Source: Bacilli bacterium (GTDB taxonomy: Bacteria > Bacillota_I > Bacilli_A > RF39 > UBA660). From it: a stretch of 63,232 nt of DNA. The stretch spans positions 1-63,232 of the forward strand of contig JAFWEE010000002.1 of assembly GCA_017515795.1 (NCBI GenBank), in the 5' to 3' direction. A program made the translations under genes and the position numbers. Shown here in pieces: positions 1-63,232 of the stretch. The notes beneath the pieces are model-generated. The model was not told the DNA's origin, searched no databases, and was given only the letters and a program-made list of their open reading frames with translations. How positions within the stretch are numbered: position 1 is the first letter of the stretch; each line of letters begins with the position of its first letter.

Positions 1-954
1 ACAGTTAAGAAGATTGAAGAAGCATATGATGCTTTAAAGAAAATTGCAGAAGATGGTGGAAAAGTTATCTTTGTTGGTACAAAGAAACAAGCACAAGAAG
101 CTGCTAAAGAAGAAGCTTTAAGATCAGAAAGCTATTATATGGTAGAAAGATGGTTAGGAGGTACTCTTACTAACTTTAGAACTATCAAAAGAAGAATTAA
201 TAGAATTGAACAAATCGAAAAGATGGAAGAAAATGGTACTTTCGAAATGTTACCTAAGAAAGAAGTTATTAAAATTAAGAAAGAATATGATAAGTTAAAA
301 CTTTATTTCGAAGGTGTTAGAACAATGAAGAAAATGCCAGATGCAATGATTATTGTTGATCCTAAGAAAGAATTCAATGCTATAAGAGAAGCTAGAAAAT
401 TAAATATACCAGTATTTGGTATAGTAGATACTAACTGTGATCCAGATTTAGTAGATTATGTTATACCTGCTAATGATGATGCAGTAAGATCTATTAAAGT
501 AGTACTTGGAGTACTTAATAATGCTATTTGTGAAGCAACAAACAAAGAATTAGTAGACTATGTTACTGAAGATGATAAAGTTAATATGGCTGATATAGTT
601 GAAGACATAAAAGTTGAAGAAAAAGAAGATAAAGTAGTTGAAGAAAAACCTGTTAAGAAAACAGTTAAAAAAGAAGTTAAAGAAGAAAAAGTAGAAGAAG
701 TAAAAGAAGAAAAGAAAGCAACAAAGAAAGCTACTAAGAAAGAAGAAACTAAAGAAGAAAAACCAGCTAAGAAAGAAACTAAAAAAGCTGAAGTTAAAGA
801 AGAAAAGAAAGAAACTAAAAAGACTACTAAAAAAGAAGAAAAAGTTGATTTATCTAAATTAACTGTTGCTGAATTAAAAGAAATGGCTAAAGCTAAAGGT
901 GTTGAAGGATACACTAAATTAAAAAAAGCTGAATTAATTGATGCTTTAAAATAA
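1..954 (+). CDS. rpsB: 30S ribosomal protein S2 (5' truncated by window) with long Lys/Glu-rich C-terminal extension ending in a Rho_N-like domain
   Basis: Frame 1 is open from base 1 ([11 protein letters not shown]...[11 protein letters not shown]...VDTNCDPD...PANDDA); precedes tsf. Confidence 0.97.
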
Positions 955-969
955 TAAGGAGAATAAAAA

Positions 970-1836
970 ATGGATGCAAGTTTAGTAAAAAAATTAAAAG
1001 ATATGACTAATGCTGGTTTAATGGATTGTAAAAAAGCATTAGAAGAAAACAACGAAAATATAGATGAAGCTGTTAAATGGCTTCGTGAAAAAGGTATTGC
1101 TAAGGCTGCTAAGAAACAAGATAGAATAGCTGCTGAAGGATTATCTACAGTATTAATTAATGGTAATAATGCTGTTATCTTAGAAGTTAACTGTGAAACT
1201 GATTTTGTTGCTAAAAACGAAAGATTTACAGGTCTTTTAGATAAGATTGCTAACGCATTAGTTAATAGTGATGCTACTACTATGGAAGAAGCATTAGCTG
1301 TTGCTACTGATGATGGAACTATTAATGATTCAGTTATTAATATAACTGCTACATTAGGAGAAAAAATCTCATTCAGAAGATTTACTAAATTAACTAAATC
1401 TGATGATCAAGTATTTGGTAAATATATTCATATGGGTGGTAAAATATCTGCATTAACAGTTGTTAATGGTTCAGATGAAACTGTAGCTAATGATGTTGCT
1501 ATGCATTTAGCTGCTATGAATCCTAAATATATTTCTAAAGATTTAGTTCCAGAAAAAGATATAGAAGAAGAAAAAGAAGTATTAAAAGAAAAAGCAATTA
1601 ATGAAGGTAAACCTGCTGAAATTGCTGATAAGATTGTTATGGGTGGTATTTCTAAGTTCTTTAAAGAAAACTGTATAGTTGAACAAGAATATGTTAAAGA
1701 TCCATCTAAGACAGTTGGAGTATACCTATCATCTAATAATTCTTCATTAGTTAACATGGTTAGATATGAAGTTGGAGAAGGTATCGAAAAGAGAGAAGAA
1801 AACTTCGCTGAAGAAGTTATGGCTCAAATGAAGTAA
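970..1836 (+). CDS. tsf: Elongation factor Ts
   Basis: GLMDCKKAL, EVNCETDFVA, RYEVGEGIEK motifs; rpsB-tsf order. Confidence 0.98.
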   Translation: MDASLVKKLKDMTNAGLMDCKKALEENNENIDEAVKWLREKGIAKAAKKQDRIAAEGLSTVLINGNNAVILEVNCETDFVAKNERFTGLLDKIANALVNSDATTMEEALAVATDDGTINDSVINITATLGEKISFRRFTKLTKSDDQVFGKYIHMGGKISALTVVNGSDETVANDVAMHLAAMNPKYISKDLVPEKDIEEEKEVLKEKAINEGKPAEIADKIVMGGISKFFKENCIVEQEYVKDPSKTVGVYLSSNNSSLVNMVRYEVGEGIEKREENFAEEVMAQMK

Positions 1837-1858
1837 TGATTTAATCATTACTTTTTTT
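1831..1858 (+). terminator. Intrinsic terminator after tsf, overlapping the stop codon
   Basis: AAGTAATGAT-tta-ATCATTACTT followed by T-tract. Confidence 0.8.
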
Positions 1859-1909
1859 ATTCATAAAGAATAATCATATGTGATATAATATTTTTAGAGG
1901 AAAATAATT

Positions 1910-2464
1910 ATGTCAGATAATATTGTTCATATTAAAAGAGAAAATGGAAAGATAATTTTACAGTATAATGATTTAAAGGTACCTGCTTATATTGGTAAAA
2001 ATGGTTTTACTAATGATAAAAAAGAAGGCGACTTAAAAACATTAGTTGGAGAATTTGATTTAGGAACTGCATTTGGAAAACATGAACGTGATGAAATAAA
2101 TATTAAAGAAGATATCCCTTATTTTAAGATTAAAGATAGTCATTATTGGATAGATGATATAAACTCTGATAGTTATAATAAATTAATAGAATCAGAAGAA
2201 AAGCCATCTGTTAGTGGTGAACATTTAGCGGATTATAAAGATAACGCATATGAATATGCAATTAGTATAAAAGCAAATCCTGAAAATATAAAGGGTAAAG
2301 GTAGTGCAATATTTTTACATATTAATAGATTTGGATATACTTCAGGATGTATAGCTATCTCAAAAGGAGATATGTTAAAACTAATTAGTATGATTGATTC
2401 AAAAACAAGAATTAAAATAGATGAATCTTTAGTAGATAATGAACACAAAAAAGAAATGATGTAA
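1910..2464 (+). CDS. L,D-transpeptidase (YkuD-like) catalytic-domain protein, no signal peptide
   Basis: KKEGDLKT..GEF, GSAIFLH...TSGCIAI (His/Cys motif). Confidence 0.8.
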   Translation: MSDNIVHIKRENGKIILQYNDLKVPAYIGKNGFTNDKKEGDLKTLVGEFDLGTAFGKHERDEINIKEDIPYFKIKDSHYWIDDINSDSYNKLIESEEKPSVSGEHLADYKDNAYEYAISIKANPENIKGKGSAIFLHINRFGYTSGCIAISKGDMLKLISMIDSKTRIKIDESLVDNEHKKEMM

Positions 2465-2529
2465 AATCATTTTCTTTTTATTTTGCTATCTAATATTTTC
2501 TTTGTATAATTATACTAGAGGGTGATAGC

Positions 2530-3039
2530 ATGGTAATACTAGGTAATGCAGTTTCATTAGTAGCATCTTTATTTATGGTATACTCTGGTATACTAAAAAA
2601 GAAGAGTCAAATATTATTATGCCAATGTATAGAGTTTATTCTGTTTGTTATTACTAATATTATATTAGGAGGTATACCTGGAGCTATTATTAATTTTATT
2701 TGTATGATAGGAGTAATACTTGGATACAATAAAAGATTAAATATAGTAACTAAAACAATACTTGCTTTATTAGCATCTATCCTTATAATAAAATTCAATA
2801 ATATGGGTTTACTTGGATATTTACCACTTATAGCTATGGTTCTTTATTTATGGGTAATAGATATAAAAGATGTATTTATATTTAAAACTTTTTTATTAAT
2901 AGTAATGTTGCTATGGGTAACATATGATTTTTCAATAAAATCATATGTATCTTTACTATTTAATGTATTTACTATAATAACTACTATTATAGCTATGATT
3001 CAATTAAAGAAAACGAAAAAAAGAAGAAAAGTAAAATAA
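2530..3039 (+). CDS. Integral membrane protein, YgjV-like
   Basis: About 6 hydrophobic segments; ILLCQ, GGIPGA and LWVTYD motifs resemble the YgjV family. Confidence 0.55.
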   Translation: MVILGNAVSLVASLFMVYSGILKKKSQILLCQCIEFILFVITNIILGGIPGAIINFICMIGVILGYNKRLNIVTKTILALLASILIIKFNNMGLLGYLPLIAMVLYLWVIDIKDVFIFKTFLLIVMLLWVTYDFSIKSYVSLLFNVFTIITTIIAMIQLKKTKKRRKVK

Positions 3040-3092
3040 TACTATATTAATAATATTTATGATATAATTATATTTAGAAATGAGGTATGTAT

Positions 3093-3638
3093 ATGATAGA
3101 AGAAATCTTATTAGAAACAGAAGATAAAATGATTAAGTCTATTGATAGTTTAAAAGATAGACTTACTAATATTAGAGCAGGTAGAGCTAATCCATCAATG
3201 CTTGATGGTGTTAAGGTAGAATATTATGGAGCAGAAACTCCACTTAATAATATAGCTAATATATCTGTACCAGAAGCAAGAAAACTACAAATTAAACCAT
3301 TTGATAAGAATGCTTTATCTGATATAGAAAAAGCAATATATGAAGCAGATCTTGGATTTACTCCTAATAACAATGGAGAATGTATTTTTATTACTATTCC
3401 AGAGTTAACAGAAGATAGAAGAAAAGAGTTTGTTAAACAAGCTAAGAAATTAGGAGAAGAAGCTAAGATAGCTTTAAGAAATATTAGACAAGATGCTAAT
3501 AATGATATTAAGAAATTAGAACTTAATGAAGATGAAGAAAAATATGGACAAAATGAAGTTCAAGAATTAATCAATAAATATAATAAACAAGTAGATGATA
3601 TTATTGATGAAAAAGAAAAAGAATTAATGACTATATAA
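3093..3638 (+). CDS. frr: Ribosome recycling factor
   Basis: IRAGRANPSMLD, PELTEDRRKE, ALRNIRQDA; ATG 3093 preferred over 3087 because of GAGGT spacing. Confidence 0.97.
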   Translation: MIEEILLETEDKMIKSIDSLKDRLTNIRAGRANPSMLDGVKVEYYGAETPLNNIANISVPEARKLQIKPFDKNALSDIEKAIYEADLGFTPNNNGECIFITIPELTEDRRKEFVKQAKKLGEEAKIALRNIRQDANNDIKKLELNEDEEKYGQNEVQELINKYNKQVDDIIDEKEKELMTI

Positions 3639-3649
3639 GGAGAATAAAA

Positions 3650-4825
3650 ATGAATTGTAATAAGTGTGGTAAAAAAGTAGAAACTGGTATTAAATACTGT
3701 GATAATTGTGGTAATAAAATAGAGGAAGTAAAAAAGACTTCTAAAAAAGTAGAAGTAAAAGAAGAAACTAATAATGAAAGTGGAAGTTTTGGTTGGATTG
3801 TTTTAGGATTCTTCTTTCCTTTAGTAGGTTTAATTTTATTCTTAGTATGGATGAATACTAAAAAGAAATCTTCTAAAGCAGCAGGCCTTGGAGCTTTAAT
3901 AGGATTCTGTACATCCCTTATATTGACTATTATATCTGTTGTATTCTTTGTGATTTATCTTGGAAATATAGATTATGATTATGATCCAGATCCTTCAATT
4001 GATAATCCAATTGTAGAACCAAAAAAGGATGATGTTCCTGATAAAAATATTGAAACTAAACCTATAGATATTACATCTATAAATACAGATAATAAATTAC
4101 CAGCTGTATCATATAAACCAACTTTAATGGATGAGTTTGAAAACAAAGAATATGATTATAAAGATAAAGAACTTAAAATAACTCGTAATTATAATCAATT
4201 AGTTATAAAAGATAGTTATTCTGGTTCAATATTATTTAACTATGATAATGTAAAACATGCATATTATACTTATCATGATTGTAATGGTCTAGAATTTGTA
4301 TTAGTAGAAACTAATGATAAAGTATATTTAATAAATACAAGAGTACATGAAGTAAGTAATATGAAAGCAGTAGAACTAAAAGGAAAATATACTGGATTCT
4401 ATAAGGCTAGTAATCATGCATATACTTGTGGTGGTTCTAATATTATTCTAGGTAAAGGTGAAGATGGTACATACTATGATCTAAATAGTGAAGATGGAAT
4501 AGAATTAGATAAACTATTCTACTATGATAGTACAAATAGTTATATAGGTATTACTAGAGGATATAAAATAGCAGGTAAAACTGGATCTGCTAAGTTAATT
4601 ATTCAATCTAGTGAAACAGATATAGTTTTAGGACTTATTGATGTAAATAATTATGCATATACATATGGTTATGATAATGGTGGTTCAGAAGAAACTGTTA
4701 AACTAGAATTAATTAATCAAAGCCCTGTAAAAGAAGTAGAATATAGTTCAGAAGATAATATAGTTATTCTTACATTTGAAAACGATGAACAATATTCATT
4801 TGAATATGCAAGTGTAGTATATTAA
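3650..4825 (+). CDS. Zinc-ribbon domain membrane protein with extracellular C-terminal domain
   Basis: N-terminal CNKC..CDNC, TM segments (GFFFPLVGLILF), Pro/Asp linker. Confidence 0.65.
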   Translation: MNCNKCGKKVETGIKYCDNCGNKIEEVKKTSKKVEVKEETNNESGSFGWIVLGFFFPLVGLILFLVWMNTKKKSSKAAGLGALIGFCTSLILTIISVVFFVIYLGNIDYDYDPDPSIDNPIVEPKKDDVPDKNIETKPIDITSINTDNKLPAVSYKPTLMDEFENKEYDYKDKELKITRNYNQLVIKDSYSGSILFNYDNVKHAYYTYHDCNGLEFVLVETNDKVYLINTRVHEVSNMKAVELKGKYTGFYKASNHAYTCGGSNIILGKGEDGTYYDLNSEDGIELDKLFYYDSTNSYIGITRGYKIAGKTGSAKLIIQSSETDIVLGLIDVNNYAYTYGYDNGGSEETVKLELINQSPVKEVEYSSEDNIVILTFENDEQYSFEYASVVY

Positions 4826-4828
4826 TAT

Positions 4829-4875
4829 AAATGTCAACTAAAAAGGTTGACATTTATTTTTATTTATTATATTAT
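4829..4875 (+). promoter_or_regulatory. Terminator hairpin whose 3' arm contains the -35 box of the rpsP promoter
   Basis: AAATGTCAAC-taaaaag-GTTGACATTT; TTGACA 4847-4852, 17-nt spacer, TATTAT 4870-4875. Confidence 0.7.
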
Positions 4876-4901
4876 ATATACAGTTAAAAAAGGAGGACAT
4901 T

Positions 4902-5180
4902 ATGGCTGTTAAGATTAGATTAAAAAGAATGGGTGCTAAAAAGAGACCATTTTATAGATTAGTAGCTGCTGATTCAAGAAGTCCTAGAGATGGTAAATTT
5001 ATTGAAACTCTTGGAACTTATAATCCACTAGATGGACAAGTAGATATTAAAGAAGAAGAAACTTTAAAATGGTTAAGAACTGGAGCAATTCCTACAGATA
5101 CTGCTAGAAATATTTTATCTAGAGTAGGTATTATGGAAAAATTCCATTTAGAAAAAAATAGTAAAAAAGAGAGTAAATAA
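4902..5180 (+). CDS. rpsP: 30S ribosomal protein S16
   Basis: [31 protein letters not shown]. Confidence 0.99.
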
Positions 5181-5182
5181 TT

Positions 5183-5425
5183 ATGAGTTTAGTAGAATTA
5201 ACAGAAATGATTATTAAATCTTTAGTTAGTGATCCTGATTCAGTATCAGTTAAAGAATTTGATGAAGAAGATGGACTATTAATCGAAGTAGTAGTTAATG
5301 AAGATGAAGCTGGTGCTATTATTGGTAAATCTGGTAAGATTGCTAACTCTATTAGAACTATAGTTCAAGCTAGTTCTAATTTAAAAGATAGAAAGAAAGT
5401 TAAAATAAACATTACAACATTGTAA
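5183..5425 (+). CDS. khpA: KH-domain RNA-binding protein KhpA
   Basis: GAIIGKSGKIANSIRT (GxxG); follows rpsP. Confidence 0.9.
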   Translation: MSLVELTEMIIKSLVSDPDSVSVKEFDEEDGLLIEVVVNEDEAGAIIGKSGKIANSIRTIVQASSNLKDRKKVKINITTL

Positions 5426-5503
5426 TGTTTATTTTTTGTTTAAAAATTGGACAAAATAGGGAGTTTATGCTATTATATACGGCATTAGAAAAGGGGGATT
5501 AAT

Positions 5504-5938
5504 ATGTCAAAGAGAATGTATGATTATGTATCATTTATTCCTTTTGGTATTGCTATTAGTGCATTTCTTTTATATTTAAGATATGCTATGCCAATTAAAT
5601 TACATGAAAAAATAGCAGTTACAGGCTTATTACTTGGATATGCTAATCGATTTAGAAATATAGCAATATTCTCTTGTTTAGTAGGTATAGTAATATATAT
5701 TATTACATCTTTGATATATTACTCAACCGGTAATCAAGAATATATAAGTTATAAGCCAACTATGTTAGATATAAAATTAATGCTTATTAAAGCTAAAGCA
5801 AATATATCTAAAGCAGTAAATTTAATTACTATATTATTATGTATTATATTAATATTATTATTAGGAATTCAAATTAATAAACAGAGTAATATTAATAAAC
5901 AAAATATGAATATAAAAACAGTAGAACTATTCAATTAG
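5504..5938 (+). CDS. Hypothetical membrane protein
   Basis: Three hydrophobic segments; AGGGGG RBS; promoter TGGACA-17-TATTAT (5448-5476). Confidence 0.6.
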   Translation: MSKRMYDYVSFIPFGIAISAFLLYLRYAMPIKLHEKIAVTGLLLGYANRFRNIAIFSCLVGIVIYIITSLIYYSTGNQEYISYKPTMLDIKLMLIKAKANISKAVNLITILLCIILILLLGIQINKQSNINKQNMNIKTVELFN

Positions 5939-5953
5939 TTCTACTGCTTTTTT
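5914..5953. terminator. Bidirectional terminator inside overlapping 3' ends of convergent genes
   Basis: CAGTAGAACTA-ttcaat-TAGTTCTACTG with A-tract upstream and T-tract downstream. Confidence 0.7.
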
Positions 5954-6595
5954 ATAGCTTTCTATTTCTAAATAATAATTATCTTCTTTAATATCTTCTT
6001 TATTTAATAATCTTTTTATATAGTCTTCTAAGAAATATGGGTTTCTTATTAATAGAGGACCTATTAAATAAGTTCCTATGAAGTTATTATATACAACTCC
6101 ATATTTATTATCTCCTTTATATAAGAAGTTCTTTTCTTTTGAGATAATATGACCTCTATGGTTTTCAAAACCAATTATATTCTTATTATGAATAGTACAA
6201 TTATAATTAATATCATTAACTATTCTATTTTCATTATACTCAGTATAGTAATTAAGTATATCTAGGGCTTCTATTTTATTATCTCCTTTTTGAATATATT
6301 TACCAAATAATTCAATAGAGTTACCAGTACTAAGTAAAAATTTATTATTATTTATATATCTTTTTATATCATTTTTATATGGTTTTAAATATTCTAATGC
6401 TATTAATAAATTATTATCTGTAGAAGATCCAAAATAAACTATATCATAATTATTAAAGTTAATAGTGTCTCCTAGAGATATATAATCTATATTAACTTTA
6501 ACTCCTTGATTAGTTAATCTTTGTTTTAATGCTTTAATATTACCATCATCACCATAAAGGTTTAGTAAATCATAATATATATATCCTATATTCAT
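5927..6595 (-). CDS. gatD: GatD-like (CobB/CobQ-type) glutaminase subunit of lipid II amidotransferase; catalytic Cys/His apparently substituted
   Basis: LLNLYGDDGNIKAL, GFENH, GTYLxGP; translationally coupled to murT. Confidence 0.85.
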   Translation of the reverse strand: MNIGYIYYDLLNLYGDDGNIKALKQRLTNQGVKVNIDYISLGDTINFNNYDIVYFGSSTDNNLLIALEYLKPYKNDIKRYINNNKFLLSTGNSIELFGKYIQKGDNKIEALDILNYYTEYNENRIVNDINYNCTIHNKNIIGFENHRGHIISKEKNFLYKGDNKYGVVYNNFIGTYLIGPLLIRNPYFLEDYIKRLLNKEDIKEDNYYLEIESYKKAVELIE

Positions 6596-7908
6596 TATTT
6601 ATTACCTCCCTTTGTTTCTTTAATAAATGGTTCTACATAATCAAAGTTAAGTATTCCATAAACATTACCACTAGTTTGATTTTCTATTATTTCTTTCATA
6701 CCATTAGTATTTTCCATTATAATAATATTCTTTTCATCAAATCCAGCATATTTAATTCTTACAGCTATATCATATCTATATGGACCAGCACAAATTATTT
6801 TATCCACATTATTATCTTTTAATATTTCAAAATTAATATCCCATAACCAAGATAAATCAAAGTGATTATATCTTCTAGAAATTTGTCTTAATCCTATTAC
6901 TAATGTTTTCTTTTCTTCATCTTTTAATACATGAAGTAGATTTAAATTATATGTTGAATTATTTTCTGCTTTACAATTAAGAACAGTATATTTTCTTTTA
7001 TTAACAGTATATTCATTAAATAATTTTTTAAGTGTCTTATCAGCATTTAATCCTTTAACTATATCTTCATCTTTTAAACCAATAGTTCTACATACTGAAT
7101 AAGCACTAATAATATTATATAGATTAAATAGGGTATCATTATCTATATTAATCTTTATATCTTCATTAATAGTTATTACATTATCTTTTATACTAGTAAT
7201 TTGATAATTTATTTTACCTCTATCAAAATCACAATTAGGACATTCAAAGTCTCCAACTGAAGAATAGTGATAATAATCATAAACTAGTTTAGTATTACAT
7301 TTAGGACAATATGCAGTATTCTTAATATCATTTAATTCTTTAAATGAGTATTGATTCTTATCTATACCATAGTAAATAATTTTACCATCAAATCTATCTT
7401 CAAATCTCTTTAATAAAGGATCATCTGCATTAAGTACCATCATATCTGTATTAAGACCTTTACAGATTTCTTCAAATACTTCTTCAAAGTTACCTTGTCT
7501 TGGAGGTTGATCTCTAGTTATATTATTTATAGTTATTACATTAGCTCTTATATACTTAGTAACAAACTTTATATACCTTTCATCTATTTCAAGAACTAAG
7601 GCATCTACATTAACTTTTTTGCCTTTAGTATTAGATATAATAGCAGTTGTAACACCATCTATTAAATTAGAGCCATAAACATTATGACAAACTTTCATAT
7701 TATTCTTTCTTAATAGATCTGCTATATATTTAGTAGTACTTCCTTTACCTGAAGATCCAGTAACCATTATTACTAAATTAGGATATTTTAATTTCTTTAA
7801 GTAATTAGGGAATAGTTTTAAAACTACTCTTCCTGGAAAACTACTAGCATTAAACTTAAATATCTTTTCTACAAATATAATTGCTTTACCAAGCATTGTT
7901 CCTATCAT
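6595..7908 (-). CDS. murT: Lipid II isoglutaminyl synthase subunit MurT (Mur ligase + DUF1727)
   Basis: P-loop VTGSSGKGSTT, NITRDQ, CPKC..CPNC zinc finger, DLSWLWD. Confidence 0.9.
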   Translation of the reverse strand: MIGTMLGKAIIFVEKIFKFNASSFPGRVVLKLFPNYLKKLKYPNLVIMVTGSSGKGSTTKYIADLLRKNNMKVCHNVYGSNLIDGVTTAIISNTKGKKVNVDALVLEIDERYIKFVTKYIRANVITINNITRDQPPRQGNFEEVFEEICKGLNTDMMVLNADDPLLKRFEDRFDGKIIYYGIDKNQYSFKELNDIKNTAYCPKCNTKLVYDYYHYSSVGDFECPNCDFDRGKINYQITSIKDNVITINEDIKINIDNDTLFNLYNIISAYSVCRTIGLKDEDIVKGLNADKTLKKLFNEYTVNKRKYTVLNCKAENNSTYNLNLLHVLKDEEKKTLVIGLRQISRRYNHFDLSWLWDINFEILKDNNVDKIICAGPYRYDIAVRIKYAGFDEKNIIIMENTNGMKEIIENQTSGNVYGILNFDYVEPFIKETKGGNK

Positions 7909-7925
7909 TTAAATCACCTATACAA

Positions 7926-7981
7926 ATTATACCATATTTTTATAATTTTAAGTTGTTTTTTAATTACCTTTATAGTAAAAT
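7926..7981. promoter_or_regulatory. Divergent sigma-A promoters for murT (-) and yebC (+)
   Basis: TGGTATAAT on - strand (7934-7926); TTGTTT-17-TAAAAT on + strand (7953-7981). Confidence 0.55.
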
Positions 7982-8007
7982 ACTTAAGAGAAAAGAGAGT
8001 GAAATAT

Positions 8008-8724
8008 ATGGGAAGAGCATATGAGGTAAGAAAAGCTGCTATTCAAAAAAATGGAGCTGCTAAAGCTAAAATTTATTCAAACTTTGCAAAAGAAATTTAT
8101 ATAGCTGCTAAATCAGGTGGTACTAGTATAGAGGCTAATGATAAACTTAAACAATTAGTTGAAAAGGCAAAAAGAAATCAAGTACCAAGTGATATTATAA
8201 ATAGAGCAATAGATAAAGTTAATGCTGGTGTAGATGAAAACTATCAAAGTTTAAGATATGAAGGTTTTGGACCTGGTGCATCTAATTTAATAGTAGACTG
8301 TTTAACAGATAATGTTAATAGAACTGTTGGAATGGTTAGACCTGCTTTTACTAAATGTAATGGTAAACTTGGAGTAGAAAATTCAGTATCACATTTCTAT
8401 GAAAACTTAGCTATATTTGCTGTTAAAGGTTATACTGAAGAAGAAATGTTAGATTTACTTATGGAACAAGGAGTAGATATTAAAGATATTGAATCTGATG
8501 GTGAGGATGTAATAATAACTGGAGATGCTAAAGAATATAATAATATTAAGAAAGCATTACTTGCTATTAATCCAAATATAGAATTAGATGTAGATGAAGT
8601 ATCTATGGTATCACTTGATAAAGTTAAACTTGAAGGTGAAGACCTAGAAATGTTTAATAAATTATTAAATATGTTAGATGAAATTGAAGATGTACAAAAT
8701 GTATATCACAATGTAGAATTATAG
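8008..8724 (+). CDS. YebC/PmpR family protein
   Basis: YEGFGPG, VDCLTDNVNRT, IEDVQNVYHN; ATG 8008 preferred to GTG 7999. Confidence 0.93.
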   Translation: MGRAYEVRKAAIQKNGAAKAKIYSNFAKEIYIAAKSGGTSIEANDKLKQLVEKAKRNQVPSDIINRAIDKVNAGVDENYQSLRYEGFGPGASNLIVDCLTDNVNRTVGMVRPAFTKCNGKLGVENSVSHFYENLAIFAVKGYTEEEMLDLLMEQGVDIKDIESDGEDVIITGDAKEYNNIKKALLAINPNIELDVDEVSMVSLDKVKLEGEDLEMFNKLLNMLDEIEDVQNVYHNVEL

Positions 8725-8792
8725 GAAGATTTATCTTCCTTTTTATTTTTTTTAAAATGTGTTATAATGCTAATAGTAGAGGAATAAGAAAA

Positions 8793-10169
8793 ATGGGAAA
8801 AAGAAGAAAGAGAATTAGAATTGATCGTATTCTTATTTGTTTAGTTTTTTTAGTCGCGCTTATTTTTCTTATTAGATTTATTATATACATTATATTTGGA
8901 TTTAAAGTTTTAGGAGAAGCCAAAAAAGGAAATACTATTAAGCTTTATCATGATAATGCTAATGTGTGGAAAAAGACTGTTAAATATATTAATGAGAATA
9001 TGGATGAAGTAAATATTAAATATAAGAATTATACTATTACTATGGATTCATCATATTTTAAAAGAAATATGAATATTAAACCAGATATTACTACTAAGAA
9101 GATTAACAGTGGTGAATTTTATAAACAAAAAGGTATATATATAGACAATAATAATATTATGTCTATAGCTACTAGTATTAAGTTTAAATTACCACATTAT
9201 ATATATAAGAATGGTTATGTAGATTTATATGGTATTACAGATGATGGAACTTATGTACTTTTAGAGTCTAGAAAGAAAGTAGATAAGTATTATACTTTAA
9301 ATGTATATGATAATTATAAAGATTATTTTGTTACATATGTTAAATTAGATAGTATTAAGACTACTCAAAGTTATACTTTAGAAGAAGGAGAAACTAAAGA
9401 AATAAAACTTGAGTTTAATCCATCAAATGCTACTAATAAGAAGGTTGTTTATACTGGATATGATAAAGACATCATATCTATAGAAAACGGTCTAATAAAG
9501 GCCTTAAAAGCAGGTAAAACTACTATTAAAATAAAAGGTGATGATATGTCTATTGCTAAAGTTAAAATAGTAGTTAATAAAAAGAAAGAAGAACCTAAAA
9601 AGACTGAGAAAATAGAGGTTAAATCAAAAGTAACTAAGGGTGAAGATGGAATCTATTATATAGATGGAATAATGATTGTTAATAAATCATATCCATTACC
9701 AGAAACTTATGATCCAGGTAAATTACTTCCAGAATTTATGAATGCATATAATGAAATGCTCGCAGATGCTACTAGTGATGGAATTAAGTTATGGATTCAA
9801 TCAGGATATAGATCTTATGATTATCAAGTAGGTTTATATGATATGTATGTTAAACAAGATGGTAGAGCTAAAGCAGATACATATTCTGCAAGACCAGGTT
9901 ATTCAGAACATCAATCAGGTTTAGCTGCAGATATTAATAATCCATCTAGTTCATTTAATGGTACTAAAGAAGCTAAATGGTTAAAAGAAAACTGCTATAA
10001 ATATGGATTTATTATTAGATTCCCAGAAGGTGAAGAAGAATATACTGGATATAAATATGAATCATGGCATATAAGATATGTAGGTAAAGTAATATCAAAT
10101 AAAATCCATGAAGCTGGAGATATATCTTTAGAACATTATTATGATATAGAAAGTAAATATTCTAATTAA
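8793..10169 (+). CDS. Membrane-anchored M15B (VanY/LdcB-like) peptidoglycan carboxypeptidase with Ig-like (Big_2) domain
   Basis: SGYRSY, ARPGYSEHQSGLAADI, ESWHIRYVG; PSNATNKKV Big_2 motif; upstream TGTTATAAT at 8760-8768 argues for start at 8793. Confidence 0.88.
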   Translation: MGKRRKRIRIDRILICLVFLVALIFLIRFIIYIIFGFKVLGEAKKGNTIKLYHDNANVWKKTVKYINENMDEVNIKYKNYTITMDSSYFKRNMNIKPDITTKKINSGEFYKQKGIYIDNNNIMSIATSIKFKLPHYIYKNGYVDLYGITDDGTYVLLESRKKVDKYYTLNVYDNYKDYFVTYVKLDSIKTTQSYTLEEGETKEIKLEFNPSNATNKKVVYTGYDKDIISIENGLIKALKAGKTTIKIKGDDMSIAKVKIVVNKKKEEPKKTEKIEVKSKVTKGEDGIYYIDGIMIVNKSYPLPETYDPGKLLPEFMNAYNEMLADATSDGIKLWIQSGYRSYDYQVGLYDMYVKQDGRAKADTYSARPGYSEHQSGLAADINNPSSSFNGTKEAKWLKENCYKYGFIIRFPEGEEEYTGYKYESWHIRYVGKVISNKIHEAGDISLEHYYDIESKYSN

Positions 10170-10247
10170 TGTAAACTCTTGTCAAAAAGAAAATCATTAA
10201 ATTGATTTTCTTTTTTTTACATTTTACAATTAAAATAGGTGATAGAA

Positions 10248-10454
10248 ATGAATATATTAAATATTGTTCCAATTGTAGAATTATTAATCTTTTTAACAGT
10301 ATTAATATGTATTGTTTTATTAATTAAAATGTTAATTAATAGGAAAAAAATGGTTAAATTAGATGAAGAACTATCACATATAAGAAATATAAATAATATT
10401 ATTAAAGATGAAAAATATATAGAAATGACTTTACCATTTAGTCCATTTATTTAA
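10248..10454 (+). CDS. Small single-pass membrane protein
   Basis: AGGTGA RBS before ATG 10248, hydrophobic N-terminus, own terminator. Confidence 0.5.
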   Translation: MNILNIVPIVELLIFLTVLICIVLLIKMLINRKKMVKLDEELSHIRNINNIIKDEKYIEMTLPFSPFI

Positions 10455-10514
10455 AAGTAATTGTTGTAGTTACTTTTTTTTATGTTATAATCTTATTATA
10501 GAGGTGAATAAACA

Positions 10515-11507
10515 ATGTATATACTTGCTAAATCAGTATTAGCATTAACAGCTGGATTCTTAGTAGCTATTGTTTTAGGAGCAGTTATAGTTCCATTTTT
10601 AAGAAAAAAGAAAATGGGTCAAGTAACTAGTAAATTTGTAGAAGAACATGCATCTAAAGCAGGAACACCAGTTATGGGAGGTATTATTTTTATATTATCT
10701 ACTCTTATGGTTCTAGCTTTATTAGTAGTTCTAAAAAAGATAGATTATACATCTAATTTAACTATAGTATTATTTGTATTTTTATCTTATGCTTTATTGG
10801 GTTTTATAGATGATTATAGAATTATTAAATATAAATCTAATGAAAAAGGATTAACTAGACTTCAAAAGTTTATAGGACAAGTAATTATTGCAATAGGATT
10901 CTTCTTATTATATATAAGAAATGGAATGGATCCTACCATAGAAATATATTTATTCCATATTAAATTAAATCTTGGAATGTTCTATGTAGTATTTATATTA
11001 TTTATGTTAGTAGGTTCATCAAATGCTGTTAATTTAACAGATGGATTAGATGGTCTTGCTGGAGGATTATGTGTTATAGCATTTATAGTATATGGTATGA
11101 TTGCATGGAATACAGGATGGATTCAAGGTTATGATAATTTAGCATTATTCTGTTTTATATTAGTAGGAGGTCTTTTAGGATTCTTAGTATTTAATGGATA
11201 TCCCGCTAAAGTATTTATGGGTGATACAGGTGCTTTATCACTTGGAGCAACACTTGCTACTATAGCAATACTTACTCATAGAGAATTATCTTTAGTAATA
11301 GTAGGTGGAGTATTTATTATAGAAACATTATCTGTTATAATACAAATAGCATCTGTTAAATTAAGAGGTAAAAGAGTATTTCCAAAGACTCCAATACATC
11401 ATTCATTCCAAATAAAAGGATGGCAAGAACCAAATATAGTAAAAGCATTTTATGTAGCTGGATTCCTTCTTGGAATAGTTGGTATATTATATGGAGTATG
11501 GTTTTAA
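10515..11507 (+). CDS. mraY: Phospho-N-acetylmuramoyl-pentapeptide transferase
   Basis: KAGTPVMGG, GFIDDY, NAVNLTDGLDGL, FMGDTG, PIHHSF. Confidence 0.97.
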   Translation: MYILAKSVLALTAGFLVAIVLGAVIVPFLRKKKMGQVTSKFVEEHASKAGTPVMGGIIFILSTLMVLALLVVLKKIDYTSNLTIVLFVFLSYALLGFIDDYRIIKYKSNEKGLTRLQKFIGQVIIAIGFFLLYIRNGMDPTIEIYLFHIKLNLGMFYVVFILFMLVGSSNAVNLTDGLDGLAGGLCVIAFIVYGMIAWNTGWIQGYDNLALFCFILVGGLLGFLVFNGYPAKVFMGDTGALSLGATLATIAILTHRELSLVIVGGVFIIETLSVIIQIASVKLRGKRVFPKTPIHHSFQIKGWQEPNIVKAFYVAGFLLGIVGILYGVWF

Positions 11508-11522
11508 TAAAGGAGAACTAAA

Positions 11523-12293
11523 ATGAAAAAAGAAGAAAAAAAGAAAATTCAAAAAGAAGTTAAAGAAGAAGTAAAAGAAAAATTAACTGATATCAAAGAG
11601 GATGTAAAAGAAGATTTTACTCAAGAAAAAATGTCTAAAAAAGAAATAAAAGCTAAAGCTGAAGCAGGTATGACATTAGATGAAATTAAAAAAGAAAATA
11701 AAAGAATTAAAAGAAGAAGTTCTACTAATAGATTCTTTGCTACTTTCTTCTTATTAATACTATTCTATATATTTGGTGTTGTATCTGGAGTATATGTAGC
11801 AGATAAATATAATGTTACTTTATTTGTTAAAGAAGAAAAGAAAGAAAATAAAGTTAATCCTGCTAATGAAGAATGTACTATTATTAATTGTGAAAAAATT
11901 ACATTCTCAGGAGTATATACAGGAAATGTTAATGATAAAGATGATGGTACAGGAAGCATGTTATCAGTATCTTTAGATTTAGATGAAAATGGATATGCTT
12001 CACTTACATCTACTTTAAACGGTGAGGTAGTAGAAGTTAGTAGTGGTACTTATGATGTTAAAGATAATAAATTAACTTATTCAAGAGTATATGCTAAAGG
12101 TGGAAATGATCAAAAGAATAATACATATTTCATTAAGATAGGTGCTTCATCAAATGGCTCATATAGATATAGTGATTTATTTGATAATAGTAGAACAGAA
12201 GAAACATTTGTTATTAATGAAAATGGATTTACATTAAATAATTATGCTAAAGCAATATTATCTGTTGATAAATTTATAGAATTAAGTAAATAA
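11523..12293 (+). CDS. Hypothetical single-pass membrane protein
   Basis: Charged N-terminus, one TM helix, beta-rich C-terminal domain; AAGGAG RBS. Confidence 0.6.
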   Translation: MKKEEKKKIQKEVKEEVKEKLTDIKEDVKEDFTQEKMSKKEIKAKAEAGMTLDEIKKENKRIKRRSSTNRFFATFFLLILFYIFGVVSGVYVADKYNVTLFVKEEKKENKVNPANEECTIINCEKITFSGVYTGNVNDKDDGTGSMLSVSLDLDENGYASLTSTLNGEVVEVSSGTYDVKDNKLTYSRVYAKGGNDQKNNTYFIKIGASSNGSYRYSDLFDNSRTEETFVINENGFTLNNYAKAILSVDKFIELSK

Positions 12294-12387
12294 TCTGGTT
12301 ATACCAGATTTTTTATTTACTTTTTTATTTTATTTTGATATAATTTATCTATGATAGAGGGGTACCCAGAAAGAAGGATAAGAAGGT

Positions 12388-13650
12388 ATGAAAAAATTTA
12401 AAACGTATATATTTATATTGTTATTAGCTTTAATATTAATACCATTTAAAGTATTTGCAGAGGATGCAAAACCTGCAACATTTACTTTAAATTCATCTGG
12501 AACAGTTAAAATAGGTCAAACATTTGATGTTACATTATCTTATACTGAAGATTCCACAGGTGTTAACACAATGAGTTCGTGTAATCTTACTATTTCATAT
12601 GATAGTAATGTACTTGAGTATGTAAGTACAAGTATTAAAAATGCTTCAGTCAGTAATGGATCTATAGGTGTTAGTAACACAGGTTCAGTAACTTTTAAAG
12701 TAAAAAGTATTCCATCTTCAAAATCAGCTTTAATTGGTTTAGAAGGTACTGCAGTAATTAGTGGTGAAGAGGAAACATGTTCAAATAATGGGCAAAGATG
12801 TAAAGTTTCATCTACATCAGTTAAAATTGCTGAATTAGGAACTGATTCAAAACTTAGTGGATTATCTATTCCAAATACTACATTAAGTCCTGCATTTAAT
12901 AAAAATACATATGATTATACAGCAGATTTAAAAGATGTAACATCTGTAGAAGTTAAAGCAACTGCTAGTGATCCAAATGCTAAAGTACAAATAAGTGATA
13001 ATTATAAGAATCTTCAAAAAGGAGAAAATACTATTAGTATAGTAGTAACTGCTGAAAATGGTAAAAATAAATCAACATATAAAATAAAAGTTAATCTTGA
13101 ACTTACTCCAACAGAAGAAGAATTAAAATTAGCTGATGCTTCACTTACTTCTTTAGAAATAAAAGATCAAAAAATAGAATTTAATCCAGAAGAAGTTAAA
13201 TATTATTTAGAAGTTCCATATAATATCACTAGTTTAGAAATAACTCCAAAGACTACTAATGAAAATGCTACTTTTGAAATATCTGGTAATGATAAATTTA
13301 TAGTAGGTAAGAATACTGTTAATATTAAAGTAACAGCAGAAGATGGAACTACTACTAAAACATATTCAATTATAGTAACTAGACTTCAACAAAATAAAAA
13401 AATAGTTCAAACTTGTCCAGATACAACAAGTTTAAAAGAATGGATAATATTCTCAGTAGGATTACTACTAACATTTACTCTTGGTATTTTCCTTGGCTAT
13501 GTACTTTGTAAAAAAGGTATTATTCAAAAAATATTTAAGAAAAAAGAAAAGCAAGAAGAAGCAGTAGAACTACAAACTTTATCTGATACAATTGACTTAA
13601 GTGATGTTGTAGAAGAGATAAAAGATGATGAAGATGTAAAAAAAGCTTAA
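12388..13650 (+). CDS. Surface protein: signal peptide, cohesin-like domain, two cadherin-like beta-sandwich domains, C-terminal TM
   Basis: VFA|E cleavage site; ISYDSNVLEY; two units L..L.I...F....Y...VTAE(N/D)G...TY.I.V. Confidence 0.75.
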   Translation: MKKFKTYIFILLLALILIPFKVFAEDAKPATFTLNSSGTVKIGQTFDVTLSYTEDSTGVNTMSSCNLTISYDSNVLEYVSTSIKNASVSNGSIGVSNTGSVTFKVKSIPSSKSALIGLEGTAVISGEEETCSNNGQRCKVSSTSVKIAELGTDSKLSGLSIPNTTLSPAFNKNTYDYTADLKDVTSVEVKATASDPNAKVQISDNYKNLQKGENTISIVVTAENGKNKSTYKIKVNLELTPTEEELKLADASLTSLEIKDQKIEFNPEEVKYYLEVPYNITSLEITPKTTNENATFEISGNDKFIVGKNTVNIKVTAEDGTTTKTYSIIVTRLQQNKKIVQTCPDTTSLKEWIIFSVGLLLTFTLGIFLGYVLCKKGIIQKIFKKKEKQEEAVELQTLSDTIDLSDVVEEIKDDEDVKKA

Positions 13651-13727
13651 AAAATTAAGCTTTTTTTCTATTTTTAGGGGAATTTCCTCTTTTTTTGTCG
13701 AATAATATAGTTGTCGGGAGTTTTTTT

Positions 13728-15461
13728 ATGAATAAAATAACATTTGAAGAAGTACTTAGTATTCAAAGAAAAGTAAATATTGTAGATGTTATTAAGAATT
13801 ATATTTCACTTACTCCAAGAGGAAAGAATTATTTTGGAGTGTGTCCATTTCATGATGACCATAATCCATCAATGAGTGTATCTGAAGAAAAGCAAATGTA
13901 TAAATGTTTTGTATGTGGTGCATCTGGTAATGTATTTAACTTTGTTAAAGAATATGAAAAGATACCGTATTATGCAGCAGTAAAAAAAATAGCAGATCAA
14001 ATAGGCGTTAATTTTGAATATCATGAAAAGAAAGAATTTATAGATGAATCACTTAAGAAGATGTATGACATATATGATTATGCATCTAAGTATTATCAAA
14101 ATAATTTAAATACTAATTTAGGTAAAGAAGCTAAAGAGTATTTAAGTAAAAGATCTATAGATGAAGATATAATTAATACATTTGGAATTGGACTTTCTTT
14201 TGATGATGATAAATTATCTAATCTATTATTAAAAAAATACATAGAAAATGATTTAGTAGATTCAGGTATAAGCATAAGAAGTACTAATAAAGTTTATGAT
14301 ATTTTTAAAAATAGAATTATGTTTCCTTTATGGGATATAAATGGTAAAGTAGTAGGATTCTCAGGAAGAATATATAATAATACTTCTGAAAGTAAATATA
14401 TTAACTCTAAAGAATCTAAGATATTTAAAAAAGGATCTTTATTATATAACTATCATAATGCAAGGGAATATGCTATTAAAGAAGATAATATTATAATAGT
14501 TGAAGGATTTATGGATGTAATAAGATTATATTCTATAGGTATAAAGAATGTAGTAGCTACTATGGGAACTGCAATAACTAAAGAACATGTATCTCTAATC
14601 AAAAGACTTAGTAATAATGTAACTCTATTATTTGATGGAGATTCAGCTGGTGAAAAAGCTACTAATGCATGTATAACTATGATGAAAGATTCTAATTTAA
14701 ATATAAAAGTAGTTAGATTAGAAGAAGACCTAGATCCAGATGATTATATACTAAAAAAAGGTAAAGATAAGATGCTTAGTCATTTATCACATGCTAAATC
14801 ATTAATAGACTATAAGAGTGATATATATAAATCTAAATTAAACTTTAATGATAGTAATGATTTATCAAAGTATTTATCACTTGTTAAAGAAGATTTAGAA
14901 AAGATGAATGATGATACTGCAAGAATGATTGAAATAGATAAAATATCTAAAGAAACTGGTATTAATAAAGATATTATTATGTCTACGATTAAAGTAGAGA
15001 AAAAAGATATACCTAAACCAGTAGAAATTAAAAAAGAAATAAAATTAAATAAGTATGAAAAGGCTTCTGAATATATATTATTTCATATGGTTAAGAATAG
15101 TAATGTAATACAGTATTACTTTAATAATCTAAGTTATTTACCAAATGAAATAGATAGAGAATTAGCATCTAAAATAGTTTTATATTATAAGAAATATAAG
15201 AACTTTAATTTATCAGATTTCATTAGTTATTTAGAAGATAACAATGAACTAATAAAAAGAGTTTTATATATAGATGAATTAAAATATAGTGAAAATTATA
15301 CTTTAGAAGAAATAGATGCATATTTTAATGCTATTAGAGAATATATTAAAAAAGAAGAAATAAGAAAATTACAAAAACAAATGAAAGAAGAAACTAATGA
15401 AGTTGTTAAAAGAGAATTAGCTTCTAGAATTATAGAATTGAAAGTAAAGGGAGAAGAGTAA
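13728..15461 (+). CDS. dnaG: DNA primase
   Basis: CPFHDD..CFVC zinc finger, RIMFP, KYINS, VEGFMDV, FDGDSAG; ATG 13728 follows GGGAG. Confidence 0.97.
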
Positions 15462-16765
15462 TGGGAGAAATATTAGAAAAAGAAAAGAAAAATTTACTTA
15501 AAATAAATAAGAAAAAGGGATATATAACCGCAGATGATTTAAATAAAATATTTGAAAATGAAGATATATCTGCTGAAGAAATAGATAATATTTATCAATT
15601 CATATCTGATAATAATATAGATATAGTAGAAGAAGAAATGGATGAACCAAAGATGCCTAAGGGTAAGAAAAAGGTTGATGAATATCATGAAATAAAGACT
15701 TTAGAAGATAGAAAGAAAGACTTATTAGAACTAGGTACATCTGTAGGATATTTAACATTTGAACAATTAGCTACAGCTTTAAAAGGCTTAGAAATGGATG
15801 CTGAAAGCTTAGATGATTTATATAATTTCTTAAGAGACAATAATATTGAAGTTATTGAAGAAGGAGAAGAAGATGAAGATCCTGAAGGTGGAGATTCATT
15901 ATCACTTGATGAAGATGATCTACCTAAGAACTTAAATATTAATGACCCAGTTAGAATGTATCTTAAAGAAATAGGTAAGATTTCACTTCTTTCATTAGAT
16001 GAAGAATTAGAATTATCTAAGAGAATAGAAGAAGGAGATGAAGAAGCTAAAAAAAGACTTGCTGAATCAAACCTTCGTCTAGTTGTATCTATTGCTAAAA
16101 GATATGTAGGAAGAAACTTATCATTCCTTGATTTAATTCAAGAAGGTAATATAGGTTTAATGAAGGCTGTTGATAAGTTTGATTCATCAAAAGGATATAA
16201 ATTTTCAACATATGCTACTTGGTGGATTAGACAAGCAATAACAAGAGCTATTGCTGACCAAGCTAAAACTATCAGGGTACCAGTTCATATGGTTGAAACT
16301 ATTAATAAATTAAAGAAAGTTCAAAGACAATTAACTCTAGAACTTAATAGAGAACCAACTGAAAAAGAATTAGCTCAAAAATTACATATAACTGAAGATA
16401 AAGTTAGAGAAATAATTCAAATCTCATTAGATCCTCTTTCACTTGAAACTCCAATAGGTGAAGAAGAGGATTCTCATTTAGGAGATTTTGTATCTGATAA
16501 GAATAATCTAACACCTGAAGAATATGCTATTAATGAAGTATTAAAAGATGAAATCCAAGAAGTACTTCTTACTCTTACAGAAAGAGAAGAACAAGTACTT
16601 AAACTTAGATTTGGTTTAATTGATGGAACTTGTAGAACTCTAGAAGAAGTAGGTACTATCTTTGGAGTAACAAGAGAAAGAATTAGACAAATAGAAGCTA
16701 AAGCTTTAAGAAAACTTAGACACCCATCTAGAAGTAAAAAGCTTAAGGATTATTTAGTAGACTAA
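15461..16765 (+). CDS. rpoD: Primary sigma factor SigA with duplicated region 1.1
   Basis: [48 protein letters not shown]. Confidence 0.98.
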
Positions 16766-16766
16766 T

Positions 16767-17435
16767 ATGAAGTTATCAAATAGATTAAGTGCAATAACGG
16801 AGTACGTCGCCCCGGAGGACAAAATAATTGATATTGGGTGTGATCATGCCCTCTTAGATGTATATATTGCAAAAGAATTAGGTAAAAGATTAATTGCTTC
16901 TGATATACATGAAGGAGCTGTTAATAACGCTGCTAAAAATATAGAAAAGTATGATGCATTATCTATGATAGATTTAAGATTAGGTAATGGTTTAAATATT
17001 GTAAATCCTGAAGAAATAAATACTATTATTATTGCAGGTATGGGATTTCATACTATTAAAGATATACTTTCTAATAGTGAGAAAATAACTAATGTTAATA
17101 AAATAATAGTTCAATCTAATACAGATATTATTAAATTAAGAAAATTTGTTATTAGTTTAGGATTTATGATAAATAGAGAACAGTTAGTAAAAGATGGAGA
17201 TATTATATATACTGTAATAGAATTTCTAAAAGGTGAAGAAAAATATACTTATGAAGAAATATATTTTGGACCTAAAATATTAGAGAATAAAGATGAATTA
17301 TTTAAAGAATATTATTCTAAAAAACTTCTTAAATATGAAAATTTATTATTACAACTTCCATCTCATGAACTAAGAAGTATGCTTCATCATAAAAAATTAA
17401 TTAAAATAATTAAAAAAGAATTAGACATTGAATAA
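16767..17435 (+). CDS. trmK: tRNA (adenine22-N1)-methyltransferase
   Basis: LSNRL, DIGCDHALL, RLGNGL, IAGMG; dnaG-sigA-trmK synteny. Confidence 0.9.
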   Translation: MKLSNRLSAITEYVAPEDKIIDIGCDHALLDVYIAKELGKRLIASDIHEGAVNNAAKNIEKYDALSMIDLRLGNGLNIVNPEEINTIIIAGMGFHTIKDILSNSEKITNVNKIIVQSNTDIIKLRKFVISLGFMINREQLVKDGDIIYTVIEFLKGEEKYTYEEIYFGPKILENKDELFKEYYSKKLLKYENLLLQLPSHELRSMLHHKKLIKIIKKELDIE

Positions 17436-17501
17436 TGTCTTTTTTTTGTAAATAAATATTCTTTAAATAATATATAAATGATATAATTTAGATAATAGGA
17501 G

Positions 17502-18320
17502 ATGAGGGGTATGATAGTAGTATACATAAGCATATTATTTATACTTGGTTTATTATGTGGTAATTTGTATACTAAAATAGGAATTACCCTAGGAAAGAAA
17601 GAATCTATATCACAAGTTAATTTTGGGTGTGATTTTTGCCATCATGGATTAAGGTTCTCTGAGAAATTATATATATTTAGATATTTATTTAATAAAGGTA
17701 GATGTTCTTATTGTAATGAAAAGATATATACTAGTAGTGTATTCTTTGAGTTATTAACAGGGTTTCTTTTTTCATTATCTTATTACGTAAATAGAAATAG
17801 TGAAACTATTATACTTAGTACACTACTATATATATTAGTGTTTTCTATATTAGTAATTATAATGGTTAGTGATTATCATCATATGATAATACCTGATACT
17901 ATGCTTATAGTATTAGCATTTATTATAATTGTGTTTAAACTATTAATAGGCTTTTATTCAGAAGAAATAACATCTATAATGGATGCAGGATATATGATTA
18001 TATTTATGCTTTTAGAAGGCTTAATAATGTTTATAATTATGTTTATACTTCAAAAGATAGGTAATCTTATATTTAAGTCTAATTCTCTAGGTTTTGGAGA
18101 TGTTAAATTAATGGGAGTCCTAGCATTAATCCTAGGTTATAAGATGGCCTTAGTATGTTTGTTTATATCATGTTTTATGGCACTTCCTATAGCTATATAT
18201 AATCTTCAAAAGAAAGATAAGAAACTTTTACCGTTTGGTCCTTATTTAGCTTTTGGAACTATACTTATATTATTATTAAATATAAATATAGATATAATAA
18301 TAGATTTTATAAAAAGATAA
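17502..18320 (+). CDS. Type IV prepilin peptidase (A24, ComC/PilD-like)
   Basis: CDFC..CSYC, SDY..IIPD, GFGDVKL, LPFGPYL. Confidence 0.85.
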   Translation: MRGMIVVYISILFILGLLCGNLYTKIGITLGKKESISQVNFGCDFCHHGLRFSEKLYIFRYLFNKGRCSYCNEKIYTSSVFFELLTGFLFSLSYYVNRNSETIILSTLLYILVFSILVIIMVSDYHHMIIPDTMLIVLAFIIIVFKLLIGFYSEEITSIMDAGYMIIFMLLEGLIMFIIMFILQKIGNLIFKSNSLGFGDVKLMGVLALILGYKMALVCLFISCFMALPIAIYNLQKKDKKLLPFGPYLAFGTILILLLNINIDIIIDFIKR

Positions 18321-18373
18321 GCATTAACAAAATGCTTTTTTTTATGCTATAATAAATTTTAAGGTGAATAGGT

Positions 18374-20920
18374 ATGCATATAGATGATGTAGATTTAACA
18401 AAGATATCTCCTATGATGAAACAGTATATAGATATCAAAAAAGAGAATCTAGATAATATACTTTTCTTTAGATTAGGGGACTTTTATGAAATGTTTTTTG
18501 AAGATGCAATTCTTGTTTCTAATTTATTAGAACTAACTTTAACAGGAAAGAATTGTGGATTAGATGAAAGAGTACCTATGTGTGGTATTCCATTTCATGC
18601 TGCAGAAAGTTATATAAATAAACTATTAGATCTTGGTTATAAAATTGCTATATGTGAACAAGTAGAGGACCCTAAATTAGCCAAAGGTTTAGTTAAAAGG
18701 GATATTATTCAAGTAGTATCATCTGGTACTAAAATGACTTTAGAATCTCTAGATGAAAAAGAAAATAATTATATAGGTTATATATTAGATTTAGGTTATG
18801 CTTATTCAATTATTTACTCTGATATTACAACTGGAGAACTAAATGCATTTGTAATAGAAAAAGATGAAGAAAAATTAAGAAATGAAATAATCTGGAGGAA
18901 TATAAAAGAGATAGTAATTAAATCTGATTTTGATAGATTAATTTTAGATAAGTTAAGAAAAACATATAACTTAACTATATCTATTTTTAATAATGAGAAC
19001 TTAGAAAATGATTATTCTAATTTATATTCTGATATAGAAGACGAAAGAATAATTAAAACAGTTAAATGTTTATTTAGTTATTTAGAATCTACTCAAAAAA
19101 GATCTCTAGACTATTTTAGAAAAGTAAATATAGTAAATGAAAATTCATTTATGCAGATGGATATAAATACTAAAAGAAATCTAGAATTAACAGAAAATAT
19201 TAGAACTAAAGAAAGAAGATATTCACTTTTATGGTTACTTGATAAAACTAAGACTGCTATGGGTTCTAGAAAACTTAAGAGTTTTATATTAAATCCATTA
19301 ACAGATAAAAAAGAAATAGAAAAGAGATATGATAAGATTGAAGTTCTTATGAAGGAATTTCTTCTTAAAGATGAATTAAGAGAAAATCTATCATCTATTT
19401 ATGACTTAGAGAGATTAGTAGGTAGAATAGGCTTTTCGTCTGCTAATGCAAGAGATCTACTTTGGCTTAAGACTTCTTTATCAGTATTACCAGATATAAA
19501 TGATATTTTAAAGAAACTTGGTTTTGAAGAAATAAATACATTTAAAGATCTTTATGAATTATTAGATAAATCTATTTATGAAGATGCACCAATATCACTA
19601 AAAGAAGGTTATTTAATAAAAGAGGGTTATAACTCTGAATTAGATGAAATAAAAGATGCTAGAAAGAATAATAAAGATTTTATATCTAAGTTAGAAAATG
19701 AAGAAAGACAAAGGACTGGTATTAAGACACTTAAACTTGGATTTAATAAAGTATTTGGATATTATATAGAAGTATCTAAAGGTGCTATTAAAGATATTAA
19801 AGAAGAATATGGTTATGAAAGAAAACAAACTTTAGCAAATGCTGAAAGATTTGTTACGCCATTATTAAAAGAAAAAGAAGCTTTAATACTAGGAGCAGAA
19901 GAAAAGATTATAAACATGGAATATGAAATGTTTATAGAAATAAGAAATAAAGTAAAAGAATATATTCCTGCTCTTCAAGATTTATCTTCAGTATTATCTG
20001 AAATAGATGTATTATCATCATTAGCATTAGTATCTGAAGAAAATAATTATGTAAGACCAACTCTTAATGAGAATCACATAATAGATATTAAAGAGGGTAG
20101 ACATCCAGTAATAGAAAAAGTATTAGATAGTGAATTTATATCTAATGATATATACTTTAATGAAGATGATTTAGTTATGTTAATAACAGGTCCTAATATG
20201 GCTGGTAAATCAACTTATATGAGACAAATGGCTATTATATCTATAATGGCTCAAATGGGATGTTATGTGCCTGCTACTAGTGCTAATATACCTATATTTG
20301 ATAAGATATTTACTAGAATAGGAGCATCAGATGATCTTGTATCTGGAGAATCAACATTCATGGTAGAAATGAGTGAAGCAAACAGGGCATTAAAACATGC
20401 AACAAAGAATAGTTTAATATTATTTGATGAACTTGGAAGAGGAACTGCTACATTTGATGGTATGTCTTTAGCAGCCGCTATAATAGAATATATCCATAAT
20501 AATGTAAAAGCAAAAACATTTTTCTCAACACATTATCATGAGTTAACTGATTTAGAAAATCATCTACCACATTTAAAGAATGTACATGTATCTGCTAGTT
20601 TAGAAAATGGTAATCTTGTATTCCTTCATAAGATTAAAGAAGGATCAATAGATAAATCATATGGTATACATGTAGCTAAACTTGCTCATTTACCAGAATC
20701 CCTAATAGATAGAGCAAATGAAATACTTAAAACATATGAAGATAATGATAAAACTAATTCAATTAAACCATCACAGTTAGAACTTAATTTAGAATTTAAT
20801 CAAGAATCTAAAATAGAAGAAGAAATAAAGAATATGGATATTCTTAAATTAACACCTATAGATGCTTTAAATGAATTATATAGAATGAAAAAGGAGTTAG
20901 AAGATGAGAAAAATAATTAA
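18374..20920 (+). CDS. mutS: DNA mismatch repair protein MutS
   Basis: FFRLGDFYEMF, ITGPNMAGKSTYMRQ, STFMVEM, DELGRGT, SYGIHVA. Confidence 0.98.
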   Translation: MHIDDVDLTKISPMMKQYIDIKKENLDNILFFRLGDFYEMFFEDAILVSNLLELTLTGKNCGLDERVPMCGIPFHAAESYINKLLDLGYKIAICEQVEDPKLAKGLVKRDIIQVVSSGTKMTLESLDEKENNYIGYILDLGYAYSIIYSDITTGELNAFVIEKDEEKLRNEIIWRNIKEIVIKSDFDRLILDKLRKTYNLTISIFNNENLENDYSNLYSDIEDERIIKTVKCLFSYLESTQKRSLDYFRKVNIVNENSFMQMDINTKRNLELTENIRTKERRYSLLWLLDKTKTAMGSRKLKSFILNPLTDKKEIEKRYDKIEVLMKEFLLKDELRENLSSIYDLERLVGRIGFSSANARDLLWLKTSLSVLPDINDILKKLGFEEINTFKDLYELLDKSIYEDAPISLKEGYLIKEGYNSELDEIKDARKNNKDFISKLENEERQRTGIKTLKLGFNKVFGYYIEVSKGAIKDIKEEYGYERKQTLANAERFVTPLLKEKEALILGAEEKIINMEYEMFIEIRNKVKEYIPALQDLSSVLSEIDVLSSLALVSEENNYVRPTLNENHIIDIKEGRHPVIEKVLDSEFISNDIYFNEDDLVMLITGPNMAGKSTYMRQMAIISIMAQMGCYVPATSANIPIFDKIFTRIGASDDLVSGESTFMVEMSEANRALKHATKNSLILFDELGRGTATFDGMSLAAAIIEYIHNNVKAKTFFSTHYHELTDLENHLPHLKNVHVSASLENGNLVFLHKIKEGSIDKSYGIHVAKLAHLPESLIDRANEILKTYEDNDKTNSIKPSQLELNLEFNQESKIEEEIKNMDILKLTPIDALNELYRMKKELEDEKNN

Positions 20921-21416
20921 TATATTATTATATGTTTTAACTATTATATTTTTAGTTCTTTCTTTAAAAGAAAATCCCTATATAAATGATTTATATAATA
21001 AAAAAGAAATAGTTAGTAAGAAGACATTTAATAAATACTATAATAAACAAAGATTTGTGTGTATAGATTTAAAAGACTCTGAAATGACTAGATTTAAAGA
21101 AGAAAAAACTGATTCTATAGTATATATTTCATCTTATGGAGACACTAATTTTATGTCAGTTTTAACTAAAGGTACTTCTTTATCAGATAAAGTATGTGGA
21201 ATTATTAAAAATAAAGATAGTATGTCTAATGAACTTACAAAATCTATAGAAGAAGAAAATGATATTAAATTAAATTCTAGATATTTTACAAACTATAATC
21301 TAAAAAAAGAAAAACTTCCATATCAAGTACTTGCTATTTCGATGGTAGTATTAATAGGTTTCTTTATTTTAGGAATTATAGCAAATATTGTTTCAATAAT
21401 AAGAAAAGAATTCTAA
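20904..21416 (+). CDS. Hypothetical protein with N- and C-terminal TM segments
   Basis: AAGGAG RBS inside the end of mutS; two hydrophobic ends. Confidence 0.6.
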   Translation: MRKIINILLYVLTIIFLVLSLKENPYINDLYNKKEIVSKKTFNKYYNKQRFVCIDLKDSEMTRFKEEKTDSIVYISSYGDTNFMSVLTKGTSLSDKVCGIIKNKDSMSNELTKSIEEENDIKLNSRYFTNYNLKKEKLPYQVLAISMVVLIGFFILGIIANIVSIIRKEF

Positions 21417-21469
21417 TAATATAGAATTTTTTTTCTTTATATGATAAAATCTTTTTAGGTGATGAAAAA

Positions 21470-21874
21470 ATGAATAGAACAGAATTAAGGAAAAAAATAA
21501 TGACTATTTTATATCAAATATTCTTATATCAAGAAGATAAAATAGATTATGATATAAAGGCTGTTATTAAAGAAAGTATGGAAATAGAAAATGAATTTGT
21601 AAACGAAATGGTTTATGGAGTTCTAGATAATATAAATGATATTGATAAAATAGCTAATAAGAACTTAAAAGATTGGACTATCGATAGATTTTCTAATATA
21701 GATAAAGCTATTCTAAGAATGGGTATATATGAACTAGTTTATACTGATACTCCTGAAATAGTATCTATTAATGAAGCTGTAGAACTAGCTAAAGAATATT
21801 CTGATGAAAAAGTAAAGAATATGATTAATGCAGTACTAGATAGTATTTACCACGAGGATAATAAAAATGAATGA
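21470..21874 (+). CDS. nusB: Transcription antitermination factor NusB
   Basis: WTIDR, DKAILRMG, INEAVELAK, INAVLD. Confidence 0.95.
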   Translation: MNRTELRKKIMTILYQIFLYQEDKIDYDIKAVIKESMEIENEFVNEMVYGVLDNINDIDKIANKNLKDWTIDRFSNIDKAILRMGIYELVYTDTPEIVSINEAVELAKEYSDEKVKNMINAVLDSIYHEDNKNE

Positions 21875-23063
21875 TTATATAACAGTTGGTGCATTAACTC
21901 GTTATATTAAATATAGATTAGATAATGATCCAAATCTTCAAGAAGTATGTTTAAAAGGTGAAATATCTAACTTTAAAAAACATACTAGGGGTCATTTTTA
22001 TTTTACTATTAAAGATGAAGAATCTAGAATAAGTGCTATTATGTTTGCATCTAATGCATCGAAAGTAAATTTTGAACTTCAAGATGGAATGAAAGTACTT
22101 GTTAAAGGTAAAGTAACAGTATTTGAGGGGACTGGTAATTACCAAATATATGTTAGTGAAATAAAAGAAGATGGAATTGGTAATCTATTTGAGTTATATG
22201 AGAAACTAAAGAAAGATTTAGAAAAAGAAGGATTATTTAAAGTAGAACATAAGAAACCTATTCCAAAGATACCAAATAGAATAGGTGTTATAACTGCTCC
22301 TACTGGTGCTGCAGTAAGAGATATAATGTCTACTATTAATAGAAGATATCCTCTATGTGAAGTAATATTATTTCCGTCATTAGTACAAGGTAAAGATGCT
22401 AAAGATGATATAGTTAAAAATATTAAATTAGCAGATACATATAACTTAGATGTAATAATATGCGGTAGAGGGGGAGGTTCTATTGAAGACCTATGGGCAT
22501 TTAATGAAGAAATAGTAGCAAGAGCTATTTATGAATGTAATACTCCAATTATTAGTGCAGTAGGTCATGAAATAGACTTTACTATAGCAGACTTTGTAGC
22601 AGACAAAAGAGCAGAGACACCTACAGCAGCTGCTGAAATGTGTGCTCCATCAAAGTCAGATTTAATTAATCTACTAAAACAAATGGAACTAAGATTAAAC
22701 AAGAATATTAATTCATTAATTACAAATAATAAACTCGTACTTCATAAATTAATGGATAGTTATATATTAAAGAATCCTATGTCTATGTATGAAGTTAAAG
22801 AAGAAAAACTATCTAATGATATAGAAAGACTTAATGGATTTATAAAAATAGTATTAGATAAAAAGAATGATAGATATAATCATTTAGTAGAAAAGCTAGA
22901 AGTATTAAATCCTCTAAATACACTTAAAAGAGGTTATACTATAACTAAAAAAGAAGGTAAAGTAATATCATCTATTAAAGGTATTAAATCTAATGATGTA
23001 TTGGAAATTAACCTTAATGATGGATCTATTATTACAAATGTTAAAGAAGTAAAGGAGAACTAA
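21867..23063 (+). CDS. xseA: Exodeoxyribonuclease VII large subunit
   Basis: GEISNF, GHFYF, GRGGGSIEDLWAFN, SAVGHEIDFT. Confidence 0.97.
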   Translation: MNDYITVGALTRYIKYRLDNDPNLQEVCLKGEISNFKKHTRGHFYFTIKDEESRISAIMFASNASKVNFELQDGMKVLVKGKVTVFEGTGNYQIYVSEIKEDGIGNLFELYEKLKKDLEKEGLFKVEHKKPIPKIPNRIGVITAPTGAAVRDIMSTINRRYPLCEVILFPSLVQGKDAKDDIVKNIKLADTYNLDVIICGRGGGSIEDLWAFNEEIVARAIYECNTPIISAVGHEIDFTIADFVADKRAETPTAAAEMCAPSKSDLINLLKQMELRLNKNINSLITNNKLVLHKLMDSYILKNPMSMYEVKEEKLSNDIERLNGFIKIVLDKKNDRYNHLVEKLEVLNPLNTLKRGYTITKKEGKVISSIKGIKSNDVLEINLNDGSIITNVKEVKEN

Positions 23064-23064
23064 A

Positions 23065-23292
23065 ATGGCTAAAGAAAAGAATTTTGAAGAGAAATTAGAA
23101 GAACTAGAAACTATCGTTAGAGAACTAGAAAACGGTGATGTTAATCTAGACGATGCTATTAATAAATATACAGAAGCTATGAAACTTGCTAAAGAATGTA
23201 GTACTAAGTTAGATAATGCTACTAAAGCAGTAAATAAGATACTAAAAGAGAATGGTGAATTAGAGGATTTTAAACCTCTAGAAGAAGAATAA
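23065..23292 (+). CDS. xseB: Exodeoxyribonuclease VII small subunit
   Basis: FEEKLEELETIVRELENG; follows xseA. Confidence 0.95.
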   Translation: MAKEKNFEEKLEELETIVRELENGDVNLDDAINKYTEAMKLAKECSTKLDNATKAVNKILKENGELEDFKPLEEE

Positions 23293-23320
23293 TCACTATT
23301 CTTTTTTTATGTAAAATCCG

Positions 23321-23349
23321 TTGACAATAAAGGAAATTAATGATAAAAT
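23321..23349 (+). promoter_or_regulatory. Consensus sigma-A promoter of the rplU operon
   Basis: TTGACA-17-TAAAAT with extended TG. Confidence 0.85.
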
Positions 23350-23356
23350 TACTAAT

Positions 23357-23432
23357 GTTTGTAATGACTTCCTTCGTTACAACCGCACGAATATGGTTTT
23401 AAAGCTTTGCTACCATCTATAGGCGAGTCTTA
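23357..23432 (+). ncRNA. L21 ribosomal protein leader RNA
   Basis: Hairpin TGTAATGA/TCGTTACA, then ACCGC ... ATGGT/ACCAT ... GGCGAGTC, typical of the Firmicute L21 leader; directly upstream of rplU. Confidence 0.8.
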
Positions 23433-23457
23433 AGGAAATAAAAAAAGGAGGTATAAA

Positions 23458-23754
23458 ATGAAAGCAATTATTGAAACTGGTGGTAAACAATATACTGTTA
23501 CTGAAGGAACAAAAATCTATGTTGAAAAACTTGAAGGTAAAGAAAAAGATAAAGTTACATTTGATAAAGTTCTTATGATTGATGAAAAAATTGGTCATCC
23601 ATATGTTGATGGTGCTAAAGTAACTGGAGAAATTGTTAAACAAGGAAAACAAAGAAAAGTAACTATATTTAAATATAGACAAAAATGTAACTACCATAAA
23701 ACTCAAGGACATAGACAACCATATACATTAGTAGAAATTAAAACTATTAAGTAA
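23458..23754 (+). CDS. rplU: 50S ribosomal protein L21
   Basis: AIIETGGKQY, GHRQPYT. Confidence 0.98.
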   Translation: MKAIIETGGKQYTVTEGTKIYVEKLEGKEKDKVTFDKVLMIDEKIGHPYVDGAKVTGEIVKQGKQRKVTIFKYRQKCNYHKTQGHRQPYTLVEIKTIK

Positions 23755-23765
23755 GAGAGTTTGTT

Positions 23766-24062
23766 ATGATTAAGGTAGATTTAACAAAAGAAAACGTTAT
23801 AACAATTAGTGGGCATGCTAATTATGATGATCTTGGAAAAGATATTGTATGTGCTAGTGTATCATCAATAGTTATAACTACAATTAATGCTATAATTGAA
23901 ATTGATAATGAAGCAATTGATTATAGTGATAACGGTAAAAAGATTACAATTAAAGTTATTAAACAAGATGAAATAACTTTAAAACTTATAAATAATATGA
24001 TTCTTCTTTTAGAAGAATTACAAAATGATTATAGTGATAATATAAAAATAATAAGGAGGTAA
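23766..24062 (+). CDS. prp: Ribosomal-processing cysteine protease Prp
   Basis: SGHA...DIVCASVS; lies between rplU and rpmA. Confidence 0.93.
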
Positions 24063-24066
24063 CAGT

Positions 24067-24354
24067 ATGTTAAGAGTACTTTTAAATATACAAAGATTTG
24101 CACACGTTAAAGCTCAAGGTTCTACTCATAACGGAAGAGATTCTGAAGGTAGAAGACTAGGTGCTAAAGCTGCAGATGGAGAATTTGTTACAGCTGGTTC
24201 TATTTTATATCGTCAAAGAGGAACTAAAATTTTTCCAGCTAAAAATGTAGGTATGGGTGTTGATCATACTTTATTTGCTAAAATTGATGGATATGTTAAA
24301 TTTGAATCAAAAGGCAGAAATAAAAAACAAGTTAGTGTATATAAAGAAATATAA
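24067..24354 (+). CDS. rpmA: 50S ribosomal protein L27 with N-terminal pro-peptide
   Basis: NIQRF|AH Prp cleavage-type site, [15 protein letters not shown]. Confidence 0.98.
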
Positions 24355-24402
24355 TATCATCCTTTAGATGATATTTTTTTCACTTATAAGGAGGAACAAA
24401 AT

Positions 24403-25038
24403 ATGCGTTATAATATAGTAAAAAATGCAGATGAAATATTAAAATCAAGTTCATATGTAGTTAAGAATCCTGAAAAGAATAAAGGTAAATGGAGCGAAGT
24501 ATTTGGTAATAATAATCCAATAATGCTTGAACTTGGTATGGGAAGAGGTTCATTTATTATAAATATGGCCCTTGCTCATCCAACAGTTAATTATATAGGA
24601 TTAGAACTTGATAAGAATCAAGCTGCTTATGCTGCTTCTAATATTAGAGGTAATATTAAAAATTTAAAAATAATATGCTGTGATGCTAAAGAAATAATAG
24701 ATATTTTTGGTAAAGAAATAAATACTATTTATTTAACTTTTTCAGAACCTTGGCCAAAAAAGCAAGATGAAAGAAAAAGATTTACACATGAATCATATTT
24801 AAGAGCATACGATAGAATATTTAAGAAAAATAAACATATTATTTTAAAAACAGATAATAAGATATTATTTGCATCAGCTCTAGAAAGTTTATCAAAATAT
24901 TGGTATTCATTTGAAACAGTATCTATGGATCTTCATAAAGATGAAAGAAAAATAGAAAATATAATGACTGATTTTGAAAAGGAATACTTTAAAGAACACA
25001 GACAAATATATTATTTAGATGCATATTTTAAAAATTAA
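24403..25038 (+). CDS. trmB: tRNA (guanine-N7)-methyltransferase TrmB family (divergent)
   Basis: KGKWSEVFGNNNPI, LELGMGRG, FSEPWPK, KTDN. Confidence 0.8.
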   Translation: MRYNIVKNADEILKSSSYVVKNPEKNKGKWSEVFGNNNPIMLELGMGRGSFIINMALAHPTVNYIGLELDKNQAAYAASNIRGNIKNLKIICCDAKEIIDIFGKEINTIYLTFSEPWPKKQDERKRFTHESYLRAYDRIFKKNKHIILKTDNKILFASALESLSKYWYSFETVSMDLHKDERKIENIMTDFEKEYFKEHRQIYYLDAYFKN

Positions 25039-25070
25039 TTATTAATTAAAGAAGAAAAGAGGTGATATCT

Positions 25071-26339
25071 ATGTTCGTCGATGAAGTTGTAATGGATGTT
25101 AAAGCTGGTTCTGGCGGTGATGGATGTACAAGTTTTAGAAGAGAAAAATATGTTCCAGATGGTGGGCCTAATGGAGGAAATGGTGGTAAAGGTTCTAGTA
25201 TTATTTTTAGAGTAGATACTAATCTTAGAACTCTATTAGATTTAAAATACATGCATGAGATCAAAGGTAAAAAAGGTGCCAATGGTATGGGTAAAAACAT
25301 GAACGGTAAAAATGCTGAGGACATAATAATAAAGGTTCCAGAAGGAACTGTAGTAGAGGATGTTAATACAGGTTTAATAATAGCAGATCTTACTAAAGTT
25401 AATGATGAAGCCGTTATTGCAGTTGGTGGTAGAGGTGGAAGAGGTAATACTGCCTTTAAAACACATAATAATACTGCTCCTAATTTCTCTGAGAATGGAG
25501 AACCAGGAGAAGAAAGAAGAATTAAAGTAGAACTTAAATTACTTGCAGACGTAGGTATAGTTGGTATGCCATCAGTTGGTAAATCAACTATTATATCTAA
25601 AATATCTGCTTGTAAAGCTAAAATAGCTGATTATCATTTTACAACATTAGTACCTAATCTTGGGGTTGTTAGAACTTTAGATAATAGAGTGTTTACAGTA
25701 GCTGATTTACCAGGACTTATAGAAGGTGCTTCTTTAGGAGAAGGCCTAGGAGATAAATTTTTAAAGCATATTGAAAGAACAAGAGTAATAATGCATGTAA
25801 TTGATATGAATGCTACAGAAGGTAGAGATCCGTATGAAGATTATACTATTATTAGAAAAGAATTAGAAAACTTTGATAAAAAGTTAATAAAGAAACCTGA
25901 AATAATAGTAGCTAATAAGATGGATATGGATAATGCCAAAGAAAATTTAAAAGAATTTAAAAAGAAAGTAGATTCTCCTATATATGAAATATCTGCTATT
26001 AAAGGTGAAGGATTAGATGAAGTCTTAATGAAATTAGCAGATATGCTAGATTCTATTAAAGAAGAAAATTTATATGATGAAGAAGAATTTGAAAGTCATA
26101 TATTATATAAATTTAAAGAAGAGAAACCGTTTGAAATAGTTAAAGAAGGAAATACCTTTGTAATAAAAAGTGATAAAATAGAAAAACTATTTAAAATGAC
26201 TAAATTTACAGATGAAGGTGTAAGAAGATTTTCTAATAAACTAAGAAGAATGGGAGTAGATGATGCCCTTAAAGATATGGGAGCTGTCGAAGGAGATATA
26301 GTTAGAATCTTAGATTTTGAATTTGAATTTAGAGAATAA
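25071..26339 (+). CDS. obgE: GTPase Obg
   Basis: MFVDE, GGDGC.SFRREKY, GMPSVGKST, DLPGLIEGA, NKMD, C-terminal EFEF. Confidence 0.98.
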   Translation: MFVDEVVMDVKAGSGGDGCTSFRREKYVPDGGPNGGNGGKGSSIIFRVDTNLRTLLDLKYMHEIKGKKGANGMGKNMNGKNAEDIIIKVPEGTVVEDVNTGLIIADLTKVNDEAVIAVGGRGGRGNTAFKTHNNTAPNFSENGEPGEERRIKVELKLLADVGIVGMPSVGKSTIISKISACKAKIADYHFTTLVPNLGVVRTLDNRVFTVADLPGLIEGASLGEGLGDKFLKHIERTRVIMHVIDMNATEGRDPYEDYTIIRKELENFDKKLIKKPEIIVANKMDMDNAKENLKEFKKKVDSPIYEISAIKGEGLDEVLMKLADMLDSIKEENLYDEEEFESHILYKFKEEKPFEIVKEGNTFVIKSDKIEKLFKMTKFTDEGVRRFSNKLRRMGVDDALKDMGAVEGDIVRILDFEFEFRE

Positions 26340-26418
26340 TGCCAAATGGCATTATTTTTTATTGCGAAAAAAAATATGATGTTGTATAATTTATTTATAT
26401 GATAATAGAGGTGTAAAT

Positions 26419-28254
26419 ATGAATAAGAATAATAAAAAGATTGAAATAATTGCATTTATTGTATTAGTAGCACTTATACTAGGATTAGCATTAACATTAT
26501 ATTTAAGAAGAAATTCTATTTCTAATGTTAATAAAGTATTAGCTAATAAATATGATGAAGTAAAATGTGTTAATGAAGACTGTGATTATATAGTAGCGTA
26601 TAACAAATCTAAAAACATGTATTATGTTTATGATTCATATGGTGTAAAACTAAGTAAATTTGAAAAGAGTAATTCTAAAATGTTATATGATGTAGCAGCT
26701 AATTATCTTTTATTTAAAAATGTAAGAGATGATGGTGAAATAAAGAATTATTATATGACTAAATTAAATGGCAAAGAAGTTTATAAGAGTAATTATAGAA
26801 TAGATGTTTTATCTGATTATACTGCATCTATTAAAGATGATGAAGCTATAACAATTATTAATTATAGTGGAGATGTTTTATATGATAAGGTAACTGAAAT
26901 TAAGAGATATAGAAATGTATCTGCTATAACTATATTAGAAAAAGAATATTTAATAAATACTAGAGGAGAAACTATTCTTTCTGATTATACTGTGGAAAAA
27001 GAAATGTATGACGTAGATGATGAAGATGAACTTTTATATCTTATTTTAAAAGATACATCTAATGCATATTATTACTTTGATATAGTTCATGAAAAAATAA
27101 AAGGATCTGAATTTGTTAAATATGATGAATTAGATTATAAAAACGATTTAACTGTTTATAGAAAAGGTAATGGTAAAGTTGAAAAATATACATTATCAGA
27201 GTATGGTGATCAACTTGAAGATGAAAGTACAACTCAAGTTAAATTAGTTAAAGATTTAAAAAAGATAGTTGATAAAAAATATACTATATATCCTGAATCA
27301 GTATATAGTTTATCTCAAACAAAAATATTAGTTAATAATACTGAAGATAATTCATTTGGTACTTATGAAATAAAAACTAAAAAGTATAAGAAAATATATG
27401 ATTATACTTCTGAAAATGGATCATCTATAGTATTTAATTTTGATAGATATGATGGAGGAAAATATCTTCAAATTAGCTGTCAAGAAAGATATTGTGGAAT
27501 TGATAAAGTTACTGTATATGATGTAGTTAAAGGAAAAGTATTATTTGAATATGAGGATGGAGAAAACAAGATTAAAGATTTTACTGGCTTTAGAGGTGGG
27601 TATAAAGTTGTAAAATATACATCTGATTCATCTGAAGAATATGCTAATAAATATGTTTTATATAATAGTAAAAATAATATTATTACATCTTCTGAAAATA
27701 TGATTATGATAGTAGATAGAAGAATAACATTTGGTAAAAAATATAAACCTGAAAATGCTATTATTTATTCTGCTAAATTAAAGAAAGTACTTAATACTGA
27801 TGATAATTTAGCAATTGTTAGAAAAGTTAGTAAAAATAGAATGTATGAATATGAAGATGACGATAAAGTATATTTAGTATCAAATAAGGGTAATATTATA
27901 TATGAAGTAAAAAAATCTGATTCTAATTTAGTATATAATAAAAATATTTTATTAGATGTATCTAGTAAAAAAGTTGAAATGATTGATGCTAAAAAGAACA
28001 AAGTGGGTAGTTATAAGTTTGAAAAGAACGAAACATTACTTACTAATAGTAGTCAAAGAGTATCAAGCTTTAAAAATTCTATTTTTGTAAATAATGCAAA
28101 TGATAATTATGGAAAGATTGTAGATTATTCTGGAAATAAGATTAAAAAGATTAAAAACTCTGTAATTTATGAGGTAAATTCTAGTAAAGAATCAGAGAAT
28201 ATTATTATCATTACAAAGAATAATGACAAGTATGGATTTTATATTGCAAAATAA
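26419..28254 (+). CDS. Hypothetical membrane-anchored extracellular beta-rich protein
   Basis: N-terminal TM anchor; recurring hydrophobic-[DN]-x-x-G units suggestive of beta-propeller or WG-like repeats. Confidence 0.6.
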   Translation: MNKNNKKIEIIAFIVLVALILGLALTLYLRRNSISNVNKVLANKYDEVKCVNEDCDYIVAYNKSKNMYYVYDSYGVKLSKFEKSNSKMLYDVAANYLLFKNVRDDGEIKNYYMTKLNGKEVYKSNYRIDVLSDYTASIKDDEAITIINYSGDVLYDKVTEIKRYRNVSAITILEKEYLINTRGETILSDYTVEKEMYDVDDEDELLYLILKDTSNAYYYFDIVHEKIKGSEFVKYDELDYKNDLTVYRKGNGKVEKYTLSEYGDQLEDESTTQVKLVKDLKKIVDKKYTIYPESVYSLSQTKILVNNTEDNSFGTYEIKTKKYKKIYDYTSENGSSIVFNFDRYDGGKYLQISCQERYCGIDKVTVYDVVKGKVLFEYEDGENKIKDFTGFRGGYKVVKYTSDSSEEYANKYVLYNSKNNIITSSENMIMIVDRRITFGKKYKPENAIIYSAKLKKVLNTDDNLAIVRKVSKNRMYEYEDDDKVYLVSNKGNIIYEVKKSDSNLVYNKNILLDVSSKKVEMIDAKKNKVGSYKFEKNETLLTNSSQRVSSFKNSIFVNNANDNYGKIVDYSGNKIKKIKNSVIYEVNSSKESENIIIITKNNDKYGFYIAK

Positions 28255-28267
28255 TTAAAAAAAATAC

Positions 28268-28308
28268 AAAAATCTAGTGAAAAACTAGATTTTTTTTGTT
28301 ATAATTTT
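28268..28308 (+). repeat. Terminator/promoter unit, left copy of the direct repeat flanking the giant gene
   Basis: AAAAATCTAGT-gaaaa-ACTAGATTTTTTTT-GTTATAATTTT. Confidence 0.7.
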
Positions 28309-28369
28309 ATTAGTAACAATAAATAGTGGGAAGCTACATGTTATGTGTTTTGTATTGGAGGAGATTAGT

Positions 28370-31300
28370 ATGAAAAAACTTAAAAAAGGAAAGGTAATAG
28401 CTGCTTCATTAATAGTATTATTAGTGGGTGTTATAGTAGGCGTAATTAGTTTATCAAAATATGATAAATACGCTGGATTAGTTAAAGTTAATAATGCTAA
28501 GTTAAGCAGTATATCTACTAAACTAAGTGCTAATATAAGTGATCTTAGTGAAGAAAATGAAATCTATACGAAAGGTTATGATGAAGTAGTTTATAAAATT
28601 AAATATAAACTATCCGAAGTACCAGGAGATAGAGATGTAATTATTAATGCTAAGATTGATGAAAATGATCCATATGCTAGATTTAAGAATCTAACTGGAA
28701 ATAATATTTCATCAGTATTATCATCAAATGGTAAGGAGATAACAATTACTCTTAGTAATTTACCATCTAATGAAGAAATAGAAAGCAAATTAATTTTATT
28801 AATTGAAAATGCTCCAAAAGGATATACAGTTAGTCCTATCGTTAGAATAAAGGAATCTACTGAAGATAGTTATACTAATGTATCAGTTAGAGCAGTAACA
28901 GTTAATACAAATAGTTTACAAGGATATGTTACTGATGAAAGTGGTGCTAAAGTACCAAATATAATAGTTTCCCTAAAGAAAAACAATGAAATAATAAAAG
29001 AAACATATACAAATAGTGAAGGAATATATACATTTAGTGATATAGAACCTGATACTTATACAGTATTTATTAATGAAGAAATATATGAAAACTTATCTGT
29101 TGGTAATTTAGTAATAGATGATGCTTATCAATTAAACTTAATTGTAAGAAGAGTTGAACCATATAATATTGAAACTAATAAATATATAACAAAAGTTGAA
29201 TTAAATAACTTAGGAATTAATAAGAATTATACGTATAATGATGTTACTCTTGCACAAATACCTGTTAAGAGAGTAGACGATTTACATGGTAAGATTTATT
29301 ATAAAATAACAGTTCAAAATACTGGTGGAAAAGAAGGAATTATTAGTTCAGTTAGAGATGAACTTCCTGAAGGGCTTTCATTTGATGAATCACTAAATAG
29401 TGGTTATGAATTAAAAGACGGAATAATATATAATAGAAATCTTGAAGGATTAACTTTAAGAGCAGGTGAACAAATATCTGATACACTAGTTCTTACAATA
29501 GAAAATACAAATGTAGCTAAAACATACATTAATAAAGTAAATGCTAGAGGAGAATTATATGAACATGTTGTTTACTTATTAAATGGTAGTACATATAAAA
29601 CATTGGATGTTCTTGAAGGAGAAAAAATTGAAGATTTACCTGTTAATAACAATAATTTTTCTGGATGGTATACAGATGAAAAATTGACTAATAAATATAA
29701 TTTTACTTTACCAGTAGAAAAAGATTTAATTCTATATGGTGTTACTCAAACAAAACATACTGTAGTATTTAATGATAAAGACCCTGAAACATTAGTAGAA
29801 ACAGAATATGATAGACAAGAAGTTCCAAATGGTGAAAAAGCTGATGAACCTACACCAGAACCTAGTCATACAGGATATACATTCTGTGGATGGGATACAG
29901 AAAATGGAACACATTGGGACTTTAATACTCCAGTAACTACTGATTTAACATTAACATCATGCTATGAAATTAATTCATATAAAGTTGAATTCTATGATAA
30001 TAGTATGAATGAAGGTGGTTTATTTGAATTAATAGATACAGTAAATAAAGTATATAAGAGTGTAATTGCTAGTTCTGAAGCTCCTGATTTAACAAATGCT
30101 TGGGCTGGACATACATTCTTAAAATGGACTACTGATCAAGCCGGTCAAAATGCTTATGATTTTACTTCATTAATAACTGGTGATATTAAATTATATGCTC
30201 AATATACATTACAAGATAGATTATTTATATTTGATGATGAAGGAAGAATAACTAATAAAACCGTTAATTATGGTGATACTGTTTCACCAATTGCAGACCA
30301 AGGAAAAGATGGACATACATTTAGACATTGGTCATTAGAACAAAACGGAAATACTGCTTTTGATTTTAGTACTAGAATATATCAAAATACTAGAGTATAT
30401 GCAGTATATGACATAAATAAATATGATGTAGTATTTAATGATACTGATCCATGGACTGGAACTACAACTGAATATGATAGACAATTAGTTTCACATGGAA
30501 GTAAAGCAGATGAACCTACACCAGAACCAACTAAGGAAGGTCATTCATTCTGTGGTTGGCTTCTAAATGGTTCAGCTTATGATTTTGATACTCCAGTAAC
30601 AAGTTCAATTACTTTAACATCTTGTTATACTAAGAATAAAGTACATGTAACATTTATGGATGGAGATAATCAATATGCTGTTAAGGAAGTTGATTATGGT
30701 GATACAGTTACTGATACTGATACACATCCATCAAAAGAACATTATATATTTAAATTTTGGTCAGAAGATAATACTAATGGATTTGATTATAGTACACAAA
30801 TAAAGGCTGATAAGACTTTATATAGTGTATATGAAGAAGTATTACCTCCAGAAATAAGTCATGTTCCATTATATTGGACTAATGATAAAGTATTAGTTAC
30901 AGTATCATCTAGTAATCCAAATTATACATATAAATATAAGGTAGATAATGGTACTTATCAAGATTATACAGAACCATTTGAATTAACTACTAATAGTACA
31001 ATAGTTGCTAAGAGTATTTATGAAACTGTAGAATCTACTTTAACTTCTCATGAAGTAACTAATATTGATAAATTGAATCCTACAATAGATTCAGTAGTTA
31101 CTACACCATCATTAAATAGTATTGTTGTTAATGCTAGTTTAATTGATAATGAATCAGGTGTAGCATCTATTAACATTTATAAAGATGGAGTACTTGCTAC
31201 TACTATTTCAGGAACAGCAGTAAATGCTGATTTAAGAGATTATACAAAAACAAAGAGTATTAATTATACATTAAGTGGTCTTGAAAATAATACTCCATAT

Positions 31301-34300
31301 ACTATAAAAGTAGAGGTATTTGATGGTGCTGGTAATAAAACTGAAACAACAGTTACTGAAACAACAGCTACACCAGAAATAGTTGCTAGAATTATTTCAA
31401 TTGATGGTGTTCCTCTAAATGAACAAGACTATATAGAATTCCCATTACTTGCTCTTGCTATAGCAGATACTAACTGTGAAACAGAATGTGTTATTCAAAT
31501 GGTAAAGAGTACTAATGAATCTGTATCTATCCTTGATGGACAAGATATAACATTAGATTTAAATGGTAAAACAGTAGCGGGTGTTGTTCCTGGATATACT
31601 GTTTCAAATAATGGAGAATTTACATTAATAGATAATGCTGAAACTGCTGGTGGATTAATTAACAGAAGTGGTATTGCAATACTTAATAATCAAGGTGCAA
31701 CTTTAACACTTGGTGTTGGTAGTTCAGAAAAACCTGCAGATGAATATGATATAAGAACAGTATCAACTACAGTTCCATATGTATTTGGTGAAACTTATGG
31801 TATTTATTCTGAAAATAATTCTGAATTAAGATTCTTTGACGGTTTAGTTTCTGGAACTGATTCAATCTATGGTGAAGTTACTGAAACTGAATATTCATAT
31901 AACGTTAATGTTCCACCTGTAGGACAAGGTGAATATGAAGAAGCTTCATTATCACAATTAGATAATCCAGAAGCGAGAATTAATAGAAGTGTTTATTATT
32001 CTAATGTTGCTAATGCAATGGGGGATACTGCATCAGGTGTTGATACTTCTACGACAACAAGTACTTCATTCCTAACAGGGTTTGAACATTCTGATAAGGA
32101 TGAATCAACTGCTAATTATCAAACAGTTTCAGGATATGATTATGAATATGATCCTGATACAGATACTTTATATTCAACAAATAATATATATGGTTCAAAA
32201 GCATTTACTTCAACAACAATTGATTTAACTGGTTATAGTGATGATCAATTGCTAGATATCAAATATAATATAACTGAAAATAGTGATGGTTCAAAAGGAA
32301 CTCCTTATTTGACAGTAACTTGTGTAAGTGGTCCTTGCTATCCTGAAAATTTAATGCAATATTCTAGTGGAGAATATTTATATAGATTAAGAAAAGGTGC
32401 AGTTTATAACATTGAACTAAGTTTTACTCAACCTGTTCAAATTGTTAAAGCTAATGTAAATACATATCCATCTGGTGGATATAGTGTTATTGCTCCATCT
32501 CAATATGCTGATTCTCAAATGATTATAACAAGTGCAACTTTATCAACAGAGACTCAAGGAAGTGGAGAACATACAGCATATAATAATGGAATAGCATTCC
32601 ATGGATTCTATTATGATAGTGCAACTGATACATTAAGATCAGGTAATCAGTATCCTCAATCTCAAAAGGATTCTTATGCTGAATCATATATAGAAATTGA
32701 TTTAACCGGTAAAACAGGTACTTATGAATTATCTGTTAGTGCTTCTATGGAATCATATTATTATTCATATGGTAGAGTATATGTTGCTGAAGCTCCAACT
32801 AATCCTGTACAATACTATTCTTCTATGAATTTATTGTATTTTAACTCATCATATATGTCACATAGAAATGGTTCAGAAAGTTTTTATGACTATACTCCTG
32901 GATATTCTAAAGTTGGTCCGTTTACTGGAACTCAAACACTTCAAGGTGGTAAAAAATACTATGTTAATTTCCATTATCAACAACAAAATTTTAGTTCTGC
33001 TTCACAAGCCGAATTTGAAAATAATAATATTTCAGATCAATTCATAATAGACCGTATAAGTGTAGTAAAAACAAATGTAGTTGAAGCGGTAGATATTCCA
33101 AATGAAATGGTTGGTAATGCATTTGATTTAGATACTGACTTTAGATATAGAGGAGAATTAGGCTATTATGGTTTAACTTCAAATAGATTTGGCGAATATC
33201 ATGATTCTTATATTAAAGTTGATTTAACTGATGCACCTTTTGATAAAATATTAGAAATTGATGCACCATGGTTATATTCAAATATTGGAGCTATTTATAT
33301 AACATCTAATAACAGAGGTTTAACTAATGAATATATAAATGCAAATAGATATAATATGCTTATGTATAAGGATGATTATGATGTTAATAAGTCATATCCT
33401 TATATGAATTATACATATTTAGGTACTCCTTCAACATATAATTATTTATTAGAAAAAGGAAACGTATATTATATTCATTTTAACGCTCAATCCGGATTTG
33501 ATAGTTCTTATTATCCAAACTGTAATGTAGATCCTAACAACTCTAATTGTGGTATATATTTAAAAGGAATAAATATTAAGAATGTAGCGGAAAAGATATT
33601 AGACTTTGGTAGTAATCCAATTAATTATGGTACAGTTGATTATGATAGTTTACCAGAAGATAATCATACTATTACTCAATCAAATGGTGATTCTGTAAAT
33701 CTTCGTAGTCAAAATGTAGAATTTGTATATGATGCGGAAACAAAGACATTTAATACTCCACATCCTCTTGGACAATATATAGTTGCTTATTATACAACTA
33801 CTATTGATACTACAAACGAGGCAAATCCAGTTGTATATTCATTTACAGCTAATTATCAAGGTGGAAATAATGCTTCAGTAGCATATTATACAACTGATCA
33901 AAATGTACCTCCAGATATAGATCCTCGTGGAAATACTACATATCCTAGTGTTCCATATCAATATGTAAATACATATAGTCCTGCTTATTATTCATTTGAA
34001 CCTGGACATATTTATTATTTCTATCATTATGTTACTGGTACCGGAAATACAACTGCTAGTTTTAAACTTATTAAATTAGATAAAGTTGATGAAACTGTTA
34101 ATTATACTAAATATAATAAAATTATTACATTTAATGAAAATGTAGATGAAGTTCAAATATTAAAAAATATTGATCTACAGAGTTCAATTGCTGTTAGTGA
34201 AACTAAAGAAACAGTTCTTGACTTAAATGGATATAAAATTACTTCATCACTTTCAGATCCTATTATAAATAATAATGGTAAATTAACTATTATTGATAGT

Positions 34301-37300
34301 AAATATGAAACACAAACTGGTGATAATAAAGTTCATGAAGGAATACTAGAAAGTAGTGCTGGAGATATTATTAGAAATAATGGCGAGTTAACCATTAAAG
34401 ATTGTGAAATTCAAGTAAATACTACATCACAAAGCTATGCTGGTATTAATAATAATGGTACTTTATATTTTGATTCTGATGGTAATACTAAGATATATGT
34501 TAATAAGATGTATTCAATAGGAATAAATAATAATGGAAAAATTTATTCTGCTATGTCTCCAGTAGAGATAGTAATGAATTATAAAAACCAAGTTGAACAA
34601 AATAGTTCTCTATATAGAGAAATAGGTTCTACATCAACATATGCTATTGGATTAAAAAATGAATCTGGTGCATATCTAAATGTTGGCGGTTTAAAAATAA
34701 CTGGTAAAAATAGTACTGGTTTATCAAATTCATATAGAGGTGTTGCTGTTTTAAGATATGCTAATATCAATGTAGATATTAATCAATATGATAAGGATTA
34801 TGATCCAGATAATACTAATTATAAGAGATGGCCATATGAATATGTATATCGTTCTAGTAATACTTATTATCCAGTTATAACAGATTATTCTATTAGAAAT
34901 GATGGTATATTAACTATTACAGATGGTTCTAATATCAGTGGAAGAACTTATAATGGTAGTGAAATGCTTACATTTAATAGTTCTAGATTTGGACAATTAA
35001 TTGCTCAAAATTATTCAAAAACATTTGATAATTCTTCATTAATTGAGAATGCTTGGATTGAAGGTGATTCAACATTTGAAAATAATGGTTTAGTTCAAAA
35101 TACTTTATATAACTATGGAAATGCAGAAGCTACTAATGGTTGGTCAAATACATCAATAATTAATAACTATGGTAATTTTGATGGTGCACAAGGAACATAT
35201 AATATAATTAACAACTATAATAATGGTACTATGTCATTTAAAAATGCTAGTGCAAAACATATATTAAATCAAGGTAAAGAAATCACAATATCAACAACAA
35301 CAATTGATAGTACTGGTTCTGGATATAATGAAGCAATTGAAAATTCTGGAATATTAAATCTAGATTTTGGAGCAGCTGTTATTTCAGATGGAGCATATGG
35401 TATTATTAATATTCCATTAGCTATTCCAACAGAAAATAAATATTATAATCAGAGTTATGCTGAAAGAAAATATACTTCATACACATATAAGCAATTAGAA
35501 TTAAATATTGGAACTGATTTAAATAATCCTGGTAATGTTTCAATTACTGGTGCTGATTATGGTGTAACTGGAAATTGTTATCAAAAAGCATATAAAAAAT
35601 ATTTTGCTGATAATCGTTATGAAAACGAGAGATTTAAAGATATTAATTTCATTAAGTATTTAGATGGTTCAACTGAACCAATTAAAGAGAGTGAATATGA
35701 TCAATCTCTATGTATTGTAAATATGTATAGTGGTAATATTACTGCAACAAATTATCCAAATGTACCTTCAAGAGCAATTGATTTAGCTATTTCTAACACA
35801 ATAGATAATAGTTATACATATTGGAACAATGGTTTACATGTAACTACTAAAGCCGCTGCAGAAGCAAGTAATAAAACTGTTACTGTTGCTAAAATTGGTA
35901 GTACAGAGTACGTATCTGTTCAAGATGCAGTAGATAGTGCTCCATCTGGAACACCTACAACAATTGATGTTTTAGGATATACAGATGTATCTAGGGTAGT
36001 AATACCTGAAGGAAAAGATATAACATTGAATTTTGAAAATGGACATAATTCATTCCTATATGCTAGAAATGGTTCATTTGAAAATAATGGAACATTAACT
36101 GTAACTGGTACAGGTCAAATAATTGGATATAACAAGTATATATTTGATAATAATGGAACTGCTACATTTAATAATGGTACTTATATAAGTGGACCACTTT
36201 ATAGTTTCAATGAAGTTGCTCTAGTTAATAATAAAGGTAATGCAACAATTAATAATGGTTCTTATAATTATATAGATATGTATAATACAAAGAATTTAAC
36301 AATTAATAATGGTAGTTTTATTGATTCTATCATAATAGGTAATGGAGCTAATTCAGTATCTACAATAAAAGGTGGATATTATGGTGCACCATCAACTGAT
36401 AGAAATAATTTCTACTATGATTTTTCACTTACTAGAGATACAGTTCAAAATAGTACAAAGAGACATATATTTGAATTAGTAAATGGTGCTACAGCAGTAG
36501 TAGATGGCTTAAATACTTCTAGTGATTCTAGATATAATTCAAGTAATATTAGACCATTTGCAAGATTAGATGCATCTAATATGATATTAAGAAATGGTAA
36601 TGTAACTGCTGGTGCATTTGATACTTCAACATATATAGTTGCAGATAATAACAGTAATGTAACATTTGAAAGTGGAACATATGATAATATTCATGTTAAT
36701 AACTATAGTTCTACAGTAAATGTATTAGATGGAAATTTAACTGGAACTGATAATCTTGATTTAATTACAATGCAAGGTATATCTCCAGTTACTAATGTTG
36801 TTGGAGGAAATCTTACTTCTCCTGGCATAGCAATTGGTGTTACTAATTACACTGTAGATCCTGATTCTACATATTATGATGAAAATTGGCAAAGAGTATC
36901 TGATGATTATTCTTATGAAATCAATATTGGAACTAAAGGTGATAGAGATGCAAATAATAAGATTATTTGTACTAAAACATCTCCAATCATTAGAGGGGCT
37001 AATTATGGTATTTCAACATATGGAACTGCTGATTCATATGCTGGATTCTTAGGATTCTATGACGGTACTGTTAAAGGTATTGATGATGTATTTAGTATTA
37101 GTGTTGATGAAATAGAAGAAGACTATGAAGTTATATCTGATACTGAAGTAATTGATAGTTCAACATATAATATTAAATATCTAGATCAATTAGATTTAGT
37201 ACATAATAATAATAAGAATGTTAACTATAAATCATTCCAACAAGCGTTTGATGAAGCTGATAGTGGAGATGTATTAGAAACTTTAAGATCTTATACTAAT

Positions 37301-40300
37301 ACTTCAAATACTCCAACTATAACAATTGCAAATACTGCAAACTTCACATTAAAAGTTAATTATCCAATTACATCTAATAACATTAAGTTTATTGAAAATA
37401 ATGGTAATGTAACAATTGAAGGTAAGAAAGTATCAAATTATAAAGATATTACTACTAATGTAGCTGGTACAGTATTTGATAATAAAGGAACTTTAACATT
37501 AAATAATTTAAGTATGTCTAATATTAAAGGTAATCCTGCAGGTACAGCTGGAGTTACTAGTAGAGATATAATAATAAATAATTCTGGTGCTACTTTAAAT
37601 GTTAATGGAACTTATATGGAAACTGTTCAACATACATTTATTAATAATAGTGGTACATTAAATGTTGATAAATATGGAACAGCTAGTTGTTATGATACTG
37701 CAATATTCAAAGTATTATATGAACCTGGTGCTGAGCCATGTACTAATGCTACAATACCAATTATAAATAGTGGTACTGCTGATTTAGATTATGTAACAAT
37801 AGATTCTGATACTTATTGTAGATTATTAACAAATAGTGGAACTATGACAATTGATAATTCAACATTTAATCAAAGTTCATCAAGTTATGAACCAAATGTT
37901 TCTGTTTATGGATCTGTTGGAGGACAAGTTATTAGTAATGGTTCATCATTATCTATTAGTAATAGTAATTTGATTTATTCTCCATCTAGTGCTTCTTATA
38001 ATAGAGGAGAATATAGTAACTCGTATACATATTATGATAATTCATATATTACAAATTCTGGTAATTTAGTAATAGATTCATGTAAGGCTGAAACATCAAT
38101 CGATGGATTTATTAAAGAATATGGAAATAGTAATGCTGCAACTCAAACAAGTATTATTAATTCAACAATCCATAATAATTCATATGGTATTATTGATGGA
38201 GATTATGATGTAACAAATACTATTAATATAACTAATAGTAATATTAGTACACGTGATTCTATAATTGAAGGATATAGATATTATAGTTATCATAGTTGGT
38301 CTGAATACTCATCATTTGCATTCTATGTTCCAAGTAATAACGAAAAAAATAGCGTTATTAATATTAATGGTGGAACTTATACATCAAGTGGAAGACTTGG
38401 AGCATTTAATAGTACTGGAAGCTATACACCAATGAGTGGCGTTACATATAGTACAATGTGTTCTAGTGGATCAATGGATAGTAATGAATTAGATGTAAGT
38501 AGTCGTTATTTTGATTACAATGGTGATGATTGGGATCCTGGACATGTTGAAGCATATACTAATACAATTACAAATACTGGTACATTAAATGTTAGTGATG
38601 CAACTATTACAATGAATTTAGACGTATCTATTCCATCTATGGGTCACTATGATAGAATGAGATGGTATCTATATAAAGATACAATTAATAATCAAAACTA
38701 TTCTAGTAGTATTAGTAAAAATAATATGGCTGTTATTACAACATTTGGAACAGCAAATATTGTTAATTCAACTGTAAGTATTTCAAATTCTGATTCTCAA
38801 AATGCTATTCATGGAAGAGGTAATGATGCTGAATTAGTTCTTGGTGTAAAAGATGGTACATATGATAATCAAAAACCATATATTTATTCAAAAGCAGTAA
38901 CACCTATTATGAATCTAGATAATATTAAATTCTATGATGGTGTAATTGAGTCTTATGGTAATATTAAGCAAAGTAATTTTGCTGATAAGGAAACTGGATA
39001 TGTAATTACTGGTGATGATAATAAAGTATATTTATCTAAAGAGAAAGTTATTAAGAATGTTACTCAAGACATTGAATATACAAGTATTAAGGATGCAGTA
39101 ACAGCAGCAAATAACAATGATGAATTAAAATTGTTAAAACCATCATTTAAATCATCAAGTGCTGATGATGTAACATTAAATAATAAAAATATTACTCTTG
39201 ATTTAAATAACAAGAAAACAAGTGTTGAATTTAATTTAACTGGTACAAGTAAGTTAACAGTTTATGATTCAACTGGTGGTACTGATTCAAGACTATTTGT
39301 TAATACTAATGATAGTTCTACATTGGATATTTCAAGTGGTAATGGTATTATTAACGCAAATGATAATTCAATAGTTAATGTTAATGGTGATATAAATTAT
39401 GAAATTAATACATATGATAGTGCAACTTTAAATATAACTAATTCAACAGTAGATAGATTTACTGATGATAGTGGTAGTCAAGTAAATCATTGGATTACTA
39501 TTAGTGAAAGTTCATCAATTAATATAACTGATTCTACAGTAGATAGAATTGATTTATATGATACTGCAACAATAAGTACTACATGTTCTACAAATAATAG
39601 TGTAACTTTTGATTGGTTAGAAAACTTCTCAACTGCAAATAATACTATAACTTGTGGAAGCTTCATCTATGGCATATATAACGGAGATAATAATAATCCT
39701 GTTCAAAGTAATTTAACATTATCTAATGTAAATGCAAGCTCTATAAATAATAGATACGAAAGTACTATAAATATTAATAATAGTTCAACTACATCAATAA
39801 CTAATTATGGAACTGCAACAATAAATAATAGTACTGCTACTGGATATGTTGAAAACAATAAATATATTTCTGGTTCAACTACTAGAATGGATGTTGTAGA
39901 TAGTACTCTTAACTATAGTGTTGAAAGTTGTTTTACTTATGAAACTGAACATACTGGTAATTGTATTACTAATTTTACAAATACAACAATTAATGGAACA
40001 GTAACAAATTATAAGAATTCAACTATGACTATAATTGGTGGTTCTATAACAAAAGGTATAACTAATAGTGGTACATTAACTATTGGTACAAAAAATAGTC
40101 AAATTGATACTACTTCACCAGAAATAAGTTATTATCTAGACAATTATGGTAATGGAAATAAATATGGTCTTAAGAATTCAACTAGTGGAACTGTTAATTT
40201 CTACGATGGTATTATTACTGGTACAACTGATACTGGTGCAATTGTTGGTCTTATTAATGATATTGAACCAAATTATAAAATATCAGTAGTAGATAATGGT

Positions 40301-41116
40301 AATAATACAGAATCTGCTTATTTAACATTAATAACTAATAATGACCCTAGAGTTGCTATGGTTAATGGTATTAACTATTCTTCATTACAACAAGCAATTA
40401 ATAAGAGTGTAATGAACTGTTCAACTGGTATTTGTCCAGATGTAACTATTTACTTAAATATTGAATTAGATGCTGATTTAACAATTACAGATGGATATTC
40501 AGTAAATATTAATTCAAATGGATTCTCTATTAGAACAAATGACTTTATTGTACCAAGTTCTATTACATTAGATGGTAATCCAATAGTAGATCCAAATGCT
40601 AGTGGAGATATCGTTAATGGTATTAGAGGACTTCTTGGATTAGATCCAAATGCTAAGAATGTACTAATCTATGAAATGAGTGATGGTTCAAATCTTAGTA
40701 CAGATAACCATTATAGATTATATTCATATGAAAATGGTGAATATGAACTTGTAACTATGGAAAAAGGTGATGAAGTTGCTAGATATACTCCTGGTAATGG
40801 AATTACTAATATGAAACCAATTAAAGGTAGATTATATCTAACAAATATTAAACCTGGTAGTTATAAGGTTTCTGACGATAATGGTTCTGAAGTAACATTT
40901 ACAATAGCAGATGATGGAACTTTAAGTGGACATGTTAAAGAATATGTTCCAAGTGATAAAGTAATTGAATCAACTGGAACTGCTAAATTAATTATTTCTA
41001 TTCAAACAGGAATAAGAAGAGTTAATTACATGTTTATAGCTATATCTCTAATAGCTGTTCTATCAATAATGTTTGTATTAAAAAGAAAAAGTCAGAATAA
41101 TAAAAATCTAGTTTAA
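28370..41116 (+). CDS. Giant (~4250 aa) surface adhesin-like protein: Cna/SdrD-B-like domain, DUF11-like domain, 6 InlB B-repeats, Ig/FN3-like domains, repeated beta-helix-like modules, C-terminal IQTG-TM-basic tail
   Basis: One uninterrupted ORF; GGAGGAG RBS before ATG 28370; TNSEGIYTFSDIEPDTYTV, YKITVQNTG..DELPEGLSF, GYTFCGW..DFNTPVT repeats. Confidence 0.85.
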   Translation: MKKLKKGKVIAASLIVLLVGVIVGVISLSKYDKYAGLVKVNNAKLSSISTKLSANISDLSEENEIYTKGYDEVVYKIKYKLSEVPGDRDVIINAKIDENDPYARFKNLTGNNISSVLSSNGKEITITLSNLPSNEEIESKLILLIENAPKGYTVSPIVRIKESTEDSYTNVSVRAVTVNTNSLQGYVTDESGAKVPNIIVSLKKNNEIIKETYTNSEGIYTFSDIEPDTYTVFINEEIYENLSVGNLVIDDAYQLNLIVRRVEPYNIETNKYITKVELNNLGINKNYTYNDVTLAQIPVKRVDDLHGKIYYKITVQNTGGKEGIISSVRDELPEGLSFDESLNSGYELKDGIIYNRNLEGLTLRAGEQISDTLVLTIENTNVAKTYINKVNARGELYEHVVYLLNGSTYKTLDVLEGEKIEDLPVNNNNFSGWYTDEKLTNKYNFTLPVEKDLILYGVTQTKHTVVFNDKDPETLVETEYDRQEVPNGEKADEPTPEPSHTGYTFCGWDTENGTHWDFNTPVTTDLTLTSCYEINSYKVEFYDNSMNEGGLFELIDTVNKVYKSVIASSEAPDLTNAWAGHTFLKWTTDQAGQNAYDFTSLITGDIKLYAQYTLQDRLFIFDDEGRITNKTVNYGDTVSPIADQGKDGHTFRHWSLEQNGNTAFDFSTRIYQNTRVYAVYDINKYDVVFNDTDPWTGTTTEYDRQLVSHGSKADEPTPEPTKEGHSFCGWLLNGSAYDFDTPVTSSITLTSCYTKNKVHVTFMDGDNQYAVKEVDYGDTVTDTDTHPSKEHYIFKFWSEDNTNGFDYSTQIKADKTLYSVYEEVLPPEISHVPLYWTNDKVLVTVSSSNPNYTYKYKVDNGTYQDYTEPFELTTNSTIVAKSIYETVESTLTSHEVTNIDKLNPTIDSVVTTPSLNSIVVNASLIDNESGVASINIYKDGVLATTISGTAVNADLRDYTKTKSINYTLSGLENNTPYTIKVEVFDGAGNKTETTVTETTATPEIVARIISIDGVPLNEQDYIEFPLLALAIADTNCETECVIQMVKSTNESVSILDGQDITLDLNGKTVAGVVPGYTVSNNGEFTLIDNAETAGGLINRSGIAILNNQGATLTLGVGSSEKPADEYDIRTVSTTVPYVFGETYGIYSENNSELRFFDGLVSGTDSIYGEVTETEYSYNVNVPPVGQGEYEEASLSQLDNPEARINRSVYYSNVANAMGDTASGVDTSTTTSTSFLTGFEHSDKDESTANYQTVSGYDYEYDPDTDTLYSTNNIYGSKAFTSTTIDLTGYSDDQLLDIKYNITENSDGSKGTPYLTVTCVSGPCYPENLMQYSSGEYLYRLRKGAVYNIELSFTQPVQIVKANVNTYPSGGYSVIAPSQYADSQMIITSATLSTETQGSGEHTAYNNGIAFHGFYYDSATDTLRSGNQYPQSQKDSYAESYIEIDLTGKTGTYELSVSASMESYYYSYGRVYVAEAPTNPVQYYSSMNLLYFNSSYMSHRNGSESFYDYTPGYSKVGPFTGTQTLQGGKKYYVNFHYQQQNFSSASQAEFENNNISDQFIIDRISVVKTNVVEAVDIPNEMVGNAFDLDTDFRYRGELGYYGLTSNRFGEYHDSYIKVDLTDAPFDKILEIDAPWLYSNIGAIYITSNNRGLTNEYINANRYNMLMYKDDYDVNKSYPYMNYTYLGTPSTYNYLLEKGNVYYIHFNAQSGFDSSYYPNCNVDPNNSNCGIYLKGINIKNVAEKILDFGSNPINYGTVDYDSLPEDNHTITQSNGDSVNLRSQNVEFVYDAETKTFNTPHPLGQYIVAYYTTTIDTTNEANPVVYSFTANYQGGNNASVAYYTTDQNVPPDIDPRGNTTYPSVPYQYVNTYSPAYYSFEPGHIYYFYHYVTGTGNTTASFKLIKLDKVDETVNYTKYNKIITFNENVDEVQILKNIDLQSSIAVSETKETVLDLNGYKITSSLSDPIINNNGKLTIIDSKYETQTGDNKVHEGILESSAGDIIRNNGELTIKDCEIQVNTTSQSYAGINNNGTLYFDSDGNTKIYVNKMYSIGINNNGKIYSAMSPVEIVMNYKNQVEQNSSLYREIGSTSTYAIGLKNESGAYLNVGGLKITGKNSTGLSNSYRGVAVLRYANINVDINQYDKDYDPDNTNYKRWPYEYVYRSSNTYYPVITDYSIRNDGILTITDGSNISGRTYNGSEMLTFNSSRFGQLIAQNYSKTFDNSSLIENAWIEGDSTFENNGLVQNTLYNYGNAEATNGWSNTSIINNYGNFDGAQGTYNIINNYNNGTMSFKNASAKHILNQGKEITISTTTIDSTGSGYNEAIENSGILNLDFGAAVISDGAYGIINIPLAIPTENKYYNQSYAERKYTSYTYKQLELNIGTDLNNPGNVSITGADYGVTGNCYQKAYKKYFADNRYENERFKDINFIKYLDGSTEPIKESEYDQSLCIVNMYSGNITATNYPNVPSRAIDLAISNTIDNSYTYWNNGLHVTTKAAAEASNKTVTVAKIGSTEYVSVQDAVDSAPSGTPTTIDVLGYTDVSRVVIPEGKDITLNFENGHNSFLYARNGSFENNGTLTVTGTGQIIGYNKYIFDNNGTATFNNGTYISGPLYSFNEVALVNNKGNATINNGSYNYIDMYNTKNLTINNGSFIDSIIIGNGANSVSTIKGGYYGAPSTDRNNFYYDFSLTRDTVQNSTKRHIFELVNGATAVVDGLNTSSDSRYNSSNIRPFARLDASNMILRNGNVTAGAFDTSTYIVADNNSNVTFESGTYDNIHVNNYSSTVNVLDGNLTGTDNLDLITMQGISPVTNVVGGNLTSPGIAIGVTNYTVDPDSTYYDENWQRVSDDYSYEINIGTKGDRDANNKIICTKTSPIIRGANYGISTYGTADSYAGFLGFYDGTVKGIDDVFSISVDEIEEDYEVISDTEVIDSSTYNIKYLDQLDLVHNNNKNVNYKSFQQAFDEADSGDVLETLRSYTNTSNTPTITIANTANFTLKVNYPITSNNIKFIENNGNVTIEGKKVSNYKDITTNVAGTVFDNKGTLTLNNLSMSNIKGNPAGTAGVTSRDIIINNSGATLNVNGTYMETVQHTFINNSGTLNVDKYGTASCYDTAIFKVLYEPGAEPCTNATIPIINSGTADLDYVTIDSDTYCRLLTNSGTMTIDNSTFNQSSSSYEPNVSVYGSVGGQVISNGSSLSISNSNLIYSPSSASYNRGEYSNSYTYYDNSYITNSGNLVIDSCKAETSIDGFIKEYGNSNAATQTSIINSTIHNNSYGIIDGDYDVTNTINITNSNISTRDSIIEGYRYYSYHSWSEYSSFAFYVPSNNEKNSVININGGTYTSSGRLGAFNSTGSYTPMSGVTYSTMCSSGSMDSNELDVSSRYFDYNGDDWDPGHVEAYTNTITNTGTLNVSDATITMNLDVSIPSMGHYDRMRWYLYKDTINNQNYSSSISKNNMAVITTFGTANIVNSTVSISNSDSQNAIHGRGNDAELVLGVKDGTYDNQKPYIYSKAVTPIMNLDNIKFYDGVIESYGNIKQSNFADKETGYVITGDDNKVYLSKEKVIKNVTQDIEYTSIKDAVTAANNNDELKLLKPSFKSSSADDVTLNNKNITLDLNNKKTSVEFNLTGTSKLTVYDSTGGTDSRLFVNTNDSSTLDISSGNGIINANDNSIVNVNGDINYEINTYDSATLNITNSTVDRFTDDSGSQVNHWITISESSSINITDSTVDRIDLYDTATISTTCSTNNSVTFDWLENFSTANNTITCGSFIYGIYNGDNNNPVQSNLTLSNVNASSINNRYESTININNSSTTSITNYGTATINNSTATGYVENNKYISGSTTRMDVVDSTLNYSVESCFTYETEHTGNCITNFTNTTINGTVTNYKNSTMTIIGGSITKGITNSGTLTIGTKNSQIDTTSPEISYYLDNYGNGNKYGLKNSTSGTVNFYDGIITGTTDTGAIVGLINDIEPNYKISVVDNGNNTESAYLTLITNNDPRVAMVNGINYSSLQQAINKSVMNCSTGICPDVTIYLNIELDADLTITDGYSVNINSNGFSIRTNDFIVPSSITLDGNPIVDPNASGDIVNGIRGLLGLDPNAKNVLIYEMSDGSNLSTDNHYRLYSYENGEYELVTMEKGDEVARYTPGNGITNMKPIKGRLYLTNIKPGSYKVSDDNGSEVTFTIADDGTLSGHVKEYVPSDKVIESTGTAKLIISIQTGIRRVNYMFIAISLIAVLSIMFVLKRKSQNNKNLV
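29563..30840 (+). repeat. Six tandem InlB B-repeat (Flg_new-like) units
   Basis: V.F....G....P.P.K.G(Y/H)TF..W....(Y/F)DF...(V/I)..D.TL.A.Y pattern; units 2 and 5 share GAATATGATAGACAA, GATGAACCTACACCAGAACC and a Cys pair. Confidence 0.85.
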
Positions 41117-41143
41117 AACTAGATTTTTTTATGTTATAATTTT
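41102..41143 (+). repeat. Terminator/promoter unit, right copy of the direct repeat (overlaps the giant-gene stop; likely ruvA promoter)
   Basis: AAAAATCTAGT-ttaaa-ACTAGATTTTTTTAT-GTTATAATTTT. Confidence 0.7.
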
Positions 41144-41158
41144 TATAGGTGATAACAT

Positions 41159-41707
41159 ATGTTCGAGTATATAAAAGGTATAGTAACAGAGATTAACTCT
41201 GGTTATATAGTAGTAGATAATAATGGTATTGGATACTTAGTATATGTATCTAATCCATATTCATTTACTGAAAATAAAGAATATAAAATTTATTTATATC
41301 AAAAAGTAGCTGAAGATGAAAACTCTTTATATGGATTTAAGACTAAAGAAGATAAAGATATGTTTTTAAGATTAATTAGTGTTAAAGGACTAGGACCTAA
41401 AACTGCATTATCATTATTTTCTGTTGGATCATTAGATACATTAGTAGATGCTATTGAAAGGGAAGATATTAATTATATTAAGAAGTTTCCTAAAATAGGA
41501 GATAAAGTGGCTAGACAAATAATACTAGATCTTAAGGGAAAATTAGTTTCTAAAGAGAATAATATAGTAGAGGATACTGAGTTAGTAGAAGCTTTAAAAG
41601 CTTTAGGATATAAAGCATCTGATATTAAGAGTATCTTACCTAAAATAGATAATAAATTATCTATAGAAGAAAGAATTAAACAAGGATTAAAATTATTACT
41701 AAAATAG
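41159..41707 (+). CDS. ruvA: Holliday junction branch migration protein RuvA
   Basis: [36 protein letters not shown]. Confidence 0.96.
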
Positions 41708-41720
41708 AAAGGAATTAATT

Positions 41721-42731
41721 ATGGATGAAAGAATAGAAGATCCTAATATTATATTAGGTGATGATGAAGAAAGATTAAGACCTAGATATTTAAAAGAATA
41801 TATTGGACAAAGAGACGTTAAAGACAATTTAAAGGTGTTTATAGAGGCCTCTAAGATGAGAAATGAACCATTAGACCATGTATTATTATATGGGCCTCCA
41901 GGACTAGGAAAAACTACTTTAGCATATATAATAGCTAATGAACTTGGGAGAAATATAAAGACTGCATCTGGTCCATCTATAGAGAAGTCTGGTGATTTAG
42001 CAGCTATACTATCTTCTTTAGAAGAAGGAGATGTACTTTTTATAGATGAAATTCATAGAATGCCTAGATTTATAGAAGAAATCTTATATCCTGCTATGGA
42101 AGACTTTTCTTTAGATATAGTAATAGGTTCTGATGGATCCAGTCGAAGTATTAAAATAGATTTACCTCCATTTACTTTAGTAGGAGCCACTACTAGAGCA
42201 GGAGATTTATCTTCTCCACTTAGAGATAGATTTGGAATAATATCAAAGTTAGATTATTATTCAATAAATGATTTATGTACAATAGTTAAAAGAACTGCGT
42301 CAGTATTTGATATAGAAATAGATGATGATGCAGCATATGAAATAGCTAAAAGAAGTAGAGGTACTCCAAGAATAGCTAATAGATTACTTAAAAGAGTTAG
42401 AGACTTTGCTTTAGTAGAGGGTACAGGCAAAATAGACCTTGAAATAACTGAATCTTCTTTAAGAAAATTAAAGGTTGACTCTGAAGGATTAGATGTAACA
42501 GATCATAACTTACTTAAATCTATTATTTATAAGTTTAATGGTGGTCCAGTAGGAATAGATGCTTTAGCATCTTCTATAGGAGAAGAAGTAACTACTATTG
42601 AAGATGTCTATGAACCATATTTACTTCAAAATGGTTATTTAAAGAGAACTTCTAGAGGTAGAGTAGTAACTGAAAAAGCATATAAACAATTAGGGATAGA
42701 CTTCCAAAAGAATTTATTTGATGAAGAATAA
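41721..42731 (+). CDS. ruvB: Holliday junction DNA helicase RuvB
   Basis: [35 protein letters not shown]. Confidence 0.98.
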
Positions 42732-42792
42732 AAAACATATATTTATATATGTTTTTTTATTCTTTTATAGTATAATATCTTTGGTGATTTTT

Positions 42793-44939
<2,147 letters not shown>

Positions 44940-45020
44940 GTTTTAAAACTTGTATTTTTTTTGTATAATTATTATTAGAGAAAAGAATATTAAAGGAATA
45001 TAGAAGTAGGAGATGGATTT

Positions 45021-47747
45021 ATGAACACTTTAATTATTTGCGGAATTATATTAGCAGTTTATTTAGTATATTCTTTTGCAATTTCAAAACTATTAAGAAA
45101 GGTTAATCAAAAATGGTATTTAGGATATATACCAGTTATTAATTTTATTAAACTATTAGAATTAGCAGATTATAAATGGTATAACATTTTTAAATTTATT
45201 ATACCTTTAGGAGTTCTTGCTATATGTTATTTTGGCGGCTTTAAAGAACAATTTATTTATTTAATAGAAGGTTTTTCTGCATTATGTTTTATTTGGTATC
45301 TAATAATGCTTAAATATAGACTTTCAAAGAAATTTAATAAAGGATTATTATTTACAATTATATTTGCTATTATTCCTTTATTTCCATTTGTTTTATTATC
45401 ATTTGATAATAGTAAATATGATTATAAATTAGAATTTACATCTGTAAGAGCTAAATTCTTAACAGTATTTTTAACAGTATTTTCTTTAGTAGTAGGATTT
45501 ACTATTTTAATACCTACAGTATTTGATAATATTACTAAAGGATTAGATTTAGCTGGTGGATTTGAAATACTTTATAAGATATCACCTGCTGAAGAAGGTG
45601 TTGAACTTACTAGTTCAATGGTAGAAGATACTTATAGAACAATGGTTAGAAGAATAGATGCACTAGGTGTATCTGAACCTGAAATTACTATTGAGGGTAA
45701 AGATAAGATAAGAGTTAAACTTGCTGGTATTTCTGATGTAGATACTGCAAGAAACTATATTACATTAGCTGGTGAATTAACATTTAGAGATTCATCTGAT
45801 AAGAAATTAATGGGTAAAGAAGTACTTAGTAGTTCTATGGCTGCTAAAGTATCAAAAGATGATAGTGGTAGACCAGCAGTATTATTAAATGTTAAAGATA
45901 CTGATACATTCTATAATGTTACTACTGATATATCTAAATCAAATGATAGACTTATTGTTATTTGGCTAGATTATGATTCTGCTACAGATAGTTATAAGAC
46001 AGCTAATTGTGGTAACTTTGAAAATTTAGTAGATGCTAAATGTTTATCAGCAGCTACAGTATCACAAGGATTTAGTAGTAACGTTATTATTCAAGGTAAC
46101 TTTACTGAAGAACAAGTTGAAAACTTAGTTGATTTAATTAACTCAGGATCAAATAATGTTAAGTTTAAAGAGATTTCTTCACAAACAGTTGGATCTGCTT
46201 TTGGAGAAAACTCATTAGATAAAACTAAGATTGCTGGAGTAATTGGTATTGCTCTTATAATTGCATTTATGATATTTGTTTATAACTTTAATGGATTTAT
46301 ATCATCAAGTGTTATTCTTGTATATGCATTCTTTACATTCTTAATCTATTACTTAATAGATGGAGTACTTACATTACCTGGTATTGCAGCATTAGTACTT
46401 GGTGTTGGTATGGCAGTAGATGCTAATGTTATTACAGCAGAAAGAATTAAAGAGGAACTTAGAAAAGGTAAATCTTTAAAAGATGCTTATAAGAATGGTG
46501 TTAAGAATTCATTTAGTTCAATATTAGACTCAAACGTAACTACATTTATAGTGGCCGTTATATTATTTATGTTTGGTACAAGTTCTGTTAAAGGATTTGC
46601 AACAATGTTAATGATAAACATTGCTATGACTATGCTTATTGTAGTATTAGTTACTAGAATTATTACTTACGCATTTATAAATACAGGATTCTTTAATAAT
46701 AGAGTTAAACTATTTATTAATCAAAGTAAAAAAGAAATAGTTAAGTCTACTGAAAGAGTAGATTCTAGATTTGAAAAAAAAGTTAAATTTAACTTTACTA
46801 AGAACTTTAAAAAGTTAATTATACTTCCAATTATATTATTATTAGTTGTTGTATCATTTGCAGTATTTAAAGGATTTAATTTTGGTATAGACTTTACTGG
46901 TGGTACAGATATTACTGTAACTGCTAAGAGTGCTTCTCTAAAAGATATTAATAAGACTGTTAAAGGTCTTGGATATAATATTATTGAATCAAGTGAAGCT
47001 GATGATAATTATTATGTTAAAGTATCTGAAATACTTACTGAAGATAAAGTTACTAATACTAAGAATACTATTAGTGAAAAATATAATGCTTCAGTAGATA
47101 TTTCTGTAGTATCTAATATGGTTAAGAAAGACCTTATTAAGAATGCTATTAAAGCTTTATTAATAGCTTTAATAGGTATAATTCTATATATTACTATTAG
47201 ATATAAGTTTAGTTATGCTTTAGCAGCTATACTTGCATTATTACATGATTCAATCATGGTAATTATGTTATTTTCAATTTTTAGAGTAGAAATTAATTCT
47301 ATCTTTGTAGCAGCTATCCTAACTATAATTGGTTATTCAATCAATAATACAATAGTTATATTTGATAGATTAAGAGAAAATATTAAGAAGTATTATATGT
47401 CTAAGGAGTTTGATGAAACTAAACTTAGAGAAATAGCTAATAGAAGTATTAAAGAAACATTACTTAGATCTATTAATACAACACTTACAACATTACTTCC
47501 AATTATATGTTTAATAGTATTTGGATCTAGAGAAATAATTGAATTTAATATAGCTATTACTATGGGATTAATAGTAGGTTTATTCTCATCAGTATTCTTA
47601 TCTTGTTCAATAATGATTATTATTGAAAGAATGATTACTAAGAATAAGATTAAGAAAGCAAAGAAAGTACCTAAGAAAGATACTAAAAAGAAAAAAGAAA
47701 CTAAAAGAAAGGTTCAAGAATTAAGCGTAAAAGGAATTAATGCTTAA
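45021..47747 (+). CDS. secDF: Protein translocase SecDF fusion with extra N-terminal membrane domain
   Basis: GLDLAGG, RRIDALGVSEP, LTLPGIA, GMAVDAN, GIDFTGG, IGYSIN..FDRLRE. Confidence 0.93.
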   Translation: MNTLIICGIILAVYLVYSFAISKLLRKVNQKWYLGYIPVINFIKLLELADYKWYNIFKFIIPLGVLAICYFGGFKEQFIYLIEGFSALCFIWYLIMLKYRLSKKFNKGLLFTIIFAIIPLFPFVLLSFDNSKYDYKLEFTSVRAKFLTVFLTVFSLVVGFTILIPTVFDNITKGLDLAGGFEILYKISPAEEGVELTSSMVEDTYRTMVRRIDALGVSEPEITIEGKDKIRVKLAGISDVDTARNYITLAGELTFRDSSDKKLMGKEVLSSSMAAKVSKDDSGRPAVLLNVKDTDTFYNVTTDISKSNDRLIVIWLDYDSATDSYKTANCGNFENLVDAKCLSAATVSQGFSSNVIIQGNFTEEQVENLVDLINSGSNNVKFKEISSQTVGSAFGENSLDKTKIAGVIGIALIIAFMIFVYNFNGFISSSVILVYAFFTFLIYYLIDGVLTLPGIAALVLGVGMAVDANVITAERIKEELRKGKSLKDAYKNGVKNSFSSILDSNVTTFIVAVILFMFGTSSVKGFATMLMINIAMTMLIVVLVTRIITYAFINTGFFNNRVKLFINQSKKEIVKSTERVDSRFEKKVKFNFTKNFKKLIILPIILLLVVVSFAVFKGFNFGIDFTGGTDITVTAKSASLKDINKTVKGLGYNIIESSEADDNYYVKVSEILTEDKVTNTKNTISEKYNASVDISVVSNMVKKDLIKNAIKALLIALIGIILYITIRYKFSYALAAILALLHDSIMVIMLFSIFRVEINSIFVAAILTIIGYSINNTIVIFDRLRENIKKYYMSKEFDETKLREIANRSIKETLLRSINTTLTTLLPIICLIVFGSREIIEFNIAITMGLIVGLFSSVFLSCSIMIIIERMITKNKIKKAKKVPKKDTKKKKETKRKVQELSVKGINA

Positions 47748-47774
47748 TTCTTTTTTCTCAGGAAGGAGAATAAA

Positions 47775-49925
47775 ATGGATACAAAACTCGAAATAGATAA
47801 TATTTCTGAGCTTATAACTGCAGTTAAAGAATATATTGATGATGAATCAGAAATAGAAAATATTAAGAAAGCATATGAATATGCTTCAGTTATTCATAAA
47901 AATGATATTAGACTTAGTGGAGAAGAATATATGCATCACCCACTTAATGTTGCATATAATTTAACTAAATTGAATGCTGATTCTGATACATTATGTGCAT
48001 CTTTATTACATGATACTATTTATATAGGTAATGCTTCATTAGATGACATTAGAGCTAAGTTTGGTGATGATATAGCAGATCTAGTAGATGGTATTACTAA
48101 GATTAATAAACTAAATTTATCAGCTGATTCAGAAGATCATATTAAATACTATAAAAAGATTATAGTAGGTCTTTCTGAAGATGTACGTATAATAATTATT
48201 AAACTTGCTGAAAGATGCCAAAATATGAGAACTCTTTGGGCAATACCAGAAGATAAACGTAGAGAAAAATCTAAAGAAACTTTAGAAATATTAGTTCCTA
48301 TAGCTCATAGATTAGGACTTGGAGAACTCAAAACAGAACTTGAAGTATTATCTCTAAAGTATTATAAGCCAAATGAATTTATATCAGTTGAAGAACAATT
48401 AGATAATACTGAAGAAGAAAGACAAGCAATAGTAGACAATATGATTGAAGAAGTTTCTAAACTTCTAGATGAAAATGATATAGACTATGAAATAAAGGGT
48501 AGAGCTAAGAGTATTTACTCAATATATAATAAACTATGTAAGGGTAAGAAATTCTCTGAAATATACGATTTATATGCCCTTAGAGTGCTTGTTAATACTA
48601 TTCCTGAATGTTATCAAGTAATGGGTATTATTCATTCAGTATTTAAACCAATGCCAAAGAGAATTAAAGACTATATAGCTAATCCTAAAACAAATATGTA
48701 TCAATCTATTCATACAACAGTATTTGGACCATATGATAAATTATATGAAATTCAAATAAGAACATATGAAATGGATAGAATAGCAGAAAAAGGAATAGCA
48801 TCTCATTGGTCTTATAAAGAAAAAGGTAAAAGTATTCAAGACTCTATGGAACAAAAACTTCAAATGTTTAGAAATATTATGGAGATTAGTGAAGAAAATG
48901 AGTCTGCTAATGAATTTGTTAATAGAGTTAAAGATGAAGTGTTAAGTGATAGTATATATGTATATACTCCTAGAGGAGATGTATTTGAACTTCCTAAAGG
49001 AAGTACTCCAATAGATTTTGCTTATAAAGTCCATTCTGGTGTAGGTGAAACTATGGTAGGAGCCCTAGTAAATGATTCTATTGCTAAAATGGATCAAATA
49101 TTAGAGTCAGGAGATATAGTTAAAATAATAACTAATAAGAATGCAACTCCATCTATAGAATGGCTTAATATGGCTAAAACTTCTCAAGCAAGAAGTAAAA
49201 TAAAAGCATATTTTACTAAAATGGATAAAGAAGAAGCTATTATTAAAGGTAAAGATTTATTCTTAAAGGAGATTAGAAGAAGAAAAGAATCTATTAATGA
49301 AATAATGGATAGATTAGATAATATTTTAACTAGTTTAAATCTTGAAAATGAAGATGATTTATATTATTCAATTGGTATAGGTAAATATACTTCTGTACAA
49401 GCAGTTAATAGTGCATTTAAGGAAGAGGAATCTAAAGAAGACTTTGTTTTAGATAAAATACTTAATAAAAATAGACCTGTTGAAGATCATAAGAATGATA
49501 TATTAGTTAGTGGTATTAAAGATATTAAGGTAACACTTGCTAAGGGATGTAATCCTATTAAAGGAGATCCAATAATAGGCTATATTTCAAGAGGAAATGG
49601 TGTAATAGTACATCATAAAGAATGTAAGAATATACTTCAAATAGAAGATAGAATGATAGATGTTAAATGGAATGAAAATATTAATAAGAAGTTTGAAACT
49701 AAAGTACATATTGTAGCAAGTAATAATGAGAATACTTTAGTAGATATTATTAATATTGCGTCTTCAAATAATATATCCGTTTCAAAAATTAATACTATAT
49801 ATAATATGGATACAAATACATTTGAATTAACTATTAAAGTAAGTGATGTTGATACATTAAATAAATTTTTTGCTAATTTAAGAAGAAATAATAATATTAA
49901 ATTAGTAGAAAGGATATTTGTATGA
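47775..49925 (+). CDS. rel: Long RSH (p)ppGpp synthetase/hydrolase Rel (HD-SYNTH-TGS-ZBD-ACT)
   Basis: RLSGEEY, LLHD, KDYIANPK, YQSIHT, EIQIRT, TPIDFAY. Confidence 0.95.
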   Translation: MDTKLEIDNISELITAVKEYIDDESEIENIKKAYEYASVIHKNDIRLSGEEYMHHPLNVAYNLTKLNADSDTLCASLLHDTIYIGNASLDDIRAKFGDDIADLVDGITKINKLNLSADSEDHIKYYKKIIVGLSEDVRIIIIKLAERCQNMRTLWAIPEDKRREKSKETLEILVPIAHRLGLGELKTELEVLSLKYYKPNEFISVEEQLDNTEEERQAIVDNMIEEVSKLLDENDIDYEIKGRAKSIYSIYNKLCKGKKFSEIYDLYALRVLVNTIPECYQVMGIIHSVFKPMPKRIKDYIANPKTNMYQSIHTTVFGPYDKLYEIQIRTYEMDRIAEKGIASHWSYKEKGKSIQDSMEQKLQMFRNIMEISEENESANEFVNRVKDEVLSDSIYVYTPRGDVFELPKGSTPIDFAYKVHSGVGETMVGALVNDSIAKMDQILESGDIVKIITNKNATPSIEWLNMAKTSQARSKIKAYFTKMDKEEAIIKGKDLFLKEIRRRKESINEIMDRLDNILTSLNLENEDDLYYSIGIGKYTSVQAVNSAFKEEESKEDFVLDKILNKNRPVEDHKNDILVSGIKDIKVTLAKGCNPIKGDPIIGYISRGNGVIVHHKECKNILQIEDRMIDVKWNENINKKFETKVHIVASNNENTLVDIINIASSNNISVSKINTIYNMDTNTFELTIKVSDVDTLNKFFANLRRNNNIKLVERIFV

Positions 49926-50377
49926 GAGTAGTTATTCAAAGAGTAGATAATGCATCTGTATTAGTTAATTCTAAATATACAAATAGTATTAATAAAGGGT
50001 ATATGATATTACTTGGTATATGTACAACTGATACTGAAGAAGATGTAGATTACTTAGTTAATAAAATAGAAAAACTAAGAGTATTTGAAGATGATAATAA
50101 TAAAATGAATCTTAGTATTAAAGATATTAATGGAGAAATATTATTAATAAGTCAATTTACTTTATATGCAAATACTAAAGAGGGCAATAGACCATCATTT
50201 ACGGATTCAATGAAATTTGATGATGCAAATAATATGTATGAATTATTTAAAGATAGTTTATTTAAAACAAATATACCGTTTAAAACTGGTGAATTTGGTG
50301 CAGATATGAAGGTTAGTCTTATAAATGATGGACCTGTTACTATCATAATAGATTCTAAAGATAGAAATGTAAAATAG
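49922..50377 (+). CDS. dtd: D-aminoacyl-tRNA deacylase
   Basis: MRVVIQRV, SQFTL, GEFGADM, NDGPVT. Confidence 0.97.
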   Translation: MRVVIQRVDNASVLVNSKYTNSINKGYMILLGICTTDTEEDVDYLVNKIEKLRVFEDDNNKMNLSIKDINGEILLISQFTLYANTKEGNRPSFTDSMKFDDANNMYELFKDSLFKTNIPFKTGEFGADMKVSLINDGPVTIIIDSKDRNVK

Positions 50378-50442
50378 TATATATTTTATAGACTTTTAAG
50401 GTAAAAATGATATAATTATATTACAAGAAGGGAATAAATATT

Positions 50443-50901
50443 ATGAATAAAAAAGAAACAATTACAGGTATTAGTAAACAATATGAACCAATATTAGTAT
50501 ATTTAATAAGTTTACTTGGTTTAATTTTTTCGTTTATGAAAGATGATGTAGATAAGGAAGCAAGATGGGTATACAATCAAGCAGGAGCTTTATTTATTGT
50601 TAATGCAGCTGTTGGTGTTGTATGTTCTACGTCTATTATTATTCCAATAGTTGGTATTTTAGTAGGTATAATTGGATGGATGGTTAGTGTAGCTTGTTTA
50701 GTATTTGCTATTATAGCAATTATTAAAGCATATAATGGTGAACACTATGAAATACCAGTTATTGCTAATATAGCTAAAGCTATATGGAAATATGAAGATA
50801 CACCTAAATCTAGTGCTAAAAAAGATACTAAAACTGTAAAAGAAGTAGAAGTTAAAGCAGAAAAGAAAACTGCAAAGAAAACTGCAAAGAAAGAAGATTA
50901 A
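50443..50901 (+). CDS. DUF4870-like membrane protein with Lys-rich tail
   Basis: IPIVGIL, IIAIIKAYNGE.YEIPVI. Confidence 0.65.
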   Translation: MNKKETITGISKQYEPILVYLISLLGLIFSFMKDDVDKEARWVYNQAGALFIVNAAVGVVCSTSIIIPIVGILVGIIGWMVSVACLVFAIIAIIKAYNGEHYEIPVIANIAKAIWKYEDTPKSSAKKDTKTVKEVEVKAEKKTAKKTAKKED

Positions 50902-50947
50902 TCTATCTTCTTTTTTTATGCTATGATATAATTAAAGTGGTGATAAT

Positions 50948-52030
50948 ATGAAAATTATAATAACTGCTGGAGGTACAGGAGGTCATATATATCCTGCACT
51001 TGCAATAATAGATAAAATAAAGAAAGAAGATAAGAATTCTGAATTTTTATATATTGGTACAACTAATAGAATGGAAAAAGATATTATTCCTGAAATAGGA
51101 ATACCTTTCTATGGAATAGAAGTATATGGTATAAAAAGACAAATTACTTTTAAAAATATTTTATTTAATATAAAAGCTATAATTAAATATTTAAAAGGTA
51201 ATAAATTTGTTAAAAAGAAAATAAAAGAATTTAATCCAGATATAGTTATTGGTGTAGGAGGATATGTAAGTGCTCCTGTTATTAAACAAGCTAAGAAATT
51301 AGGATATAAAACTCTAGTACATGAACAAAATAGTATACTAGGTTTATCTAATAAAATGAATTTAAAATATACTGATACTTTATGTACATCATTTAAAGAT
51401 ATGAAAGTAGATAAAGTACATTATGTATATACTGGTAATCCTACTTCTGATAATGCTAAAAACATTAAGAAAACAGAATTAAAAGAACTAGGTATTACTA
51501 ATAATAAAAAGACTGTATTAATAGTAATGGGATCTTTAGGTTCTCAAACAGTTAGTAATGTATTAAAGAACTCATTAAATAAATTTAGTGATGATTATAA
51601 TACTATTATAGTTACTGGGAAAGATTATTATGATTCTTATTTAGACATAGAAAAAGGTAATAATGTATATTTATTTCCATATATAAATGGACTTCCATCT
51701 ATTATGAAATCATGCGATTTAATGGTAACTAGAGCAGGTGCATCTACTATTTCTGAAATAGTATCTTTAAATACGCCAGCTATATTTATACCAAGCCCAT
51801 TTGTAACTGAAAATCATCAATATAAGAATGCTATGTCATTAGTTTCAGAAGGAGCAGCTTCTTTACTAGAAGAAAAAGATTTATCTCCAGATACTTTAGT
51901 TGGGTCAATTAATGAAATAATAAATGATGATAATAAAATTAAAGATATTAAAAAGAATTTATCTAAGTTTGAAATAGATGGTTCTCAAGATAGAATCTAT
52001 AAAGAGATTGTTAAATTAGTAAAGGAATAA
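50948..52030 (+). CDS. murG: Lipid II GlcNAc transferase MurG
   Basis: GGTGGHIYPA, GGYVS, HEQN, GSLG, RAGAST, HQYKNA. Confidence 0.97.
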   Translation: MKIIITAGGTGGHIYPALAIIDKIKKEDKNSEFLYIGTTNRMEKDIIPEIGIPFYGIEVYGIKRQITFKNILFNIKAIIKYLKGNKFVKKKIKEFNPDIVIGVGGYVSAPVIKQAKKLGYKTLVHEQNSILGLSNKMNLKYTDTLCTSFKDMKVDKVHYVYTGNPTSDNAKNIKKTELKELGITNNKKTVLIVMGSLGSQTVSNVLKNSLNKFSDDYNTIIVTGKDYYDSYLDIEKGNNVYLFPYINGLPSIMKSCDLMVTRAGASTISEIVSLNTPAIFIPSPFVTENHQYKNAMSLVSEGAASLLEEKDLSPDTLVGSINEIINDDNKIKDIKKNLSKFEIDGSQDRIYKEIVKLVKE

Positions 52031-52032
52031 TT

Positions 52033-52929
52033 ATGGATAAAATCATTTCTAAATTAGATAGTTCATATAAAATTTTAGATAATGAATCTCTTAGCAAATA
52101 TACTACATATAATGTAGGAGGTATTGCTAAATATATTATTTATCCTAGTAGTATTGATAAACTAGTAGAACTAGTTAAGATACTAAGAAATAATAATATT
52201 AAGTTTAAAGTAATTGGTAATGGTTCTAATTTAATATTTTCATCTAAAACATATGATGGAGTTATTATTAAACTAAATTACTTAAATAAAGTAATATATG
52301 AAGATAATATATTAACTGTAGAAGCAGGATATCCAGTTATTAAACTTGCTATAGAAACTGCAAATAAAGGTTTATCTGGATTAGAATTTGCATCTGGTAT
52401 TCCAGGAGTTATTTCTGGTCTTACATATATGAATGCTGGAGCATATAATAAAGATATGGCCTCTATAGTAGAAGAAGTAATAGTATTAGATGAAAATAAT
52501 AATATAGTTAAACTTTCTAATAAAGACATGAATTTTTCGTATAGATATAGTATTTTAAAAGATAAAAACTATATAGTTTTAACTGTAAAGATTAAGTTAG
52601 AATATGGTAATAAAGAAGAAATACTTGCTTTAATAGAGGATAGAAAGAAAAGAAGAATGGAATCTCAACCATTAAATTATCCATCAGCAGGATCAGTATT
52701 TAGAAATCCTGAAGGATTATCTTCTTGGAAATTAATAGATGATTTGAATTTAAAAGGTTATTCTATAGGAGGAGCTAAAGTATCAGAAAAACATGCTAAT
52801 TTTATTATAAATAGTGATAATGCTTCTCCAGAAGATATAAGAAATCTTATATTTTATATAAAAGAAAAAGTAAAAGAAAAATATGATATAGATTTAATTA
52901 TTGAACAAGAATTTGTTAATTGGGAGTAA
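52033..52929 (+). CDS. murB: UDP-N-acetylmuramate dehydrogenase
   Basis: IGNGSN, GLEFASGIPG, MNAGAY, PSAGSVFRNP, KHANFIIN. Confidence 0.97.
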   Translation: MDKIISKLDSSYKILDNESLSKYTTYNVGGIAKYIIYPSSIDKLVELVKILRNNNIKFKVIGNGSNLIFSSKTYDGVIIKLNYLNKVIYEDNILTVEAGYPVIKLAIETANKGLSGLEFASGIPGVISGLTYMNAGAYNKDMASIVEEVIVLDENNNIVKLSNKDMNFSYRYSILKDKNYIVLTVKIKLEYGNKEEILALIEDRKKRRMESQPLNYPSAGSVFRNPEGLSSWKLIDDLNLKGYSIGGAKVSEKHANFIINSDNASPEDIRNLIFYIKEKVKEKYDIDLIIEQEFVNWE

Positions 52930-52931
52930 TT

Positions 52932-53597
52932 ATGAAAAAGAAAAAGAAGAAAAGGAAATTAAAAAAAGTATTTATAGTTATCTTTTTCATTATGATTATT
53001 TCTTTAGCAGGATTCCTTTTATCCTTAGTTAAGACAAGAGGTTTCTATGTATTAGATAATAATTATGTAGATGAAGATACTGTATTAGATACTTGTGGTC
53101 TTGATGAAAATACATCATTCTTTTTTACATGGTCAATATTTATAAATAATAAATGTAATAATAACAGTATGATTAAAAAAGTTAAAGTAGATCATACTAA
53201 AACATTTGAAATAAAATTACATGTAGAAGAATATAAAGTTATATTTAAATATAATAATTATGCTATTAATGAGTTAGGTAAGAAAGTTAATCCTGTATAT
53301 GAAGATGCACCAGTACTTGTTAATAAAATAGATAATAATGAAGTATATGCTAATTTTATTAAGAAAATGAATAAAGTAGATAATCAAATATTATCTATAA
53401 TCTCTGAAATAAAATATGATCCAAATGAAGTAGATAATGAAAGATTTTTATTTTATATGAATGATGGTAATATGGTATATATTACTCTTAGTAAAATAAC
53501 TAAAATTAATTCTTATCCTTCAATTATTAAAACCATTGAAAATAAAAAAGGAGTTTTATATCTTGATTACGGGAATTATTTTGTTCCTAAAGAATAA
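52932..53597 (+). CDS. divIB: Cell division protein FtsQ/DivIB
   Basis: Basic N-terminus, TM, POTRA-like region, ISEIKY, MNDGN; lies between murB and ftsA. Confidence 0.8.
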   Translation: MKKKKKKRKLKKVFIVIFFIMIISLAGFLLSLVKTRGFYVLDNNYVDEDTVLDTCGLDENTSFFFTWSIFINNKCNNNSMIKKVKVDHTKTFEIKLHVEEYKVIFKYNNYAINELGKKVNPVYEDAPVLVNKIDNNEVYANFIKKMNKVDNQILSIISEIKYDPNEVDNERFLFYMNDGNMVYITLSKITKINSYPSIIKTIENKKGVLYLDYGNYFVPKE

Positions 53598-53657
53598 AAT
53601 TCTTTTTTTTTAGTCTAAATAATGGTATAATATTATTAATAATAGAGAGGTATCTAT

Positions 53658-54899
53658 ATGAGAAAAATATATACTGCAATTGATATTGGTTCTGATACAA
53701 TTAAAGTTATAGTACTTGAAAAATTAGATAATAAATTAAATGTACTAGCATCTAATATATATCCGTCTTTAGGAGTTAAAAATGGTGTTGTAATAGATGA
53801 AGATTTAGTATTAGCTACAATAAAAGAATCTCTAAAGAAGATTAATAGTACATTAAATATTAATATAAATAAAGCATTAATTAATGTTCCTATGGATGAT
53901 GCTAATTATAGAATAGTAGATGGTTATACTACTATTACAGGTGAAGACTCTATAGTAACTAGAGATGATATATTAAATACACTTCAAGCATCTATTTATA
54001 ATAAAATACCAGAAGATGAAGAATTAGTTACTGTAATGCCTATAAAGTATGTTTTAGATGATAGAACTGAAGTTAAAAATCCTAGAGGATTAAAAGCAAG
54101 TAAATTAAGTGCTCTTGTTATGATGGTAACTGCTCCAAAAGCAAGTTTATATAAGCATTTGGCTTTATTTGATAAAGTAGGTATAGAAGTAGTAGATATT
54201 TTATTTGGTAATATTGGAGATTATCATGCATATAAAGAGGATGAATTTGATAAAGGTGTAACAGCTGTTATAGATATTGGTTTAAATAAGACTGATATTT
54301 CTATATTTAATAAAGGAATAATATCGGCTTCTAAAGTATTAAAAATCGGATCATTTAATATAGATGAAGATTTATCATATGTATATAATATTCCATTAGA
54401 TAAAGCTAGAAAACTAAAAGAAATGTTTATTAATCTAGATAAATCTAAAGCCTCTAAAGATGAGTTTTATGATATAAAAGATAAATCTAATATAAAAGTT
54501 AGTATAAATCAAAAAGAAGCTAGTGAAATAGTTTATAATAATTTATTAGAAATAATAAAAAAAGCAAAAAAAGAGCTAAATAACTTAACAAAAAAAGAAA
54601 TTCATTATATAATTATAACAGGTGGAATAAGCAATATTCCTGGTTTTGATAAGTTATGTATAGAAGTATATAATGATATAGTACCTACTAAAATGAATAA
54701 AATAGGTATTAGAGATAATACATATTCTTCTGCATATGGTACTATTAAGTATTTCATTAATAAATTAGAACTAAGAGGTAGAGAATATTCTATGTTTAAT
54801 GAGGATGAAATAAGTAAAATGGTTAGCAATGCGATTAAAAATGAAGATACAAAAATTTTTGGTAGATTCTTTAGTCGCTTATTTGATAAGGAGGATTAA
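53658..54899 (+). CDS. ftsA: Cell division protein FtsA
   Basis: [19 protein letters not shown]-terminal amphipathic FGRFFSRLF; precedes ftsZ. Confidence 0.88.
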
Positions 54900-54901
54900 T
54901 A

Positions 54902-55963
54902 ATGGCATTAGAAATTGATCAATTAGCAAAAATTAAAGTTATTGGTGTTGGTGGCGGTGGTAATAACGCTGTTAATAGAATGATTGAATCTGGTATTAAA
55001 GGTGTTGAATTTATTGTTGCTAATACTGATTCTCAAGCACTTAGAAATTCAAAAGCAGATATAAAAGTTCAACTTGGTAAGTCTGGACTTGGAGCAGGAG
55101 CTAATCCTGAAGTAGGAAGACAAGCTGCTGAAGAAAGTAAAGATGATATAAAAGAAATTCTTAAAGGTGCTGACATGGTATTTGTTACATGTGGTATGGG
55201 AGGAGGAACTGGTACAGGAGCTGCTCCTATAGTTGCTGAGATAGCACAAAGTCTTGGTGCTTTAACAGTAGGTATTGTTACTAAACCATTTTCATGGGAA
55301 GGTAATAAAAGACTTTTAAATGCAGATGAAGGATTAGAAAAATTAAAAGAACATGTTGATACTTTAATTATTGTTCCAAATGATAGATTAAAAGATATTA
55401 TAGATAAGAATACTCCAATGATTGCAGCGTTTAAAGAAGTAGATAATGTACTTAGATTAGGTGTTCAATCAATATCTGATTTAATTGCAGTTAATGGATT
55501 AGTTAACCTAGACTTTGCAGACGTTAAAGCTGTAATGGAAAATAAAGGCGATGCATTAATTGGTATAGGTGTTGCTACAGGTGAAAATAGAGCTATAGAA
55601 GCTGCTAGACAATCTGTTAGTTCACCACTTCTAGAAACAGATATTAGAGGTGCTACAGATGCTATTGTTAATATTACAGGATCTAATAACTTATCTTTAA
55701 CAGAAGTTCAAGAAGCAGTAGAAGTTATAAGACAATCTGCTCAAACAGATATAAATATTATATTTGGTGCTGTTATTAATGAATCTCTTGGAGATGATGT
55801 AATAGTTACAGTAGTAGCTACTGGATTTGATAAAGTAGGGGATGCATACTTAGATACATTCCATGAACAAGTAATAGAAATGAATAATCCTGTTGCATCA
55901 GATGAAGACGATGATGACGGATGGGATATCCCAGATTTCATTAGAAATAGGAAAAATATTTAA
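54902..55963 (+). CDS. ftsZ: Cell division protein FtsZ
   Basis: [25 protein letters not shown]-terminal DIPDFIR. Confidence 0.99.
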
Positions 55964-55966
55964 ATG

Positions 55967-55996
55967 TAAAAAAGAAGTGTAAACTTCTTTTTTTTT
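55967..55996 (+). terminator. Terminator after ftsZ
   Basis: AAAAAGAAGT-gtaa-ACTTCTTTTT plus T-tract. Confidence 0.75.
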
Positions 55997-56007
55997 GTCT
56001 AAAAATA

Positions 56008-56074
56008 TAGACTTTTTTAATATATAATTATATAATTGAATTAACCAGTGGGAGAAAGTGGTTGAATGTGGGGG
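56008..56074 (+). promoter_or_regulatory. mraZ promoter with three MraZ-binding repeats
   Basis: TAGACT-17-TATAAT (56008-56036); GTGG at 56048, 56058 and 56068 (10-nt period). Confidence 0.85.
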
Positions 56075-56080
56075 ATGTCT

Positions 56081-56509
56081 ATGTTAATGGGAGAATATCA
56101 TCACAATTTAGACGATAAGAATAGACTTATAATTCCATCTAAGTTTAGATATGAACTTGGTTCTAAGTTTATTATCACTAGAGGACTTGAAAAATGTCTA
56201 TTTGCTTATTCTGTTGATGAATGGAACAAGATTATAGAAAAACTTAATTCACTTCCATTTACTAGTAAAGATGCTCGTACATTCATGAGGATGTTCTTAT
56301 CAGGGGCCACTGAGTGTGAACTTGATAATAATGGAAGGATTTGTATCACAGGACCTTTAATGAATTATGCTTCTTTAAATAAAGAATGTGTAATTATAGG
56401 TGTTGGTGAAAGAATCGAAATTTGGGATCAAGATATGTTTAATAACTTCTTTAATGAAAACATTGATAATTTCAGTGATGTAGCGGAGAATCTATTTAAT
56501 GCATATTAG
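56081..56509 (+). CDS. mraZ: Transcriptional regulator MraZ
   Basis: [32 protein letters not shown]; ATG 56081 after GGGGG. Confidence 0.96.
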
Positions 56510-57413
56510 TGTATTACTTAACGAATGTATAGAGAATCTAAATATTAAAGAAGATGGAATATATGTTGATGCTACTTTAGGATACGCTGGTCATAGTTCA
56601 CAAATTTTAAAACGAATAGCAAGGGGTTGCTTATTCGCCTTTGATCAAGATGGGGAAGCTATCGAATATAGTACAAAGATTCTTGATCAAATTAATGATA
56701 ATTACGAGATTATAAATAATAATTTTGTAAATATAAAAGAAGAACTAGAAAAAAGAAATATTAAGGGTGTTGATGGGATCTTATTTGATTTAGGAGTTTC
56801 ATCACCTCAATTAGATGAAGCAGAAAGAGGATTTAGTTTTCATAATGATGCTAAACTTGATATGAGAATGAATCAAAAACAAGAATTATCTGCTTATGAA
56901 GTAGTTAATACTTATCCAAAAGAAAAACTCATAAAGATATTTTATGAGTATGGAGAAGAAAAGTTCTCTAAATCTATAGCAGAAGCAATATGTAAATATA
57001 GAGAAACTAAACCTATAGAAACTACTTTAGAGTTAACAGAGATAATTAAAAACTCAGTACCAGAAAAGTATAGAAGACTTCATCATCCTGCTAGAAAAGT
57101 ATTTCAAGCAATAAGAATTGAAGTTAATAATGAATTAAATGTTTTAGAAAAAGCATTACATGATTCATTAGAATTACTTAATCCTGGTGGAAGAATATGT
57201 GTTATAACATTCCATTCATTAGAAGATAGAATAGTTAAAAACATATTTAAAGAAGCTACTAAAGAAAATGAACTTTATAAAGGAATGCCTAATATTCCTG
57301 ATGAATATAAAACAAAATATAAATTAATAGGTAAATATAAACCTACAAAAGAAGAACTTGAAAATAACAATAGATCTAGAAGTGCAATTCTAAGAGTTAT
57401 TGAAAGAATATAA
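56499..57413 (+). CDS. rsmH: 16S rRNA m4C1402 methyltransferase
   Basis: [43 protein letters not shown]. Confidence 0.97.
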
Positions 57414-57424
57414 AGGAGAGAATT

Positions 57425-57718
57425 ATGGGAAAGAAAGTTAGAAGTAAAAAGAAAAACATTGAAAGAAATTTTATTAATTTTGGCGCAGTAATATTACTTT
57501 GTTTATGGGCAGTATCTTTCTTTGCCAAAATTAGTTTATCTTCATTAAACATAGAAGTTGAAAAGATTAAATCATCAGTTAAAAATCAATCTGAAACTAA
57601 TCAAGCATTATCTATGAAAATTAATGAACTTGCATCCTTAGAAAATGTAAACGAGGTTGCAAATGGAAGCGGATTGGCTTATAATAATGGTAACATTAGA
57701 ATAGTTAATAATAGATAG
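57425..57718 (+). CDS. ftsL: Cell division protein FtsL
   Basis: Bitopic protein with coiled coil; lies between rsmH and pbp. Confidence 0.75.
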   Translation: MGKKVRSKKKNIERNFINFGAVILLCLWAVSFFAKISLSSLNIEVEKIKSSVKNQSETNQALSMKINELASLENVNEVANGSGLAYNNGNIRIVNNR

Positions 57719-57729
57719 GAGAATATCAA

Positions 57730-59832
57730 ATGAAACAAAAAGTTCAAAATAAAATACATGTTAATAAATTTGTTATTTTATTTGGACTTTTTTTATTTGC
57801 AATAATAATAGCTAGATTAGTATATTTAAATTTATCTCCTAAAATAGATGGTATTAATCTATCTAAATTTGCCAAGAATAGAAATACTGTTAAAAGAACT
57901 TTAAATGCAAATAGAGGTACTATATATGATTCTAATGAAGAAGTCTTAGCAGAAACAGTAGATTCATATACAGTAGTAGCATTCTTAGATAAATCAAGAA
58001 GTAAAAATAGCACTAAACCAAAACATGTAGTAGATGTAGAAGAAACTGCCAAAGCATTATCTCCACTTATTAATATGAGTGAAGAAAGACTTATTGAACT
58101 TATGAGTCAAAAAGGATTATATCAAGTAGAATTAGGCCCTGGAGGTAAAGGATTAACTGAACTTCAAAAAGAAGAAATAGAAAAACTAGAATTACCTGGT
58201 ATAGGATTTATTCCTACGCAAAAGAGATATTATCCTAATCTAGATTTTGCATCATATGTAATAGGTTATGTAAGAGAATATGATGATGGTAAAACAGTTG
58301 GAGAAATGGGTATAGAAGCTAAATTCAATAGTGAACTTACTGGTGTTAATGGATCTGTTACATATCAGCAAGATGCTAATGGATATAAACTTATTAATTC
58401 TCCAGAAATTAGAATAGAAAAAGAAGATGGATATGATATATATTTAACAATAGATTCTAATGTACAATTAATGACAGAAAGAGCATTAAATGATGCATTT
58501 AGTAGATCAGGTGCATCTAAAGCTATATTTATAGTAGCAGAAGCTAAAACAGGTAAGATTATTGCTTCTGCAACTAAACCTAGTTTTGATCCAAATGTAA
58601 AGAATATTACTAACTATCTAGATCCATTAGTATCTTATTCATATGAACCTGGATCTACTATGAAAACATTTACATATATGGCTACTATTGAAAAAGGTAA
58701 CTATAATGGACAAGATACTTATCATTCCGGTACTATGAAAATAGATGAGTATACTATTAAAGACTGGAATACTTATGGATGGGGAGATATTTCATATGAC
58801 TATGGATATGCTCAAAGTTCTAACTTAGGAGTAGCTAATTTAACTCAAAAGTATTTAACTGGTCAGGAATTAAAAGATTATTTAAAGAAACTAGGATTTG
58901 GTTCTAAAACAGGTATAGAACTTCCAGGTGAAGTTTCTGGTAAAGTAGATTTTACATATAAAATAGAGGTTGCTACAGCATCTTTTGGACAAGGAATAAC
59001 TATTACACCAGTTCAAATGATTAAAGCTTTAACAGCTATCTCAAATGATGGTTATGTTTTAAATCCAACAATAGTAGAAAAAATAGTATCTCCTGATACT
59101 GGAGAAATAATATATCAAAATAAACCTCAAAAGGGTACTAAAGTTGCATCACAAGAGACAGTTAATAAGATTAAATCTTTAATGAATGATGTAGTTACTA
59201 TAGGAACAGGTACTAGTTATAATATGGATGGCTATGATATTATAGGTAAAACTGGTACAGCAGAGGTATATAACGCAAATACTGGTAGATATTATAAAAC
59301 TACATATAGAAATATAAGATCTTTTGCGGGTATGTATCCTAAAGATAATCCTAAATATGTAATGTATATAGCATTTGAAAATGCTGCATCATCTTCTCAA
59401 ATGGCAGATGCTGTTAAATCATTAATTCAAGATATAGAAGCTTATTATAATCTAACTAATGTTAGGGCTACTACTAACTATGCATATAAAGTAGGTAATT
59501 ATTCTAATAAGAAAGTAGTAGATGTAAAAACAGAATTAGATAATAATGGTATATCATATGAGTTAATAGGAGATGGAGATATTATAATAGATCAATATCC
59601 TACTAAAGATAATTATGTAGATGGTAAGATTTTATTAAAGACTAATGGTAATATAGGAGACACTGATTTAAGAGGATTCTCTTCTAAGTCTTTAAGAAAT
59701 TATTGTAGACTTATAAATGCAGAATGTAATTTAAATGGTTCTGGTTATGTAACAGATCATAATTTTGAAAAAGATGGAACTGGTAAAATAATAAAAGTTA
59801 ATGCAGAATTATATTTACCAAGTGCAGAATAA
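57730..59832 (+). CDS. Class B penicillin-binding protein (PBP2x/PBP2B-like) with PASTA domain(s)
   Basis: RGTIYD, RYYP, EPGSTMK, SSN, KTGTA. Confidence 0.93.
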   Translation: MKQKVQNKIHVNKFVILFGLFLFAIIIARLVYLNLSPKIDGINLSKFAKNRNTVKRTLNANRGTIYDSNEEVLAETVDSYTVVAFLDKSRSKNSTKPKHVVDVEETAKALSPLINMSEERLIELMSQKGLYQVELGPGGKGLTELQKEEIEKLELPGIGFIPTQKRYYPNLDFASYVIGYVREYDDGKTVGEMGIEAKFNSELTGVNGSVTYQQDANGYKLINSPEIRIEKEDGYDIYLTIDSNVQLMTERALNDAFSRSGASKAIFIVAEAKTGKIIASATKPSFDPNVKNITNYLDPLVSYSYEPGSTMKTFTYMATIEKGNYNGQDTYHSGTMKIDEYTIKDWNTYGWGDISYDYGYAQSSNLGVANLTQKYLTGQELKDYLKKLGFGSKTGIELPGEVSGKVDFTYKIEVATASFGQGITITPVQMIKALTAISNDGYVLNPTIVEKIVSPDTGEIIYQNKPQKGTKVASQETVNKIKSLMNDVVTIGTGTSYNMDGYDIIGKTGTAEVYNANTGRYYKTTYRNIRSFAGMYPKDNPKYVMYIAFENAASSSQMADAVKSLIQDIEAYYNLTNVRATTNYAYKVGNYSNKKVVDVKTELDNNGISYELIGDGDIIIDQYPTKDNYVDGKILLKTNGNIGDTDLRGFSSKSLRNYCRLINAECNLNGSGYVTDHNFEKDGTGKIIKVNAELYLPSAE

Positions 59833-59833
59833 T

Positions 59834-59868
59834 AAAAAAACAGATGATTAAATCATCTGTTTTATTTT
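59834..59868. terminator. Bidirectional intrinsic terminator
   Basis: A7-CAGATGAT-taa-ATCATCTG-TTTTATTTT. Confidence 0.8.
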
Positions 59869-59972
59869 ACAATTCGAAGGCGCCCCCCTGAAGTTGCGCC
59901 TTCTTAAAAAAGAATAAAAAGGGGTTGGCTAGTGTGATACTAGCAGCCAATTCGCCATTCGGGAATTGGTAT
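59835..59972 (-). ncRNA. Candidate structured small RNA of unknown family
   Basis: GC-rich island with three hairpins, bounded by a - strand TTGACA(60006-60001)-17-TAATAT(59983-59978) promoter and a terminator with T7 on the - strand. Confidence 0.55.
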
Positions 59973-60062
59973 CAATTATATTAATGATTTTAGGTACTTT
60001 TGTCAACCTAAAATGTAAAAAAAGTTTAAAAAATATGATATAATTTATTTAGGTGATAACAT

Positions 60063-62012
60063 ATGTTTGGTTTAGATAATATAAAAGGTATTGGACCTTC
60101 TACAATTAATAAATTAAATAAGTTAGATATATATAATATGGAGGACTTAATTAATTACTTTCCGTATAAATATCATATATTAAAAAAGACTTCATTAAAT
60201 GAAGAAAAAGTAGTAGTATCAGGTAAAATATTATCTATTCCTACAGTCTCTTTTTTTAAGAAGATGAATAGATTATCTTTTACTATGGAAATAGATAATC
60301 GAATATTTAATGTAACTATTTTTAATAGATTATTCTTAAAAGATAAATTAACTATTAATAAAGTAGTAACAGTAGTAGGTAAACTAGAAAAAAATACTAT
60401 TACTGCATCAGATATATATTTATATGATATAGGAGGTAATATAAATATTATTCCTGTATATCATTTAGTAAAGGGATTAACATCTAAAAATATAACTAAA
60501 TATATAAACGAAGCAATAAATACATCATATATTTATGATTATATTCCTGAAATATTATCTAATAAATATAACTTTATATCTAAAAAGGATGCTATATATA
60601 AAGTAAATAATCCATTATCTATGGAAGACATAGATATATCAAGAGATAGACTTAAATATGAAGAACTATTTATTTATTCTTTAAAGATGAATTATTTAAA
60701 ATCTAAAAAAGATAATAAAGGGACATCTATTATAGTAAATAAAACTAGAATAAATGAGTTTATTTTATCTTTGAGTTATTCATTAACAAAAGACCAATTA
60801 CATGCTTTAGAAGATATCTTTAAAGACATGGAATCTCCTTCACGTATGAACAGACTAGTAGAAGGCGATGTAGGTTCTGGTAAAACTATAGTAGCCCTTA
60901 TAACTATGTATGCATATTTTTTAAATGGATATCAATCTTCTTTAATGGCTCCAACTGAAATATTAGCTATTCAGCATTATAATAATATGATTAATTTATT
61001 TAAAGACTTTAATGTAAATGTAGCATTAATTACATCATCTACTAAAAAAAGTGAAAAGAATAAGATATATGAAGGAATTAGTAATGGATCTATTAATATG
61101 GTAATAGGTACTCATTCTCTTTTAAATGAAGATTTAGAGTTCAATAATTTAGGATTAGTAGTAACAGACGAACAACATAGATTTGGAGTAAATCAAAGAA
61201 GGAATTTAAGAAATAAAGGTAATAATGTAGATGTGTTATATCTTTCTGCGACACCAATACCTAGAACGTATGCTTTAACTCTTTTCGGTGATATGGATAT
61301 ATCTATTATTGAAAGTAAGATATCTGGTAGAAAAGAAATAACTACTAAAGTATTTAAAAATAATCAAACTGATGAATATTTAAATATGATATATAAAGAA
61401 TTAAAGGAAGGTCATCAAGTATATATAGTATCTCCTTTAATAGAATCAGAAGATGAATCTTTAGATATAAAGAAATTAAGAGATAAATTTTCTTTAGCAT
61501 TTAAAAACTACAATATAGATATTCTTCATGGTAAGATGAAATCTAAAGAAAAAGATGAAATAATGAATAAATATAAAAACCATGAAATAGATATATTAAT
61601 ATCTACTACTGTAATAGAAGTAGGAGTAGACGTTAAGAATGCTACTATGATTGTTATATTTGATGCTGAAAGATTTGGTTTAGCTACACTTCACCAACTT
61701 AGAGGTAGAGTAGGAAGAAATGATTTAGAGTCTTATTGTTTACTTATATCTAATAAAGAAACAGAAAGACTAAAAATAATGGAATCTATCCATGATGGGT
61801 TTAAACTTTCAGAAGAAGACTTTAGACTTCGTGGATCAGGAGATTTATTTGGTACGAGACAACATGGAGATATGAACTTTAAAGTGGCAAAACTACCTAG
61901 AGATATTGATGTATTAAAACATACAAGTGAAGATTCAAAAGAAATATTAAAAAATATTGATAATTATTCTTTACTTCAAGGTATAATTAAAGATATAAGA
62001 AAAAAAGATTAG
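60063..62012 (+). CDS. recG: ATP-dependent DNA helicase RecG
   Basis: MNRLVEGDVGSGKT, DEQHRFGV, SATPIPRT, HQLRGRVGR, RGSGDLFG.RQHG. Confidence 0.97.
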   Translation: MFGLDNIKGIGPSTINKLNKLDIYNMEDLINYFPYKYHILKKTSLNEEKVVVSGKILSIPTVSFFKKMNRLSFTMEIDNRIFNVTIFNRLFLKDKLTINKVVTVVGKLEKNTITASDIYLYDIGGNINIIPVYHLVKGLTSKNITKYINEAINTSYIYDYIPEILSNKYNFISKKDAIYKVNNPLSMEDIDISRDRLKYEELFIYSLKMNYLKSKKDNKGTSIIVNKTRINEFILSLSYSLTKDQLHALEDIFKDMESPSRMNRLVEGDVGSGKTIVALITMYAYFLNGYQSSLMAPTEILAIQHYNNMINLFKDFNVNVALITSSTKKSEKNKIYEGISNGSINMVIGTHSLLNEDLEFNNLGLVVTDEQHRFGVNQRRNLRNKGNNVDVLYLSATPIPRTYALTLFGDMDISIIESKISGRKEITTKVFKNNQTDEYLNMIYKELKEGHQVYIVSPLIESEDESLDIKKLRDKFSLAFKNYNIDILHGKMKSKEKDEIMNKYKNHEIDILISTTVIEVGVDVKNATMIVIFDAERFGLATLHQLRGRVGRNDLESYCLLISNKETERLKIMESIHDGFKLSEEDFRLRGSGDLFGTRQHGDMNFKVAKLPRDIDVLKHTSEDSKEILKNIDNYSLLQGIIKDIRKKD

Positions 62013-62020
62013 GAGGAATA

Positions 62021-63124
62021 ATGAAAGAACAGTTTTTATTTGATAAATTATCTAAGATGTCTCTTCAAACTAAAATTGGTCAAATGTTACTAATTGATTA
62101 TAGGAATGAAGATGGCTTTAAAATGACAGTAGATTTAGAAAAAGTATTAACTACTTATTCTCCAGGTGGTTTTATACTTTTTAGAAGCAATTTAAGTGAT
62201 TATAAAAATACTCAAAAACTATTGCATAGTATTAAAGAAATAGGAGATATTAGTCCCTTTATAGCAGCTGATCATGAAGGTGGAATAGTTCAAAAACTAT
62301 CAGATGTTGGTTTAACTATAATTCCATCTATGGAAGAAGTTGCTAAAACTATGTCAGAAGAAGATGTATTTAATCTTGGTAAAAAAATGGGTGAAGAATT
62401 AAAATCAATAGGAGTAGATATGGATATGGCTCCAGTACTAGATGTTTTATCTAATCCTAATAATGTTGGTATACAATCAAGATCATTTGGTAGTGATCCA
62501 GAGGTAGTAAAAAGACTATCTATGGCAATTGCAAATGGATTAAAAGAAGAAAAAGTAATCTCAGTTGGAAAACACTTTCCAGGTCATGGAGGAGTTATAA
62601 CTAATTCTCATGAAGATTTACCTGTTATAGATAAAAATTTAGAGGAATTAAAAGCATTAGAATTAATTCCATTTATAGAAGCTATTAAACAAAATGTACC
62701 GGGTATAATGGTAGGTCATTTGGCTGTTCCAAAAGTTACAGGAGATAAAACTCCTGCTAGTTTATCAAAAGTATTAGTAAATGATATTTTAAGAGATGAT
62801 CTTGGATATAATGGTTTATCATTACCAGATGCTCTAAAAAGAATGGGTGCATTAACTAAATATTTTGATGAAAGAGAAATTTATTTAAGATGTATTAATG
62901 CAGGTAATGATATGTTATTAATGCCTCAAAATATTAATATTGCATATGATACTATATACAGAGCAGTTAATGAAGGAACTATTACTGAAGAAAGAATAAA
63001 TGAAGCTGTTTATAGAATTCTTTCTACTAAATTTGATTATGGATTTTTTGATAAAGAGTATAATGAATATGTATTAAATAATCAAAATCAACAATATGTA
63101 AATACTCAATATAAACATAGATAA
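62021..63124 (+). CDS. nagZ: GH3 beta-N-acetylhexosaminidase (NagZ-like), no signal peptide
   Basis: KIGQM, DHEGG, APVLDV, RSFG, KHFPGHG..SH..LP, AGNDMLL. Confidence 0.85.
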   Translation: MKEQFLFDKLSKMSLQTKIGQMLLIDYRNEDGFKMTVDLEKVLTTYSPGGFILFRSNLSDYKNTQKLLHSIKEIGDISPFIAADHEGGIVQKLSDVGLTIIPSMEEVAKTMSEEDVFNLGKKMGEELKSIGVDMDMAPVLDVLSNPNNVGIQSRSFGSDPEVVKRLSMAIANGLKEEKVISVGKHFPGHGGVITNSHEDLPVIDKNLEELKALELIPFIEAIKQNVPGIMVGHLAVPKVTGDKTPASLSKVLVNDILRDDLGYNGLSLPDALKRMGALTKYFDEREIYLRCINAGNDMLLMPQNINIAYDTIYRAVNEGTITEERINEAVYRILSTKFDYGFFDKEYNEYVLNNQNQQYVNTQYKHR

Positions 63125-63129
63125 ACAAA

Positions 63130-63158
63130 TTGACAAAAGACATAAAATGTTTTACTAT
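63130..63158 (+). promoter_or_regulatory. Strong sigma-A promoter
   Basis: TTGACA-17-TACTAT. Confidence 0.75.
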
Positions 63159-63164
63159 AAATAT

Positions 63165-63232
63165 AGCATAACAAGATATTTGTTATGTGCACTTATACTG
63201 GATTTTGTATAAGTGAACCAAACCCCCTGAAG
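63165..63232 (+). ncRNA. Structured RNA or leader, truncated by the window end
   Basis: Hairpins CATAACAA/TTGTTATG and CACTTATAC/GTATAAGTG immediately after the promoter, then AACCAAACCCCCTGAAG. Confidence 0.4.

Follow-up and report, generated by a model that had tools for sequence, protein, structure and literature searches.

Two conserved small RNA genes around recG in uncultured gut Bacilli carry complementary sites that may pair

The window analyzed here, a stretch of 63,232 nucleotides that makes up an entire contig, carries two promoter-to-terminator small RNA genes, RNA1 and RNA2, which are transcribed divergently from either side of recG. Comparison with relatives indicates that each is a genuine small RNA gene, presumably with its own transcription, and that the two are conserved throughout an order of uncultured low-GC gut Bacilli with genomes of ~1 Mb, of which they are core genes. 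A G-rich loop of RNA1 is complementary to a C-rich, unpaired seed of RNA2, and we tentatively propose, with a probability of about 0.45, that the loop binds the seed in the manner of RsaI-RsaG or RosA-RoxS. On this reading, RNA1 and RNA2 would be separate small RNAs that act in trans. These gut Bacilli are known from metagenomes only. A narrow literature search on small RNAs of RF39 found no regulatory RNA described for these bacteria, and no Rfam 15 family matches RNA1 or RNA2.

RNA1 lies on the minus strand. Its putative promoter (60006-59978) comprises TTGACA at 60006-60001, a 17-nt spacer and TAATAT at 59983-59978, and a TTGACA-type -35 box was found at the same distance from RNA1 in the relatives inspected. 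The transcript would extend from ~59971 to 59834 (~137 nt here). Covariance model R1 matched positions 59970-59869 with 108.5 bits (E 6e-20), and a search of 121 genomes from the order with this model recovered RNA1 in 116. When up to three mismatches were tolerated, a 33-nt core of RNA1 was present in 223 of 251 family genomes, most of them with zero mismatches, and the core has the same sequence in most of ~190 genera. As judged from these counts, the core is conserved at the level of rRNA and offers a marker of rRNA grade for the group.

The 5' part of RNA1 is predicted to fold into hairpin 1 (59947-59969, minus strand; CCAAUUC-loop-GAAUUGG), of which the stem is invariant and the loop varies, and hairpin 2 (59928-59944, minus strand; GCUAGUAUCACACUAGC), which is invariant throughout the family. 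In G025, a member of the order's other family, the closing pair of hairpin 2 is changed on both sides and the pairing is kept (GCUAGU/ACUAGC to ACUAGU/ACUAGU). A CU-rich strand follows (59904-59927, minus strand; CAACCCCUUUUUAUUCUUUUUUAA), which both the MFE fold and the consensus fold leave unpaired and which does not vary in the alignment of relatives. This strand resembles an anti-Shine-Dalgarno sequence and is presumed to be the seed for mRNA binding; 120 sites in its own genome match an 8-mer of the seed complement, 20 of which lie just upstream of an ORF start.

Hairpin 3 (59876-59903, minus strand) is formed by the arms GAAGGCGC (59876-59883) and GCGCCTTC (59896-59903). Its stem co-varies in the alignment of relatives, with changes on both sides in five pairs, and a U-run directly follows it on the minus strand in relatives; hairpin 3 is the intrinsic terminator of RNA1 in most of them. 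This genome and three close relatives possess a second, bidirectional terminator 3' of hairpin 3 (59863-59837, minus strand), which is common to RNA1 and a convergent penicillin-binding-protein gene. The loop of hairpin 3 spans 12 nt at 59884-59895 (CCCCCTGAAGTT on the plus strand and AACUUCAGGGGG on the minus strand), as the earlier note had placed it, and its core, UCAGGGGG, is the complement of the RNA2 seed. In the MFE folds, U.G and C-G pairs close the top of this loop and leave a loop of 3 or 4 nt, suggesting that part of the G-run may be masked.

RNA2 lies on the plus strand at the end of the contig. Its promoter, which had been proposed at 63130-63158 from its match to the consensus, reads TTGACA-17-TACTAT and is conserved in relatives. 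A promoter scan of the window yielded 22 sites compared with 28.4 in shuffles, which alone is not significant in such AT-rich DNA; we therefore accepted the promoters of RNA1 and RNA2 because they are kept in relatives and not on the strength of the scan. The transcript would start at ~63165 and is truncated by the contig end at 63232. The part present is predicted to form hairpin 1 (63166-63188) and hairpin 2 (63190-63215), followed by the unpaired C-rich seed (63216-63232; AACCAAACCCCCUGAAG). Complete copies in relatives (~90-97 nt) consist of two hairpins, the unpaired C-rich seed and a GC-rich terminator hairpin with a U-run. This architecture was repeated in all 25 relatives that were folded, and the C-run was unpaired in every one. 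Pattern searches replaced model building for RNA2 across the family, where the MAFFT alignment was poor in the hairpins; the seed pattern was found in 178 of 251 family genomes, compared with 0 for the reversed control, and the unstructured strand reads AACCAAA(A)CCCCCUGAAG. Further, the folds bear out the layout that had been noted as common to both RNAs, namely a pair of 5' hairpins and then CCAA(A)CCCC(C)U.

The spacer between the two genes is recG (60063-62012, plus strand; RecG_wedge, DEAD, Helicase_C and RecG_dom3_C domains), and this synteny is conserved in relatives. RNA1 and RNA2 are neighbors throughout the family, and in G161 they are adjacent without recG between them.

The complementarity was noticed as a shared 10-mer, CCCCCTGAAG, which occurs at the RNA1 loop site and as the final ten bases of the window (63223-63232). 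Two matches in the window compare with 0.01 expected, none of 100 shuffles contained two or more, and within the draft genome of 683,874 bases (~684 kb) CCCCCTGAAG, and even CCCCCTG, is confined to these two sites, in agreement with the earlier view that chance recurrence is unlikely. The RNA1 loop is the best complement of the RNA2 seed in its own genome, with 10 nt, all other sites matching at most 8 nt. In the DNA the two copies form direct repeats, both lying on one strand, and they are of opposite sense in the two RNAs, as had been proposed: the RNA1 promoter and the U-run of its relatives lie on the minus strand, RNA2 on the plus strand. The draft contains no further contig that overlaps the window's end. 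The bases that follow CCCCCTGA in nine relatives of the same genus are AGGAGC, AGGACC, AGGAGA, AAGGCC or TGGCTA and never AGTT; thus, the match does not exceed 10 nt in the genus, and the prediction that TT would come next proved wrong in these nine.

Across genomes, the conserved complementarity comprises only an 8-nt core, CCCCCUGA in RNA2 versus UCAGGGGG in RNA1. The G-rich loop was present in 54 of 61 same-genome RNA1-RNA2 pairs, in which related genomes are non-independent samples, and in 16 of 17 readable cases of a second genome set. The core was kept on both sides in 53 of the 54 pairs possessing the loop. The 61 pairs were collected using patterns that required the RNA1 core and CCCCCTGA, so that the invariance of the RNA2 core among them is partly circular. 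When RNA2 was found without demanding the core, five of six copies carried CCCCCUGA and one carried CCCCCUGG. In G025, which represents the second family, the complementarity is kept over 9 bp, and the genes are 2.3 kb apart. Further, the RNA1 loop sequence is fixed across more than 50 genera while the stem beneath it changes. The predicted energy of the core duplex is -16.2 kcal/mol, and the predicted cost of opening is 3.7-5.5 kcal/mol for the RNA1 loop and 0.0-0.2 kcal/mol for the RNA2 seed, which is fully unpaired, as had been suggested. Scores of full-length duplex folds were left out, as they are blind to the structure inside each RNA. Complementarity of the two RNAs is conserved over this core, and the energy models predict that either site is open to pairing.

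Compensatory covariation of the two sites, which had been expected of a true pair, was absent outside this core. Pairing past the core averaged 1.96 bp between RNAs of the same genome and 1.92 bp between those of different genomes, and 6,437 of 20,000 permutations reached or exceeded the observed extension (p ~0.32). The 8-nt core is invariant and therefore holds no information on covariation. At the first flanking position, the 54 genomes show an A.C mismatch in 27, A-U in 24, G-C in 2 and U.U in 1; individual genomes fit, such as G041 (A-U) and G014 and G276 (G-C), with a frequency not above chance. In addition, the G-rich loop of RNA1 is absent and the RNA2 seed kept in G133, G244, G195, G189, G077, G265 and G174 (the 7 of 61) as well as in G015 and G209, suggesting that the loop is dispensable and that the RNA2 seed is conserved for another reason. 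Of the proposed sRNA pair, the two conserved genes, their accessible sites (as predicted) and their family-wide linkage held up, whereas covariation of the flanks and strict co-occurrence did not. Nothing points to the two-piece RNA that had also been considered.

The 3' end of RNA2 appears to have a second role, as a site of mobile-element integration. PF00589 integrases lie just downstream of RNA2 in three of ten regions (G068, G067 and G041), two of them accompanied by Mob_Pre relaxases. In three more genomes, inserted genes occupy the stretch before another occurrence of the motif: G044 has a restriction-modification pair, G069 an AbiE pair and G055 a 149-aa ORF that weakly matches an MFS transporter. 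The first C of CCCCCTGAA is exactly where the flanking direct repeats begin, with 0 nt identical leftward and 9-14 nt rightward; in G068 the repeat, as read by eye from the sequences, is identical over 41 nt. Many contigs of the family stop within ~70 nt of the motif. On this genomic evidence, the RNA2 3' end from CCCCC onward is the attachment core for integrative elements in relatives. The contig of the window probably ends exactly at the motif because the RNA2 3' end is an integration site at which the assembly breaks, and this explains the run of the match to the end of the sequence better than a feature of the RNA would.

Integrative elements use the 3' ends of conserved RNA genes, replacing the end and leaving direct repeats, and precedent exists for sRNA genes as integration sites. 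Our literature search on sRNA genes in this role found only cases of tRNA and tmRNA genes, at which genomic islands integrate according to the accounts available to us. The likeness is that the elements enter a conserved RNA gene at its 3' end, supply a replacement end and leave direct repeats; the difference is that RNA2 is a regulatory sRNA gene, the seed of which overlaps the attachment core. Mobile elements and defence islands land predictably at the RNA2 3' end, which breaks metagenome assemblies at a known point.

We infer the transcription of RNA1 and RNA2, their pairing, the direction of control and their mRNA targets, and the mechanism would be as follows. RNA2 would be a simple regulator with a C-rich seed. 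RNA1 would have two functional parts, the CU-rich strand CAACCCCUUUUUAUUCUUU, which probably covers ribosome-binding sites of the AAAGGGG type, and the G-rich loop UCAGGGGG on the terminator hairpin. The loop would form 8-11 bp with the C-rich seed of RNA2, and 10 bp in the genome studied here, after which one RNA would titrate or destabilize the other in a form of sRNA-sRNA crosstalk. If the pairing is true, the G-rich/C-rich crosstalk of Bacillus and Staphylococcus would extend to a distant, genome-reduced branch of the Bacilli, and the same design in unrelated RNAs would argue for a general solution.

We consider it rather unlikely, though the most serious of the alternatives, that the two RNAs are independent regulators without functional pairing, each C-rich strand acting on ribosome-binding sites of mRNAs, and that their match follows from a shared tuning to G-rich ribosome-binding sites and C-rich seeds. 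In that case, the RNA1 loop could cover the CCCCU seed of the same RNA (5 bp), mimic a Shine-Dalgarno sequence or serve as a protein-binding site. The absence of covariation past the core and the loss of the loop from at least nine genomes with RNA2 unchanged are in line with such independence; the AGGGG of RNA1 is able to pair with its own CCCCU, as read from the sequence, and the 20 seed-complement sites upstream of ORF starts fit as well. In addition, UUCAGGGGG followed by ATG 4-9 nt on is an ordinary ribosome-binding site in four unrelated genes of relatives, which encode a DUF2441 protein, a radical-SAM enzyme, a VWA protein and a protein without a Pfam family, revealing no conserved target. 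However, the loop matches 8-11 nt of RNA2 compared with 5 nt of RNA1's own seed, and the conserved UCA before the G-run is needed for pairing with the UGA of RNA2 but not for Shine-Dalgarno mimicry or self-masking. The two genes also remain linked, and in its own draft the RNA1 loop alone matches more than 8 nt of the RNA2 seed.

Two further accounts of the match received little credit. It is highly improbable that the 10-mer identity in this genome arose by chance from two short motifs, each conserved separately: the conserved part is only 8 nt, the other 2 nt of the match are conserved no further than this genus and the match was chosen after viewing the sequence, but the expectation of 0.01 per window, the restriction of the motif to two sites in the genome, the preservation of the loop across so many genera when terminator loops normally drift and the presence of the complement in the second family speak against chance. 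Marginally less credible still is the possibility that CCCCCTGAAG acts at the level of DNA, as the attachment core of a tyrosine recombinase; the copy in the RNA1 terminator would then be a secondary attachment site or the relic of one and would not serve RNA pairing. The integrases and inserted genes downstream of RNA2, the precise start of the flanking repeats, the contig ends near the motif and the direct orientation of the window's two copies agree with this possibility. Nevertheless, none of the inspected loci has an insertion beside the RNA1 terminator, and recG, which separates the copies, belongs to the core genes instead of being cargo. Further, the arms around the RNA1 copy co-vary like an RNA stem and are not fixed like recombinase-binding sites, and in most genera this copy reads ...TGAG, unlike the RNA2 core.

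A bolder and improbable variant of pairing, to which we give somewhat more weight than to either of these two, is that RNA1 acts on the translation machinery, either by imitating or competing for the contact between ribosome and mRNA or as the RNA component of a conserved ribonucleoprotein, and that RNA2 is a dedicated antagonist kept adjacent. RNA1 combines an anti-Shine-Dalgarno-like strand with a Shine-Dalgarno-like loop. Such a role would fit because of the rRNA-level conservation of the core and because no long complementary target was found: in five near-complete genomes, candidate long-duplex mRNA targets with at most three mismatches were about as common as in the reversed control, and none was found in the window's own draft. 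Pairing of RNA1 with 16S rRNA was rejected, as the best duplex (-22.9 kcal/mol) was weaker than the mean of 200 shuffles (-25.5 kcal/mol). The idea that RNA1 is a divergent form of 6S or SRP RNA was also rejected, as both are encoded elsewhere in five of five genomes (6S above the cut-off in only three of the five). We also considered RNA2 as the leader of an rRNA operon, given that the contig ends there and another contig of the draft starts inside 5S rRNA. This was ruled out: RNA2 in relatives has its own terminator with protein genes next to it, and the 16S gene is far from RNA2 in two single-contig genomes.

The proposed pairing of RNA1 with RNA2 resembles known systems in design, as the earlier note had suggested, insofar as the published descriptions available to us extend. 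The G-track that RsaI (RsaOG) of Staphylococcus aureus carries in a hairpin is described as binding C-rich sRNAs, and its long, unpaired CU-rich strand as binding the ribosome-binding sites of mRNAs (10.1101/278127). RNA1 has both parts, an unpaired CU-rich interhelical strand and a hairpin G-run, and RNA2 would be a C-rich partner like RsaG, RsaD and RsaE. In contrast to RsaI, the G-run of which lies in a 5' hairpin, RNA1 carries its G-run in the terminator loop; here, moreover, the two genes are linked around recG and the pairing is predicted only. Rfam matches over 59700-60100 with E values of up to 10 did not include RsaI (RsaOG). The sponge RosA of Bacillus subtilis is described as an RNA of ~229 nt with three G-rich regions, which are single-stranded and pair with the C-rich mRNA-targeting regions of RoxS and FsrA, with G-C pairs being decisive; the available text of this source gives no seed of RosA itself (PMC8216469). 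RNA1 is likewise a stand-alone sRNA with a G-rich single-stranded region complementary to the C-rich seed of a partner; it differs in its length of ~100 nt, its single G-rich loop and its own CU-rich seed.

RNA2, with a hairpin, an unpaired CCAAAC-CCC-U strand and a terminator, is similar to the C-rich-seed sRNAs of Firmicutes, LhrC (RF00616) and RsaE/RoxS (RF01820). RNA1 (CCCC) and RNA2 (CCCCC) each expose one C-rich run that is unpaired in the MFE and consensus folds, as in RsaE/RoxS; LhrC and RsaE carry several C-runs and RNA2 has one. LhrC gave the best Rfam alignment of a complete RNA2, that of G002, with 22.3 bits (E 0.21) compared with a gathering score of 110. RsaE/RoxS (gathering score 79 bits) exceeded the cut-off in none of five near-complete relatives and did not appear around RNA1 among matches with E values of up to 10; two weak RsaE matches (25-26 bits) were at loci other than RNA1 and RNA2.

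The window also contains a glycosyl hydrolase family 3 gene between recG and RNA2 (62021-63124, plus strand), which is not part of the RNA pair. The contigs of relatives join position 61909/61940 to 63122/63129, and this comparison identifies the gene as a lineage-specific insertion between recG and RNA2. In G006, the two RNAs are separated by ~2.1 kb.

The 10-mer CCCCCTGAAG occurs twice in the window, which is all of contig C16 in a draft of 17 contigs (683,874 bases, 24-27% G+C). One copy lies in the loop of hairpin 3 of RNA1, a predicted sRNA gene on the minus strand (about 59971 to 59834); the hairpin described in the earlier note was confirmed, its arms (59876-59883, 59896-59903) enclosing the loop CCCCCTGAAGTT (59884-59895). 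The other copy, as the note had also observed, forms the final ten bases of the window (63223-63232), downstream of TTGACA-17-TACTAT at 63130-63158, and belongs to RNA2, a predicted plus-strand sRNA gene from about 63165. The 10-mer was held unlikely to recur by chance, and the two matches in the window indeed compare with 0.01 expected, two matches being obtained in 0 of 100 shuffles. The whole draft contains the same two matches only, and the 7-mer CCCCCTG is likewise confined to them. In this genome the motif does not form a dispersed repeat, a possibility that the note had weighed against its own proposal. Its prediction that the motif continues with TT was wrong, since relatives continue with GGAGCC and similar bases. 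The observation itself was confirmed, and its interpretation as an sRNA with its target or sponge was supported in part.

RNA1 is located between a penicillin-binding-protein gene (57730-59832, plus strand) and recG (60063-62012, plus strand), and a glycosyl hydrolase family 3 gene (62021-63124, plus strand) lies between recG and RNA2. When relatives' contigs were compared with the window, they joined 61909/61940 directly to 63122/63129, skipping the glycosyl hydrolase gene, and the separation of RNA1 and RNA2 in one relative (G006) was only about 2.1 kb. In this lineage, the gene has been inserted between recG and RNA2. In dozens of genera RNA1 and RNA2 flank recG on opposite strands, 2.1-4.7 kb apart; in G161 (G161:C3:1002150-1002850, locus L297) they stand back to back with promoters about 110 nt apart, and recG is not between them. 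The sole gathering-level Rfam family in the window was the ribosomal protein L21 leader (RF00559; 23371-23440, 50.6 bits). Elsewhere in the draft, contig C4 appears, by the sequence of its first 70 bases, to begin within a 5S rRNA gene; 16S or 23S rRNA was not recognised among the contig ends inspected.

Downstream of the RNA1 promoter (TTGACA-17-TAATAT, minus strand), hairpin 1 (CCAAUUC...GAAUUGG) and hairpin 2 (GCUAGUAUCACACUAGC) precede the unpaired strand CAACCCCUUUUUAUUCUUU, which leads into hairpin 3. We take hairpin 3 to be the terminator in most relatives because a U-run follows directly on its 3' side; this genome and three close relatives carry a second terminator after it (59863-59837). 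In the relatives' alignment the stem of hairpin 3 covaried, with both sides changed in five pairs, and the loop sequence was constant. With BLASTN against 40 relatives, 11 of 13 same-genus genomes yielded the RNA1 region, and its core was also detected in other genera. A search for a 33-nt core with up to three mismatches was positive in 223 of the 251 family genomes, representing 192 of 214 genera; nearly all matches listed had no mismatch, and the reversed control gave no match. Of 121 genomes of the order, 116 were positive with a covariance model of RNA1, among them the sole genome sampled from the second family. An exact-match scan with one genome per species suggested about 1,200 stretches with the RNA1 motif, under record titles such as uncultured Bacilli, Tenericutes or Mollicutes MAGs (gut, rumen), "Mycoplasma sp. 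CAG:611" and "Candidatus Fimihabitans intestinipullorum", names borne by RF39-type gut Bacilli.

In relatives, RNA2 continues after ...AACCAAACCCCCUGAAG with a GC-rich hairpin and then a U-run. Because the relatives supply these elements, which are missing here, we read RNA2 as a complete predicted sRNA gene: a promoter would drive a transcript of about 90-97 nt in which two hairpins precede the unpaired C-rich seed strand and an intrinsic terminator. All 25 folded RNA2 sequences, each from a different species, shared one architecture, and the C-run was unpaired in each minimum free energy (MFE) structure. The RNA2 region was detected by BLASTN in 9 of 13 same-genus genomes among the 40 relatives (E 2.3e-5 or better), and a strict seed pattern matched 178 of 251 family genomes (control, 0 matches). 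Neither RNA matched a family in Rfam 15, and 30 loci from relatives gave no gathering-level match. Permissive scans returned only far sub-threshold matches, the best for RNA2 being LhrC (22.3 bits; gathering score, 110), and the RsaE model found nothing above its cut-off in five genomes. RNA1 and RNA2 are two new predicted sRNA families.

We examined complementarity in 61 genomes from which both RNAs were extracted; G184, G024a and this genome, in which RNA2 is cut at a contig end, and G044, in which RNA1 lies beyond the fetched piece, were left out. A [U/C]CAGGGG(G) loop was present in 54 of the 61, and the other seven had an unrelated RNA1 loop and nonetheless kept the RNA2 seed; G015 and G209 likewise had no G-rich RNA1 loop. 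Contiguous Watson-Crick pairing in the 54 spanned 7 bp (one genome), 8 bp (27), 9 bp (7), 10 bp (13), 11 bp (4) or 12 bp (2), placing the 10 bp of this genome toward the upper end. Note that the 61 pairs were located by patterns demanding the RNA1 core and CCCCCTGA, so that the invariance of RNA2 there is partly built in. When 20 genomes failing the strict pattern were searched solely for a C-run and then a terminator, RNA2 was located in six, with CCCCCUGA in five and CCCCCUGG in one. The second family also keeps the pair (RNA2 ...CCCCCUGAAA, loop UUUCAGGGG), the two genes being separated by 2.3 kb. The covariation proposed in the earlier note as a test gave no support: pairing extended past the 8-nt core by 1.96 bp within genomes versus 1.92 bp between genomes (6,437 of 20,000 permutations at least as large as observed), and at the first flanking position an A.C mismatch occurred in 27 of the 54 versus an A-U pair in 24. 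The core itself is invariant and so carries no covariation signal. The predicted core duplex has an energy of -16.2 kcal/mol, at a predicted opening cost of 3.7-5.5 kcal/mol for the RNA1 loop, whose top is closed by U.G and C-G pairs in MFE folds, and 0.0-0.2 kcal/mol for the seed. In the draft, the RNA1 loop was the best complement of the RNA2 seed (10 nt), all other sites reaching at most 8 nt.

Downstream of RNA2, at distances of 2-18 kb, relatives carry additional copies of CCCCCTGAA with a terminator. These repeats start precisely at the first C of CCCCCTGAA, with an identity of 0 nt leftward and 9-14 nt rightward (41 nt in G068, by reading). Among ten genomes inspected downstream of RNA2, G068 and G067 carry a tyrosine integrase and a Mob_Pre relaxase, G041 an integrase and a Fic protein, G069 an AbiEi/AbiEii pair, G044 a methylase and a TdeIII-type restriction enzyme, G055 a 149-aa ORF weakly matching MFS transporters, and the other four ordinary genes. 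Further, many MAG contigs of the family stop no more than about 70 nt from the motif. Because of the repeat boundary, the downstream cargo and these contig breaks, the 3' end of RNA2 is read as an attachment site like those in tRNA genes and a predicted integration hot spot (63223-63232 here; L078, L079, L091, L092, L093, L095 and L289-L296 in relatives). The motif is a chromosomal target of mobile elements. The window would then end at the last base common to occupied and empty forms, as expected of an assembler; the alternative contigs were absent from the draft.

Our best reading, held tentatively at a probability of about 0.45, is that RNA1 is an sRNA with two working parts, a CU-rich strand and a G-rich terminator loop. 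The first of these, an invariant strand, is similar to the 3' tail of 16S rRNA (which ends ...GGATCACCTCCTTT) and would cover ribosome-binding sites of the AAAGGGG type; several of these sites lie just upstream of ORFs in this genome. The loop would base-pair with the adjacent RNA2 at its seed, and one RNA would be titrated or destabilised by the other. As far as sequence tells, the pair would work like known C-rich/G-rich sRNA pairs. RsaI is reported to bind RsaG through a G-track and mRNAs through a CU-rich strand (10.1101/278127), two parts matched by those predicted for RNA1. The predicted G-rich loop also resembles the G-rich regions with which RosA is reported to sponge RoxS and FsrA (PMC8216469).

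The two RNAs could instead be independent regulators with an incidental match; the genomes without the G-rich loop and the near-equal flank extension fit this account, the continued linkage of the two genes speaks against it, and we consider independence unlikely, if well worth bearing in mind. A chance match, with which the lack of flank covariation is also compatible, is very improbable beside the shuffled controls. Slightest of all is the prospect of a DNA-level attachment-site relic: the repeats at RNA2 agree with it, and the covarying arms around the RNA1 copy point to an RNA stem. A bolder reading, in which RNA1 acts on the translation machinery or in a ribonucleoprotein and RNA2 is its antagonist, seems to us rather improbable; it bears on the 33-nt core, identical over about 190 genera. 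A single long target was rejected as the cause of this conservation, as searches in five genomes gave matches at control level. Pairing with 16S rRNA was ruled out as its cause, as was a diverged 6S or SRP RNA as the identity of RNA1. RNA1 may interact with a protein or the translation machinery.

An extra copy of the invariant 40 nt of RNA1 occurs in G017 (G017:C1:75187-75268; L034:288-369), where the surroundings differ and both hairpin 1 and the G-rich terminator are missing; it gave no Rfam match with E up to 1. In one genus, two genomes carry a tandem RNA1 duplication, with copies about 150 nt apart (G239:C10:15035-15283 and G317:C1:83557-83809). A perfect 24-nt copy of the unpaired strand near a contig start in G020 (G020:C5:319-342; L035), where the rest of RNA1 is absent, may represent a remnant, an assembly error or coincidence. 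Directly after the RNA2 terminator, a conserved non-coding block (GTTTATAAGGGATTTTTAACYATTT...TCTAGATACCAYACTAGATA) was observed in G076 (L087:60-170), G055 (L088:2030-2130), G059 and G019. It may be an operator or another RNA, and is followed downstream by a small ORF and then a histidine-phosphatase operon.
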